A stretch of DNA of 64,000 nt from an uncultured Gemmatimonadales bacterium (lineage in GTDB: Bacteria; Gemmatimonadota; Gemmatimonadetes; Gemmatimonadales; GWC2-71-9). How positions within the stretch are numbered: position 1 is the stretch's first letter; each line of letters starts with the position of its first letter. The stretch is taken from NCBI GenBank assembly GCA_963748815.1, contig CAVVKJ010000008.1, positions 128,001 to 192,000 on the forward strand. Reading direction: 5' to 3'. The notes beneath the pieces are model-generated. The model was not told the DNA's origin. It made no database searches and worked only from the letters and a program-made list of their open reading frames with translations. A program made the position numbers and the translations under genes. Shown here piece after piece: positions 1-64,000 of this stretch.

Positions 1-317
1 CGGTTCCGGAAGAGGGCGTTGCCTTCGGTGTGGTCGCCGTGGTAGTGGGTGTTGATGACCCAGCGGACGGGTGGGGCGCCGAGGCTGGTCAGCACCGAGT
101 CGGCGAGCCCCACCCGGCGGGCGCTCTGGGCGTCCACCAGCAGGGTTCCGTCGGGGCCGGTCAGGACGAGGATGTTGCCGTTGGCAAACCCGGAAATGAC
201 GGCCAGGTCGGGCCCGAGCCGTTCGGCACGCATGACCATCACATCCTGCTGGGCGTGGGCCGGGGCGGTCAGGAGCGACAGCAGGGTGAAGGCGCCGATG
301 GGGGTGCCACGGATCAT
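1..317 (-). CDS. MBL-fold metallo-hydrolase, secreted (partial, runs off window start)
   Basis: Manual translation from ATG 317: MIRGTPIGAFTLLSLLTAPAHAQ (signal peptide)...TLLVDAQ...VINTHYHGDHTEGN, containing the HxHxDH motif. Not in the ORF track because it is truncated. Confidence 0.85.
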   Translation of the reverse strand, partial: MIRGTPIGAFTLLSLLTAPAHAQQDVMVMRAERLGPDLAVISGFANGNILVLTGPDGTLLVDAQSARRVGLADSVLTSLGAPPVRWVINTHYHGDHTEGNALFRN

Positions 318-431
318 CTGGGAACTCGGAGGTTGGGATGAATGGCCATACGGTTGTGAAGGGTCGGGAGTTCCGCGTCGGGTCGGTGGAACCTTGAGAA
401 TTGGCCTTCGGGTAGCGATGTTAACCCTCCC

Positions 432-503
<72 letters not shown>

Positions 504-521
504 CTTGCCCCAGAACGACTT

Positions 522-546
522 AGGCCCTCCAGGTGGAGGGCCTTTG
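522..546 (+). terminator. Hairpin downstream of tRNA-Cys
   Basis: AGGCCCTCC-AGGT-GGAGGGCCT followed by a short T tract. Confidence 0.65.
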
Positions 547-611
547 CTTGCTCGCCGCGCCGCTGACCGCATTCCGTCGCTCGGTTTGCCCACTCCCGCC
601 GTCAGGTCACC

Positions 612-1061
612 ATGCGGCTCTGGTCGATTCATCCCCAATACCTGGATTCCCGAGGGCTGGTGGCACTCTGGCGCGAGGCACTCCTCGCCCAGGCCGTGCT
701 GGCGGGCCGCACCAAGGGGTATCGTTCGCACCCTCAACTCGACCGCTTCCGGGCGGGCTCCCGGCCGCTCGGGCTCCTCGCCAGATACCTGCACGGCGTC
801 CGGGCGGAGGCCGATGCCCGAGGGTATTGCTTTGATGCGACGCGCATCCTCGAGCGCCCCGCGCGCAGCCGCCTGGAGGTGCCTGCCGGTCAATTGGCGT
901 GGGAGTGGGTACATCTCCTTGGCAAGTTGAAGGCGCGTTCACCCGCGACCTATCGACACTGCCTCACGGTGGCCGACCCGATCCCTCATCCCCTCTTCCG
1001 CATTGGTCCAGGTGGCCCAGCCGAGTGGGAGCGAGGCGCTGCGGCCTCCCGGGCGCCATGA
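612..1061 (+). CDS. Pyrimidine dimer DNA glycosylase / endonuclease V-like protein
   Basis: Family-typical N-terminus MRLWSIHPQYLDSRGLVALWREALLAQAVL...GYRSHPQLDRF and C-terminal PHPLF...EWER. Confidence 0.85.
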   Translation: MRLWSIHPQYLDSRGLVALWREALLAQAVLAGRTKGYRSHPQLDRFRAGSRPLGLLARYLHGVRAEADARGYCFDATRILERPARSRLEVPAGQLAWEWVHLLGKLKARSPATYRHCLTVADPIPHPLFRIGPGGPAEWERGAAASRAP

Positions 1062-2385
1062 GGCGCTTTCGCCTTCGAACTCGCATCGGCAATCCACCCT
1101 TCGGCGCCAGGGTCACGCCGGGATCGACAATCACCTGGTGACCAGGCAGAGGCTCCAACCGATAGCGCTGTACCACCGCCGTCATGATGACCGCCGCCTC
1201 CACCATCGAAAAATGATTGCCGATGCACTGGTGGGGCCCACCACCGAAGGGGAAGTACGCGAATTTCGGTCGCCCTGGCGAGCGGGAGGCCGTGAACCGG
1301 TCAGGGTCGAACCGGTCGGGGTCGTCCCACCATCGCGGATCGCGCTGAGTGGCGTAGGGGCTCAGCACGACGAGGCCGTTCCTCCGTATGGCAGTCCCGC
1401 TGATATCCTCCGCGCCACGTGCCTTGCGGGTGATGATCCACGCCGGGGGATAGAGGCGGAGCGTCTCCTGAAAGACATCCCTGACGTACGGAAGCGTGGC
1501 GAGTGAATCAACCGTCGGCGTGACCCCACCCAGGACCCGACTGGCCTCCTCCGCCAAACGATCATCGACCTCACCGTTTCCCCCAACCAGGTGCCAGGTC
1601 CAGCTGAGCGCGCTGGCCACGGTTTCGTGGCCGGCCACGATCATGGTCACCATCTCATTCCGGAGCTCCCGATCGGTCAACTGCTCGCCAGGATCGGCCG
1701 CGAGCAGCCGGGCCAGCAGATCCGTCGTGCCGGTGCGGGGGTCGACGAGTTCGCCTGCCGCCCGGCGCCGCGCGACCGTGGTGCGAATCGCCCCGTCCAG
1801 CACGGCCATCGCCTGGCGAAACTCCGCGCGTTGCGGCGTCGGCAGCCAGCCGGGAACCAGCCCAAGATTGCGCGCCCGTCCCATGATGTAGTGGAGCATC
1901 GTCATCACGGAACGGGTCAGCGTGCTGGATCGCTCGACCTCCACGCCGAAGAGCGAGCGGACCACGATCCGGAGCGCGACCTGCAGCATCTCCGCGTGGA
2001 CATCGATCGGCTCGCCCGACGCCGCATGGGCCTCCCATCGATCCAGCATCTCGGCCGCCGCCTCGTGCATCGACGGGATGAAGGTACCGACCTCCGCGCG
2101 GTGGAAGGCCGGCTGCACCATCCGCCGTCGCGCGAGCCAGGGCGGCCCGTCCATCGTCAGCAGTCCCTCCCCCGTGATGCCCGCCAGGAACCGATACTGA
2201 AACGTGTCCTTGCTGTAGTTGGCCTGATTGGTCACCAGCACATGCTGCACGTCGTCGGGATGCCGAAGAAAGTGGAAACCGACCGGCCCGACCCCGAATC
2301 GAAGGGTCCGCTCCGAGATCGGCTGTCGCCGGAGGAATTCGTGAGGCGCATCCCGCAACTGCTGCAGGTTGGCGAGGCTCGGCAT
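964..2385 (-). CDS. Cytochrome P450 (probable carotenoid hydroxylase)
   Basis: I-helix AGHETVA, ExxR (ETLR), PDRF, heme motif FGGGPHQCIG; last gene of the crt operon. The 3' end overlaps the convergent glycosylase gene. Confidence 0.93.
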   Translation of the reverse strand: MPSLANLQQLRDAPHEFLRRQPISERTLRFGVGPVGFHFLRHPDDVQHVLVTNQANYSKDTFQYRFLAGITGEGLLTMDGPPWLARRRMVQPAFHRAEVGTFIPSMHEAAAEMLDRWEAHAASGEPIDVHAEMLQVALRIVVRSLFGVEVERSSTLTRSVMTMLHYIMGRARNLGLVPGWLPTPQRAEFRQAMAVLDGAIRTTVARRRAAGELVDPRTGTTDLLARLLAADPGEQLTDRELRNEMVTMIVAGHETVASALSWTWHLVGGNGEVDDRLAEEASRVLGGVTPTVDSLATLPYVRDVFQETLRLYPPAWIITRKARGAEDISGTAIRRNGLVVLSPYATQRDPRWWDDPDRFDPDRFTASRSPGRPKFAYFPFGGGPHQCIGNHFSMVEAAVIMTAVVQRYRLEPLPGHQVIVDPGVTLAPKGGLPMRVRRRKRLMAPGRPQRLAPTRLGHLDQCGRGDEGSGRPP

Positions 2386-2386
2386 C

Positions 2387-3127
2387 TCAGGCGACCACTG
2401 CCGGCGGCGGCACGCGCTCCGCCGCCTTCCGTGCCGCGCTCCGGAAGAGAAGCAGCCCCTGGACCACCATCAGGTTCGTCACGAGAAAGAACACGGCCTC
2501 TTCGATCGGAAGGCCAACCAGCGCGATCCCGGTCGTGAAGCGATCGGAGATGTGCCAGATGCCCAGGCCGATCGCCAGCCGATCGCACACCCAAAGGTAG
2601 AGGGTCGGCACGGAGACGGCCCAGAGCAGGGCATGGCGGTGCGTCCAGAACATCGACCGCCCCACGAATAGCTGGAGCGCGAGCACGGGCGCCGTCCACG
2701 CGAGGATGAGGCCGAGATAAAACCCCGAGTCGGTGAAGAGCAGCCCGGCCCCCCCGAGCGCGAGCAGCGCCACGCCGGCCATGATCACGGGAGGCAGCCA
2801 CGGTGGCGGCCGATCTGATGCGGGCGGCCGCCGGGTCAGGACCAGGAACAACCACAGGCCGGTGAGGAGCGGCTGCACGAGGAAGAAGAAGTACTCCTCG
2901 ACCGGCACCCATCCGATGGTCGCCTGCACCCGATCAGGGCTATAGCTCCACACGCCCCGGGCGACGAGGTAGTTGTCCCATGGGGTGGTGTAGACGAGCG
3001 CGACGATGGACATCCCGGCCATCCACGCCAGTGCCTGGCCGGTGACCGCGCCGCTGCGCCATCCCAGCAGGGCCAACATGCCGAGGGCGGGCAGGATGAA
3101 CACCAGGTGGAATTCCCAGTAGGTCAT
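2387..3127 (-). CDS. crtY: Membrane lycopene cyclase, fused CrtYc/CrtYd-type double domain
   Basis: Starts MTYWEFHLVF. Two lycopene-cyclase repeats: TTPWDNYLVARGVWSY...VPVEEYFFF and DRLAIGLGIW...LPIEEAVFFLVT. Highly hydrophobic. Confidence 0.85.
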   Translation of the reverse strand: MTYWEFHLVFILPALGMLALLGWRSGAVTGQALAWMAGMSIVALVYTTPWDNYLVARGVWSYSPDRVQATIGWVPVEEYFFFLVQPLLTGLWLFLVLTRRPPASDRPPPWLPPVIMAGVALLALGGAGLLFTDSGFYLGLILAWTAPVLALQLFVGRSMFWTHRHALLWAVSVPTLYLWVCDRLAIGLGIWHISDRFTTGIALVGLPIEEAVFFLVTNLMVVQGLLLFRSAARKAAERVPPPAVVA

Positions 3128-3143
3128 CGGGTGCGGTTCCCCG

Positions 3144-3754
3144 TCACGGCTCGGACTCGAGCCACGCCCGGTACCGCGGCGGCGGATCGGAGGCGAGCAG
3201 CACGGTCCGAAGAGAATCCGCGGCCGGACGTCCCGCCTTCGCCGCACCCATCCAGGTCCAGATGCGCGCCTCGAGCACCGGCAGCCCGCACTCGGGCGCG
3301 ACGGTCACCTGCTGCGTCAGGGTCTCGAACCGGGTCAGGGCGGTCTCGCTGCTTCCTCCGAGGACACCCGGGCGATAGAGATACGACTGCCCGCTGATCA
3401 ACAGGACCCACGGGTCGTCGCGATCGAGCCGCTCGCGGCCTCAATGAGGCGGATGGAGGTGGCGCCGTACTGGGGCTTCTTGAGGAGTGGTGCCTGCTGC
3501 GCCCGAAAGCCCCAGAGGGCGGAGAGCCAGGCCAGCTCCCTGGCCGGCGCCGACGCATCGAGTTTCGAGGGCACGCCCTCCAGCAGGGACGCATCCCCGG
3601 TGAGCGGGACGAGACGAAACAGCGCGAGCAGTGAGTCGGATCGCGTGGGAGCCTCGGCGTAGAGGCGTCGGAGCGAGGTCTCGTCGGCATTGCCGAACGC
3701 CAGCTCGACCTGCGCGGCGAAACAGGTCGCCACGAGCGCGAAGGAGACCATCAT
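3144..3754 (-). CDS. Hypothetical exported helical protein in crt operon (frameshift near 3425)
   Basis: ORFs 3398..3817 (MMVSFALVATCFAAQ signal-like) and 3144..3401 join into one ~200 aa protein between crtE and crtY. Confidence 0.55.
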
Positions 3755-3764
3755 CACGCGGCGG

Positions 3765-4640
3765 TCACTCGGCCCTGCTGCTGGCCAGCTGCTGGTGCGG
3801 AGCGGTCGACGAACCAACTGCCTCGAACTTCGCGATCATCTGTTCCACCGTCCGGCGGAGCCTGGTGGCGCCCTCCACGGCGGGAATGGCACGCACGGCC
3901 AGGCGACTGTGGCGCTTGAGCCGGGCGCGCGCGCGCGCGGCACCGAGCTCGAGTGACGCATTGGGTCGGCCCAACGCCGCATCTTCCTGGTCGGGGCCTG
4001 TGGCGTCGTTCAGGTCGTCGGCGGTCTGGTAGGCCAGGCCCAGGTGGCGACCCAGCGCGCGCCACGGCTCCGGTTCATGGCCGCACGCCAACGCCGCGGC
4101 CATCGTCGACGCCTCGAACAGGGCGCCCGTCTTGGCCTCATGGGTATCGACCCAGGTCGATGGTGGGTTCGCTCTCCCACGCCTGCCCGGCGACCAGTCC
4201 GCGCGGGGCGCCGGCCGCCGCGCTGAGCAGGGCGATCAGGCGGCCCGTCCGCTCGGGACGAAGATGCGCCACCGCGGCCACGCTGTTGATGGCGCCAAGA
4301 ATCAGTGCATCCGACGCGAGAATGGCCAGCGCCTGACCATGGACGGCATGCAGCGCCGGCCGGCCGCGTCGCTCACGCGCATCGTCAAAGGCTGGCAAGT
4401 CGTCCTGGATCAGCGACGCGCAATGCAACATTTCGAGGGCCACCGCGGTGGCGTCGAGCAACTGCGGCTCGTCTTCTCCCAACGCATCGGCGACCGCATG
4501 GCAGAGCGTGGGACGGAGCCGATGGCCCGCCGGAAGAGGGCATCGCGCAGAGCCAGCGCCAGTTTGGGGGGACAGCCGGCGGCCGTGAGCTGACCGAGCG
4601 CCACCCGAAGGGCCCGATTCGACACGCGCCCCTCGCGTCA
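3765..4640 (-). CDS. crtE: Geranylgeranyl diphosphate synthase (frameshifted; start uncertain)
   Basis: CPPKLALALRDALF, RLRPTLC, EMLHCASLIQDDLPAFDD..RRGRPALH, GQAWESEP, KTGALF, LAYQTADD spread over three frames. Confidence 0.88.
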
Positions 4641-4689
4641 CCCGGGCAGCGAGATGGATGGGCCGAGCAGGAGCACTCGGGATGACCCT

Positions 4690-5611
4690 CGGCGGGGACG
4701 TCACCGCTTGCACCAGAAATTGTGCCTCCGGTGCCGTGCAAAGACCGTCGCGTCGGTGGTCGCCGACCTTCCACCAGCGTGCCGGCAGGGCGCGGGCCGC
4801 CAGGGCCAGTTTCTGGGAGAGGGGCGTGTGGGCACGGCTCGTCACCGAGTCGTAGCCGGCGCTGGCAATACGGCCCCCAATGGCGGCATAGATGGACGCG
4901 CGGCACGGATCCCGACCCGGGTCCCTTCGGGCAGGCGCGCGATGCCATCGTCCGCCCGGTCATACAGGAGGTCGGCGCGTTCCAGCAGCCGGGACACCAC
5001 TGTCCCGATACCAGGATGGAAGCGAGGATCGGCCAGCCATGTTGCCGGGTCGACCCCGGCCTCTTTCATCGACTCCCGCGCGGCAGGTACGAGTCGCCCT
5101 CGCCGGGCATCCTCCCCGACGTCCCTCGCGATGTTGGTCAACTGCATCGCGACGCCGAGGTCCACCGCGCGCGCCAAAGTCTCGGCATCGCGTCGGCCGA
5201 GAATCAGTGTGGCCATGGCGCCGACCGTTCCGGCGACCCGGGCGGCGTAGGCCTCCACGTCATCCAGTGTCTCGTACTCCCGGCCCGACACCTCCCAGCG
5301 GAACCCCTCGAGGAGCGCCTGAGGGATGGCGCGGGGGATGGCGTATCGGGCGATGACCAGCGCGAAGGCGCGATCAACGGGGTCCGGTTCGGGCTGTCCT
5401 GCGTACAGCCGGTCGAGCCGCCGCTCCAAGAGCGCCACCGTATGCTCGTCGGCGGGATGCTCATCGATCGCGTCGTCCGCAACGCGGCAGAAGGCGTAGA
5501 GGGGGCGAGCGCCTGCCGGCTCGAACGCGGCAGCAACCGACCGGCGGTGTAGAAGCTCCGGGAGCCTTGGCGGAGAATGGATTCACAGTGCTGCCAGTCA
5601 GCGCGAGCCAT
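4690..5611 (-). CDS. crtB: Phytoene synthase (frameshifted; 3' end uncertain)
   Basis: GSRSFYTAGRLLP, YAARVAGTVGAM, DLGVAMQLTNIARDVGEDARRGR; ATG 5611 overlaps the crtI stop region. Confidence 0.9.
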
Positions 5612-7181
5612 GACGATTCCTCACGAGGACGGAGGGGTCCGGGACGACGGAGTCGAGCACCCGCGCCGAGGAGAGCACTCCGGGCACTCCGGCGCCGGGA
5701 TGGGTGCCAGCGCCGACCAGGTACAGCCCCTCGATTTCTTCGGACTCGTTGTGGGGCCGAAACCACGCGCTTTGGGTGAGTACCGGTTCGAGGCTGAAGC
5801 CGGCGCCGTGGACGCTCAGCAGCTCGTCCCGAAAGGTCTGCGGCGTCGTGACGCGCGACGTCACCAGATGCGTGTTCAGTCCCGGCAGCACCGTGGCGTC
5901 CAGGTAGTCGGCGATCTTCTGGCGATAGGCCTCGGCCTCGGTCCGCCAGTCGGTCGCGCCCAGCAGGTTGGGGACCGGCGACAGGACGTAGAAGCCGTCG
6001 CAACCGGGGGGCGCCAAGTGACGGGTCCGTCGCGGTGGGGCGGTGCAGATAGAGACTGAAGTCGTCGGCGAGGCTCCGACGGTCGAAGATGTCCTGCAAG
6101 AGGCCCCGGTACCGCGGGCCCAGGAGAATCGAGTGGTGGGGCACGTCGGGGTAGAGGCGGTCGGTGCCGAAATACCACACGAACAATCCCATGGAGTATC
6201 GCGCGCGCGTGAGCCGCCGGTCGGTCCAGCGGGTGCGATCCTCGGCATCCCGCAGCAGGCGCTGATAGGTCCACGCCGCGTCGGCGTTGGACACCACGAT
6301 ATCGGCGTCGATCGTCTCCCCGTCTTCCAGGCGCACGCCGGTGGCGCGGCCGTCCGCGCTGAGAATGCGATCGACCGTTCGCCCCGTACCGAACCCGCCC
6401 GCCCGCCGATTCGACCAGCCGGACCAGGCCCTGCACCAGGGCTCCCGTCCCGCCCGATCGGGAAGCGGACCCCCCACTTCCGCTCCAGGAAGGCGATCAG
6501 GATATAGATGGACGTCGTCGTGAGGGGGTTGCCGCCCACCAGGAGGGGGTGGAAGCTGAACACCGTCCGCAGGCGCTCGTTCTTCACGAATTGGGAGACG
6601 TACCCGAGCACCGAGCGATAGCTCTCCAACTGGACCATCTGCGGGACGATGCGCGCCATGTCGCCAAGACGACCAAACGGCACGTGGGCCAGCTGCTCGA
6701 ATCCGATCCCGAAGATCCGTTCGCTCGCCTCGACGAGGGCTTCATACCCCGGGACGTCCTCCGGCGCGAACCGGGCGACTTCCCGGCGCATCGCCTCCGC
6801 CGACCCGGTGTACTCGAAGGTCTCGCCGTCGTCGAACCGGATCCGGTAGAACGGAGCCACGGGCCGGAGGTCGATTTCGTCCTCCATCCGGCGGCCGCAG
6901 AGCTGCCACAGTTCCTCCAGGAGAAACGGGGCGGTGATGACGGTCGGCCCGGCGTCGAAGGTGAAGCCGTCTTGCCGGTGCACGCGGGCACGCCCACCGG
7001 GTTGGTCCAGCCGCTCGAGGATGGTGACCCGATACCCGCGCACGCCGAGTCGTATCGCCGCGGCGAGCCCGCCAAAACCCGAACCAATCACCACGGCGTG
7101 CGGCCGATCCTGCTGGTCGCGGTCCCTGGAGCGGGGCAGGCGGCCGGCCCCCGCGATCGGCGCGACGCCAGTGGCCATCAT
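5598..7181 (-). CDS. crtI: Phytoene desaturase (frameshifted)
   Basis: VIGSGFGGLAAAIRL FAD motif, FTFDAGPTVITAP, DDFSLYLHRPTATD (alternate frame), FSLEPVLTQSAWFRPHN, VGAGTHPGAGVPGVLSSA. Confidence 0.94.
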   Translation of the reverse strand: MMATGVAPIAGAGRLPRSRDRDQQDRPHAVVIGSGFGGLAAAIRLGVRGYRVTILERLDQPGGRARVHRQDGFTFDAGPTVITAPFLLEELWQLCGRRMEDEIDLRPVAPFYRIRFDDGETFEYTGSAEAMRREVARFAPEDVPGYEALVEASERIFGIGFEQLAHVPFGRLGDMARIVPQMVQLESYRSVLGYVSQFVKNERLRTVFSFHPLLVGGNPLTTTSIYILIAFLERKWGVRFPIGRDGSPGAGPGPAGRIGGRAGSVRGERSIAFSARTAAPPACAWKTGRRSTPISWCPTPTRRGPISACCGMPRIAPAGPTGGSRARDTPWDCSCGISAPTASTPTCPTTRFSWARGTGASCRTSSTVGASPTTSVSICTAPPRRTRHLAPPGCDGFYVLSPVPNLLGATDWRTEAEAYRQKIADYLDATVLPGLNTHLVTSRVTTPQTFRDELLSVHGAGFSLEPVLTQSAWFRPHNESEEIEGLYLVGAGTHPGAGVPGVLSSARVLDSVVPDPSVLVRNRHGSR

Positions 7182-7726
7182 GGCGTGGCCTCGACCGTCA
7201 GCGCCCGCCGCACGGCCTGCGCCCGAAAATCAAAAATGGCATCCAGCTGCCGACGGACGAGGGTGCGCACCGGGCGGGCGAGGGGGCCAAGCGCCGGCAG
7301 GCGATACCAGACCCGATCGGTGACGGTCGTGCCTCCCGTCGTCTCGCGGAACTCGTGTTCGTGAAGCCAGAACCGGTAGGGGCCGCGCAGCTGAAGATCG
7401 GCGAAGCGGTGGGGGGGCTCCCAGTCGAGGATGCGTGTTCTCCACCGCATGGGGATACCGTGCAGGCGGATGCGATAATCGATCAGGGTCCCGGCCTGCA
7501 TGTGGACCGGTCGGGGGCTGGTGATCTCGAACTGGAGGTCCGGCGGCGTTATCTGGCCGAGGTTTTCCGCGTGCGAGAAGAACTCGAATACCGCGGATCG
7601 TGGCGCCGGCAGGAACAGCCTCCGTTCGAGCGACATGGTTCCGGGTGGGAACCCGGCCAATCCAGAGCTGCCGGCGGAAGATTCCGCGTGGGCCACAGCC
7701 CCATCCACCGCAAAGCTGCCGTTCAT
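7178..7726 (-). CDS. SRPBCC/START-family protein, first gene of crt operon
   Basis: FFSHAENLGQITPP...RWRTRI...FADLQLRGPYRFWLHEHEF...IFDFR; GGAGG precedes ATG 7726; the stop overlaps the crtI ATG. Confidence 0.8.
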   Translation of the reverse strand: MNGSFAVDGAVAHAESSAGSSGLAGFPPGTMSLERRLFLPAPRSAVFEFFSHAENLGQITPPDLQFEITSPRPVHMQAGTLIDYRIRLHGIPMRWRTRILDWEPPHRFADLQLRGPYRFWLHEHEFRETTGGTTVTDRVWYRLPALGPLARPVRTLVRRQLDAIFDFRAQAVRRALTVEATP

Positions 7727-7743
7727 GTGGCCCTCCATCGAAT

Positions 7744-7847
7744 ATTATATGTCTAACTACTGTCTTATAAAGATAGCTGATAATTCAAGCATGTCAATGT
7801 ATTGTATAAGATTGATATTTGACAATGTATAGACGCCCCAGCATCTT
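7744..7847. promoter_or_regulatory. Divergent crt/carH promoter region with CarH-type 11-bp-periodic operator repeats
   Basis: AT-rich island. TGTnnA/T hexamers at 7750/7761 and 7792/7803 (11-bp spacing); TTGACA 7819 and TAGACG 7830 on the + strand; TATAAT on the - strand at 7749-7744. Confidence 0.75.
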
Positions 7848-7855
7848 GCAGGGCG

Positions 7856-8803
7856 ATGAACGATCCCCACGAAATCCCCAGGCATCCGGTCCGCGTGGTT
7901 TCCCAGCGAACGGGTCTCAGTCCCCACGTACTCCGGGCCTGGGAGCGGCGATATGGCGTCGTGAACCCCGGCCGGTCCGAAGGCGGGCGCCGGCTCTACA
8001 GCGACCACGACATCGAACGATTCAACCTGGTGCGACGCGCCACGGCCGCCGGCCACGCCATCGGGATGGTGGCCGGCCTTGATGCGGCGGCCTTGCGGGC
8101 CATGGTGATCGAAGTGGAAGGCGTCGGTCCGACGCCCGGTCGGACGGATGGGGAACTGGTGTCGGCAGAGGAAACGGTGTCCCTCTGCCTGCATTTTATT
8201 GAAGGGCTGGATGGGGCGAGCCTCGAGCGGACCCTTCGCCGCTCGGCCGTCGTACTCGGCGTCTGGGACCTGGTCCTCCAGGTGCTTGTGCCGTTGATCA
8301 GCGAGGTGGGCGAGCGATGGCACCGGGGTCGAATCAGTCCGGCCCACGAACATCTGGCCACCAGCGTGATCAGCCGAACACTGGCGTGGATCGTCGATTC
8401 CACGTCCCGTGAAGGGGCTGCCCCGGTCATGGTGGTGGCCACCCCCAGCGGAGAACCGCACGAGCTCGGCGCGATGCTCGCGGCGGCCGCCGCGGCAGCC
8501 GAAGGCTGGCGCGTGGTCTACCTCGGTCCCAGCCTGCCCGCCGAGGACATTGCCAACGCCGCCAAGCAGGTCGGGGCGACCTGTGTCGCCGTGAGTATCG
8601 TCTACCCGGCAGCTGCCCCGGACGCCGTCTCCCAGGTCGCCCGGCTGCGCGCGCTGCTTCCGCCGACCACCGCCGTTGTCGTCGGCGGCCCAGCCGACCC
8701 CGACACCGAAATGACGCCGGTGAACGGCGTGTACTTCCTTCGCGAGCTCGCGGAGCTGCCACACGTTCTCGAGACCCTGTCGTCCGACTCCGCGCCAGGG
8801 TAG
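7856..8803 (+). CDS. carH: CarH/LitR-type adenosylcobalamin-dependent light-sensing MerR-family repressor
   Basis: MerR HTH with LRAWERRYG, W-x9-EH (WHRGRISPAHEH), ExHxxG (EPHELG), YLGPSLP; divergent from crt genes. Confidence 0.9.
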   Translation: MNDPHEIPRHPVRVVSQRTGLSPHVLRAWERRYGVVNPGRSEGGRRLYSDHDIERFNLVRRATAAGHAIGMVAGLDAAALRAMVIEVEGVGPTPGRTDGELVSAEETVSLCLHFIEGLDGASLERTLRRSAVVLGVWDLVLQVLVPLISEVGERWHRGRISPAHEHLATSVISRTLAWIVDSTSREGAAPVMVVATPSGEPHELGAMLAAAAAAAEGWRVVYLGPSLPAEDIANAAKQVGATCVAVSIVYPAAAPDAVSQVARLRALLPPTTAVVVGGPADPDTEMTPVNGVYFLRELAELPHVLETLSSDSAPG

Positions 8804-8832
8804 GCCGCCGTCCCCGGCCTCGAATGCACACG

Positions 8833-8875
8833 AAAACGCCCGGCGATCGACCTGAGGTCAATCGCCGGGCGTTTT
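8833..8875. terminator. Bidirectional intrinsic terminator
   Basis: AAAACGCCCGGCGATCGACC-TGA-GGTCAATCGCCGGGCGTTTT between convergent genes. Confidence 0.85.
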
Positions 8876-8897
8876 GGCGTGCCGGTCCGGTGGCAGC

Positions 8898-9599
8898 CTA
8901 CTGAGGAATGGCCTGCAGGACGACTTCAAAGGTGTTGTTCGCCGGCGTGCCAACCGCGTACGCGGCATAAAAGGTCCCGGCCGTCAATTCCAGCGTCTGA
9001 TCGAAGACGTAGGTGCTGGTGGTGGTCGGCGCGATCGTGATGCGATACATCCCGGTGGCACCCAGGCCACCTCCGGCCTCGGCACCGTTCATCAGGTTGC
9101 TGAACGAGACCTCGCTTGGCGTCCCCACGTTCACCGCCACGTCGACGCCCCCGAAGTCCGCGGCGTGCCGGGCGAACACCTGCGGAGAGGAGGCGGCGAA
9201 TTCGTTGACGAACACCGACGCGGTTGGCGCGCCGCCGAGGGCCAGGTGCGCTACAATCGTCGCGTTCAGGCCCTCCGTCACCGGCACGTCCGCTGAGATC
9301 ACCGCCTGATTCCCGCACGGGGTGGCGGCGTTCGCCAGCGAGATGGCGATCGCGTAGGTGCCCGGCGCCAACGAGAGCGGGCCGGCGAACTCCTTGAATT
9401 CGAATCCCTGCAGGGTGCACGTCCCGTTCACCGAGACGTCGACCGGGAGCGCTGCCGTGGTGCCGAGATCAGTGCCGTTGATCCCGTGCAGGACGTACAC
9501 GGTTGCGTTGACCGGGGCAGGAGCGACCGGATCGTCGTCGCTGCACCCCGCCAACACCGCCGTCGCGAGCATGACTCCCGCCAGTGCCTTCCACTTCAT
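8898..9599 (-). CDS. DUF4397-like lipoprotein
   Basis: Lipobox LAGC; two beta-rich repeats (VYVLHGI..LPVDVSVNG; FARHAADFGGVDVAVN) resembling DUF4397; GAGGGG upstream of the ATG. Confidence 0.72.
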   Translation of the reverse strand: MKWKALAGVMLATAVLAGCSDDDPVAPAPVNATVYVLHGINGTDLGTTAALPVDVSVNGTCTLQGFEFKEFAGPLSLAPGTYAIAISLANAATPCGNQAVISADVPVTEGLNATIVAHLALGGAPTASVFVNEFAASSPQVFARHAADFGGVDVAVNVGTPSEVSFSNLMNGAEAGGGLGATGMYRITIAPTTTSTYVFDQTLELTAGTFYAAYAVGTPANNTFEVVLQAIPQ

Positions 9600-9641
9600 G
9601 ATGAGCCCCTCGAACAGATGGTTGGGTGGCCACACCCTCCG

Positions 9642-9723
9642 TGACCACGTGTTGTCTAACAATCGTATAGGATTATAGTGAATTGTCGCAGGTCTGTCAA
9701 GCATCTGTCTAATTTATTGTCAC
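9642..9723 (-). promoter_or_regulatory. Perfect sigma70 promoter overlapped by CarH-type repeats
   Basis: - strand TTGACA (9700-9695), 17 bp spacer, TATAAT (9677-9672). TGTCnn at 9684/9695/9706 and TGACCA/TGTCTA/CGTATA at 9642/9653/9664, all at 11-bp period. Confidence 0.8.
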
Positions 9724-9982
9724 ACTTGACCTTGGCGGCACACGTGTTGGCTCGATGGGACCGACCGGTGGGATGCACGAAACAAGGGTGGGCAGGCGAT
9801 CAGAAGTGGCGCAGATCTGGATGGCGAGCTGTGGTGCGAGGTTGGCCGGCGCAAGTTGCGCGGCAACGACTTAGGTCATCTAGGAGGAGGAGCGTTGCCT
9901 TGAGTGGTGCCAGGATCGCGGGCGAGCCCCGAGGGCCCGTGCAGCGGAGACGGCGTTCGTCAGGCGCCGACCCGTGCCGGGC

Positions 9983-10493
9983 TCATCGCTTCCGCTTCCC
10001 CCCGACGCCGGGGAGGGCCGCGACCTGCTTCATCCACGCCACGATCTGGCGTTCGTCGAGGTCGGCTCCGGATTCGAGTTCCACGCCCCGCGTCGACTTG
10101 CCCATCGCCACCGGCGCCACCGGCGGGCACCGGCGTGAGCGCCGCGCCGTTGATGAACATGAGCTTGACGTGGTCGGCGAAGCCGCCGCAACAGAAGCAC
10201 CAGCCGTCGCCGACGCCATAGTAGGACATGCCCCACTTCACGGAGCGCTGCAGGCCGGGCAGCGTCTGGCCGCCAGGGCATCGACGCGTTCGGCGATGCC
10301 GCGCTGCGGCTGCGGCAGGCTGGCGATGTAGGCGAAGACCGGCTTGTCGCCGTCCGCCGCCTTCGCGGGGCTCGCTTTGCCGGTGAGCATGGATCTCCGG
10401 CAGCGTCGTGTCAGCCTTGCCGTGTGCCGTTGCGCGCTTGACCGGTTTCCGGCCGGCGGGTGCGGACGTCTTCTCGCTCTTGCGGGTGGGCAT
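9983..10493 (-). CDS. DUF1801 (YdhG-like) domain protein (frameshifted)
   Basis: GDKPVFAYIASLPQPQRGIAERVDAL, LQRSVKWGMSYYG...WCFCCGGF..HVKLMFING, DLDERQIVAWMKQ across frames. Confidence 0.75.
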
Positions 10494-10528
10494 GCTCGTT
10501 GCTCCTGTCTCCGAAGTGTTGTCGCGCG

Positions 10529-11021
10529 CTACTTCATCGCGAGCACGTGCTCCACGAACTGATCGACGGCCGATCTCGGTGCCCTGGTAGAAGCCCGACG
10601 CCTTGTTGGTCTCGAGGTCCGCTTCATTCCGGTGCAGCGCCGTGAAGACGTAGCGCGTGCCGGTTCCCACGGGTTCCATCGTCACGATGGCGGTGATCGG
10701 AATGTCGTCGAAGACCGCCGGACGGTAGCCGGGGAACAACATGGAGGTCCAGACCAGTCGCTCCATCGGAACGACCTCCAGGAAACAGCCGAGGTTGGGA
10801 GATCTCCGGGCCGTCTGCCGACGGCGATGTCGATGCTGAAGATGCCGCCCGGTCGCACGTCCATTTCGGCTCGCGCCACACGCCCCCAGGGCCTGGGCAT
10901 GTACCACTCCTTCAGGTGCTCCGGCTTCGTCAACGCCTCCCAGACGAGCCTCGTGGGGGCGTCGATGAACCGTTCGATGGCGAAATCAAGCTTGCGGATT
11001 GAAGGTCGCGGGCGTGCTCAT
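10529..11021 (-). CDS. SRPBCC (AHSA1-like) protein (frameshifted)
   Basis: IERFIDAPTRLVWEALTKPEHLKEWYMPRPW, GCFLEVVPMERLVWT, GTRYVFTALH, GFYQGT; the start overlaps the arsR stop (ATGA). Confidence 0.8.
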
Positions 11022-11377
11022 GACTCTGATTCCTTTGCCTTGAGGTCGTTGACGTATTGGTCGAACCGGTCCAGCCGGGCTTCCCACAACTGGCGACGCG
11101 CGGTCAGCCAGTCATCGACGACCTTGAACCGTTCGGGTGCGATTTCGTAGGTCCGCACGCGCCCGCGCTTGGTCGACCGCACCAGCCGGCTCCGCTCGAG
11201 CACGGAGAGGTGCTGCACAAACGACGGGAGTTGCATGTCGAACGGTGCCGCCAGTTCGCTGACGGTGGCCGGTCCGACAGACAGTCGCTCCAGGACTTTC
11301 CGCCGAGTCGGGTTGGCCAGGGCATGAAAGGCTGCGTCCGCGGCGGCGCGTTGGGCCATGTCCGACATCATCCCCAT
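11018..11377 (-). CDS. ArsR/SmtB-family transcriptional regulator
   Basis: FHALANPTRRKVLERL..GPATVSELAAPFDM..QHLSVLERSRLVRSTKRGRVR...WEARLDRFD. Confidence 0.9.
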   Translation of the reverse strand: MGMMSDMAQRAAADAAFHALANPTRRKVLERLSVGPATVSELAAPFDMQLPSFVQHLSVLERSRLVRSTKRGRVRTYEIAPERFKVVDDWLTARRQLWEARLDRFDQYVNDLKAKESES

Positions 11378-11420
11378 GCGTGGGTTGACCGAGCTGACTG
11401 AAGGATTCTACAAGCGCATC

Positions 11421-11444
11421 ATACTTCTGTCAATACCTAAGTAT
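11421..11444. promoter_or_regulatory. Inverted repeat, candidate ArsR autoregulatory operator
   Basis: ATACTT-N12-AAGTAT in the AT-rich stretch upstream of arsR, overlapping a - strand TTGACA (11433-11428). Confidence 0.5.
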
Positions 11445-11655
11445 TGTCTGGCTTGAGGCACCCGTCGCCGCGCCGGAACAGGCACTCCGGCGAGCACGGC
11501 CTATCCAGCGCCGGTGGCTGGCAATGGGCGCGCTTGCGGCGGGAGCCATCGCGCCTGATACTGAATGCGAGGTCGCGCGGCGGCTGCCGCGAGCGCCCTC
11601 GCAGCGGATGCGCCATTCGTTCGGCCCGAGTGCCGTCATGGAAGAGAGGTCCGCG

Positions 11656-12222
11656 ATGCCTTCCCCACCCGACCTGCGCGAGACCATCCTGTCCGCCTGG
11701 CAGACCACTAGTCGGCTCACGCTCTATTTCGTGGAGCAGTTGCCGCCCGACCTCTGGGTCGCCTCCCTGCCAGGGGCACCGCGCCGCACGGTCCGCATGA
11801 TCGCCGGCCACATCCACAACGCGCGGTGCATGTGGATCAGGACCCTCGGCGTGCCCCACGGCCAACCCGTGCCAGCCTCGGTTGATCGGCGGAGGATCAC
11901 AGCCAGGCAGCTCCTGCCCGCCCTCCGACGCAGCGGGAACGGGATCGCCCATCTCCTGCAACTCGGCTGTGATCACGGTGGGAATATCCCGGCGACCCGG
12001 TCCTATCGGTGGCGCAATCTTCCACTGGACGTCGGGCACGTCCTCAGCTATTTCGTCGCCCACGAGGCGCATCACCGGGGACAGGTCGTGCTGGCGGCCC
12101 GGGCCCTTGGGCATCGCCTCCCACGCGAGGTCACCGCCGGCTTGTGGCAGTGGTCACGGCGTGCGGCCGAGGCCACGACACTCAGCGCGCGCTCACGCGC
12201 CACTCCTTCGTCTGGCGGCTGA
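11656..12222 (+). CDS. DinB-family protein
   Basis: IAGHIHNARCMW and YFVAHEAHHRGQ histidine motifs; GAGAGG upstream. Confidence 0.85.
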   Translation: MPSPPDLRETILSAWQTTSRLTLYFVEQLPPDLWVASLPGAPRRTVRMIAGHIHNARCMWIRTLGVPHGQPVPASVDRRRITARQLLPALRRSGNGIAHLLQLGCDHGGNIPATRSYRWRNLPLDVGHVLSYFVAHEAHHRGQVVLAARALGHRLPREVTAGLWQWSRRAAEATTLSARSRATPSSGG

Positions 12223-12238
12223 ACACCAGGGGGCAACG

Positions 12239-12643
12239 ATGGCAAGGATCACCGGAATCGGCGGCGTCTTCTTCAAGAGCACCGGCGACCACGCCGCACT
12301 GGCGGCCTGGTATCAGGCGCACCTGGGCCTGGCGCTGGAAGACTTTGGCGGCGCCATCCTCAAATGGCCGGACGACAAGGCCGATGATGACGGCCTGACA
12401 GTCTGGCACGTCGCCCAGAAGGACAGCGAGTGGTTCAGCCCAAGCCAGTCGTCGTTCATGATCAACTACCGGGTCGATAACCTCGGCGAGATGCTGGAGC
12501 AGCTGCGCGCGGGCGGCGTGGAGGTCATCCAGGGACCCGAATCCCACGAGAACGGCAAGTTTGCGTGGATCATGGACCCCGATGGCAACAAGGTCGAGCT
12601 CTGGGAGCCGATGCGCTGGGACGACAAGAACAAGGGCGCGTGA
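12239..12643 (+). CDS. VOC/glyoxalase-family protein
   Basis: MARITGIGGVFFKS...FMINYRVDNL...GKFAWIMDPDGNKVELWEP. Confidence 0.9.
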   Translation: MARITGIGGVFFKSTGDHAALAAWYQAHLGLALEDFGGAILKWPDDKADDDGLTVWHVAQKDSEWFSPSQSSFMINYRVDNLGEMLEQLRAGGVEVIQGPESHENGKFAWIMDPDGNKVELWEPMRWDDKNKGA

Positions 12644-13155
12644 GCACGATCTCCGGCGCCGAGCGCGCGTGGCGTCGCGCATTGACGGTGGCGCTGGCAC
12701 TCTACAGCGTCTGGTACCTGCGGACCCCCGATCGGTACCACCTGCTCGACGCCGTCGACCTGCCGATCCACGAGACAGGCCACCTGGTGTTCGCCTGGGG
12801 CGGAGACGTCCTCGCGGCCCTTGGCGGGACGCTGTTGCAGCTGCTCATGCCGCTGGCCTTCGTGGTCTACTTCTGGCGCCGTGGCGACCGCCACGCTGCC
12901 AGCATCCCGCTCTGGTGGACGGGACAGAACTGCTGGAACATCGCCCGCTACGTCGCCGACGCCCGGGCCATGGAATTGCCGCTGGTCGGCGGCGGGGAGC
13001 ATGACTGGAACTACCTCCTGAGCGAGTGGGGTGTGCTCAACCGCGACGCGCTCATTGCCCGTGACATCCGGTTCGTCGGCACCGTGCTCGCGATCGCCGC
13101 CCTCTGGATCGGCTGGCAGGCGCTGCGGGCCCCACCTCCGCCCGAGCCGCGTTGA
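12640..13155 (+). CDS. Membrane protein with HExGH motif (M50B-like)
   Basis: DLPIHETGHLVF, LGGTLLQLLMP, YVADARAMELPL..GEHDWNYLL; GTGA overlap with the upstream gene. Confidence 0.7.
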   Translation: MSTISGAERAWRRALTVALALYSVWYLRTPDRYHLLDAVDLPIHETGHLVFAWGGDVLAALGGTLLQLLMPLAFVVYFWRRGDRHAASIPLWWTGQNCWNIARYVADARAMELPLVGGGEHDWNYLLSEWGVLNRDALIARDIRFVGTVLAIAALWIGWQALRAPPPPEPR

Positions 13156-13174
13156 GCCTGCCAGCACTGAAACG

Positions 13175-13204
13175 ACTGAGGCCCTCCTGTCGGAGGGCCT
13201 CGGT
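13175..13204. terminator. Hairpin between convergent genes
   Basis: ACTGAGGCCCTCC-TGTC-GGAGGGCCTCGGT. Confidence 0.65.
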
Positions 13205-13237
13205 CGTGGGACTGCCGGAGTTTCGGCGAATCCGCGG

Positions 13238-14184
13238 TCAGGGCTGTACCACCCGCGACCAGGTCGAGTCCGGGTTGTAGAGCTCCATCGTGCGGAAGGC
13301 CTCCAGCGTCGTCTCGCCCAGGTCCTTCTCGTATACCACCCCTTCCCAGCTCACGATGAAGGTCTGGATGCCGGTAACCCCATACTCCGCCGGCGCGGCG
13401 ACGAGGGCGAAGCCGCCGATCATCGCTCCTTCGACCATGAAGTTCATCGCCCCAATCGGCGCGTCGGGCCCCTGGCCCTTGAGGACCTTGTAGTAGTAGC
13501 CGTGGAACGGCTGACTGCGATCGGTGTAGCCCTCGGCGATGACGCGGGCGATGTTCTCGCCGACCGGACCCTCCCAGGTGCCGTCCGCGGCCTGCCACGC
13601 CAGGCCGTCCTGTGTGCCAGGCGTGCTGATGATGCGCTGCGCGTACTGATTGAGGAGCGATCCATCGTGCCGCACGAGCGCATACTCGCGCTCCGCCTCG
13701 ACGAAGCCGAGGCACACCGTGATCGCGTCGAGTTCGTTCTGCCCGATCCGCCGGCGCAGGATCTCTTCCTTCCCCGCCGCGGCATCGAAGTACCAGGCGC
13801 CGTTGCGCTCGACGATCGGGATTGGCATCGGCCAATCCTCGGCACCGACGTTGAGCACGGCGCTCGTGTGCGCGGAATCGAACTCGAGCCGCTGCTGCAC
13901 CCGCGCCTCCGCCGCGAAGGCGGCGGCATTGTTGCGGTCCAGGACGGTGTCGGCGGTCGCCACCAGCGGCTCCCCGTCCGGGCCGAGGATCGCCTTCAAT
14001 TCCGGCACGTCGAACCGCTCCGCCGCGGCGACGAGCGCGGTCACCGCCTCCTCGGGACGTCGCGAAGGTCCGCTCCGGCACCGATGGAAGCGGGGCCCTT
14101 CTGGTCGCCGCACGCCGAGACGACGCCGCAGAGCGCGACCGCGAGGCCGAGCCGATAGGGGAATCCCATGGTCATGGTCCTCAT
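13238..14184 (-). CDS. DUF2950-family lipoprotein (frameshift near 14070)
   Basis: WPMPIPIV..WYFDAAAGKEEILRRRIGQNEL, YAQRIISTPG..DGLAW, PFHGYYYKVLKGQG, GVTGIQTFIVS..GVVYEKDLG; lipobox VSAC in the upstream frame. Confidence 0.85.
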
Positions 14185-15522
14185 TAGCGGCGCCCTCCGC
14201 CACCCCGTGAGCCACCGCCCGCCACCTCGCGAGCCGCCATAACTGCTGCCGCCCATGCTCGACGCGCCACGCGAGCTGCTCGCCCGGGCACTCGAGCCGC
14301 TGTATCCACCCTGGCCGCCGCTGAACCCGCTCTGGCCGCCCTTCGAACTCGGCACATCACGACCGCCGACCTGGTTCCCGCCCGTCCCCTTCGCCGGCTG
14401 GGTGCTGGCGCTCGGAACCCGCGCGCTCCCGCCGCCTGCCTGGCCCGCGCCGCCGGCCGGCTTGGTGCTCGCGGTGGGAGCCCGTCCCCCCGCGCCTCCA
14501 GCCGGCTGGGTGCCCGCGCTGGGAGCCCGACCACCGGCGCCCCCCGCCTGGCCCGCGCCGCCCGCCGGTCGGGTGCTGGCGCTCGGGCTCCGTCCCCCTG
14601 CGCCGCCGGCCTGGCCGCCATACTTGTTGGCCGTCGAGTTGTTCGGGTAGGGCGTCCCGCCGCGATGCGACGGGTTGTGCTGCCAGTTGTTGTTGCCGCC
14701 GCCCCCGTTGTGGTTGATCTGGTTGAAATTGTTGTTGTTGTTGATGATGACCGTGTTGTTGCTGTGCCCCCAGCCGGCGTAGCAGCAGGAGCCCCCCCAG
14801 ACGGCCGACCTCCATACCACACCCACCGTGAAGGCGACCAGGTACGCGCCCGGCGGCGGCGGCGGCGGATAGTAAATGGGGGGATAGGGGTAATAGGCCG
14901 GCGGACCGTACACCACCGTCGGCGTGTATACCGGAACGTAGACCACCTCCGGATTGGTGGGCTGCACGACGATCACCGTCTGCTTTTCGACGACCTGGGT
15001 ATCGACCTTCTGCTGCTCGTTCGAGGCGAGAGCGCCGTTGGCCATGGCTTTCTTGCGCATCACCTGCACGGCGTCCATCACGTCGGTCTGCTGCGCGAGA
15101 AAGGCGTTGCCGAGCTCCGTGGTCCACTGGATGTCGTCGGCGAGCCGCTTGACCACGTCGGGGATCACCGCCATCGACTGGATGCTCGGGTCCCAGGGCT
15201 GCTTGGCCACAGAGTCGGCCAGCGCCTTGTCCTTGAGGTCGGGGTGCTTGGCCATCCACTGCTGCAGTTGGATGATTTCCAGCGGGTAGGTGGACGCGAC
15301 GAGGGTCTGGGCCAGGAGGGGATCGGGATAGAGGGCAATCGGGGCCACCAGCGCCTCGAGCTGCGCCATGGGGAGCTTGCCCGTGTCTGCGGTGGCGGCC
15401 GGCACCGCCGCAGGTTTGTCCTGTGCCGCAGCGGTGTCAGCGCCCAGCCCGAGGAGGCACACGCCGATGATCGACACGAACCACCGCCGTCGCGGTTGCC
15501 GCATATGGGCTCGAAACGCCAT
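14184..15522 (-). CDS. DUF3300-family protein with Gly-rich repetitive C-terminus (frameshift near 14220)
   Basis: QLEALVAPIALYPDPLLAQTLVASTYPLEI, WDPSIQSM, WTTELGNAFLAQ..DVMDAVQVMR, PEVVYVPVY; the usual partner of DUF2950. Confidence 0.88.
14380..14620 (-). repeat. Coding tandem repeats (AGGAG[Q]AGG..R.PSAST.P) in DUF3300 tail
   Basis: About four degenerate units of 45-63 bp encoding low-complexity peptide. Confidence 0.7.
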
Positions 15523-15670
15523 GGAATTCCTCACGATGCTGTTCCGGGTTGTCCCGCCGATTCTCCTGCGCGGCTGCTTGTCGCCTGCGCTCCGGGACAG
15601 GTGTACCTTAACGCACGAGAAGGCAATAGTGAAGAACGGTCCCTCGCCTGCGGAGCCTTCGGCCCCTCCC

Positions 15671-16592
15671 GTGACATTCTCGCTCCCTCCCGACGCCCCT
15701 CGCCGTCCGCTCACCCGCTTCGCGCCGGCGCCGACCGGGTACCTCCACCTCGGCCACGCGGCGAGCGCCGCCTGGGTCTGGGGCGTGGCGCGGGCTCTCG
15801 GGGGCAGGGTGCTGCTGCGCGTCGAGGATCACGACCGCGGCCGTTCCCGGCCGGAGTACGAGCAGGCGCTGCTGGAGGATCTCGAGTGGCTCGGCCTGGA
15901 GCCCGACATCGGTCAGCCAGCGGAGTATCGGGCCGGGAGATGCGAGTACCGGCAGAGCGACCGGGAGGCGTCGTATGACCGCGCCCTGGCGCGCCTCCAG
16001 TTCGAGGGCCTGGTCTTCGCCTGCGACTGCTCACGCCGCCGCCTGCGAGAGTCGGGACGCGACGTGCCGAACATGGAGACCCGCTATGCCGGGCGTTGCC
16101 GGCACCGTGACCTGCCGATGGAAAGTGGACTGGGCGTGCGCGTCACGGATGGAATCAGGGCAGGAATCATTCATGGACCTGCGGCTCGGCGCGCAGACTC
16201 AGGAGCCGGCCGCGCAGTGCGGCGACCTCCTGATCCGTGATCGCACCGGGCAGTGGACCTACCAGTTTGCCGTCACGGTCGACGACGCGGAACAGGGAAT
16301 CGATTTGGTGATTCGGGGGGCTGATCTGCTCGAATCCACTGGGCGCCAGCTGCGCCTGGCGCGCCTCCTGGGCCGCACGTCGGCGCCGCGCTACCTGCAC
16401 CACCCGCTCATCCTGGCCCCCACCGGCGCCAAACTCAGCAAGGCGAAGAGGGACACGGGGCTGCGCGAGCTGCGTGCGGCCGGGGTGACGCCGGAGGAGG
16501 TCTTGGGCACGGCGGCGGCCGCAACGGGGCTGCTGCCGAACCCCATGTCTATCTCCGCAGTAGACCTGGCGGGCCTGTTCATTGTGACGTAA
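15671..16592 (+). CDS. gluQ: Glutamyl-Q tRNA(Asp) synthetase (frameshift near 16150)
   Basis: RFAPAPTGYLHLGH, LLRVEDHD, CDCSR, YQFAVTVDD, VIRGADLLEST, KLSK; ~305 aa, no anticodon-binding domain. Confidence 0.85.
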
Positions 16593-16621
16593 CGCCCCCA
16601 CGCCCAACCGCTATATTCCTG

Positions 16622-16661
16622 CCCCGCTTCCCCGCTTCCCCGCTTCCCCGCTTCCCCGCTT
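16622..16661. repeat. (CCCCGCTT)5 octamer tandem repeat
   Basis: Five perfect copies abutting the symporter stop codon. Confidence 0.95.
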
Positions 16662-17947
16662 ACGAGTCGCCCGCTACCACCGCCGGCGCCATCCCTTCCA
16701 ATTCACGATCGATTCGGTCGATATAGACCGCCGCCGAAATGTCGCCACTGACGTTCAGGGTCGTGCGGGTCATGTCCAGGATGCGGTCGACGCCGAGAAT
16801 GATCGCGATCCCCTCCGGCGGCACGCCGACGGTGGCCATGACCAGCATCATCAGCGGCAGGGATCCGCCGGGCACGCCGGCGGCGCCGATCGCCGTCATG
16901 ACGGACAACACCACCACGATGATCTGCGATCGCGAACGACAGGTGCACGCCGAACACCTGGGCCAGGAAGAGCACCGTCACCCCCTCGAAGAGGGCGGTG
17001 CCGTTCATGTTCATCGTGGCGCCCAGCGGAAGGACGAACCCGGCGATTTTCGACTGCACGCCGAGCTCGCTTTCGGCGGTGGCGATGGAGGTCGGCAGCG
17101 TCGCCATGCTCGAACTGGTGGAGAAGGCCGTGATGATCGGCGCCTCGATCCCCTTCCAGAACTTGAGGGGACTCATGCGGCCGAACACCTTGACCAGGAA
17201 CGAGATGCCGACGGTGGCGTGCAGCAGCAGTCCGACCAGGACCACGACGACGTACATGCTCAGCTGTTGCAGGATCCCCCAGCCGAACTGGGAGGTGATG
17301 ACGAAGACCAGGGCGAAGACGCCGTAGGGGGCGAGCTTCATCGCCAGGTTGATGATGGCGATGACCGCCTCTCCGATCCCCTCGAGGATGGCGATGACCG
17401 GTTGGGCCTTTTCGCGCGGAATCATGGTGAGCGCGGCGCCGAAGATGAGGGAGAAGAAGATCAGCGCCAGCATGTCCATGTTGGCGGCGGCCGCCACGGG
17501 GTTCCGGGGGACGATGTTGACGAAGGTGTTGATGCCGAAGTCCTGCGCCCCCGACTGGGCCAGCCCCTGCGCGCCGCTCGCGAAGCGGGCCATCAGCTCG
17601 TCCCGCGTCTCGGGCGGAAGGCCCGCCCCCGGCTTGATCGTGTTCACCAGGGTGAGCCCGATGACCGCGGCAATGAGGGTGGAGAGGGCGAAGTAGCCGA
17701 AGGTGCGGCCTCCCAGCCGTCCCAGCGTCTTCATGTCGCCGATCCCCGCGACGCCCACCGCGATCGAGGTGAAGACGATCGGCACCACGGTCATGAACAG
17801 CAGGCGGAGGAAGACCTGCCCGACGGGATAGGCCACGTTGTCGGAGACGAAGGTCAACCACCCGGCGCCGCTGAACAGCCGGTTGCAGAGCCCGCCGACG
17901 AGCGCGCCTGCGACCAGGCCGATCGCGATCTTCGTGTGAAGCTTCAC
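16660..17947 (-). CDS. Dicarboxylate/amino acid:cation symporter, copy 2 (frameshift near 16930)
   Basis: AFSTSSSMATLP, PLGATMNMNGTALFE, GAAGVPGG, GVDRILDMTRT. Confidence 0.93.
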
Positions 17948-17987
17948 GCCAATCTCCTTCGGTAGAGAGCGGGCCGCTGCAGAGGTC

Positions 17988-19286
17988 CTAGCCCGCCCGG
18001 GGCGCCGGCCCGGATAGCGGCGCCGAGTCCCTGCCCGTCATTTCACGGTCGCAGCGATCAATGTACGTGCTGGCGGCAAGGTCGCCAGCCACATTGAGCG
18101 TGGTTCGGCTCATGTCGAGGATGCGATCCACGCCGAGAATGATCGCGATCCCCTCCGGCGGGACGCCCACCGTGGCCATCACCAGCATCATCAGCGGCAG
18201 CGAGCCGCCCGGGACGCCCGCCGCACCGATCGCGGTCATGACGGACAGGATCACCACGATGACCTGTGCGCCGAGGGAGAGATCGACGCCGAACACCTGG
18301 GCCAGGAAGAGGACGGTCACCCCCTCGAAGAGGGCGGTGCCGTTCATGTTCATCGTGGCGCCCAGGGGCAGCACGAAGCCGGCGATCTTGGGCTGCACCC
18401 CGAGCCGGTTTTCGGCGGTCGCGATGGAGGTCGGCAGCGTCGCCATGCTGGAGCTGGTCGAGAAGGCCGTGATCATCGGCGCCTCGATCGCTTTCCAGAA
18501 CCGGAGCGGGCTCATGCGGCCGAAGAGCTTCACCATGGCCGAGATCCCGATGGTCGCGTGCAGCGCCAGGCCAAGCAGCACGACGATCACGTACATGCTC
18601 AGCTGTTGCAGGATGCCCCAGCCGAACTGGGAGGTGATGACGAAGATGAGGGCGAAGACACCGAAGGGCGCGAGCTTCATGGCCAGGTCGATGATCGCGA
18701 TGACGGCGTCGCCGATCCCTTCCAGGAGGGCGATCACCGGCTTGGCCTTCTCGCGCGGGATCATCGTCAGCGCCGCGCCGAAGATCAGGGAGAAGAAGAT
18801 CAGCGCCAGCATGTCCATGTTCACCGCCGCCGCCACCGGGTTGCGTGGCACGATGTTCACGAAGGTGCTGATGCCGAAGTTCGCCGCGCCCGCCTGGGCC
18901 AGCCCCTGGGCCCCGCTGGCAAATCGTGCCATGAGTTCGTCGCGGGTCTCGGCGGGGAGCCCCGCACCCGGCTGGATCGTGTTCACCAGCGCCAGGCCGA
19001 GGAGCGCCGCCAGCAACGTGGAGATCCCGAAGAACGCCATCGTGCGCCCGCCCAGCCGGCCGAGCGTCCGCATGTCCCCGATGCCCGCCACGCCCACGGC
19101 GATCGAGGTGAACACGATCGGCACGACGGTCATGAAGAGCAGTCGGAGGAAGACCTGCCCGATGGGGTAGGCCACGTTGTCGGACAGGAAGGCCAGCCAC
19201 CCGGCGTCACGGAAGAAGCGGTTGCAGAGGCCGCCGACCAGCGCGCCCAGCACCAGGCCCAGCGCAATCTTCGTGTGAAGCTTCAC
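17988..19286 (-). CDS. Dicarboxylate/amino acid:cation symporter, copy 1
   Basis: Same GltP/DctA-family motifs, intact 432 aa. Confidence 0.95.
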   Translation of the reverse strand: MKLHTKIALGLVLGALVGGLCNRFFRDAGWLAFLSDNVAYPIGQVFLRLLFMTVVPIVFTSIAVGVAGIGDMRTLGRLGGRTMAFFGISTLLAALLGLALVNTIQPGAGLPAETRDELMARFASGAQGLAQAGAANFGISTFVNIVPRNPVAAAVNMDMLALIFFSLIFGAALTMIPREKAKPVIALLEGIGDAVIAIIDLAMKLAPFGVFALIFVITSQFGWGILQQLSMYVIVVLLGLALHATIGISAMVKLFGRMSPLRFWKAIEAPMITAFSTSSSMATLPTSIATAENRLGVQPKIAGFVLPLGATMNMNGTALFEGVTVLFLAQVFGVDLSLGAQVIVVILSVMTAIGAAGVPGGSLPLMMLVMATVGVPPEGIAIILGVDRILDMSRTTLNVAGDLAASTYIDRCDREMTGRDSAPLSGPAPRAG

Positions 19287-19359
19287 GCGAGGCTCCCTGT
19301 CTCAGTCGTCATGGATCGAGCGGAGGCCCCGCCGCGGTGGGCTCGGCGGGGTCGGAAGG

Positions 19360-20463
19360 TCAGCTGGCGAGCGCGCCAGCCTTGGCGTCGATGCCGCCGA
19401 GGAGCGAACGGAAGGAGGCGGCGAACTTGTCCACGCCCTCGGTCTCCAACTCATCGGTCACGCGGGCGAGGTCGATGCCGGCGGCAGCGAGGGCCGCCAG
19501 CCGAGCCGCGGCGGTCGCGGTACCGTCGGCAATCCGGACGGCCGGGGCGCCGTGGTCGCGGTAGGCCACGAAGGTCTCGGGGGGGAGGGTGTTCACGGTC
19601 TGCGGGGCGATGAGCGCCTCGACGTAGTACACGTCGGGGAGGGCAGGGTCCTTGGTGCTGGTCGATGCCCAGAGCGGGCGCTGAACCTGCGCCCCCTTCG
19701 CCGCGAGTGCATCCCATCGCCCTCCACGGAATACCCGCTCAAACGCCGCATACGCCAGGCAGGCGTTGGCGATGGCGATGGTGCCTCGCAGTTCGCCGTG
19801 CCCCGCCCGGTCCAGCATCGGGTCGACCTTGGTGTCGACCCGGCTCACGAAGAAGCTCGCCACCGAGGCCACGTGCGCCAGAGGCTGCCCCGCCGCCGCG
19901 CGCCGCTCGAGACCGCGCAGGTACGCCTCCATGACCGCTTCGTGCCGCGCCACCGAGAAGAGCAGGGTGACATTCACGTTGATCCCGTCGGCGATGCACC
20001 GCTCGATGGCGCCGAGTCCTTCGACGGTGCCCGGGATCTTGATCATCAGGTTGGGCCGCGCCACCGCCGCCCAGAGCCGCCGCGCCGCCGCCTCGGTGGC
20101 TGTGCCGTCACGTGCCAGCGTCGGCGAGACTTCCAGCGACACCAAGCCGTCCGTCCCGCGGCTGTGCTCGTACACCGGCCGGAAGGCGTCACAGGCGGCG
20201 CGCACGTCGGCAATGGCCAGCGCCTCGAAGATCGCCTCCGCGTCACAGCCGTCGGCGGCCAGCCGGCGGATGTCCTCGTCGTAGTCGGCGCTCCCCGCGA
20301 TCGCCTTCTCGAAGATCGTCGGGTTGGAGGTCATCCCCAGCAGGCCGTCGTTCGAGATCAGCGCCCGCAGCTCGCCGGTCGCGATCAGCTCGCGGGTGAT
20401 GAAGTCGTACCAGGGGCTCTGCCCGAGGGCGCCGAGCCGAACGAGCGGATTGTCGCTTGCCAT
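19360..20463 (-). CDS. tal: Transaldolase
   Basis: GQSPWYD, GMTSNPTIFEKA, NLMIKIPGT, NVNVTLLFS, VASFFVSRVD, RPLWASTSTK. Confidence 0.95.
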   Translation of the reverse strand: MASDNPLVRLGALGQSPWYDFITRELIATGELRALISNDGLLGMTSNPTIFEKAIAGSADYDEDIRRLAADGCDAEAIFEALAIADVRAACDAFRPVYEHSRGTDGLVSLEVSPTLARDGTATEAAARRLWAAVARPNLMIKIPGTVEGLGAIERCIADGINVNVTLLFSVARHEAVMEAYLRGLERRAAAGQPLAHVASVASFFVSRVDTKVDPMLDRAGHGELRGTIAIANACLAYAAFERVFRGGRWDALAAKGAQVQRPLWASTSTKDPALPDVYYVEALIAPQTVNTLPPETFVAYRDHGAPAVRIADGTATAAARLAALAAAGIDLARVTDELETEGVDKFAASFRSLLGGIDAKAGALAS

Positions 20464-20471
20464 GGAATCCC

Positions 20472-22595
20472 TCAAGCCGAGCGGGAAAGGACGCGCCGGA
20501 CGGTCTCCGCTACGTGGGCAGCGGTGAAGCCGAACTCCTCGAAGAGCCGCTCGCCGGGGGCGGAGGCGCCGAAGTGGTCGAGGCTCACCGCCTCGCCGCC
20601 ATCGCCGAGCCAGCGGTGCCAGCCGAAGGAGGTGGCGGCCTCAACGCTGACGCGGGCCCGGACGGCCGGCGGAAGCACGGCGTCCCGGTACGCGGCGGAC
20701 TGTGCGGCGAAGAGCTCCCACGAAGGGAGGCTCACCACTCGCACGCGCACGCCGTCCGTGAGCAGTTGATGCGCCGCATCGAGCGCCACCGACAGCTCCG
20801 ACCCGGTCGCCATGACCAGCGCCTGGGCGCCGCCCGGCGGGTCGAACAGGACATACCCGCCCCGCCGCACGCCGTCCGCCGAACCCAGCGTGCCGCGGTC
20901 GAGCACCGGCAGCTTCTGCCGCGTCAGCGCCAGCAGGGTGGGCCCATCCTGTCGCTGCACCGCCGCACGCCACGCTTCCACCGTCTCGTTGGCGTCGCCC
21001 GGCCGAAAGACCACCAGGTTGGGAATGGCCCGCAGCATCGCCAGCTGTTCGATCGGCTGGTGGGTGGGGCCGTCCTCGCCGACGCCGATCGAGTCGTGCG
21101 TGCCGAGATAGATCGTGGGGAGTCCCATCAGGGCGGCGAGCCGGATCGACGGCTTCATGTAATCGCTGAACACCAGGAAGGTGCTGCCGAAGGGGCGGAC
21201 CCCGCCGTGCGCCGCCATCCCGTTCATGCACGCGGCCATCGCATGTTCGCGAATGCCCCAGTGGACGGTCTGACCCACGGTGCCGGGACCGAAGTCGCCC
21301 CCCAGGCCGTGCGCCGTGCCGGTGCTCCCCGCCAGGTCGGCCGAGCCCCCCACGAGGTTCGGGAGGGAGGCCGCCAGCACCTTGAGCGCGGCGGCGGACG
21401 CCTTGCGAGTCTCGACCGCCTTCGCCTCCACGCCGAAGACGGGGAGCTTCGCGTCCCAACCCACGGGGAGCTCGCCCCCGAGCCATTGCGCAAACTCCGC
21501 CGCCTCGGCGGGATGGGCCGCGGCGTAACCCGACAGGAGCCGCTTCCACGCCGCCTCGGCGTCTGCGCCCCGGCTCGCGACCGCGCCCAGGTCGGTCCGT
21601 GCCGCTTCGGGCACGAAGAACGCCTCGTCGGGCCACCCGAGAATAGCCTTCGTCTTGCGGATCTCCTCGGCGCCGAGCGGCGCGCCGTGGGCGCCGGAGG
21701 TGTCCCGCTTGGTGGGGGCCGGGTCGCCGATGATGGTGCGGAGCACGATCAGCGTGGGCCGCTCCTCCTGCGCCCCCGCATCGGCCAGCGCCGCGTCGAT
21801 GGCGGCGAGGTCGTTCCCGTCGTCGACCCGCAGGACCCGCCAGCCGTACGCCTCGAACCGGGCGCCGACGTCCTCGGAGAAGGCCAGGTCGGTCCGGCCG
21901 TCGATGGTGATGCTGTTGTCGTCGTAGATGACGGTGAGTCTGCCGAGGCGCAGGTGGCCGGCCAGCGAGGCCGCCTCGGACGCCACCCCTTCCATCAGGT
22001 CGCCGTCGCTCGCCAGCACCCAGGTGCGGTGGTCGACGGGAGCGGCGTCGGGGCGATTGAAGCGGGCCGCCAGGAACCGTTCCGCCATCGCCATCCCGAC
22101 CGCGTTGCTGATGCCCTGGCCGAGCGGGCCGGTGGTGGTCTCGACACCGGCGGTGTGCCCGCGCTCGGGGTGGCCCGGCGTGCGGGATCCCCACTGGCGG
22201 AAGTCGCGGATGTCGTCGAGTGAAAGGTCGTACCCGGTCAGGTGCAGCAGGCCGTAAAGCAGCATCGAGGCGTGGCCGCAGGAGAGCACGAACCGGTCGC
22301 GGTCGGGCCAGCCGGGACGTCGGGGGCTGTGCTTCAGGTGCCGCGTCCACAGGAGGTAGGCCACCGGGGCGAGGGCCATCGGCGTGCCAGGGTGTCCGGA
22401 GTTGGCCTGCTCGACCGCCTCCATGGCGAGGACACGGATGGTGTTGATGCTGGTCCACGCGACATCGGGCTGGATGGGGGCGGCAGTCGGGGCGGTGGCA
22501 CGAGGCGCGGCGGTGTGAGGCGTCAGGACCCGACTCCCGGCTGGTGTGTTGCGGTGGCGATGCGGGGGTAAACGACGGAGGGAAAATAACACCAC
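20472..22595 (-). CDS. tkt: Transketolase (true start probably downstream of 22595)
   Basis: [55 protein letters not shown]. Confidence 0.97.
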
Positions 22596-22922
22596 GCGTC
22601 GCGGACCGTCACCCGCAATTCGGTGGCGCTGAGGGTTGGAGTGACATGGCGATTCGCTCTCGCGATCTGGGCGTGCCCTGCCGCGGGAGGCGGGTTGCGG
22701 GCCACAAGTCGGTCAGGGCAGGAAGAGGTTGTTGAGACCCAAGGTCTTTTGACACAATGACTTACGGCGATATTGCAGGATCGGTTGGGCGGACATTGGC
22801 GGCGTCCGCGGGTGCGGGGGCTGTCGTGGAAGGGTCCCCTGTGGTACTTTTAAGGGTTGAATTGACAACGCATTAGGCGGCCCGGATGGTCCGGACCGTG
22901 TACGACACTTCAGGCAGGGTTT

Positions 22923-23327
22923 GTGGCACGAACATCCAGACGACGCAGAAGTCCCAGCTCGAACGCCGCGGCAGTCGCGGCTCCTTCCTTCCGCCGGTCC
23001 GCCGGTCGCTCCTACTCCGGTCATCGCGAGTGGCTCCTCGCCGAACACGGCTCGATCTGCGCCTATTGCGGCATCGAGACGGCTCCGGAGGCGATTACGC
23101 TCGACCACGTCCGTCCGCGCCGCGGCCAGGACGCCTATGACCGCCCCGACAACCTGGTCCTCGCCTGCCGCGATTGCAACGCGGCCAAGGCCGACACACC
23201 CCTCGTCGCGTTTCTCATGCAGCGACGCTCCCGCGGCGTGTTTCTCCTGCACTACGGAGAGCACCTCTCCGAGCCGCTGAAGGAACTGGCCCGGAAGGCG
23301 TCGGAGAGGCCGATACTCCCTGCCTGA
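22923..23327 (+). CDS. HNH endonuclease (Zn-finger HNH)
   Basis: CAYCG...TLDHVRP...DNLVLACRDCNAAK; TTGACA at 22862 upstream. Confidence 0.85.
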   Translation: MARTSRRRRSPSSNAAAVAAPSFRRSAGRSYSGHREWLLAEHGSICAYCGIETAPEAITLDHVRPRRGQDAYDRPDNLVLACRDCNAAKADTPLVAFLMQRRSRGVFLLHYGEHLSEPLKELARKASERPILPA

Positions 23328-23344
23328 CGGCAGGGGGCGGGAAT

Positions 23345-23443
23345 GCGGGGAAGCGGGTCGGTAACAGCCGAAACGGAGAGTACCCAAGTGGGCGCTCTCC
23401 GTTCTCACATTGTTTCCGCTTCCCCGCTTCCCCGCTTCCCCGC
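23345..23443. repeat. Inverted pair of octamer arrays between convergent genes
   Basis: GCGGGGAAGCGGG (23345-23357) and CCGCTT(CCCCGCTT)2CCCCGC (23416-23443), the latter abutting the kgd stop. Confidence 0.8.
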
Positions 23444-27067
<3,624 letters not shown>

Positions 27068-27221
27068 GCACCACTCCGCTGCCTTGGGAAGTCCGTTCGC
27101 GGGGCCCCGGGGACCCCGGACAATCGTCCGAAAGATAACCGCGCGCCGCTCTTGCCTCCCTCCCCACGCCTCGGTAACCTCCCACGGGTCTCCCCGTGAC
27201 CTTCCCCCTCACCATCCTGCC

Positions 27222-28328
27222 ATGCGACTTCGCGCGCCGACGACGTTCCTTGCGGGCATGGCAGCCTTGGCGGCGTGCGAACGACCGACCGGCGCGGCCG
27301 TCATCGGGTATGCCTTTCCGCGGGACGGTCAGCGGGCGGCGCTGGTGGCGGCAGCAGCCCTGCCAGCGGACACCACGCTGGGGGCCACTCGCATCGTGGG
27401 CGACTGGGACTCTGGCGGGACCGAGTCGACGGTGGAGATCGCGAGGGCGCGGCGGCTGATTGCGCTGCCCGGGATCGTCGGGGTCGTGGGCCACGCCGGG
27501 AGCCGGAGCACCCTGATCACGGCGCCCATCTACACGGAGGCCGGCATCCCGCTGGTGGTGCCGACCGCCACGAGCGGCCGGCTCTGGGAGGTCGGGGATT
27601 GGATCTTCCCGATGGCCCCCACCGATTCTATCGAGGCGGCTTTCCTCGGCGAAACTGCGGTGGACGGACTCAAGGCGTCCCGCATCGCGGTGTACTTCGT
27701 CAACACGGCGTACGGCACCGGGATCCGGGCCGAACTTCGCCGCTGGCTGGCGGGGCGGGGCATGGCCCCCGTCGACGAGGTCCCCTACGTGATCGGCGCC
27801 GACCTGCAGACGCTCGTCGAGGCCTCCCTCCAGCGTGGCAAACCCGACCTCGCCCTGCTCGTGGGGCGCCGCGTCGAGGTCGCCCAGATGGCGGCCCTGA
27901 TCTTCGAGCACGACCCCTCCATCAAGCTGCTGGCGGCCGACGGCGCCTACGACCAGCTCGCCGAATTGATCGCCGCCGCCGGCGCCGCCGCCGACTCGCT
28001 CTACCTGACCACCTTCTGGGTGGCGGACACCACGGTCGAAGTTCAGCGCGAGTTCATCCGGCGTTACCGGCTCGAGACCGGCCGCGAACCGGCCGCCTTC
28101 GAGGCGATGCGTTTCGACGCCCTGATGGTGCTGGCCCAGGCCATCCGCGAGGTCGGTCCCGACCGGGCGGCGGTGCGCGACTGGCTCCATTCCCTCGGCG
28201 GGGAGCGCCCGCCGTACCAGGGCGTCACAGGCGACATCAGCTTCCGACGCGGGGCCCGGCGCAACCTGCTCCTGGTCCGGCTGCACGAGGGCGTCCCCGT
28301 GACGGTACCGGAAGCCGGGGTCTGGTAA
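27222..28328 (+). CDS. LivJ-type (branched-chain amino acid) periplasmic binding lipoprotein
   Basis: Lipobox LAAC; GVVGHAGSRST, PTATS, NTAYGTG, YQGVTGDISF. Confidence 0.8.
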   Translation: MRLRAPTTFLAGMAALAACERPTGAAVIGYAFPRDGQRAALVAAAALPADTTLGATRIVGDWDSGGTESTVEIARARRLIALPGIVGVVGHAGSRSTLITAPIYTEAGIPLVVPTATSGRLWEVGDWIFPMAPTDSIEAAFLGETAVDGLKASRIAVYFVNTAYGTGIRAELRRWLAGRGMAPVDEVPYVIGADLQTLVEASLQRGKPDLALLVGRRVEVAQMAALIFEHDPSIKLLAADGAYDQLAELIAAAGAAADSLYLTTFWVADTTVEVQREFIRRYRLETGREPAAFEAMRFDALMVLAQAIREVGPDRAAVRDWLHSLGGERPPYQGVTGDISFRRGARRNLLLVRLHEGVPVTVPEAGVW

Positions 28329-30289
28329 TGGCGACTGGCAGTCACCCCGTGGCGCGCCGCTGGCCGCGCGCGCTCAGCATCCGGACGCTCTTCCTGCTGC
28401 TCGTGAGCATGGTGGGGCTCTACGTCCTGGGTGTCTCGATCTTCCTCGCGGCGCGGATGCACCCCGGCGCGGTACTCCTCCGCCGGGACACCGAACCGGT
28501 GGTCGAGCTGTTCGGCGTCCTCAACGGCCGTTCCCAGCGACTCGAAGCGGAGGTGCGCGACCTGCAGGGGCTGGTGGCGCTCGGGCCGCCGGGGTACCCC
28601 GCCTCACTGACCCGACTGCGGGAGCAGCTCACCGAGGCGCCGGACGAGCGCAGCACGCGCGCCTTCACCGCCGTGCCGGAGGCCATGCGCACCGCGATGG
28701 CGACCGCCGACGAGGCGATCGCACACCTGGAGACGGCGGCGCTCGAAGTGGTGAGCCTCCTGGAGCTGGGCCGCTATGAGGCGGCCGCCGCCCGGATGAT
28801 GGCGGTCAACGCCCTCGTGGGCGAGATGAACCGGCACCTGGCCGAGGCGGAACGGCGCGGACTCTCCGACCTGGTGCGTCGGGAGGACGAACTTTCGCGC
28901 GCCACCGGCCAGGCGTTGCGGGCGGTGATCGTCTGGCTCGCCATCGGACTCTTCTTCCTGCCGATGGTGCTGCTGTTGGCGTATCGCCGGCTCGGGGCGC
29001 CACTGCGGGACCTCGAGGCGGGGCTGGCCCAGGTGGCCGAGGGAGACCTCCACGCCCAGGTGCCGGTCCGGCACGCCGACGAAATTGGCCGGCTCGCCGA
29101 CCACTTCAACCACATGACGTCGGTGCTTCGGGAGCGGGCGGAGGAGCAGGGGCGCTTCGCCGCCGCGGGGGAACTCATCGCGGGGGTGGCCCACGAGGTC
29201 AATAACCCGTTGATGGCCATCTCCGCCATTGCCCAGCAGCGGTTGGAGGACAACGACCTGCGCGCCGACGACCGGCAGGACCTGGTGCAGATTCTCCGGC
29301 AGTCCCGGCGCGCGGGCAAGCTGCTCTCCGGCCTCCTTCGGTTTGCGCGGAGCGGGAGCGAGCCGCGCGCGGAAACCGCCAACCTCGGCAAGGTCCTCCG
29401 CGAAGCCATCGACCTCGTGTCGTACCAGTTCGGCGTCGCCGAGATCACCCTCGACGCCGGCATCGCGGCCGAGTTGCCGAGGGTGTACGGCGATCCCGCC
29501 CGCCTCGAGCAGGTCTTCGTCAACCTGTTGAGCAACGCGATTCACGCTGTGCGGCAGGTGCCGCCGCCGCGGAAGATCGCGATCGCGAGCGGGCAGGACG
29601 CGGACGGCGTCTGGCTGACCCTCTCCGACAACGGTCCCGGCATCCCGACCACCGTCCATCGGCGGCTCTTCCGCCCGTTCGTCACCACCAAGGGGCGCCA
29701 GGGGACGGGGCTGGGGCTCTACATCTCGCGGCAAATCGTCCGCGACGCCGGGGGGGAGATCGAGGCGGATGCCGCACCGGAGGGGGGCGCGCGGTTCCGG
29801 ATCCGGTTGCGGCCCGCGGAGGATGGCGACTGGCTCATTACTCCGCGCGACCAGGTCCGCCCCGGCATCCCGGCCACGCTGCTGGGTGTGCGCGTGCTGG
29901 TGGTGGACGACGAGGCGGCGCTGCGGCGGCCGATCGCGCGGTTCCTGGCCCGTCGGGGGGCGGCGGTGGAGGAGGCGGGCGATGGGGTGGAGGCGCTGGA
30001 ACGGATTGCGGCGATGGACGGGAAGTTGGACGTCCTGCTCGCCGACCTGCGGATGCCAAGGATGGACGGCGTGGCGTTGCACGCCGAGCTGCGAAACCGC
30101 TATCCCGCGCTCGCCGACCGGGTGGTGTTCCTCTCCGGCGACCTTTCCCACCTGACGAGCGGCTCGCACACCATGCGCGCGGGGGAAAGCACCATTTCCG
30201 CCGACCGCATCCTGCTCAAGCCGGTGTCGCTGGAGGAGGTGGAGGCGCGCCTTCTCCAGGTGGTGCAGCAGGCGCCACCGGCGGGCTGA
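28328..30289 (+). CDS. Hybrid sensor histidine kinase (TM-HAMP-HisKA-HATPase-REC)
   Basis: DEIGRLADHFNHM, AHEVNNPL, QVFVNLLSNA, DNGPG, GTGLGL, VLVVDDE..DLRMPRMDG; TAATG overlap with the SBP gene. Confidence 0.92.
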   Translation: MATGSHPVARRWPRALSIRTLFLLLVSMVGLYVLGVSIFLAARMHPGAVLLRRDTEPVVELFGVLNGRSQRLEAEVRDLQGLVALGPPGYPASLTRLREQLTEAPDERSTRAFTAVPEAMRTAMATADEAIAHLETAALEVVSLLELGRYEAAAARMMAVNALVGEMNRHLAEAERRGLSDLVRREDELSRATGQALRAVIVWLAIGLFFLPMVLLLAYRRLGAPLRDLEAGLAQVAEGDLHAQVPVRHADEIGRLADHFNHMTSVLRERAEEQGRFAAAGELIAGVAHEVNNPLMAISAIAQQRLEDNDLRADDRQDLVQILRQSRRAGKLLSGLLRFARSGSEPRAETANLGKVLREAIDLVSYQFGVAEITLDAGIAAELPRVYGDPARLEQVFVNLLSNAIHAVRQVPPPRKIAIASGQDADGVWLTLSDNGPGIPTTVHRRLFRPFVTTKGRQGTGLGLYISRQIVRDAGGEIEADAAPEGGARFRIRLRPAEDGDWLITPRDQVRPGIPATLLGVRVLVVDDEAALRRPIARFLARRGAAVEEAGDGVEALERIAAMDGKLDVLLADLRMPRMDGVALHAELRNRYPALADRVVFLSGDLSHLTSGSHTMRAGESTISADRILLKPVSLEEVEARLLQVVQQAPPAG

Positions 30290-31904
30290 GGGGCCGCCAG
30301 GCGGCCAACTCGTTTCTCATCCGATTCTCGTCCCAGTCCAGCTCCCGCCCCAGGAGAGCCGCGACCCTCGGCGCCGCCTGTGCGCCGTGGTCGGTGGTCT
30401 CGTAGTGAAGGTGGATCCGGCGCACCAGCACATCGTCAATGCGGGTCGCCAGCTCCCGCCGCGCGTGGTGGACGACTTCCGCCTCGATGGCCGGGTGGTC
30501 GGGATGCAGGCGCGCCAGGAGTCCCCGTTCGAGGCGGCCCAGGTTGCAGATCGCCGCGGCCTCCGTGCCGTAGTGCGACAGCAGGTGGGCCGCCGTTTCC
30601 TCGCCAAGTCCGAGGTCGAGCACGGTCTGTCGCATCGGTTCGAGGTCGGCGGCCTCTCCTCCCGGGAGCGGCTCGGTGTCGGTCGGGGCGGCGGCGGGTC
30701 GCGGCCGTCCCTCGCGTCGCGTGAGCTCCGCCACCACCTCGTCCACGAGCTCCGCGGCCATGGAGCGGTAGGTCGTCAGCTTGCCCCCCGCGATGGTGAG
30801 CATTCCCGCCGGGCCCCGTCGGATGATGTGTTCCCGGCTCACCGAGGAGGCGGTACCTGGCTCCCCGGTCGCAAGCAGCGCGCGGACGCCGGCCCAGCGC
30901 GAGACGACGTCGTCTTCGGTCAGGTGCGCCTGGGGGAAACAGGCGTTGGCCGAGCGGAGGAGGTAGTGCACATCGGCCTCGCTCGGCGTCGCAGCCTCCG
31001 GCGGGCCTGGTTCGTCGGTGTCGGTGGTGCCGATGTAGGAGAATTCGCCCCAGGGGAGGACGAACATCACCCGGCCGTCGATCGGACTCGTCAGGGTAAC
31101 GGCGTCGGTGTGGCCCAGCCGCTCGCGGCGGACCATAACGTGCGCCCCGCGAGTGCGTCGGAGGATCGGCCGGGCGGCGGGGTCCTCGAGCCGACGGAGG
31201 CCGTCGGTCCAGGGGCCGGTGGCGTTGACGACGACGGCCGCCCGCACCTGCGCCTGGCGCATGAACTCGTCCTCGACGATCGCCCCGCGCACCGCGCCGC
31301 CGCTCCGCTCGAGGCCGATCACGCGGGTGTAGGTCGCCACATCGGCGCCGTGCAGCATCGCCGAGCGGGCCGTGGCGATCACCAGGCGGGCATCGTCGCA
31401 CTGGGCGTCAAAGTACCGGGCGCCGCCGACGAGCCCCCGCTCGCGCAGCATCGGCTCCCGGGCGAGCAGGGCACGCTTGCCGAGGATGCGGTGTCGGCGC
31501 ACATTCCGGAGCGGGGCCAGCAGGTCGTAGAGCAGCATCCCGGCGGCCAGCTTCCAGAGCGGCACCCGGTCGCCCTTGTGCACGGGAAATACGAAGGGCA
31601 GCGGGCGCACGAGGTGGGGCGCAATCGTGAGGAGCGTCCGGCGCTCTCGCGTGGCCTCCCGCACCAGGTGAAATTGCCCCTGTTCGAGGTAGCGCAGGCC
31701 GCCGTGGATCAGGCGGCTGGACAGCGAGCTGGTTCCCGAGGCGAGATCCCGGGCTTCGATCAGTGCCGTGCGGTAGCCCCGCATGGCGGCGTCCCGGGCG
31801 ATTCCCGCGCCGGTGATGCCACCTCCGATGACGAGCAGGTCGTATGGCCGTGCCGTTAGCCGGTCCAATGTCGCACAGCGGAAGGAAACGTTACGAGTGT
31901 CCAT
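30216..31904 (-). CDS. glpD: FAD-dependent glycerol-3-phosphate dehydrogenase
   Basis: DLLVIGGGITGAGIARDAAMRG, GTSSLSSRLIHGGLRYLE, DDARL, GTTDT, SREH, GGKLTTYR. Confidence 0.93.
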   Translation of the reverse strand: MDTRNVSFRCATLDRLTARPYDLLVIGGGITGAGIARDAAMRGYRTALIEARDLASGTSSLSSRLIHGGLRYLEQGQFHLVREATRERRTLLTIAPHLVRPLPFVFPVHKGDRVPLWKLAAGMLLYDLLAPLRNVRRHRILGKRALLAREPMLRERGLVGGARYFDAQCDDARLVIATARSAMLHGADVATYTRVIGLERSGGAVRGAIVEDEFMRQAQVRAAVVVNATGPWTDGLRRLEDPAARPILRRTRGAHVMVRRERLGHTDAVTLTSPIDGRVMFVLPWGEFSYIGTTDTDEPGPPEAATPSEADVHYLLRSANACFPQAHLTEDDVVSRWAGVRALLATGEPGTASSVSREHIIRRGPAGMLTIAGGKLTTYRSMAAELVDEVVAELTRREGRPRPAAAPTDTEPLPGGEAADLEPMRQTVLDLGLGEETAAHLLSHYGTEAAAICNLGRLERGLLARLHPDHPAIEAEVVHHARRELATRIDDVLVRRIHLHYETTDHGAQAAPRVAALLGRELDWDENRMRNELAAWRPLSPPVAPAAPPGEGAPPPPPATPA

Positions 31905-32454
31905 GGCTTCCGAAGGGCGGCTGGTCCTGCCCAGTACCTGGTTCACGTGGCACGATTACCTCATTCGTCCGGGAATGCGCGTCCTGGATCTCGCGTGTGG
32001 CACGGGCCGGCACAGTCTTGCCGCCGCCGCGCGGGGGGCCGAGGTCACGGCCTGGGACCGAAGCGCCGCCAAGCTGGAGGAGGGCCGTGCGGCGGCGGCG
32101 GCGCGCGGCGTCCGGGTCGAGTGGCAGGAGGTAGATCTCGAGGGCGACTGGCCCGCGGCGCCGCCTTTTGATGCCGTGCTCCAATTCAACTATCTTGACC
32201 GGGAGCGCATGACGCGGGTACTGGACGCGCTCGCCCCTGGTGGAACGCTCATCATGGAGACGTTCCTGACCACCCAGCGGGACCTGGGCTGGGGGCCGAC
32301 GAACGAGAAGCACCTGCTGGACCGGGGCGAACTGGCCAGCCTGATCGGGCCGCTGGAAGTCCTCCACGGCCGCGAGGTGCTCGAACCGGTGGACGTGGAA
32401 CGCTGGCGCGCGGTCGCGAGTGTCGTGGCCCGCCGGCGTCCTGATGAACCTTAA
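31903..32454 (+). CDS. Class I SAM-dependent methyltransferase (TehB-like)
   Basis: RVLDLACGTGRHS, FDAVLQFNYL, LAPGGTLIMETF. Confidence 0.85.
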   Translation: MASEGRLVLPSTWFTWHDYLIRPGMRVLDLACGTGRHSLAAAARGAEVTAWDRSAAKLEEGRAAAAARGVRVEWQEVDLEGDWPAAPPFDAVLQFNYLDRERMTRVLDALAPGGTLIMETFLTTQRDLGWGPTNEKHLLDRGELASLIGPLEVLHGREVLEPVDVERWRAVASVVARRRPDEP

Positions 32455-32469
32455 CACACGAACGATAAC

Positions 32470-33765
32470 ATGCTGACGATCCCAGCCGGACGACGGGCAG
32501 CCGTCGTCGCCGGCATGCGGACTCCCTTCGCAAAGAGCGGCACGGCGCTCAAAGACGTCAACGCAGTCACCCTGGCCCGCCACGCCACGAAGGAACTGCT
32601 CTACCGGATGGACCTGTCGGGCGCCGAGGTGGACGAAGTCATCTTCGGGCAGGTCATCCCCTCGGTCCTGGTGCCCAATCTCGCCCGCGAAGTGAGCCTC
32701 CTCCCCCAGTTTCCCAAGACCATCCCCGCCTACTCCCTCAACCGCGCCTGTGCCTCCGGTGCGCAAGCCGTCGTCAACGCCGCCGACCAGATCATGCTTG
32801 GACGGGCCGATGTCGTCGTCGCCGGCGGTGCCGAATCGCTCTCCGACATCCCGATCCTGCATTCCCGGCGATTCAGCGCGCTCCTGGTCGAGGCGAGCAA
32901 GGCGCGGAGCCTCCCCCAGCGACTCGGCGTCCTGTCCCGGGTCAGGCCGCGGGACCTCGTGCCGGTCACCCCCGCGATCGCGGAGCCCTCCACCGGTGAA
33001 TCGATGGGGCAGTCCGCCGAGAAGATGGCGCAGGAAAACGGCATCCGGCGGGAGGACCAGGACCGGATCGCGCTGTTGAGTCACCAGCGGGCCGCCGCCG
33101 CCACGGCCGATGGTCGCCTCACCGCGGAAATCGCCCCCTGGTTCGGGGGCCGCGGGATGGACGACATTCTGGCCAGCGACAACGGCATCCGCGCCGACAC
33201 CTCGCTGGAGGCGCTGGCCAAGCTCAAGCCCGTCTTTGACCGCCGGTACGGGTCGGTCACCGCCGGTAACGCCTCGCCGTTGACCGATGGTGGCGCGGCC
33301 GTGGTGATGATGGCCGACGAGAAGGCGCGCGCCCTTGGCTATCGTCCGCTCGCCACGGTGCGGAGCTACGCCGTGGCGGCGGTGGACCCGGGGTGGCAGC
33401 TCCTCATGGGGCCCGCCATCGCGGTGCCCCGCGCCCTCGAGCGCGCCGGGCTCACCTGGAACGACCTCGGCCTGGTCGAAATTCACGAGGCATTCGCGGC
33501 GCAGGTCCTGTCGAACGTGCAGGCCTGGGGCTCGAAGGCGTGGGCCGATCGCCTCGGCCTTCCCGCTCCGGTGGGTGAGGTCAACTGGGACATCACCAAC
33601 GTGCTCGGCGGCTCGATCGCGATCGGGCATCCCTTCGGCGCCACCGGCGCGCGGATCGTCACCACCCTTGCGAACGAAATGCAGCGCCGGGACGTCCAGT
33701 TCGGGCTGATTTCCATCTGCGCCCAGGGCGGGATGGGGTTCGCCATGGTTCTGGAGCGCGCATGA
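32470..33765 (+). CDS. fadI: Acetyl-CoA C-acyltransferase (thiolase)
   Basis: NRACASG, NASPLTDG, EIHEAFAAQ, GHPFGATG, CAQGGMG. Confidence 0.93.
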   Translation: MLTIPAGRRAAVVAGMRTPFAKSGTALKDVNAVTLARHATKELLYRMDLSGAEVDEVIFGQVIPSVLVPNLAREVSLLPQFPKTIPAYSLNRACASGAQAVVNAADQIMLGRADVVVAGGAESLSDIPILHSRRFSALLVEASKARSLPQRLGVLSRVRPRDLVPVTPAIAEPSTGESMGQSAEKMAQENGIRREDQDRIALLSHQRAAAATADGRLTAEIAPWFGGRGMDDILASDNGIRADTSLEALAKLKPVFDRRYGSVTAGNASPLTDGGAAVVMMADEKARALGYRPLATVRSYAVAAVDPGWQLLMGPAIAVPRALERAGLTWNDLGLVEIHEAFAAQVLSNVQAWGSKAWADRLGLPAPVGEVNWDITNVLGGSIAIGHPFGATGARIVTTLANEMQRRDVQFGLISICAQGGMGFAMVLERA

Positions 33766-35904
33766 GCACCTTTACCGTAGTCGAGGAGCAGGGCGTCGCC
33801 GTCGTCTCCATCGACCAGCCCGGTTCGCCGGTCAACGTCCTCACCGCCGCCGCCAAGTCGGAGTTCGAGACGATCCTCGAACGGCTCCGCGAGGACAAGG
33901 CGGTCCGCGCCGTCGTGCTCATCTCGGGGAAACCCGACAACTTCATTGCCGGCGCCGACATCGAACAGTTCGTGGCGCTCCCCAACCAGGCCGCCGCCGA
34001 GGCGCTCTCGCGCGACGGCCAGGCCACGATGGATCGGGTGGCCGACTTCCCGAAGCCGATCATCGCGGCGATCCACGGCAGCTGCCTCGGGGGCGGGCTC
34101 GAGCTCGCGCTCGCCTGTCACTATCGGCTCGCCACCAACCATCCGAAGACGCAGCTCGGCCTGCCCGAGGTGCAGCTCGGCATCCTGCCCGGCGCCGGCG
34201 GCTGCCAGCGCCTGCCACGCCTCATCGGCGTGCGCGCCGCCCTCGACATCATTCTCGCCGGCAAGTCGGAACGCGCCGCCAAGGCGTTCAAGCTCGGCAT
34301 GGTGGACGAACTGGTGCCGCCGCCGCTCCTGCGCAGCGTCGCGCTCGCCGCCGCGGTGCGCCTGATGTCCTCGGGCGCCCCCCGGCGCGCCCGGCGGGGC
34401 GGCGCCGCAGGGTTCCTCCTCGACGGCAACCCGCTCGGACGAGCCCTCGTCTACCGAATGGCCCGGAAATCGGTGCTGGCCAAGACGGGCGGACACTACC
34501 CGGCGCCGCTCGCGGCGCTCGCGGCGGTCCGCACCGGGATGGAGCGCGGCATGCGCGCGGGGTTCGTCGATGAACACCGCCGGTTCGGCGAACTGGCCGT
34601 CAGTCCCGTCTCCCGGAAGCTCGTGCAGATCTTCTTCGCCACCACCGCCCTCAAGAAGGACGACGGCGTGGCCCCCGGCACCGCCACGCCGCGACCCGTC
34701 CGGCGCCTCGGTGTGGTCGGGTCGGGATTCATGGGGGCGGGGATTGCCGGCACGGCGGTGGCCCAGGCCGGGGTCGAGGTGCGGATGAAGGACGCCGACC
34801 TCGCGCGCGTGGGGAAAGGGCTGAAGGCCTCGACCGGCATCCTCGACGGGCGGCTCAAGCGCCGCCGCATCACCCGGCAGGAACACCAGCGGCTCTCGGC
34901 GCTGCTCAGCGGGGCGGCGGACTTCACCGGGTTCCCCCGCACCGATCTCGTCATCGAGGCGGTGTTCGAGGACCTGACCGTCAAGCGAACCGTCGTCGCG
35001 GAGCTCGAGGCGACGGTCGGCGACGCAGGCGATCATCGCCACCAACACCTCCACCATTCCAATCACCGACATCGCCGCCGGCGCCCACCACCCTGGGCGC
35101 GTGCTGGGGATGCACTTCTTCAGCCCGGTGGATCGGATGCCGCTCCTCGAGGTCATCCCCGGGGCGGCCACCGCGCCGGATGCCATCGCCACCGCGGTGC
35201 AGTTCGGGCGGCGGATGGGGAAGACGGTCATCGTGGTCGCCGACCGCCCCGGCTTCTGGGTCAACCGGATTCTCTCGCCCTACCTCAACGAGGCGGGGCA
35301 CCTGCTGATGGAAGGCACCCCGATCGAGGCGATCGACCGCACCATGACCCGATTCGGCTTCCCGGTCGGCCCGATCGCGCTGCTCGACGAAGTGGGGCTG
35401 GACGTGGCGGCCAAGGGTGGCGGCGTCATGCACCAGGCGTTTGGCGAGCGGCTGACTCCGGCCGACGCCATCGGCAAGATGCTGGCGGACAACCGGCTCG
35501 GCCGGAAGAACGGCCGGGGATTCTACCGCTATGAGGGAGGGAAGAAGGCCGGGGTGGATCATCCGGTGTACCGGCTGCTTTCCATCACGCCGTCCGATCG
35601 CGTCAGCCCGCACACGATCGAGCAGCGCCTGATTTACGCCATGTTGAACGAGGCGGCCATGGCGGCGGGCGAGGGCGTGGTGCGTTCGCCCCGTGACGGC
35701 GACATCGGCGCGATCTTCGGGATCGGCTTCCCGCCCTTCCGCGGCGGCCCCCTCCGGATGATCGACGACCTCGGCGCCGCGCAGGTGGTGTCGACGCTGC
35801 GGGCGCTGGCGGCCGAATTCGGCCCGCGGTTCACACCCGCCGGCTCCCTGGTGGCGATGGCGGAGTCGGGCGGCAGGTTCTACGAGGAAACGAGTTCCCG
35901 TTGA
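33762..35904 (+). CDS. fadJ: Fatty acid oxidation complex alpha subunit (frameshift near 35028)
   Basis: Enoyl-CoA hydratase (FIAGADI, GGGLELALAC, LPEVQLG) plus HAD (GSGFMGAGIA, IEAVFED, GMHFFSPV, PGFWVNRIL). Confidence 0.92.
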
Positions 35905-35927
35905 TTCACTCACACTGGAGTTTGGTC

Positions 35928-37502
35928 ATGCGCAAACTGTGCTTGTTCGCGTTGCTCGGGGCGTTCTTCGCTCCCGTGACATCCGCCTGGGGGCAGGGGT
36001 TCAGCTCCAACGATCCGATCATCAAGCGAATCTGGGCCATGGGGATGGACAGCTCCCAGGTCGGCGCGCTCGCCCAGGTGCTCGACGACTCGATCGGTCC
36101 GCGGCTGACGGGCTCGCCCGGCATGAAGTCGGGCAACGACTGGCTCGTCAAGACGTACGCGCGGTGGGGCATCGGCGCCGAGAACGTCCAGTACGGCACC
36201 TGGAAGGGATGGAAGCGCGGCGCCAGCCACATCGACCTCGTCGCGCCCCGCGTGCGCTCGCTCGAGGGGATGATTCTCGCGTGGAGCCCGGGCACCAAGG
36301 GGAAGCCGGTCGACGGTCCGGCCGTCATTCTCCCGGATGCCGCCGATTCGGCGGCGTTCGCCTCCGCGATCGCGTCGGTCAAGGGCGCCTACGTCCTGAT
36401 CAGCGCGCCGGAACTTACCTGCCGGCCCGACTCGAGCTACAAGGAGTCGGCGCTGCCGGAGGAGTTCGACCGGATGGTCAAGGAGCGCGACGAGTACCGG
36501 GCGGCGTGGGCCGCACGGGTGAAGCGCACCGGGTTGAACAACAAGGCGCTGCAGCTGGCGCTCCAGGGCGCCGGCGCGAAGGGCGTGCTCACCAGTAACT
36601 GGTCACGGGGATGGGGCGTCTTCCGGGTGTTCGACGGCAAGACCACCGAGGTCCCGGCCGCGGTGCTGAGCTGTGAAGACTACGGGCTGGTCTTCCGGCT
36701 CGCGGAGAACCGGCAGGGGCCGGTGCTTCGGGTGACCGCCGACGCGCAAGACCTGGGCGAGGTCCCCGTGTTCAACACCATCGCCACGATCCCCGGCACC
36801 GACCGGGCGGGTGAATACGTCGTGCTGTCCGCCCACTTCGACAGCTGGGACGGGTCCTCCGGCGCCACCGACAACGGCACCGGCACGGTCGTGATGATGG
36901 AGGCGATGCGCATCCTGAAGGCGGTCCTCCCCCGTCCGAGCCGGACCATCATCGTGGGGCACTGGAGCGGCGAGGAGCAGGGGCTGAATGGCTCGCGGGC
37001 CTACATGGCCGACCACCCGAAGGTGGTCGAGGGGCTGCAGGCCCTCTTCAACCAGGACAACGGCACGGGGCGGGTGGCCTACGTGAGCGCCGCGGGGCTG
37101 ATGGAGGCGGGCGGCTTCCTGGCGGACTGGTTCTCGAAAGTGCCGTCCGAGATCACCGGCAACTTCAAGGCCTTCTCGGTGCCTGGCACCCCGGCGGGCG
37201 GCGGCTCCGACAACGCCTCGGTGGCCTGCTATGGCGCGCCGGGCTTCGGCCTCGGCTCGCTGCCCTGGGAGTACTTCTCCTACACCTGGCACACCAACCG
37301 CGACACCTACGACAAGCTGGTGATGAGCGAATTGCGGAACAACGCGACGCTGACCGCCATGCTCGCGTACCAGGCGGCGCAGGACCCGAACACGATCCCG
37401 CGGGACCGCCGCGTGATGCCGATCAACTCGCGCACCGGTGAGCAGCAGACCTGGCCGGAGTGCCAGCCCGCGGCGCGGTCGTTCGCGGAGTACACGCGCT
37501 AG
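35928..37502 (+). CDS. M28-family metallopeptidase (carboxypeptidase Q-like), secreted
   Basis: IGPRLTGS, SAHFDSWD..GATDNGTG, GEEQGLNGS, GGSD, WHTNRDTYD. Confidence 0.9.
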   Translation: MRKLCLFALLGAFFAPVTSAWGQGFSSNDPIIKRIWAMGMDSSQVGALAQVLDDSIGPRLTGSPGMKSGNDWLVKTYARWGIGAENVQYGTWKGWKRGASHIDLVAPRVRSLEGMILAWSPGTKGKPVDGPAVILPDAADSAAFASAIASVKGAYVLISAPELTCRPDSSYKESALPEEFDRMVKERDEYRAAWAARVKRTGLNNKALQLALQGAGAKGVLTSNWSRGWGVFRVFDGKTTEVPAAVLSCEDYGLVFRLAENRQGPVLRVTADAQDLGEVPVFNTIATIPGTDRAGEYVVLSAHFDSWDGSSGATDNGTGTVVMMEAMRILKAVLPRPSRTIIVGHWSGEEQGLNGSRAYMADHPKVVEGLQALFNQDNGTGRVAYVSAAGLMEAGGFLADWFSKVPSEITGNFKAFSVPGTPAGGGSDNASVACYGAPGFGLGSLPWEYFSYTWHTNRDTYDKLVMSELRNNATLTAMLAYQAAQDPNTIPRDRRVMPINSRTGEQQTWPECQPAARSFAEYTR

Positions 37503-37529
37503 CGCTCGACGGTCCACCATGACCGCAAG

Positions 37530-37557
37530 ACGAGGCGTCCCATCCGGGGCGCCTCGT
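37530..37557. terminator. Hairpin between convergent genes
   Basis: ACGAGGCGTCCC-ATCC-GGGGCGCCTCGT. Confidence 0.65.
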
Positions 37558-37583
37558 GTTGTATTCGAACCCGGGCGAGTCGC

Positions 37584-38714
37584 CTAGCGCGTCAGCGTCG
37601 GGATCAGTTCTTCGTTGGTCTTGGCGCCACGGAAGAGGGAAAGCAGGTCCTGCATCGCGTTGATGGAGGGCATCCCCGCCGTGCGCTGCCGCAGGGCGTG
37701 GGAGGCCGCCAGCGCCTCGGGGGAAAAGAGCAGTTCTTCCCGCCGGGTGGAGCTCGCCGGGATGTCGATGGCGGGGTAGATACGCCGCTCCGCCAGCTCG
37801 CGGCTCAGCACCAGCTCGCTGTTGCCGGTTCCCTTGAACTCCTCGAAAATGACCTGGTCCATCTTCGATCCGGTGTCCACCAGCGCGGTGGCGATGATGG
37901 TCAGCGACCCGCCGCCGCGCGACGGGTCGACGTACCGGGCACTGCCGAGAAAGCGCTTGGGCTTTTCCATCGCGTTGGCGTCGAGGCCGCCGGACAACGT
38001 CCGGCCGGTGCCCCGTTCCAGCGTGTTGTAGGCCCGCGCAAGGCGCGTGATCGAATCGAGGATGATGACCGAATCCCGGCCGAGTTCCACTTGGCGCCGG
38101 GCCCGTTCCAGCGTGAGTTCCGCGACTTCGGCGTGGCGTTCGGCCGGCTGGTCGAAGCTCGAGGCCACCACCTCGCCCGCCCCCGCCATCTCCATCTCCG
38201 TCACTTCCTCCGGCCGCTCGTCGACCAGCAGGATGAAGAGCTGCGCGGCGGGATGGTTGCGAGCGACGCCCTCGGCCACCGCCTGCAGCACCGTGGTCTT
38301 GCCCGCCTTGGCGGGAGCGACGATGAGTGCGCGCTGTCCCTTGCCGAAGGGGCAGAGCAGGTCGATGAGCCGGGTGATTTCATGGGCGGTGCGCCGGGTG
38401 CCGGGGGGCACCTCGAGCGTGAGCATTTCCTTCGGGTGCGTCGCGGGAAGTTTCGAAAATTCGGGGCGCCGCGCGATCTCCTCGGGCGCGAGCCCGTTGA
38501 CCGTGGTCACCTTCTGGAGACTGGGACCGCGCCCCTTGCCGCCACGCCCCCCCTCACCGGCGATTTCATCGCCGGTGCGGAGGCCGTACTGCTTCACGAG
38601 ATGGGGGGGGACGAAGAGGTCGCCATCGGCCGGCGCATAGGCCGATTCACGGCGTCGTATGAAGGCGGTCCCGCGGTCCGTCAGTTCCAGGATGCCCAGG
38701 AGGGTATCGCTCAC
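37584..38714 (-). CDS. rho: Transcription termination factor Rho, short paralog (376 aa)
   Basis: GTG 38714 overlaps the upstream [65 protein letters not shown]. Confidence 0.92.
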
Positions 38715-39142
38715 TGCGCCCCGGCGTCCCAGGAATCCCACGTCAGATGACAGCGTGTCACGAAGTACTCCGGCGGATGGCCTGTGCGCTCCAGCAAGTC
38801 GTGGAGCATCTCGTGGCGAACGACCATTTCGTTCCCCACGTAGGCGCCGGCGATGGTGATCCGGGAGACGTTGCCGACCCGCTCCCAGAGACCCACCTTC
38901 TCGCCGATGCTCGTCTCGAAAGTAGCGACGTCGGGCACCACATACCACTCGATGCCCTCCATCGCGCCGCGCAGCTCGGCGCACGCCTCGGTGCGGGCGT
39001 ACCAGGTGGCATACTCGGCGGGAGCGGTCATCAGGACGGCGCCCTCGGGGGGGGCGCTCGGTTCGAGGCCGGTGCACGACGCCGCGACCAGCCAGATGGC
39101 CATGACGGGTACGAGGCGATGGGGAACGGATGCTGGGCGCAT
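38711..39142 (-). CDS. Hypothetical lipoprotein with HExxH motif
   Basis: Lipobox-like VAASC; VVRHEMLHDLL...HPPEYF; GGAGA RBS at 39151-39147. Confidence 0.75.
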   Translation of the reverse strand: MRPASVPHRLVPVMAIWLVAASCTGLEPSAPPEGAVLMTAPAEYATWYARTEACAELRGAMEGIEWYVVPDVATFETSIGEKVGLWERVGNVSRITIAGAYVGNEMVVRHEMLHDLLERTGHPPEYFVTRCHLTWDSWDAGAQ

Positions 39143-39223
39143 GGTGTCTCCACAACGCCCGATAAGCTCAAGGCCATGGGATCGCTTTCCCGGAGGGAAG
39201 GGTGTCCTGGCCCCGCTTCTCTG

Positions 39224-39320
39224 CCTGCCTTCGGCACCGAGCTATCTCCGGCCCATTCGGGCCTGAGACCTCAAGTTTTGCGGCCCCGGATCACTCCGGG
39301 TGTGCTCTTATCGGGCGGGT
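39224..39320 (-). ncRNA. c-di-GMP-I (GEMM-I) class riboswitch, A20 (cGAMP-type) variant
   Basis: - strand CCCGCCCG-ATAAG-A-GCACA-CCCGGA-GTGA-TCCGGG-GCCGCAAAAC-TTGAGGTCTC..GGCCC-GAAT-GGGCC..GAGATAGCTCGG-TGCCGAAGGCAGG. It has a GNRA-capped P2, CGCAAA junction, P3 and 3' GCCGA. Confidence 0.85.
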
Positions 39321-39519
39321 CGTTGGTGGACTGCGGAAGGGGTAGAACGCAAGTCCGGGGCCGACCAGCCCCGAGATGGCCTAAGTTGAACAGGCGGCTC
39401 CGCTTAGCCGGGGTGATTTGTCCGGAACTTGTTGTCCTGACATAGTTTAGGTAGCTTCGTGGCGATGCCCGGGCGCGCCGCCCAGGCCGCTATGGACCCC
39501 CGTCGAGGGACACCTGCTG

Positions 39520-40455
39520 ATGATGCGCACCTTCCTACTGTGGCTGTCGGAGCAACAGGGTGTGTTCAACTTCCTGCGGCGCAATGGCCTCGCCCGAAAG
39601 TTCGCCAGCCGCTTCGTGGCGGGGGAAACACGGGAGACCGCCACGGCGGCGGCGCTCGAATTGAAGACCCTCGGGATCATGACGACGCTGGACCTCCTGG
39701 GGGAGAGCGTCAACCTGCCGGCCGATGCGATCGCGGCCCGCGACGAGTACCTGCGCATGCTCGACGGGCTCGCCGCCAGCGGCGCCGACATCAACGTGTC
39801 GGTCAAGCTCACCCAGATGGGCTTCGACATCGACGAGGCGCTCTGCCTCGACAACATGCGGCGCATCCTGGCCAAGGCGCGCGACCTCGGCGGCTTTGTC
39901 CGCCTCGACATGGAGAGCTCGGAATACACGCAGCGCACTCTCGATTTCTTCGAGCGGCACCTGCTCGCCGAGTTCGGCAGGCACACTGGCGTCGTCATCC
40001 AGTCCTGCCTCCGCCGCTCCACCGCGGATGTGCAGCGGCTCATCGGGCTCGGCGCGCGGGTGCGCCTCTGCAAAGGGGCCTACCTCGAGTCCCCCGACGT
40101 CGCCTTTCCGGACAAGAAGGACGTGGACCGGCAGTTCATCGCGTTGATGGAGGACCTCCTCCGGCACGGCAACTATCCCGGCATCGCCACGCACGACAAC
40201 CGGATGCTCGAGCATGCCCGGGCCTTCGTGACCCGTGAGGGGATTCCGGCCGACCGCTTCGAGTTCCAGATGCTCTTCGGCGTGCGGCGCGACCTGCAGG
40301 AGCGACTCCGCAAGGACGGCTTCAACATGCGGGTGTACATCCCGTTCGGCACCCAGTGGTATCCGTACCTGATGCGCCGGCTCGCCGAGCGCCCGGCCAA
40401 TATCGTCTTCATCTTCGGCAACGTGGTTCGCGAGACGCTCGCCTTGAAGGGTTGA
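39520..40455 (+). CDS. putB: Monofunctional proline dehydrogenase
   Basis: RFVAGET, LDLLGE, SVKLTQMG, RLDMES, VRLCKGAYLE, IATHD, FEFQMLFG, YLMRRLAERPAN. Confidence 0.93.
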   Translation: MMRTFLLWLSEQQGVFNFLRRNGLARKFASRFVAGETRETATAAALELKTLGIMTTLDLLGESVNLPADAIAARDEYLRMLDGLAASGADINVSVKLTQMGFDIDEALCLDNMRRILAKARDLGGFVRLDMESSEYTQRTLDFFERHLLAEFGRHTGVVIQSCLRRSTADVQRLIGLGARVRLCKGAYLESPDVAFPDKKDVDRQFIALMEDLLRHGNYPGIATHDNRMLEHARAFVTREGIPADRFEFQMLFGVRRDLQERLRKDGFNMRVYIPFGTQWYPYLMRRLAERPANIVFIFGNVVRETLALKG

Positions 40456-40766
40456 TGGAAGCCACCCTCGGCGGGTACATGAACAAGCACGGCCGCGCGG
40501 CCGCGTTCGGGGGGAGCGATGGGCACGCCTATTCGGTGGGGCTCTACGTGGACGACGACCCCGACGAGCGGGGCCGCTACGGCGCGGCGCTGCTCTTCGT
40601 CCGGTGGGATGCCGCCGGAGCCGCGCCGGTCGGGCACGTGGAGACGGAATTCCTCGCCTGGGGGCGCACCGCCCTCGAGGCGGAGGAACGGGTGAAGGCG
40701 CTCTCGCTCTACGACGTCAAGGCGGCGCTCGACGAGGCCATCGCCCGCCAGCCGGGGGAGTGGTGA
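40455..40766 (+). CDS. Hypothetical protein
   Basis: MEATLGGYMNKHGRAAAFGGSDG...; overlaps the putB stop (TGATG) and the rsgA start (GTGA). Confidence 0.7.
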   Translation: MEATLGGYMNKHGRAAAFGGSDGHAYSVGLYVDDDPDERGRYGAALLFVRWDAAGAAPVGHVETEFLAWGRTALEAEERVKALSLYDVKAALDEAIARQPGEW

Positions 40767-41665
40767 CGGGCGTCCCGGGGACGGTGCTCGAGCGCGACGG
40801 GGCGGCGTATCGGGTGATGACGGAGCGTGGCGAAGTGCGCGCCGTGCTGAGCGGGAAGACCAAGCGGGACACCCCGCGAGTCGTGGTGGGCGACCGTGTC
40901 ACCATGGTGCCGGACCCGGTCGGTGGCCTTTCCAGCATCACCGAGGTGGCCCCGCGCAAGACCCTCCTCGAGCGGCGCGTCCCGCTCGGGCGGGGCACGC
41001 GGCCCATCGCGGCCAATATCGACACCGTGTTCGTCGTGACCTCCAACGTCGATCCCGCGCCCCTCCCCCAGCTCATCGACCGCCTGCTCGTCGTGGCGGA
41101 AGCCAACGAGATTCCCGCGGCGGTGGTGATCAACAAGGTGGACCTCGATCCGGGGGTGTGGCTCGAGCAGCGATGCCGGCAGGCGGGATACCCGGTCTAC
41201 CGGACCAGCGCGAAGTCCGGGGAGGGGCTGGCGGAGTTGCGGGCCGCCATGGCGGGGCGCGAATCGGTGGTCACCGGCCCCTCCGGCGCGGGGAAGTCGA
41301 GCCTGCTGAACGCCCTGCAGCCTGGACTCACGCTGCGCACCGGCGAACTGAGCGCCAGGCACCGCCGCGGCCGGAACACGACGGTCTCCGCGCTCATGCT
41401 GCCGTTCGAAGGGGGCTACCTGGTGGATACGCCGGGCTTCAACGAGGTGGGGCTCTGGGGCATCGAGCCCCGGGAGCTCGCGAGCTGCTTTCCGGAGTTT
41501 CGACCGCTCATCGGCGAGTGCCGCTTCCAGGACTGCCGGCACGTCAGCGAGCCGGGGTGCAAGATCCAGGATGCGGTGGCGGCCGGCGCGATCGCGCCGG
41601 ACCGCCTGGAGAGCTACCGGATGCTGCTGGAGGAGACCGAGTCGGAACCGGAGGAGTGGGAGTAG
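40763..41665 (+). CDS. rsgA: Ribosome small subunit-dependent GTPase A
   Basis: VVGDRV, AANID, NKVD, GPSGAGKSSLLN, DTPG, CRFQDCRHVSEPGC. Confidence 0.95.
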   Translation: MTGVPGTVLERDGAAYRVMTERGEVRAVLSGKTKRDTPRVVVGDRVTMVPDPVGGLSSITEVAPRKTLLERRVPLGRGTRPIAANIDTVFVVTSNVDPAPLPQLIDRLLVVAEANEIPAAVVINKVDLDPGVWLEQRCRQAGYPVYRTSAKSGEGLAELRAAMAGRESVVTGPSGAGKSSLLNALQPGLTLRTGELSARHRRGRNTTVSALMLPFEGGYLVDTPGFNEVGLWGIEPRELASCFPEFRPLIGECRFQDCRHVSEPGCKIQDAVAAGAIAPDRLESYRMLLEETESEPEEWE

Positions 41666-41986
41666 CTACCTGGCTTTCCTCGTCCAGCGATCGGCGTCCC
41701 GCCCCTCCACCTTGGCCATCATCCGGTCGAACGCGTCCTGCAGGTCGATCCCCTCGCGGTTGGCCATGCAGATCAGCACGAACAGGATGTCGGCCATCTC
41801 CATCCCCAGCTCCCCGTCCGCCTCGCTGTCCTTCTTCGTCTTCTGGCCGAAGCGGTGGTTGACCTCCCGCGCCAGCTCCCCAACCTCCTCGGCCAGCCGG
41901 GCCATGTTGGTGAGCGGGTCGAAATAGCCCTCCTCGAACTGGCTGATCCAGTCATCCACTCGGCGCTGGGCGTCGGACAGGGTCAT
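41666..41986 (-). CDS. MazG-like nucleotide pyrophosphohydrolase (YpjD-like)
   Basis: QRRVDDWISQFEEGYFDPLTNMARLAEEVGELAREVNH...EMADILFV...RDADRW. Confidence 0.9.
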   Translation of the reverse strand: MTLSDAQRRVDDWISQFEEGYFDPLTNMARLAEEVGELAREVNHRFGQKTKKDSEADGELGMEMADILFVLICMANREGIDLQDAFDRMMAKVEGRDADRWTRKAR

Positions 41987-42105
41987 CGGGGAAGTCCGGT
42001 TGAGGTCCAATCGGGGGCGGGGGAACGCCCCTCGCCAATCGCTCCGGAGTATAGCATCTTTTTCGGGTCCCCTCGCACGCGCCATTCCTCATTTCCGGCC
42101 CTGTC

Positions 42106-42354
42106 ATGCGCTCACGCGAACGAATCCTCGGCAATCTCGAAACGCTCTACCGCGAGACCTTCGAACGGGCCCGTACCTCGGGCGACCAGCGCCGGGTCGA
42201 GGAGCTCGACGCGGCGTACGTGCGCGATCAGCTCATGCTCGAAATCCTGCTCGACATCCGCGACCTCTTCTCGGTGGCGCCCGCCGCGCCGTCGCAGGGC
42301 GGGTCCGCGCTCGAGAAACTTGAGGCGCTCCGGCGGCTCACCACCCTTCGCTAG
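42106..42354 (+). CDS. Hypothetical small helical protein
   Basis: 82 aa, DQLMLEILLDIRDL; co-oriented just upstream of the amidohydrolase. Confidence 0.65.
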   Translation: MRSRERILGNLETLYRETFERARTSGDQRRVEELDAAYVRDQLMLEILLDIRDLFSVAPAAPSQGGSALEKLEALRRLTTLR

Positions 42355-42363
42355 GAACGTCCC

Positions 42364-44053
42364 GTGACGCGTCCCCTCCGGTTCGGTGCGGTGGATCGCC
42401 TGCTGCCTGCCCTCCTCCTGTCGGCTGTCTCGGGGCTCGCCTGTGCGTCCCCCCCCGCGCCGGCGACCACCGTGGCGTTCGGCCGGGTCTGGACCGGGAA
42501 CCCCGATCAGCCCTGGGCCGGCGGCGTGGCCATGCGCGGGGACACGCTCGTGGGCGTGGGCGACAGCAGTGACGTGGCCCGCTTCGTCGGCGAGCAGACC
42601 GTGGTGGTCGCCGCGCCGGGCGGGATGGTCGTCCCCGGATTCATGGATGGCCACACCCATTTTCTCGACGGCGGCATCCAGCTCGTCAGCGTGGACCTGC
42701 GGACCGCCGATTCGCCCGAGGAGTTCACCGCCCGGATCGCGGCGTTTGCCGCGGAACGGAAGCCGGGTGAGTGGATCATCGGCGGCGACTGGGACCACGA
42801 GCGGTGGCCGGGCACGCCCCTCCCCACCCGCGCGTGGATCGACTCGGTGACGCCGAACAATCCCGTCTTCGTGAACCGGCTCGACGGACACATGGGCGTG
42901 GCCAACAGCGCGGCGCTGCGCGCGGCGGGCATCACCAGGTCCACCCAGGACATCCCAGGCGGGGAGATCGTCCGGGATCCGCGCACCGGGGAGCCGACCG
43001 GCATCCTCAAGGACAACGCGATGCGCCCGGTGTACGCGGCCCTGCCGCCGCCGAGCGAGGCGCAACTCGACGCCGCCCTGGCGCGCGCCGTGGCGTTCGC
43101 GGCAAGCAAGGGTGTCACGGCCACCAACTTCATGAGCGCGCCCACCGCCTGGCTCGGCGCCTTCCAGCGTGCCCGCGCGGCCGGCACGCTGACCGTCCGG
43201 ACCAAGATGTTCTTCCCGATCCAGGCCGTGGCAGTGGGTGGCGGACACCGTCGCGGCCATCGGACCCGGTGACGACTGGCTCCGGATCGACGGGGTGAAG
43301 GGGTACATGGACGGCTCGCTCGGCTCGACGACAGCCCTGCTTTTCCGCCCCTACCGCGACGCGCCGAACACCCGCGGCCTGGAGACCACGCCGCTCGACT
43401 CGATCCGGCGCTGGGTGCAGTCCGCCGACTCGGCGCAGCTCCAGGTGGCCATTCACGCCATCGGCGACCGCGCCAACGCCCTGCTCCTCGACACCTTCGA
43501 CTCCGTGACGGTCGCCAACGGGGCCCGCGACCGCCGCTTCCGCATCGAGCACGCGCAGCACCTCCGGCCCGAGGACATCACCCGCATCGCGAAGATGAAC
43601 GTCATCCCCTCGATGCAGCCCTATCACATCATCGACGACGGCCGTTGGGCCGCCAAGCGGATCGACACCCTCCTCCTGCAGACCACCTACGCCTTTCGGA
43701 CCCTGATCGACGACGGCGCGCACCTGGAGTTCGGCTCCGACTGGACGGTGGCGCCCCTCGACCCGCTGCTGGGCATCTACGCCGCGGTCACCAGGCGGAC
43801 GCTCGACGACAAGAACCCCGGCGGGTGGTTCGCGGCGCAGAAGGTCACCGTGGACGAGGCGCTGCGCGCCTATACCGCGGAAAACGCCTACGGGGTCTTC
43901 GCGGAGGGCCGCCGGGGCGTGTTGAAGCCTGGCATGCGGGCCGACCTGGTGCTGCTCGACCGGGACGTGACCGCCATCGACCCGGTCGACATTCCGAAGA
44001 CACAGGTTCTGGCCACCATCGCCGGCGGGCAAGTGGTGTACCGGGCGCCCTGA
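42364..44053 (+). CDS. Amidohydrolase family 3 (YtcJ-like), frameshift near 43230
   Basis: PGFMDGHTH, DGHMGVANSAAL, KGYMDGSLGS, IHAIGDRAN, RIEHAQH, FGSDW. Confidence 0.9.
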
Positions 44054-44096
44054 GCGCCCCCGTCGACGGTCACACCCTGAAGGGGAGGCTCGACCC

Positions 44097-46388
44097 ATGG
44101 TGAACCGGGTGGTCGCAGCGGCGCTGATGGCGGCGTGCGTTCCGGTCGTCGTGTCGGCGCAGTCGGCGGCCGCGCCGGCGGCCACATGGGGCGCGGGCTA
44201 CGCCCAGGTCAAGGCGATGCTCCCCGCCACGGGTCGGGGGGCCTCCGTGAGCGGACTGGTCCTGCAGCGGGAAACGGGACAGTTCGTCTTGTCGAGCGGG
44301 ACGATGGTGCTGTTGGCGCCGGTCGGGAACCGCGTGATGGGCGCGGCATTCCGGGGCAGCGGGACCTTCCGCTTCACGCCGGCCACGGAGCTCGAGCAGC
44401 AACAGCTCCGACGCACGCACAAGGACACTGCCCTGACGGTCACGTTCGCCGAGGCCGTCTTCCTCTTCTCCGATTCGACGCTCGCGGAACTCGAGCGCCA
44501 GGTCTCCTTTCAAGACGGCGCCGCGCCCGGCCTCTCGAACGCCCGGTGGTCGCAGACGCTGGATTTCCTTGGCGACGATCAGCACAACAGCATCGACCCC
44601 GACGTGATGCTCGACCTCCTCAACGGCGCCCCCGGCGGGTTCTTCTACGCGCATATCACTCCGGCCAGCGGCGGCCCCCTCATGTTTCTCGTCACGCCGA
44701 GAGAACGGGAGGGGGTGGAGTTACGGGAACGGGATCGCAGCAGCCTGTCCTCGGGCTACACCACCACCACCGTCAAGGAGCGGGCCACCGGCGTCGACCC
44801 GTCGCGCCCAGGACCGGAGCGCCGGGGCGACGCGCTGGTCCGGCACTACGCCCTGGATGTCTCGCTGCCGAACACCGGGTCCGGCGACATCGGCTTCTCG
44901 GCATCGGCCCGACTGGTCATCGCCAGTGAGGCGGCGGTGGGACCGTGGGTGGCGTTCTCCCTCTTCGAAAAGTTCATCGTCGACTCGGCGGTGTGGCTGG
45001 ACGGCAAGCCGGCGGTGTTCGAGAAGAAGAAGGACAGCCCCTATCTCTGGGTGCGGCTGCCCGCCGTTCTCCCCGCCGGGGAAACGATCCAGCTCAACGT
45101 GTACTATCGCGGCGACCTGATCGACCGGTACGGCGACTTCTTCTACATCAAGGGTTCCACCGCCTGGTACCCGCGGCCGCTGGCGGGGCGGGCCCTCGCC
45201 ACCTTCGAGATGATCTACCACTACCCGTCGAACTACGGCTTCGCCAGCGTCGGGGAACTGATGGACTCGAGCACGACCGATCGGACGACCACGAGCCGCT
45301 GGGTGACCGCGCGGCCCATCCGCAACGCGTCGTTCAACATCGGGATGTTCAAGCGGTACACGCCGGTGGAACCGGGGGCGCCGCCGGTCACCGTGCTCGT
45401 CTCGGAGAGCGGCCACCGCTCGATCGGCACGAAGGCGTACTCCGCCGACGAGGTGAGCAAGGACATCGCCCGGAGCATGAAGCTCTACACCTCGATGTTC
45501 GGCCCGCCGCCGGCGGACAATTTCTACGCGACGGAGATCCCCGCCGGGCACGGGGAGGCGTTTCCCGGGTTGATCCACCTGTCGATGTCCACCTTCGGGA
45601 TGACCGCCAGCAAGGGCCACAACGAGGTGTTCCGGGCTCACGAGGTGGCCCACCAGTGGTGGGGGATCGGCGTGGATTTCGCCAGCTACCGCGATCAGTG
45701 GCTCAGCGAAGGGTTCTCGACCTTCGCCGCGCTGTGGTACCTCCAGACCGTTCGGGGCGACGGGAAGCAGTACTTCGCCATGCTGGACGAATGGAAGGCG
45801 GAACTCCTGGCGCGCGGTGCGGAACCGGCGCCGATCGGGCTCGGGTACCGCGCGGCGGACGCCGACAATCCCGGCGACTACAACCTGGTCGTCTACGAGA
45901 AGGGCGCCTGGGTGCTGCACATGCTGCGGGCGATGATGATCGACTTGAAGACGATGAACGAGGACCGCTTCTCCGGCATGATGAAGGATTTCTACCAGAC
46001 CTACCAGGGCAAGCAGGCCTCGACGGGGGACTTCCAGCGCACGGTCGAGCGGCACACCGGGCAGCCGATGGGGTGGTTCTTCACGCAGTGGGTGTATCGC
46101 TCGGCGCTGCCAACCTATCGGACGGCGTACCAGGTGACCGAGGCGCCGGACGGCAAGCTCGTGCTCCGCCTGCGTGTCCGGCAAGAAGGCGTGCCGGACG
46201 ACTTCCTGGCCTACATGCCGGTGGCCATCGAGATGGGGAAGGACCAGGTGGTGCGGGTGCGGATGAAGGTGACGGGTCCGGTGAGCGAACTGGAGCTTCC
46301 CGGGCTGCCCGCGAAGCCCAGGAGCGTGAAGTTCAACGACCTCGACGGCGTGCTGGCCGACGTCAAGACGGAGAATTGGGGCTCCTGA
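44097..46388 (+). CDS. M1-family (gluzincin) aminopeptidase-like protein, secreted
   Basis: HEVAHQWWG...[18 protein letters not shown]; signal peptide. Confidence 0.88.
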
Positions 46389-46479
46389 GCCCCCCGCTTT
46401 CTCCCCCCTCTTCGGGGAGGTATCTTCCGGCAGCCGGTGTTCCCGGCCATTTCCTGCCTCCACCGAGGGTGAATTCCTG

Positions 46480-48612
46480 ATGGCCACACGCACCTCGGCG
46501 CCCACGAAGAGCGCACCGTCGGCCCGGCTCGACAAGGCCGAGCTCCTCGACATCTGCCGGCTGATGCTGCTCTCCCGGCGCATCGACGACCGCGAAATCC
46601 AGCTCAAGCGCCAGAACAAGATCTTCTTCCAGATCTCCGGTGCCGGACACGAGGCGGTGCTGGCGGCCGCCTCCAAGGTGTTCCGGCCGACCTACGACTG
46701 GTTCTACACCTACTACCGGGATCGGGCGCTCTGCCTCGGGCTTGGCATGACGGCCACCGAGCAGTTGCTCTCCGCCGTGGCCGCCGCGGACGACCCCAAT
46801 TCCGGCGGCCGGCAGATGCCCTCGCACTGGGGGCACAAGGACCTCAACATCGTCTCCGCCTCCAGCCCGACCGGCACCCAGTTCCTGCAGGCCGTCGGGT
46901 GTGCCGAGGCGTGGCTGCGCTCGACGCAGACGCCCGGCATCGCCGGGCCGGACGCCCCGTTCCACGGGGACGAGGTCGTCTTCTGCTCGACCGGCGACGG
47001 CACCACCAGCCAGGGCGAGTTCTGGGAGTCGATGAACACCGCCTGCAACCTGAAGCTGCCGGTGGTGTACCTCGTCGAGGACAACGGGTACGCCATCTCC
47101 ACGCCGGTCGAGGTCAACACCGCGGGCGGCTCGGTGTCGAAGCTGCTGGGCGGCTTTCCCGGCCTGTACATCCAGGAGGTCGACGGCTGCGACGTGATGG
47201 CGTCCTACGACGCCCTCACCCGCGCGGTGGAGTATGCCCGTCAGCGCAAGGGCCCCGCGCTGGTGCATGCGCACGTCATCCGGCCCTACAGCCATTCGCT
47301 GTCGGACGACGAGGTCAACTACCGGACGGCGGAGGAGCGCGCGGCGGACGCCGAGCGGGACCCGGTCACGACCTTCCCGCGGTGGCTGGTGGCGCAAGGC
47401 ATCGCGTCCGAGGCGGAAATCGAGCGCATGCGCGTCGCGGTGGCGGAGGAGGTCGACGTCGCCACCGATACCGCGCTCGCCTCGCCGCAGCCCGGCACCG
47501 ACACCATCTACGACTTCGTGTATTCCCCCGACGTCGACCCGACGTCGGAGCAGTTCGACACCGAGGACGACCCCCAGTTCACCGGGGAGCCGACCACGAT
47601 GGTCGACCTGATCAACGGCTGCCTGAAGGACGAAATGGCGCGGGACCCGCGGATCGTGGTCTTCGGCCAGGATGTGGCGGACGTGAGCCGGGAACTGCAC
47701 CTCGGTGACGTGAAGGGGAAGGGCGGGGTGTTCAAGGTGACGTGGGGGCTGCAGAAGCTCTTCGGTGGCGACCGGGTCTACAATTCGCCGCTCGCGGAGG
47801 CGAACATCATCGGCCGCGCCATCGGGATGGCCACGCGCGGCATGAAGCCGGTCGTCGAAATCCAGTTCTTCGACTATATCTGGACCGCGTACATGCAGCT
47901 GCGCGACGAACTGGCGCTGATGCGGTGGCGGTCGAACAACACCTTCAGCTCCCCGGTCGTCGTGCGCGTCACCTACGGCGGCTACCTGAAGGGCGGGTCG
48001 GTGTACCATTCGCAGACGGGCGCCGCGATCTTCACCGGCGTGCCGGGCCTCCGGGTGGTCTGTCCCTCCACGGCGCTCGACGCCAACGGCCTGTTGCGCA
48101 CCGCCATCCGGTGCGAGGACCCGGTGCTCTTCCTCGAGCACAAGCACCTCTACCGCCAGACGTACAACAAGGCGCCGAATCCCGGCCCCAACTTCATGAT
48201 CCCCTTCGGCAAGGCGAAGGTGGTGAGGGAGGGGACGGACGTCACCGTGGTGACCTACGGTGCGGTGGTGCAGCGTGCCGTCGTGGCGGCCAAGGAGCTG
48301 GAGGAGGCCGCGGGGGTGAGCGTCGAGGTCATCGACCTGCGCACCCTGAGCCCCGTCGACTGGGAGACGATCTACGCGTCGGTCCGCAAGACCAACCGTG
48401 TCATCGTCGCCTACGAGGACTCGCTGTCCTGGGGGTACGGGTCGGAAATCGCCGCCCGGATCGCCGACGAGGCCTTCGCCTGGCTCGACGCCCCGGTGCG
48501 CCGGGTGGCGGCCACCGACACCTTCGTGGCCTACGCGCCCGAACTCGAGGACGTTATTCTTCCGCAGGTGGAATCGCTGCGCCAGGCGATGGCGTCGATC
48601 GCCGCCTTCTAA
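46480..48612 (+). CDS. 2-oxoacid (branched-chain/pyruvate) dehydrogenase E1, fused alpha-beta
   Basis: [35 protein letters not shown]; beta part [19 protein letters not shown]. Confidence 0.92.
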
Positions 48613-48630
48613 CGAATCGTGGAGTGCCTC

Positions 48631-49524
48631 ATGGTGTTCGACACGCGGACAGTTCGGCCGCACGGTCGTGGCCGCAGTCCTGATGCTCGGCGCCTCCCTC
48701 GGGTCGCGGCGGCCCAGGAGGCCACCGAGTACAAGAACCACCTCTATGACAAGTGGCAGGTCGACGGCTGTCCTTCACGACGGTGCTGAACAACTCGGAC
48801 GCCCGGGTGGACGGGTCCGATGGGAATGTCGGGACCAACATCAACTTCAAGGATCTCCTCGGCGTTTCCGGAAGCACGGTGCAGCCGGCGACTCAGGCTG
48901 GCGTGGAAGCCGGGGCGGAAGACGGAGTTCGACCTGGGCTACCAGTTCCTCAACACAAGCGGCAGCCGGGCGTTCTCCGATTCGCTGGTCATCGGTGACA
49001 ACGAGTTCTTTGGCGACATCGACCTGAACACGAAGCTCGGCTCGGACAACGCGACGCTCCAGTTCAAGTATTCGATCTTCGCCAAGGAACGGCACAACAT
49101 CGGTCTCGCCATCGGGCTGGGCGCCATCTTCTTCAGCGCGGAGTTCGACGGCTCGGCCGAACGGCTGCGTCGGGGACGCCTGTGACAGCACCGGCGCCGG
49201 TCAGCCTCAAGAAGAAGCTCACCGGCCCGACGGCCTCGCTCGGCGCGTTCGGCAACTGGCGGTTGGGCGATCGCTGGTACATCGGGGGAGACGCCCGCGG
49301 ACTCGGCGCCCGGGTGGACCGGTTCGACGTCTCGATCTTCGAGGCGGATGCCAACCTGCGGTACTACCTGTCCAACCGGTGGGGGGCTGGGGCTGGGCTG
49401 GTACTACACCAACGTGACGGTCGACGTCGGCGCCAAGTCGGGCAGCGCGGCCGCGCAGGACCTGGTCGGCAAGCTCGCCTACAACTACACCAGCCTCCGG
49501 TTGGGCGTCGTCGCCGCCTTCTAG
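48631..49524 (+). CDS. Outer-membrane beta-barrel protein (multiple frameshifts)
   Basis: Fragments: signal-like N-terminus, GTNINFKDLLGV, LQFKYSIFAKERHNIGLAIGLG, WRLGDRWYIGGD, C-terminal YTSLRLGVVAAF ending in Phe. Confidence 0.65.
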
Positions 49525-51425
49525 GGCTCGATCGCTTCCTTCACTTCGCTCGCCGCGGCGATGGCCCCGTCCACGTCGCGGCTGAGCGCCCGGGCCTGCT
49601 GGGTGGCGTTCGTCAGGTCGCCCAGCACCGCCCCCACCCCCGCCGACTTCAGCCGCAACAGGTCGAACCGGACGTTCTGCATCGCCAGGATGCAGGACTC
49701 GAGGTTGGCCGCCACCTGGTCCCGCCGGCTCCGCAATTCCGTCAGCTGATTCTTCTGCCGCTCGAGGAGGCCGATCCGGCGAGCCCGTTCCTCGTCATCC
49801 GGCTCCCGCATGATGGCGGCAATCCGGTCCTCGATCCGGCTGAACCCGCCGGTCTCGAGGTTGGCGTCCATGGCGTGCAGCGTTTTGCCGAGATCGGTGG
49901 CCCGCGCAAAGAGGGCATCGGCCGTCTGGATGACCTCCGGCAGCATCTTCTTGTCCGAGGCCGGCAGCCGCTCCATCAGGCCCAGGATGGCGATGCGGTC
50001 GCGGTAGAGCTGCTGGATCTGCGGGAGGCCCACACCGTAGTCCGCCGCGGTCGGGGCGGGGAGGAGGCGAGGGAGCTTGCCGCCGCTCGACGTCAGCTTG
50101 GTTTCCGCGGAGTCGTGCGCCGCCGGGCGGCTCAGCACGTCCCGCCAGCTGTACCCCGACTGCCAGAGCGTCGCATAGCTCCGGAGGAGCGGAATCCCCA
50201 TGCCACCAATGACGAATAGCGACCATGGATTGCCAATCCCGGTGCCGATGTTCAGCAGCAAGCATCCGCCGCCGACGGCCGCCCAGCGCGCAAAGATCGC
50301 CCTGGTTTTCTGGACGATTTCCGGCTCGCCGGTATCGACCGGGGGACGGTCCTTGTCCTTCTTGTCGGCGTCCCACCGCGAGGAGCGGTCGGGGCGCAGC
50401 GCCTGTCCGTCCCGCCGCAGGGGTCGCCGCTCGCCCTGTCGCGCCGGAAGCGACCCGGCCAGCGGCCGGAGCGGACGCTCGGCGGTGGATGCCCGCGGCG
50501 AAGCCGTCCGGCCCGCCGTGCGCGACGCCTTCCACCCCGTACCGGTCGGCCGGTACCCGGTCACCGTGCGCGTCTCCAGCGCCCGGCGCAGCGCGTCGGC
50601 CGTGGGCCACCGGTTTTCCGGGTCCTTCTCCAGGCATCGGCTGATGGCGAGCGCGAGGTCCTCCGGCACATCGGGCCGCTTGAGCGTCACCAGCGGGGCG
50701 GCCTCGGTGATCTGCTTCATCAGGATGCCGGCCACCGTCGGTGCCTGGAACGGCAATTCCCCCGTCACCATCTGGTAGGCCACGATCCCGAGGCTGTACA
50801 CATCGGAGCGTCCGTCGATCTCCCGCTCACCGGCCGCCTGCTCCGGACTCATGTAGGCGGGGGTCCCGATGGCCACCCCGGCGCCCGTCAGCGTCGCCCC
50901 GGAGCCGGCGGCGGAGAGCGCCTTGGCAATGCCGAAATCGGTCACCATGACCCGGCCCCGGGTGCCCTCGAGGAGGATGTTGTCGGGCTTGATGTCGCGG
51001 TGAACCACGGAAAAGGCGTGGGCGGCGCTGAGTGCGTCGGCCGTTTCCTTCATGATGCGGCGGACCTCTTCGGCGGGAAGCTGGCCGCGCCGCTTGATCC
51101 GGGCGCCGAGGGACTCACCGTCCACCAGGCCCATCACGAAATACACGAGCCCGCCGCCTTCATCGACGCCGTGAATCGGGACGATGTGCGGATGGGAGAG
51201 CCGGGCGGCGGTCTGCGCCTCGCGCATGAACCGCTGGCGGATTTCATCCTGGAAGGCGAGCTCGGGGGGGAGCACCTTGATGGCGACGCGCCGCTGTAGC
51301 CGCTCGTCGCGCGCCCGATAGACCACGCCCATGCCACCCCGACCGATCTCGCCTTCGATCGTATACGCGTCTCCCAGGGCCAGGCCGAGACGGGAGGCGA
51401 GAGGTGTTTCCTGGGGTGCGTTCAT
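49521..51425 (-). CDS. Hanks-type Ser/Thr protein kinase with TM segments and coiled-coil C-terminus
   Basis: IGRGGMGVVY, VAIK, HRDIKPDN, TDFGIAK, GTPAYMSPEQ, SDVYSLG. Confidence 0.93.
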   Translation of the reverse strand: MNAPQETPLASRLGLALGDAYTIEGEIGRGGMGVVYRARDERLQRRVAIKVLPPELAFQDEIRQRFMREAQTAARLSHPHIVPIHGVDEGGGLVYFVMGLVDGESLGARIKRRGQLPAEEVRRIMKETADALSAAHAFSVVHRDIKPDNILLEGTRGRVMVTDFGIAKALSAAGSGATLTGAGVAIGTPAYMSPEQAAGEREIDGRSDVYSLGIVAYQMVTGELPFQAPTVAGILMKQITEAAPLVTLKRPDVPEDLALAISRCLEKDPENRWPTADALRRALETRTVTGYRPTGTGWKASRTAGRTASPRASTAERPLRPLAGSLPARQGERRPLRRDGQALRPDRSSRWDADKKDKDRPPVDTGEPEIVQKTRAIFARWAAVGGGCLLLNIGTGIGNPWSLFVIGGMGIPLLRSYATLWQSGYSWRDVLSRPAAHDSAETKLTSSGGKLPRLLPAPTAADYGVGLPQIQQLYRDRIAILGLMERLPASDKKMLPEVIQTADALFARATDLGKTLHAMDANLETGGFSRIEDRIAAIMREPDDEERARRIGLLERQKNQLTELRSRRDQVAANLESCILAMQNVRFDLLRLKSAGVGAVLGDLTNATQQARALSRDVDGAIAAASEVKEAIEP

Positions 51426-51748
51426 CGAGGCGCGAGCCCTCGCTGTGGGAGTCGAATCCAGGGCGTTCAACGGGAACACAACAATCTGTCGCGGTTCACC
51501 CGATAGGGCAACAATTTCGGGCAAGGAGAAGTACCGCTGCCGCTCACAAGGTCGGCCTGTCTCTTTGGCAGGGGGGTGGCCGGGTCGGGTGGTGTCTGTT
51601 CCGAATTGCACCCGCGCACCCCATACGGGGGCAGCTCTCAAAGAGATTCTGGCGCCTTCGTATGGCACAGGGGGTGCATTCTCGGTACTATCTGAGAGTT
51701 CCACCTGCCATTTTCGCCCTCGGTCGACGAGGGATGCGAGGATTTCCG

Positions 51749-54265
51749 ATGTCTGAACGCCTGACCATACCGGTCCTTCCCCTGCGGGATGTCGTGCTCT
51801 TCCCCGGCGTCACCGCACCGATCGGCGCGGGTCGCCCCGGCACTCTGCGGGCCATCGAAGCCGCCCTGGCCACACCCGAGAAGCTGGTCTTCGCGGTGTC
51901 TCAGCGCGAGAACGTCGAGCACGTCAACCCCGAAAACCTGTACACCATCGGCACCATCGCCCGGATCGGGCAGCTCCAGCGCGGGCTCGCCGGCATGCAG
52001 CTCCTGCTCCACGGCGAGCGGCGCGGGATCGCCATGCACATGGTGGAGAAGGACGGGTTCCTGCAGGCCGTTGTTCGCGACGCCGAGGAGCTGGCGCCGC
52101 TCGACCCCGACGATCCCGCCTTTCTGGCGCTGCACCGCGAGGCCCGGAGCCGGGCGGCGGAGCTGGGGCAGAAGTCGGGCCTTCCGGAGGAAGTGATCCA
52201 GCAGGTCCTCGCCGGCGTGCACGACGCCGCGCGGTTCTCCGACCTCGTCGCCGGGTATGTCGACATCACCCCCGTGCAGCGCCAGACGCTTTTGGAGACG
52301 CTGTCGGTCGAGGACCGTCTCCGCCGCCTGCTGGTCCACATCCAGCGCCAGATCGGGTTGGTCGACGCGCAGGAGGACATCAAGTCGCAGGTGCAGGAGG
52401 AACTCGGCGAGCGCCAGCGGGAAATGTTCCTCCGCGAGCAGATGAAGACGATCCGCCGCGAGCTGGGCGAAGACGACGAGTCCGATGACATGGAGGAGTT
52501 GCGCACCAAGCTCGCGGCGCTTGCGTTGCCCGACGCCGCTCGCCGCGAGGTGGACCGCGAGCTCGGCCGCCTCGGCCGCATCGCGCGGGAGTCGATGGAG
52601 TCACAGGTCATCCGGACCTACCTGGAAACGATCCTGGAGCTGCCCTGGTCGACGCGCAGCGACGAGCATCTCGACCTCGCCGAGGCCCAGCGCATCCTCG
52701 ACGAAGACCACTACGCCCTCGGCGACGTGAAGGATCGGGTGTTGGAGTTTCTCGCGGTGCGGCAGCTCCGCGAGGCGGGGAAGCGGGACAGCGGGGAAGC
52801 GGGGAAGCCCGAGGTTGCGCATGACACCCGGGTCCCGACTGCGGAACCGGAACAGGTGACGCCTCCCCGCGTCCCCGCGTCCCCGCCCAGTCGCGCCGAC
52901 GGCGCGAAAGGTCCCATCCTCCTCTTCGTCGGCCCCCCCGGCGTCGGCAAGACTTCGGTGGCCAAGTCCATCGCGCGCGCCATGGGGCGCGAGTACGTCC
53001 GGATTTCGCTCGGCGGTGCGCGCGACGAGGCCGACATTCGCGGGCACCGGCGCACCTACGTTGGGGCGATGACGGGCCGCATCCTCAACGGGATGCGCCA
53101 GGCCGGCACCCGGAACCCCGTTTTCCTCCTCGACGAGGTCGACAAGCTGAGCGTCTCCTTCCAGGGTGACCCGGCGGCGGCGCTCCTCGAGGTCCTCGAT
53201 CCGGCGCAGAATGACTCGTTCGTCGATCACTACCTCGGCGTGCCGTTCGACCTGAGCGAAGTCCTCTTCATCGCAACCGCCAACTTCCCGCAGAACATCC
53301 CGGCGCCGCTGCTGGACCGGATGGAAACGGTGGAGTTCAGCGGGTACACCGAGCGGGAAAAGCTTGTTATCGCGCGGAACTTCCTCATCCCGCGCCAGCT
53401 GGAGGAGAACGGCCTCTCCACCGAGCAGATCGAACTGACCGAGGGCGCCCTGCAGGAGGTCATCTCAAGCTACACGCGAGAGGCGGGCGTCCGGCAACTG
53501 GAGCGGGAGCTCGGCAAGCTGTCCCGGAAGGTGGCCCGTCGCATCGCGGCCAGAGAGGTCGAGCGGGTCACGGTGGACCACCAGGTCGTCGACGACCTGC
53601 TCGGGCGTCCGCGGGTGTTTCCCGAGCGCGCCGCCCGCGAGGACCAGGTCGGCGTGGCCACGGGGATGTACTACTCCACAACCGGCGGCGACATCATGTT
53701 CGTCGAGGCGTCGGTCATGCGCGGCAAGGGGGAACTGACCCTGACCGGGCAGCTTGGCGACGTCATGAAGGAGTCGGCCCGGGCCGCCTGGACGTACGCC
53801 CGGTCACACGCCGCCGGACTGCACATCAAGGAAGACATGTTCGAACGGGATCTCCACATCCACGTGCCGGCGGGCGCCATTCCGAAGGACGGCCCCTCGG
53901 CCGGTGTGACGATGGCCACCGCCCTCGTCTCGGCGATGTCCGGCCGGCCGGTGCGCAACGACATCGCGATGACCGGCGAAATCACGCTCCGCGGTCACGT
54001 CCTGCCGATCGGCGGCGTGAAGGAAAAGGTGCTCGGGGCGGTACGCGCGGGCATTACCAAGATCGTGCTGCCGCGCAAGAACGAACCCGACCTCGAGGAC
54101 CTGCCCGAGGAAGTACGGAAATTGATCGAGGTGTTTCCGGTCGACAGCCTGGGGGAGGTGTTGGCGTTGACCCTTCGCGGCGCGTCGCTGCGGGAAGGGC
54201 GCCTGCTCTTCGGGGACGAGAATCCGCGGGACGTCGCGCCGCTGGTGGAACGGTTCGCGCACTAG
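51749..54265 (+). CDS. lon: ATP-dependent protease La
   Basis: [54 protein letters not shown]. Confidence 0.97.
52775..52886. repeat. Inverted octamer arrays inside lon
   Basis: GCGGGGAAGCGGGACAGCGGGGAAGCGGGGAAGC (52775-52808) and (CCCCGCGT)2CCCCGC (52865-52886). Confidence 0.75.
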
Positions 54266-54269
54266 GCGG

Positions 54270-54590
54270 CTATTCCACTCCCCCGTTCGCGAAGGCCACT
54301 GCAATCTCCTGGATGCCCGCCTGGACCTCGGCCAGACGGGCAGGGGTCCAGTGGGGTTCGCTCCGGAGCAGCCGCTCCAACTCCCGCGCCGTCGCGCTGA
54401 CCTGCGGAAATCCGTACGCCCCGCCCGAGCCGGCCAGCCGGTGAAAGAGCACCGTCAGGCCAGTCTCCGCCCCGTCCTCCCCCGCCGCGAGCGCCTCCAG
54501 GCCCCGCTGCAACTCTGCGACCCGGGCGGAGCTCCCCGCATGGTACTCCCGTCGCAATTCCCGGAGCGCCTCCGCCACCGGATCGTTCAC
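54270..54590 (-). CDS. Stand-alone Hpt domain protein
   Basis: LFHRLAGSGGAYGFPQVSATARELE. Confidence 0.85.
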   Translation of the reverse strand: MNDPVAEALRELRREYHAGSSARVAELQRGLEALAAGEDGAETGLTVLFHRLAGSGGAYGFPQVSATARELERLLRSEPHWTPARLAEVQAGIQEIAVAFANGGVE

Positions 54591-55273
54591 GGCGCTGTCC
54601 CGAACCGCTCGAAGGCCAGCACTGCGGCCGCGACGAACGCCGGCGCGGTACTCCAGTGGCCAAGGACATCCGCGCCCACCCGGGCGGCCATGACCGCGCT
54701 CTTCTCATCGACGACCGCCACGAGCGGTTGACCGGGCCACTGGTGCCCGGAGTGCGCGAGGCCGACCTCGGCGAAAGGAAGATCGACCGGTTCCAGCGCA
54801 CGGAGGTGGAGGGTGACCCCTGAGCCCGCGGCCTTGCGGAGCGACGGCGTGAGGATGGGGTAGGCGTCGGCGGGTGCCAGGAGCCGAACGGACGTCGTGG
54901 CGCGACCGACATCGTGGGCGATCAGCTGCAGCGAACCGCGCGCCGATTCGATCTCGACCAGCGTGGGGGACTCGGGGACCGATATCTCGGCCAGGTGCTC
55001 ACGCAACGCATCGAGCGCCTGGCCATGTTCGCTCGCGATCCGCGCCACGAGCGCGGTCGGGGCCTCGGGACGATACCGCTTCGGGCGCGTGCCTTCGACA
55101 CGAGCCGCGCCCTTGCTGACGAGCCCCTCGAGAGCGCTGTAGGCGTTCGCTCGCGCGAGGCTCGCCGCACGGGCGATCCCGTAGCCGGTACCCGGCCCGG
55201 TGGTCAGGAGCACCTGGTAGACCAGGCTCTCGGTCGGGGTGAACCCGAACGGCATGAGATTGAGGGTACGCAT
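54587..55273 (-). CDS. TrmB-family transcriptional regulator
   Basis: FGFTPTESLVYQVLL..GPGTGYGIARAASLARANAYSALEGLVSKG...PKRYRP. Confidence 0.82.
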   Translation of the reverse strand: MRTLNLMPFGFTPTESLVYQVLLTTGPGTGYGIARAASLARANAYSALEGLVSKGAARVEGTRPKRYRPEAPTALVARIASEHGQALDALREHLAEISVPESPTLVEIESARGSLQLIAHDVGRATTSVRLLAPADAYPILTPSLRKAAGSGVTLHLRALEPVDLPFAEVGLAHSGHQWPGQPLVAVVDEKSAVMAARVGADVLGHWSTAPAFVAAAVLAFERFGTAP

Positions 55274-55337
55274 GGAGAGTAGTATGGGATGGGACTACTG
55301 TGCTGGCAAGGGGTTGTGCCTCTGACAGCAAACGAAA

Positions 55338-55359
55338 GGGGCGCAAAGCATTGCGCCCC
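55338..55359 (-). terminator. Hairpin with T tract
   Basis: GGGGCGCAA-AGCA-TTGCGCCCC, followed by TTT on the - strand. Confidence 0.55.
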
Positions 55360-55379
55360 CACCCCTCCGCTTCAATATT

Positions 55380-55418
55380 CGCTTCCCCGCTTCCCCGCTT
55401 CCCCGCTGCCCCGCTTCC
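55380..55418. repeat. (CCCCGCTT)n octamer tandem repeat, about 4.5 copies
   Basis: Units at 55385, 55393, 55401 (variant) and 55409; a few nt from the stop at 55424. Confidence 0.9.
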
Positions 55419-55423
55419 GAACC

Positions 55424-56581
55424 CTACACCATTTCCAACTCCCACCCCAGGTGCTTCGCTATGAGGGCGAGCCGAAACGTCAGGTCCACTTGCCGTGATT
55501 CCGCCGTCTTGGTTTCCGTGGCGAGCGGGAACATGTGATACGCGATCCGGTTGGTGCCCTTCGGGAGGCTCCGAAGACCCTTCGGATGCCAGACGCCCGT
55601 CTCGTCGCAGTCCCTCAGGAGGCGGCCAAGGACCTTGGTGGCGACGGGCGCGGTGTGGAGCGCGCCGATCCGTGCGAGGAGTTCGATGTAGTGCAGCGCG
55701 AGCGGGACGTCCTTCGCGACTCCCTTGCCATCGGCCTCGATCGGGTCACCGAGGAGGAGGTGCTGGGGCTTGAAGGTCTTCTTCCCGACATGAAGCCAGT
55801 AGGACTTCTTCGGCGCCGGCTGAGCCAAATAGGTGCCCAGCCGTTCGGTGAAGCCTGCACGCTCACGCTGGAGTGAGGGCATGGCCGCCACCATCGCCAC
55901 GGAATACCAGCTCGGCGGATACGCCTCCGGGTGGAGGATCGTCTTGGCGCCCGCCTTCACGAACGGCTTCTCGGAGAGTGGGCTGCGCAGGAACTGCGAC
56001 ACTGCGCTGGCCACCTTGTGTGCGGAGCCGCGGAGTCGCGGGTCCTCGATGTGGCCTGCCTCGGCCAGGGCGGCGCAGGACGCCTCGCGGATGACCCAGC
56101 GGGCCCAGGACTCGGCGTGCGCATCCCCCGCGGCCATCTTCTTGAACTCGAAGAGCAGGGCGGGGTCGTCGTCGCGAGAGAGCAGGCGGAAGAGGAGCCG
56201 GTCGGCGAGCTTGAACGGCCGCCCGCTGAGCGGAAAGCCCATCTGGAGCAGTCGGCGGTATTGCGGGATGGTGCCGACGTCCTTGATGCCGGTGGTCTTG
56301 GAGGGCGCCAGGCCGAGCAGGTTGCCTGCCCAGACGCCGGTGTCCTTCTGCTTCTTGACGACGGAGGCGACGGGCTTGACCTCCAGCAGCGCCTGATGGG
56401 CGGCCTCGACGGCCGCCGGGTCCGCGGAGCCGGCCGGCGCCAGCTCCGTGAGGGAGCGGTAGCGGATGATCTCGCCGCCGTGCTGGAGCAGCCAGGTGAG
56501 CGGCACGCGGTGCTGCGATGGGAGTTCCAGAGAGGCTCCAGGTCGGAGTGATTCCGAGGAGAAACGCCCGCGAAAGTACAC
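55424..56581 (-). CDS. Hypothetical protein (start probably near 56530)
   Basis: Long ORF with protein-like composition; QKDTGVW and CDETGVW motifs reminiscent of QW repeats. Confidence 0.7.
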   Translation of the reverse strand: MYFRGRFSSESLRPGASLELPSQHRVPLTWLLQHGGEIIRYRSLTELAPAGSADPAAVEAAHQALLEVKPVASVVKKQKDTGVWAGNLLGLAPSKTTGIKDVGTIPQYRRLLQMGFPLSGRPFKLADRLLFRLLSRDDDPALLFEFKKMAAGDAHAESWARWVIREASCAALAEAGHIEDPRLRGSAHKVASAVSQFLRSPLSEKPFVKAGAKTILHPEAYPPSWYSVAMVAAMPSLQRERAGFTERLGTYLAQPAPKKSYWLHVGKKTFKPQHLLLGDPIEADGKGVAKDVPLALHYIELLARIGALHTAPVATKVLGRLLRDCDETGVWHPKGLRSLPKGTNRIAYHMFPLATETKTAESRQVDLTFRLALIAKHLGWELEMV

Positions 56582-56685
56582 CGGATGCCGGTACAGGTCT
56601 AGGGGGAGTCCTGATTCGGTCAGGGGCGTCGGGGTGGTGACGAACAGACGTAAGTTCCTATGACACAGCGTGTTGCATAAGTGAA

Positions 56686-56715
56686 AATGGGGAGCCCGAT
56701 CTCGGGCTCCCCATT
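56686..56715. terminator. Intrinsic terminator
   Basis: AATGGGGAGCCCGA-TC-TCGGGCTCCCCATT perfect stem, TTTT on the - strand. Confidence 0.8.
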
Positions 56716-56764
56716 CTGTTGTGGTGTCATAGTGGTGCGACAGTGACGCGTCGCTGTGTGTATA

Positions 56765-58390
56765 CTATTTCGATGTGGCTGCCTTCAGGCGCGCTTCGCC
56801 GACCGCCCGGAACTCCGAATCGACATCCCAGGTCGGCTGGGCGGAACCATCGGCGGCATAGATGGCTGTCCGCAGTCCGACCCGGGTCTCGGGAAGCACT
56901 CCGTCGAGGGAGTACCACGAGCCAAACTCATCCTGCGGCCGGTGATATCGCTTGGTCGTGTACTCCTCCTGCACCTTCTTCGCGTAGTCCTTGGGACGGC
57001 CGACGAAGTCGCTGCCCGGTTCGAACGAAAGGGAGGGAATCCCCGCCCGGGCGAAGGGGAAATTGTCGGAGCGGAAGAAGGTGCCGCGGAACATTCCGGC
57101 CGAGTCTTCCGTCACCTGCAGTCCTTCCAATCGGGCGGCCGCCTGCAGCGCGCCAAGGAGCGACGATTGATCGGAGCCGTTGGCTGCGATGTCCCGCGCG
57201 CGCCCGTACAGGTTCGCGCCGTCGAAGTTGAGCATGGCCGCCACGTTCCGGAGGGGCATGAACGGCCGGTCGATCATCGCCTGGGAACCGAGCAGGCCGG
57301 ATTCCTCACCGCCGAACGCCGCGAACAGGATCGACCGTTTCCCCTTCAGCTCCGCGCGGTTCATCGCCTCGGCGATGGCGAGCATCTCGGCGACGCCCGC
57401 GGCGTTGTCTCGCGCCCCGTTGTAGATCGAGTCGCCGTCGACCGGCTTCCCGATGCCAAGGTGATCGTAGTGCGCGCCCAGAACCACCACTTCCTGTGCC
57501 AGTGGCCCGCCGGTGCCCGGGAGGCGGCCGAGGACGTTGTACATCGTGGTCCGGGTCATCGGGGCGCGGACTGTGGCCACGACACGCGTCGGCAGTTCGT
57601 AGCCGACGAAGCCCTGTTTCCCCGCCAGCGTCATCGCCTGCTGGAGGTCTCCCCCCGCCGCCTTGAAGGCGCGCGCCATCACGTCGTGCTGGACCCAGCC
57701 CGCGACCTTGAGGGAGGTCGGGGCCGTCTCCAGCCGGACCTGCGGGCCGCTGTAGCTGCCCTCCACGACGGCCCACGGGTACGTCGCGCTCTCGTCGGTG
57801 TGAATCAGCAGCACACCCGCCGCCCCCTGCCGCGCCGCCTCCTCGTACTTGTAGGTCCACCGCGCGTAATAGGTCAGCACCTTCCCCTTGAAGGTGGACG
57901 GATCGCGGAGGCCGGGATCGTTGACCATGACCGCGACGATCTTCCCTTTCACATCCACGTTCGCATAGTCGTTCCACCCATACTCCGGCGCCACGATGCC
58001 GTACCCCGCGAAGACCAGCGGTGCGTCGACGGTCACGAGCGAGTCCCAGCGCATCGGCCCGAGCACGAAGTCGGTCGGGTAGGCCAACTCCGAGGCCCCG
58101 AGGGCGAGCGTCGGTTCCGGCGTGAAGGTGATCACCGGCACTTCGAAGAAGTAGGTGCCGTCGTCACCCGCGGGCTCGAGGCCGAGCCGCATGTACTGGG
58201 CGGCGATGTAGCGGGCGGCGATATCGCCGCCCCGGGTTCCGGAGCCCCGTCCTTCCAGGGCGTCGCTCGCCAGAAAGTCGATATGGGCGCGGATGACCTC
58301 GGTGGAAACCGCCCGCGCAGCCTTGTCGACCCCGGTCTGCGCATGGGCGGCAGCGACCGGGGCGAGGAGGCACAGGGACAGGGCGTGCAC
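56765..58390 (-). CDS. M28-family peptidase with PA domain, secreted
   Basis: LASDALEGRGSGT, LVFAGYGI, GAHYDHLG, NGARDNAAG, GEESGLLGS, FFRSDNFPFA, YHRPQDE. Confidence 0.92.
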   Translation of the reverse strand: MHALSLCLLAPVAAAHAQTGVDKAARAVSTEVIRAHIDFLASDALEGRGSGTRGGDIAARYIAAQYMRLGLEPAGDDGTYFFEVPVITFTPEPTLALGASELAYPTDFVLGPMRWDSLVTVDAPLVFAGYGIVAPEYGWNDYANVDVKGKIVAVMVNDPGLRDPSTFKGKVLTYYARWTYKYEEAARQGAAGVLLIHTDESATYPWAVVEGSYSGPQVRLETAPTSLKVAGWVQHDVMARAFKAAGGDLQQAMTLAGKQGFVGYELPTRVVATVRAPMTRTTMYNVLGRLPGTGGPLAQEVVVLGAHYDHLGIGKPVDGDSIYNGARDNAAGVAEMLAIAEAMNRAELKGKRSILFAAFGGEESGLLGSQAMIDRPFMPLRNVAAMLNFDGANLYGRARDIAANGSDQSSLLGALQAAARLEGLQVTEDSAGMFRGTFFRSDNFPFARAGIPSLSFEPGSDFVGRPKDYAKKVQEEYTTKRYHRPQDEFGSWYSLDGVLPETRVGLRTAIYAADGSAQPTWDVDSEFRAVGEARLKAATSK

Positions 58391-58419
58391 CGCATGTCTT
58401 CGGATGGCAATCAACTCGT

Positions 58420-59325
58420 TCACTCCTCTGGCTGGCTGCACTCGATTAGGTACAGGGTGCCGGGGCTGGTCGAACTGGACTCGCTGGTCAGGAGGAGGCG
58501 GCGCTCATCCAGCCAGGTGACCCCCTCGCCCTGCGGCTCGATGGGGCCGAAGAAGCACTCCAGCCCGTGGTCGGGGGCGAGCCGCCCGCCGGCCTCGACG
58601 GTAAAGAAGAAGACGGCGGAGTAGGTGCGCACCGCCACCCGGGTACCGTTCGGAGAGAGGGCAGCGTCGCTGACCCAATGCCCGATGCTGATGTCCGGCG
58701 TGATCGGCAGCGAGTCCACGCGCACCGGCACGGCCGGGCCGCTCGCTGACCAGGCGCTCGCCGGGAGGTGGAAGAGGAGCATCCCCTTGGTCCGCCCCTT
58801 CGACACGAAGAACAGGTCACCCGCGGCGTCGGCGTAGATCGCCTCGACGTCGTGCGGCCCGTCAGGGTAACGGATGCTGAGCGATTCGGCGGGCGCCGTG
58901 ACCCCCAGTTCACCCTTGGCCAGCGCGTCGACCCTGGGCTCCGGAATCCGGTACAGCGTGACGCTCGGCCTGGTCTCGGGGTTGTCGCCGATGTCGCCGA
59001 TGATCAGGCACTGGCCGGCCGGGCAGGGCGAGGTGGTCAGGGTCTCCCAGTCGAAATTGCGGGCGCCCTCCACCCGAAAGGTGCCGAGCGAACGACCGGT
59101 CGAATCGACGGCGTAGACCCACGGGGCGTTCCCGGAATCGTTCAGGGTCCAGATGACGCCTGGCTGCGCGCGACTGGCCGCCGCGGCCGATGCCTCGGAG
59201 AGGGTGCTGTCTTCGAACGTACCCAGCCGGACGATTTGGGTGGGTGGGGTGATCTTCCACGGCGACTGCGCAGCCGCGGGCGTCGCCGCGAGCACGGCGA
59301 CGAGGGTTAGGGTCAGGGGGTGCAT
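58420..59325 (-). CDS. Secreted beta-propeller-like hypothetical protein
   Basis: Signal peptide; EASAAAAS, WTLNDSGN, DWETL, GDIGDN, YPDGPHDVEA, QGEGVTW, LTSE. Confidence 0.78.
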   Translation of the reverse strand: MHPLTLTLVAVLAATPAAAQSPWKITPPTQIVRLGTFEDSTLSEASAAAASRAQPGVIWTLNDSGNAPWVYAVDSTGRSLGTFRVEGARNFDWETLTTSPCPAGQCLIIGDIGDNPETRPSVTLYRIPEPRVDALAKGELGVTAPAESLSIRYPDGPHDVEAIYADAAGDLFFVSKGRTKGMLLFHLPASAWSASGPAVPVRVDSLPITPDISIGHWVSDAALSPNGTRVAVRTYSAVFFFTVEAGGRLAPDHGLECFFGPIEPQGEGVTWLDERRLLLTSESSSTSPGTLYLIECSQPEE

Positions 59326-59421
59326 GGCCTGTATTCTAGTCCGCCCCGCGCCCTACGCAAACAATCCTTGCTCCGGCCCCGCCGAGCGGGCATTTTGAGG
59401 CAACCAGGAGAATGCCTGCCC

Positions 59422-61473
59422 ATGCTCGAGAGCCTCAAGTCCCGCCCGATCACGACGCTGCCCGACGCCATCACCTTTGACGGCCGGATCCTCTACCTGA
59501 CGGTGGACCCGGACCTGATCCGCGGCCAGCTCCAGGGCCGGGACCTCGCCTGGACCCCGGCCGTCCCGCTGCGTGACGACATCTCCACCGACGAGATCAC
59601 TCCCGCATACATCTGCTACTACTACGACCAGACCCTGGGCGACTTCCCCTATCTGGGCCTCAAGTGTGGCGAGGAGTTTCCGATCACCCGCGGGTCGGTG
59701 CGGCAAGGGGGCTTCGTGGCCTCGGTCAGCGGCAAGCGGCGGGGGAAGGGGTCCAGCCGTGAACAGTCGCCCTATGCCGAGTTGATGGCCGGCATCAAGC
59801 TGGTGGTTGCCGAAAACATCGAGCGCATCTACCGGGAGAACTGCCAGAATCTCGGCGTGTTCACCAGCACCGACTTCTCCGTGCTCGACCGGGTGCGCCG
59901 CGGCGAGCCGATTCCGCTCTCGGTGTTCACCGACGGGGAAGGGGGCATCACCCGCGGCATCATCGAGCACGGCGGGCTCTTCCAGTACAACGTGGCGCGC
60001 ATGCAGGGCAAGGTGCGCGTCCCGGAAGTCACCACCAGGAAGCGCCCGATGACGATTGCAGAAAAGGTGCTGGCCCGCCGCTGGGTGACCGACCTGTCCG
60101 GCGACCGGGTCGGTGTTCCGTACGTCAAGCCGGGGGACGAAGGCTTCGTCCGCACCGACATCCGCTTCAGCCACGAGTACGTCACCCCGATGGCGGCCAT
60201 TTTCTGGCGCGATTTCGTGGGAGCCGACGAGAAGGTGGTGGATCCCGAGTCGATCTTCTTCTTCCGCGATCACCTGACCTTCCTCGAACTGGCCATGACC
60301 GACGCCCGGAAGGCGGAGGGGTTGCTCGACGTGGCGCTTGAGCTGAAGAAGAAGCAGGAGGAGTTCTCGGAGGAGCAGGGGATCAAGCTCTACGGCGAAC
60401 TGCCCCGCACGGCGCTCAACAGCATCGTCCAGGGCTCCGAGGCCATTTGCCACTCCAAGATGTTGGAGCGGCACGTCCTGCCCGGGCAGGTGGTCATCGG
60501 GAGCGACTCCCACACCCCACACAGCGGCGCGGTCGGGTGCGTTGCCTTCGGCGTCGGCACCACGGCCATCTTCAATTCCTGGCTCACCAAGGACGTCCGC
60601 CTCAAGGTACCGCCCTCGGTGCTCATCCGGGTCAACGGCACCAAGCCCGCCAACGTGACGGCCAAGGACTTCATGCTGCAGATTCTGCGGCAGCCCTACG
60701 TGAAGAGCGGCCGGGCCATCGGCAAGATCGTCGAATACGCCGGCGAGGCGGTCCGGGCGCTGTCGATCGACGAGCGCGCCACGATGACCAACATGGCCGC
60801 GGAGGTCGGGGCGTTTACCGGCATCATCGCGCCGGACGCGGTGACGGTGGACTACCTCGCCCGCGAGCGGGGGCTGCCGCGCGCCGAGGTCGAGGCGATG
60901 CTCGAGGGCCTCTTTTCCGATCCCGACGCCGAGTACGAGGAAGTGATCGACATCGACGCGTCGGCGCTGCAGCCGATGATCGCCCTCCCCGGCGACCCGG
61001 GGAACGGGCAGTTCATCCGCGAGCTCGGCGAGCAGGTCAAGCTGGACATCGCCTACGCCGGGAGTTGCACCGCGGGCAAGAAGGAAGACATGGACATGTA
61101 CGCCGCCGTGCTGCGCGAGGCGGTGGACGCCGGGGAGCGCATCCACCCCGACGTGCGGTTCTATATCCAGTTCGGCAGTCAGGACGTGAAGCGGTATGCG
61201 GAGGAGCAGGGGTACGTGCGGATCTTCGAGGCGGTGGGGGCCGAGATCATCGAGCCGTCGTGCGGCGCCTGCATCAACGCCGGCCCGGGGGTGAGCTACG
61301 ACCGGAAGACCGTCACCGTCAGCGCCATCAATCGGAACTTCCCGGGCCGGTCGGGTCCCGGGCAGCTCTACCTGGCCAGCCCGTACACCACGGCCGCCAG
61401 CGCGCTGGCGGGTTACATCACCGGCTGGGAGCCCAGGGCCAGTTTCGCGGGGGCCAGCCCCGACTCGCGGTAG
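59422..61473 (+). CDS. Aconitase-family protein: N-terminal swivel (LeuD-like) fused to LeuC-like Fe-S domain
   Basis: DDISTDEITP and GKGSSREQSP (swivel), then DHL, GSDSHTP, RATMTNMAAE, GSCTAG, CGACI, NRNFPGRSG, LASP. Confidence 0.88.
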   Translation: MLESLKSRPITTLPDAITFDGRILYLTVDPDLIRGQLQGRDLAWTPAVPLRDDISTDEITPAYICYYYDQTLGDFPYLGLKCGEEFPITRGSVRQGGFVASVSGKRRGKGSSREQSPYAELMAGIKLVVAENIERIYRENCQNLGVFTSTDFSVLDRVRRGEPIPLSVFTDGEGGITRGIIEHGGLFQYNVARMQGKVRVPEVTTRKRPMTIAEKVLARRWVTDLSGDRVGVPYVKPGDEGFVRTDIRFSHEYVTPMAAIFWRDFVGADEKVVDPESIFFFRDHLTFLELAMTDARKAEGLLDVALELKKKQEEFSEEQGIKLYGELPRTALNSIVQGSEAICHSKMLERHVLPGQVVIGSDSHTPHSGAVGCVAFGVGTTAIFNSWLTKDVRLKVPPSVLIRVNGTKPANVTAKDFMLQILRQPYVKSGRAIGKIVEYAGEAVRALSIDERATMTNMAAEVGAFTGIIAPDAVTVDYLARERGLPRAEVEAMLEGLFSDPDAEYEEVIDIDASALQPMIALPGDPGNGQFIRELGEQVKLDIAYAGSCTAGKKEDMDMYAAVLREAVDAGERIHPDVRFYIQFGSQDVKRYAEEQGYVRIFEAVGAEIIEPSCGACINAGPGVSYDRKTVTVSAINRNFPGRSGPGQLYLASPYTTAASALAGYITGWEPRASFAGASPDSR

Positions 61474-62636
61474 TCGCTGCGGGGGTTCCACAGCACCCAG
61501 CTCTCGATCCCCACATCCGCCGCAGCCTGGATTTGCGCGCGGACGTGCTCCCCGGTGTAGCGCGGGGCCCCGAGCGTGAACGCCTGCAGGTAGGGACGAA
61601 TGCTGGCCGGGCGTTCGAGCGGTGCGCTCCGCCGGAGTCCGTCTTCCAGCGCGCGCCGGACCACGAGGTAGGGCTCCGCGTTGGGCGTCTGAGTGCCGTA
61701 CATCCCCGGCGCATAGTGACTGGGATACACCATCGGCAGGACCACGTCCGACAATCCCACCAGGTCTTCCCATACCTGGCCGATGCCCATGTCACCCGTC
61801 ATGATCGTCGTCATCCCGAAGACATCGAGGGTCACGGGCACGTCGAAGGGGCGCATCCGCTCCCGCACCAGCATCAGGTTGCGCTGGACCCCGCCGCGGG
61901 TGGACTCGCCCGCGCGGCGCGCCGGGAAGACGGCGCTGGCCATCCGGCTCCGCGGCTCGTCCGGGAACCGCACGTAATCGAACTGCACTTCGGCGAATCC
62001 CATCGCGACCGCCTCGGCGGCGAGCTGCGTGGCGTAAATCCACACCGAATCGTTGAAGGCGTCCACCCAGGCGGTCCCCCGCCGGTCCCGCCAGAGGCCG
62101 CCATCCGCGGTCTGGATGGCCCACGCCGGCTTCCGTTCCGCCAGGAGGGGATCCTTGGCGACCACGATCCGGGCGATCGGATAGATCCCGTGCGCCAGCA
62201 TCTCCCGGACGCGCGCCTCGGTGTCGCGGGCGCGCAGTTCCTTGTTGGCGCCGATCGCGATCGCGGTGGGCACCTTCGAGGGATAGGTGAGATAGCCGGT
62301 GTCGTCCTTGAGGTCGATGACCAGCGCGTTGACCTCGGTCTCGTCGGCCAGCCGGATCAGCTCCCGGAAGCGGCTGCCGCCGAATGCCCATGCGTTGACA
62401 TAGAGCGCGCGCACCTGGTCCGGCTGGCGGACCAGCGGCGGGCTGGGCCAGGGGGAGTGAAGGTGAGACGGGAGTGCAGGGAGCGGGGCGAGGAAATCGA
62501 TCCCGTAGCTGCCCGGCAACTCCGAATGCCACTGCCCTTCCTGGGCCGCGGCGGGGATGCCGAGGATTGCACTCAGTGCCACGACGAAGCACAGGGCTGG
62601 ACCGCGCACAGGGACGCTCCGGCCCCGGGGGGCCAT
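61413..62636 (-). CDS. Putative glycoside hydrolase (DUF4015-like)
   Basis: VRALYVN, NALVIDLKDDTG, IYPIARIVVAKD, EVQFDYVRFPD, IGQVWE, PMVYPSHY, IRPYLQAF, WVLWNP. Confidence 0.85.
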   Translation of the reverse strand: MAPRGRSVPVRGPALCFVVALSAILGIPAAAQEGQWHSELPGSYGIDFLAPLPALPSHLHSPWPSPPLVRQPDQVRALYVNAWAFGGSRFRELIRLADETEVNALVIDLKDDTGYLTYPSKVPTAIAIGANKELRARDTEARVREMLAHGIYPIARIVVAKDPLLAERKPAWAIQTADGGLWRDRRGTAWVDAFNDSVWIYATQLAAEAVAMGFAEVQFDYVRFPDEPRSRMASAVFPARRAGESTRGGVQRNLMLVRERMRPFDVPVTLDVFGMTTIMTGDMGIGQVWEDLVGLSDVVLPMVYPSHYAPGMYGTQTPNAEPYLVVRRALEDGLRRSAPLERPASIRPYLQAFTLGAPRYTGEHVRAQIQAAADVGIESWVLWNPRSDYRESGLAPAKLALGSQPVM

Positions 62637-62680
62637 TGCAGGACGCCAGTTGTCGTGCAGGGGGTCAGGGTGGGCGAGCG

Positions 62681-64000
62681 CTAGGAGCCGATGATCCTGA
62701 TGTCGGCCCGGCGGTTCTCCGCGGGGGCCGCGTTCGGGTCGGCCCCGGTGGAACCTGCGCCGCGTGCCTGCAGTTGCTGGGGGCTGACGCCCTTGCTGAG
62801 CAGGTAATTCCTGACGGCATCGGCGCGGGCCGCGGAAAGCTGAAGGTTGGCCGTCTGGGAGGAGGCATCGTCGGCGTGACCGACGATCTCCACCGCGAGT
62901 CGCTGGTCGGCCTTGAGCACGCCGATCACCGAGTCGAGAACGGGCAGGGCAGCACCGCCGATGGTGCTGCTCTGGGGGGCAAACGCCGTGCCGGGCACCG
63001 TCCAGGGGCCTGGCGCCGGCGCCGTCGCGACGGCGGCCGCGCCAGCGGCTGCACCGACGGCGACTGCAGTGGGCGAGGGGGTCGGCGGCGTGGCGGAGGG
63101 TGGGCAGCCGAAACTGTTGACGGTGGCGCCCGCCGGCGAACTCGGACATTGATCGACGCCGTCCGGCACCTTGTCGTTGTCGGAATCGCCGGGACAGCCA
63201 AGCGCGTCTACCGTGGCGCCCGCCGGCGTCGCGGGACAGCGGTCCAGCCCGTCCGGCACGCCGTCGGTATCGGCGTCGGTGGGGCAGCCGGTCGCGTCCA
63301 CCTGTGCCCCCGCCGCCGTGTCCGCGCACTGGTCGACGCCGTCCACCACTCCGTCCTTGTCGGTGTCGCTGGGGCAGCCGGCCGGGTTCACGGTCGCGCC
63401 GGCCGGCGTATTCGGGCAGCGGTCGAGGCCGTCCGGAACGGCGTCGCCGTCGGTGTCGGAGGGACAGCCCTGCTTGTTGACGATGGCGCCGACCGGCGTG
63501 TCGGGACACTTGTCCTTCCGATCGAACACCCCGTCCCGGTCGCTGTCGATCAGTGGGCGGCTCCCCACCATGAACGCCAGCCCGAGGCTGCCGACGATGT
63601 TGTCGAAAGAGTCGAGGTCGCTGTTGCGCTGGTAGTCGACTTCGCCGCGGATCATGATGGTCGGAGAGAGGGCCGCCCGGAATCCGCCCCCAAGCACGAA
63701 TTCGGACGCGGAGCCGCAGGGCCCCGAGCCGGGCACGGAGACGGCCGGGCAGCTGTCGCCGTACTTGGTCGTGCCGAGCCCGGCCTTCAGGAAGAGGGAG
63801 CTCGATTCACCGGCGCGGATGTTGTAGAGGAGCGATGCGGTGCCGGAGAGGACGCTGGTGGACGCGCCGTTGGCGGCCTTCGGGTTGGAGGTCAGCCCTT
63901 CGAGTTCGATCCCGAGACTCATCGGGAGCCAGAACCCGGCGCGCAGCGCGCCCCCGAACCCCGCGTCGAGGTCGGTGACCGAGGCGAAAGACGTGACGGC
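62681..64000 (-). CDS. OmpA-family outer membrane protein with thrombospondin type-3 repeats (5' end beyond window)
   Basis: Beta-barrel segment, about five D.D.DGV.D..D.CP.T..GA.V...GCP repeats, C-terminal VGHAD..NLQLSAARADAVRNYL..NRRADI. Confidence 0.92.
   Translation of the reverse strand, partial: AVTSFASVTDLDAGFGGALRAGFWLPMSLGIELEGLTSNPKAANGASTSVLSGTASLLYNIRAGESSSLFLKAGLGTTKYGDSCPAVSVPGSGPCGSASEFVLGGGFRAALSPTIMIRGEVDYQRNSDLDSFDNIVGSLGLAFMVGSRPLIDSDRDGVFDRKDKCPDTPVGAIVNKQGCPSDTDGDAVPDGLDRCPNTPAGATVNPAGCPSDTDKDGVVDGVDQCADTAAGAQVDATGCPTDADTDGVPDGLDRCPATPAGATVDALGCPGDSDNDKVPDGVDQCPSSPAGATVNSFGCPPSATPPTPSPTAVAVGAAAGAAAVATAPAPGPWTVPGTAFAPQSSTIGGAALPVLDSVIGVLKADQRLAVEIVGHADDASSQTANLQLSAARADAVRNYLLSKGVSPQQLQARGAGSTGADPNAAPAENRRADIRIIGS

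What the first reader, a model, noticed from the sequence alone, without database searches (positions are those of the whole stretch)
37584..39330. Cyclic-dinucleotide (cGAMP-type A20) riboswitch heading a lipoprotein plus truncated-Rho operon
Seen: a GEMM-I aptamer on the - strand (39320-39224) whose 5' part reads CG-ATAAG-A-GCACACC, with A at 39306. It is followed by an HExxH lipoprotein whose TGA overlaps the GTG of a rho paralog (GTGA, 38714-38711). Established: in the Vibrio Vc2 aptamer the same register is CG-CACAG-G20-GCAAACC, and A20 variants in Geobacter sense 3',3'-cGAMP rather than c-di-GMP. Inference: a second messenger, possibly cGAMP, could control production of an alternative Rho through translational coupling and so rewire termination globally. 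I know of no described case of this arrangement, but cannot verify novelty without a search. A20 alone does not guarantee cGAMP selectivity.
Basis: partly seen in the sequence, partly recalled or inferred. Interest (0 to 1): 0.88.

Follow-up and report, generated by a model that had tools for sequence, protein, structure and literature searches.

The report
Cyclic-dinucleotide switch above a second Rho
In one lineage of uncultured Gemmatimonadales bacteria, a known type of signal-sensing RNA switch sits in front of a small lipoprotein gene and a tightly coupled second, shortened copy of the transcription terminator Rho, and it probably turns both off when c-di-GMP (rather than cGAMP) is high.

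Summary
Rfam c-di-GMP-I matches 39316-39230(-) at 53.8 bits with A at position 20. [quoted passage not shown] Switch, gene order and overlap are kept in 16 of 17 genus genomes and two sister-lineage records. Other genera pair the switch with the lipoprotein or a STAS gene, not with rho.

Added here: the leader looks like a three-segment translational OFF switch. Without ligand, the aptamer's 5' strand captures an invariant element beside the ribosome site. With ligand, that element pairs with the first codons and buries SD and AUG. This is folding inference; covariation was not significant.

The cGAMP reading is weakened. No Ser/Thr Hypr signature was found in 6 genus genomes. This aptamer subfamily co-occurs with the Hypr pattern in 4 of 60 family genomes, against 22 of 32 for another A20 subfamily. 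Published A20 aptamers can be bispecific.

Short second Rhos are known but unexplained. My searches found no riboswitch-controlled rho. Global rewiring of termination is untested.

The parts
39230..39316 (-). GEMM-I (c-di-GMP-I, RF01051) aptamer with A at position 20 (39306) and C at position 24; P1 probably extends to about 39321/39222
   Evidence: 53.8 bits; A20/C24 in 33 of 33 genus aptamers
39307..39317 (-). Segment A: 5' strand of P1 plus the junction before A20
   Evidence: invariant in 16 of 16 genus leaders; pairs with segment B in the ligand-free MFE
39171..39213 (-). Variable spacer hairpin between aptamer and segment B; no U-tract terminator detected
39156..39166 (-). Segment B: 11-nt exact complement of segment A (anti-P1), just upstream of the SD
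   Evidence: invariant in 16 of 16; duplex -21.1 kcal/mol, 0 of 100 shuffles reach it
39148..39151 (-). Shine-Dalgarno GGAG of the lipoprotein gene
39135..39142 (-). Segment C: AUG and the next bases (Met-Arg-Pro), complementary to the 3' half of B; B-C hairpin encloses SD and AUG
   Evidence: invariant in 16 of 16; local fold -14.6 kcal/mol
38711..39142 (-). 143-aa probable lipoprotein with HExxH...GH zinc-peptidase-like motif; Gemmatimonadota family without a Pfam name
   Evidence: HExxH in 80 of 80 relatives
38711..38714 (-). GTGA stop/start overlap (candidate translational coupling); rho has only a weak SD-like GGGG
37584..38714 (-). Short-form Rho paralog (type 4 / group B), 376 aa; ATPase motifs kept, RNP1 reads GTAF instead of GFGF
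   Evidence: purifying selection, 118-128 synonymous vs 14-40 non-synonymous codon differences in 7 relatives
37530..37557 (.). Hairpin between rho and the convergent M28 peptidase gene; scored as a terminator on the + strand only

Best explanation
A GEMM-I riboswitch with A20 controls translation of a two-gene operon (lipoprotein, short Rho). Low signal: the aptamer's 5' strand (A) pairs with the invariant element B, P1 cannot form, SD and AUG are relatively open, the lipoprotein is translated, and ribosomes ending at its TGA restart at the overlapping GTG of rho2. High signal: ligand locks A into the aptamer, B pairs with the first codons (C), and SD and AUG are buried. Both proteins fall, possibly with added Rho-dependent polarity on the untranslated message. 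The signal in these cells is most likely c-di-GMP read by a bispecific A20 pocket. Shown: aptamer match, gene order, overlap, conserved complementarities, cyclase inventory. Inferred: ligand binding (about 0.9), OFF polarity at translation (about 0.7), rho2 level following the switch (about 0.75), c-di-GMP as the in vivo ligand (about 0.7). What rho2 then does is not shown; the likeliest role is an active Rho with a changed primary RNA-binding site, alone or in mixed hexamers.
For: Rfam hit. A and B invariant while the spacer varies, 16 of 16. A-B fold lies 8.5-11.5 kcal/mol below the P1-forced fold. The ribosome site is harder to open in the ligand-bound model in 37 of 39 scored loci (own +4.2, median +2.8 kcal/mol; 45 examined, 6 lacked the pattern) and in 17 of 17 scored in a second set (40 examined, 2 repeats). 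B-C complementarity is kept in front of unrelated genes: 92% of cells paired against 25-52% when slid, 14 loci. In another genus the SD lies directly in the P1 extension, the same polarity by another route (17 of 18 loci foldable). GTGA overlap kept. Canonical Asp GGDEF pattern in 61 of 61 relatives; Ser/Thr pattern in 0 of 6 genus genomes. Cbe 1-2 and Vc2 G20A bind c-di-GMP as well as or better than cGAMP (PMC6140456).
Against: All switching evidence is equilibrium folding. The opening test favours this direction whenever upstream sequence pairs with B, and I ran no random control for the difference. B-C covariation is not significant (90 of 500 shuffles reach it). At this locus the natural codons are not unusually good B-C partners (45 of 200 synonymous shuffles as stable; 19 of 39 loci at 10 or fewer). 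If the transcript starts at 39336 or further upstream, the ligand-free fold also pairs the SD, and the start site is unknown. No promoter was found. Co-transcription is not shown. The switch's commonest target is a STAS gene (52 of 80 metagenome loci, against 4 with lipoprotein plus rho), so rho may be a late passenger.
Confidence: 0.45

Rival explanations
1. Same architecture, but the in vivo ligand is 3',3'-cGAMP, made by a non-canonical cyclase such as the FeS-GGDEF protein that has Asn at the Hypr specificity position (G000 C5:396278-397984).
For: A20 is fixed in 33 of 33 genus aptamers; A20G switches a Geobacter aptamer from cGAMP to c-di-GMP (PMC6456294). The Asn-type pattern is in 117 of 136 family genomes and 4 of 164 outside the family; this aptamer subfamily is confined to that family. 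Its motif is GGDEF, the form compatible with a short residue (PMC6456294).
Against: The papers read name Ser or Thr, not Asn (PMC9140294). The Asn protein is family-wide, including genomes without this aptamer, so it does not track it. Subfamily with Hypr pattern: 4 of 60 (one a false hit) against 34 of 77 without it; 2 of 17 genera. No SMODS or DAC family in 5 genus genomes.
Confidence: 0.18
2. The switch regulates only the lipoprotein; rho2 is a neighbour brought in by local rearrangement and is expressed from its own promoter or start, so its level does not follow the signal.
For: Among the best 80 of 181 lipoprotein loci, 28 have the switch and 16 have rho. No switch in 15 of 15 rho-paralog loci scanned outside the genus. 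proDH, M28, lipoprotein and rho2 are reshuffled neighbours in other genera, e.g. rho2 head-to-head with proDH without the cassette in G023.
Against: The exact GTGA overlap survives down to 66% lipoprotein and 79% Rho identity (L191, L192), although the lipoprotein's last codons vary. rho2's own SD is weak. All 16 lipoprotein-rho loci carry the switch.
Confidence: 0.2
3. The switch is a translational ON switch: the ligand-free A-B helix blocks the ribosome and ligand frees it.
For: The A-B helix ends 4 nt before the SD; with a 5' end at 39336 the ligand-free fold pairs the SD with upstream sequence. The Geobacter reporters are ON switches (PMC6456294).
Against: The upstream bases that pair the SD vary among genus members. 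Freed B pairs over SD and AUG in nearly all loci. The sister architecture puts the SD inside P1.
Confidence: 0.12

Closest known systems
c-di-GMP-I / GEMM-I riboswitch (Rfam RF01051), including A20 'GEMM-Ib' variants (Gs1761, Gm0970, Cbe 1-2)
   Same: Full-length covariance-model match with A at position 20. A20 members range from about 1200-1600-fold cGAMP-selective to bispecific (PMC6456294, PMC8835794, PMC6140456).
   Different: C at position 24 and GxGA/GCAAAA loop-receptor form; host lacks a Ser/Thr Hypr cyclase; predicted translational OFF platform that uses the first codons; downstream gene is a termination factor, not cytochromes or pili.
[quoted passage not shown] 2024, PMC11347177); NCBIfam NF041509 'Rho, short form'
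   Same: No Rho_N, RNA-binding and ATPase domains present, catalytic residues kept, beside a full-length Rho. The paper counts 58 type 4 sequences and 116 genomes with two rho genes, and raises hetero-hexamers.
   Different: Scores 417 bits, under the NF041509 cut-off of 628. The paper's main text has no hit for 'riboswitch' or 'Gemmat'. Here the gene is placed under a second-messenger switch.
Signal-controlled rho expression: RNAIII represses rho translation in Staphylococcus aureus (bioRxiv 10.1101/2025.07.24.666493)
   Same: An external signal lowers Rho by blocking translation (abstract and section titles).
   Different: Trans-acting sRNA acting on the only rho; here a cis riboswitch acts on a paralog through an upstream gene.
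Riboswitches that act through Rho, and Rho acting on the C. difficile flgB leader (PMC7446863)
   Same: Riboswitch or leader RNA and Rho in one circuit (search listing and abstract start).
   Different: There Rho is the effector on the leader; here a rho gene is the regulated output.

Membership tests
c-di-GMP-I riboswitch (RF01051) | Covariance-model score above gathering threshold over the full model | tested here: met
   53.8 vs 35 bits, model 1-87
c-di-GMP-I riboswitch (RF01051) | Located in a 5' leader with an expression platform | tested here: met
   88 nt before the AUG; conserved anti-P1 element next to the SD
c-di-GMP-I riboswitch (RF01051) | Binds a cyclic dinucleotide and changes expression | not testable with these tools
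   needs probing or a reporter
GEMM-Ib (cGAMP) riboswitch | A at position 20 | tested here: met
   A39306; 33 of 33 genus aptamers
GEMM-Ib (cGAMP) riboswitch | Selectivity for cGAMP over c-di-GMP | not testable with these tools
   A20 aptamers can be bispecific (PMC6140456)
Hypr-GGDEF / GEMM-Ib cGAMP pathway | A Ser/Thr-type Hypr GGDEF or CD-NTase in the same genome | tested here: not met
   0 of 12 GGDEF matches in G000 (86% complete) and 0 of 37 in four genus genomes 95-98% complete; pattern 0 of 6; SMODS 0 of 5; an Asn variant is present
Rho type 4 / group B | No N-terminal domain and no long replacement region | tested here: met
   no PF07498; match to Rho starts at residue 7 / E. coli 53
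Rho type 4 / group B | RNA-binding and ATPase domains with catalytic residues | tested here: met
   PF07497 E 4e-14, PF00006 E 1e-24; AKAGKT, DERPEE, LDSITR, TRREE aligned to E. coli Rho; RNP1 is GTAF
Rho type 4 / group B | Second copy beside a full-length Rho | tested here: met
   G000 C10:1155524, Rho_N present
Rho type 4 / group B | Termination activity | not testable with these tools
   needs in vitro termination or complementation
NCBIfam NF041509 paralog_Rho2 | Score above curated cut-off | tested here: not met
   417.2 vs 628 bits
Zincin-type metallopeptidase lipoprotein | HExxH plus third His; lipobox Cys | tested here: inconclusive
   HExxH and a later His in 80 of 80 relatives; no Pfam family; named look-alikes score only 0.80-0.81; lipobox judged by eye

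The most novel reading that the evidence does not exclude
A cyclic dinucleotide sets, through one riboswitch and translational coupling, the amount of an alternative Rho whose primary RNA-binding site differs from the housekeeping one. The cell thereby changes its termination landscape with lifestyle, by homo-hexamers of new specificity or mixed hexamers that tune housekeeping Rho, with feedback on the switch's own untranslated message. In the boldest form the signal is cGAMP from a redox-sensing FeS-GGDEF with Asn at the specificity position.
Probability: 0.2. Interest if true: 0.85.

Novelty: new variant of a known kind. Interest (0 to 1): 0.55.

Why it matters
Second, N-terminally short rho genes are widespread and their role is open (PMC11347177). 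This locus offers a regulatory handle: a named signal, a predicted direction (made when c-di-GMP is low) and a co-regulated partner (a STAS anti-anti-sigma-type gene under the genome's only other GEMM-I switch). If right, a second messenger controls the supply of a global termination factor. The comparison also splits the A20 aptamers of one order into a Hypr-associated and a Hypr-avoiding subfamily, a natural test set for what beyond A20 decides cGAMP selectivity. Limits: the rho link is confined to one genus plus a sister lineage, known here only from genome assemblies, and may be a recent capture.

Tried and rejected
ON-switch reading (my first guess): dropped; kept as a rival. Intrinsic terminator in the leader: none on the - strand. 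Sigma-70 promoter scan: 0 sites. Frameshifted lipoprotein-Rho fusion: rejected, since both frames and the overlap are the same in 16 of 16 loci. Rho pseudogene: rejected. Formal covariation of B-C: not significant; RNAalifold on 8 leaders gave a covariation term of 0.06. The anti-P1 pair-probability line was mis-indexed and printed zeros; I used the MFE structures instead. The 'GGAG paired' counter printed 0 because of a bulged A; I read the duplexes directly. Expression: 9 runs held only 5-9% of the words. Four were laid at 80% likeness, all contigs of relatives: records cross the lipoprotein-rho junction (X1 record 6, X7 record 27) and the switch-lipoprotein junction (X1 record 8, X2 record 13), but none spans the operon and DNA cannot be excluded; not counted as evidence. 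C-over-G richness early in the lipoprotein gene (C 44, G 29 per 100 nt) is too weak to call a rut site. c-di-AMP cyclase: 0 of 5. No complex prediction was run: Rho hexamers would pass by likeness to solved structures. No tree was built, so the order of gene gain is not claimed.

Full report
Observation. A cmscan of the whole window returns two matches: a tRNA, and RF01051 c-di-GMP-I at 39316-39230 on the minus strand (53.8 bits, cut-off 35). The base at the ligand-recognising position is A39306. Downstream lie a 143-aa ORF (39142-38711) with HEMLH and a Cys after a hydrophobic stretch, and a 376-aa ORF (38714-37584) that overlaps it as GTGA. The second is a Rho: PRK09376 449 bits over a cut-off of 315, RNA-binding and ATPase domains, no Rho_N, aligned to E. 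coli Rho from residue 53. The genome also has a full-length Rho. It has one other GEMM-I aptamer, also A20, in front of a STAS-domain gene and a receiver-domain gene. Titles of relatives place the organism in the Gemmatimonadales. G000 is 86% complete.

Conservation. Switch, lipoprotein and short rho are adjacent in G000 and 15 of 16 other genus genomes; the exception, G005 (88% complete, 420 contigs), gave no match to either protein. The GTGA overlap is present in 16 of 16 loci, in two more distant records (66% lipoprotein and 79-80% Rho identity) and in 4 of 80 metagenome loci. Rho2 is under purifying selection. Outside this lineage the link breaks. Of the best 80 of 181 lipoprotein loci, 28 have the switch and 16 have rho, all 16 with the switch. 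None of the 15 rho-paralog loci from other genera that I scanned (of 18 fetched) has an Rfam hit. In 80 metagenome loci of this aptamer subfamily the downstream gene was STAS in 52, lipoprotein alone in 6, lipoprotein plus rho in 4, other in 10, and 8 were too short. proDH, M28, lipoprotein and rho2 are reshuffled neighbours elsewhere in the family. So the switch's broad partners are STAS and the lipoprotein, and rho2 is a lineage-limited member.

Expression platform. No terminator or promoter was found in the leader. In 16 genus leaders the spacer varies, but three segments do not: A (39317-39307, the aptamer's 5' strand), B (39166-39156, its exact complement, 4 nt before the SD) and C (the AUG and next five bases). 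The A-B duplex is -21.1 kcal/mol and 0 of 100 shuffles reach it. The ligand-free MFE contains it and lies 8.5-11.5 kcal/mol below a fold with P1 forced. In the P1-forced fold with 5' ends at 39324 or 39321, B pairs with C around SD and AUG. Opening the ribosome site costs more in the bound model in 37 of 39 scored loci (45 examined) and 17 of 17 in a second set (40 examined, two repeats). B-C pairing is kept in front of unrelated proteins (92% paired against 25-52% slid), but covariation is not significant (90 of 500). At this locus 45 of 200 synonymous shuffles fold as well. In another genus the SD follows the aptamer directly and pairs with its 5' strand in 17 of 18 loci (one at a contig edge). 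Together these favour a translational OFF switch. The caveats are that this is equilibrium folding, the opening test lacks a random control, and a 5' end at 39336 buries the SD in both states.

Ligand. Of 99 aptamers in 61 related genomes, 67 have A20, 30 have G20 and 2 were unreadable; all 33 in the genus are A20/C24. Hypr cyclases have Ser or Thr where canonical enzymes have Asp (PMC6456294, PMC9140294; passages). None of the 12 GGDEF matches in G000 or the 37 in four near-complete genus genomes has Ser/Thr there; one protein per genome has Asn in four of the five. A Ser/Thr DNA pattern hit 56 of 301 order genomes and 0 of 6 in the genus; 27 of 30 hits checked were true GGDEF domains. The Asp control hit 61 of 61. 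Within the family (137 genomes), this subfamily coincides with the Hypr pattern in 4 of 60 genomes, one of them a false hit, whereas a different A20/A24 subfamily coincides in 22 of 32. Kin are not independent, so the Fisher values overstate; by genus it is 2 of 17 against 8 of 14 (my count). SMODS and DAC families were not found in 5 genus genomes. Since A20 aptamers can bind c-di-GMP as well or better (Cbe 1-2: 30 vs 463 nM; PMC6140456), c-di-GMP is the likelier signal. The Asn-type FeS-GGDEF (pattern in 117 of 136 family genomes) keeps cGAMP open. Tallies include three genomes flagged unpublished: G030 (one G20 aptamer in the 99; Asp control), G107 (one A20/C24 genome, one of the 18 direct-SD loci, one Asn hit) and G226 (one Hypr hit). 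No conclusion depends on them.

Rho2. Walker A, DERPEE, LDSITR and TRREE are intact. RNP1, GFGF in the literature (PMC11347177), reads GTAF, and the loop after the third strand differs, so RNA preference may differ (inference). It fits type 4 / group B, for which the paper suggests modified RNA binding and possible hetero-hexamers but gives no function. It does not reach the NF041509 cut-off.

Novelty. Six paper searches bearing on the question and three look-ups in this scan's notes found no riboswitch upstream of a rho gene. The nearest precedents are RNAIII repressing rho in S. aureus and Rho acting on leaders. The library lacks most subscription papers, and I saw no supplements. What I saw of each paper: PMC6456294, PMC11347177, PMC12360218, PMC8835794, PMC9140294, PMC5888326 and bioRxiv 10.1101/600031 as passages; PMC6140456 as introduction part 1 plus passages; PMC9262584 and bioRxiv 10.1101/2025.07.24.666493 as abstract and outline; PMC7446863 as search listing. 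Kellenberger 2015, Nelson 2015, Hallberg 2016 and D'Heygere 2013 only as cited by these; Sudarsan 2008 as cited.

Verdict. The arrangement is real and conserved in one lineage, and is built from known parts joined in a way I could not find described. The cGAMP label is probably wrong, the polarity is probably OFF, and the global effect is unproven. New variant of a known kind; interest 0.55.

Noticed in passing
L258-L286 (genomes G061, G062, G079, G093 and others, same family, other genera): Hypr-type GGDEF proteins (Ser at the specificity position, GGDEF motif) occur in 56 of 301 Gemmatimonadales genomes by pattern and coincide with a distinct A20/A24 GEMM-I subfamily, often multi-copy or tandem (22 of 32 family genomes): a candidate cGAMP pathway in Gemmatimonadota.
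   Followed up: partly
G000:C5:396278-397984 (L038): 4Fe-4S / Fe-hydrogenase-like / FeS-GGDEF protein with Asn at the Hypr specificity position; pattern in 117 of 136 family genomes and 4 of 164 outside. Possibly a redox-sensing cyclase of unusual specificity.
   Followed up: partly
G000:C5:308472-308556 (L002:1501-1996): The genome's other GEMM-I switch (A20/C24, same A-B-C design) heads a 104-aa STAS-domain gene followed by a single receiver domain; STAS is the commonest target of this aptamer subfamily.
   Followed up: partly
L292-L302, L304-L310 (genus g36): Minimal version of the switch: the SD and AUG of the STAS gene follow the aptamer directly and pair with its 5' strand, with matching changes on both sides between genomes.
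   Followed up: partly
window 39520-40455 (+) and 35901-37502 (+): Flanking genes are a divergent monofunctional proline dehydrogenase and a convergent M28 peptidase; both recur near the lipoprotein or rho2 in other genera in changed order.
   Followed up: partly
window 33762-35904; 42364-44053; L002:3-1130; G000 C10 and C17 GGDEF genes: Several genes are split by frameshifts (fadB-like, amidohydrolase-like, acetyl-CoA synthetase-like, GGDEFs; the first three names by eye), probably assembly indels.
   Followed up: no
window 39420-39470: A block between proDH and the switch is conserved across the genus while its flanks vary; possibly a promoter or operator of one of the divergent units.
   Followed up: no
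L063:2927-3001 (G027): An A20/C24 aptamer about 760 nt upstream of a lipoprotein relative scores best as c-di-GMP-I-GGC (RF03167, 59.5 vs cut-off 59).
   Followed up: no
L334, L344, L350, L356, L367, L375, L382: A group of the same aptamer subfamily has a different platform (long GC hairpin) in front of signal-peptide-like genes that are neither STAS nor this lipoprotein.
   Followed up: no
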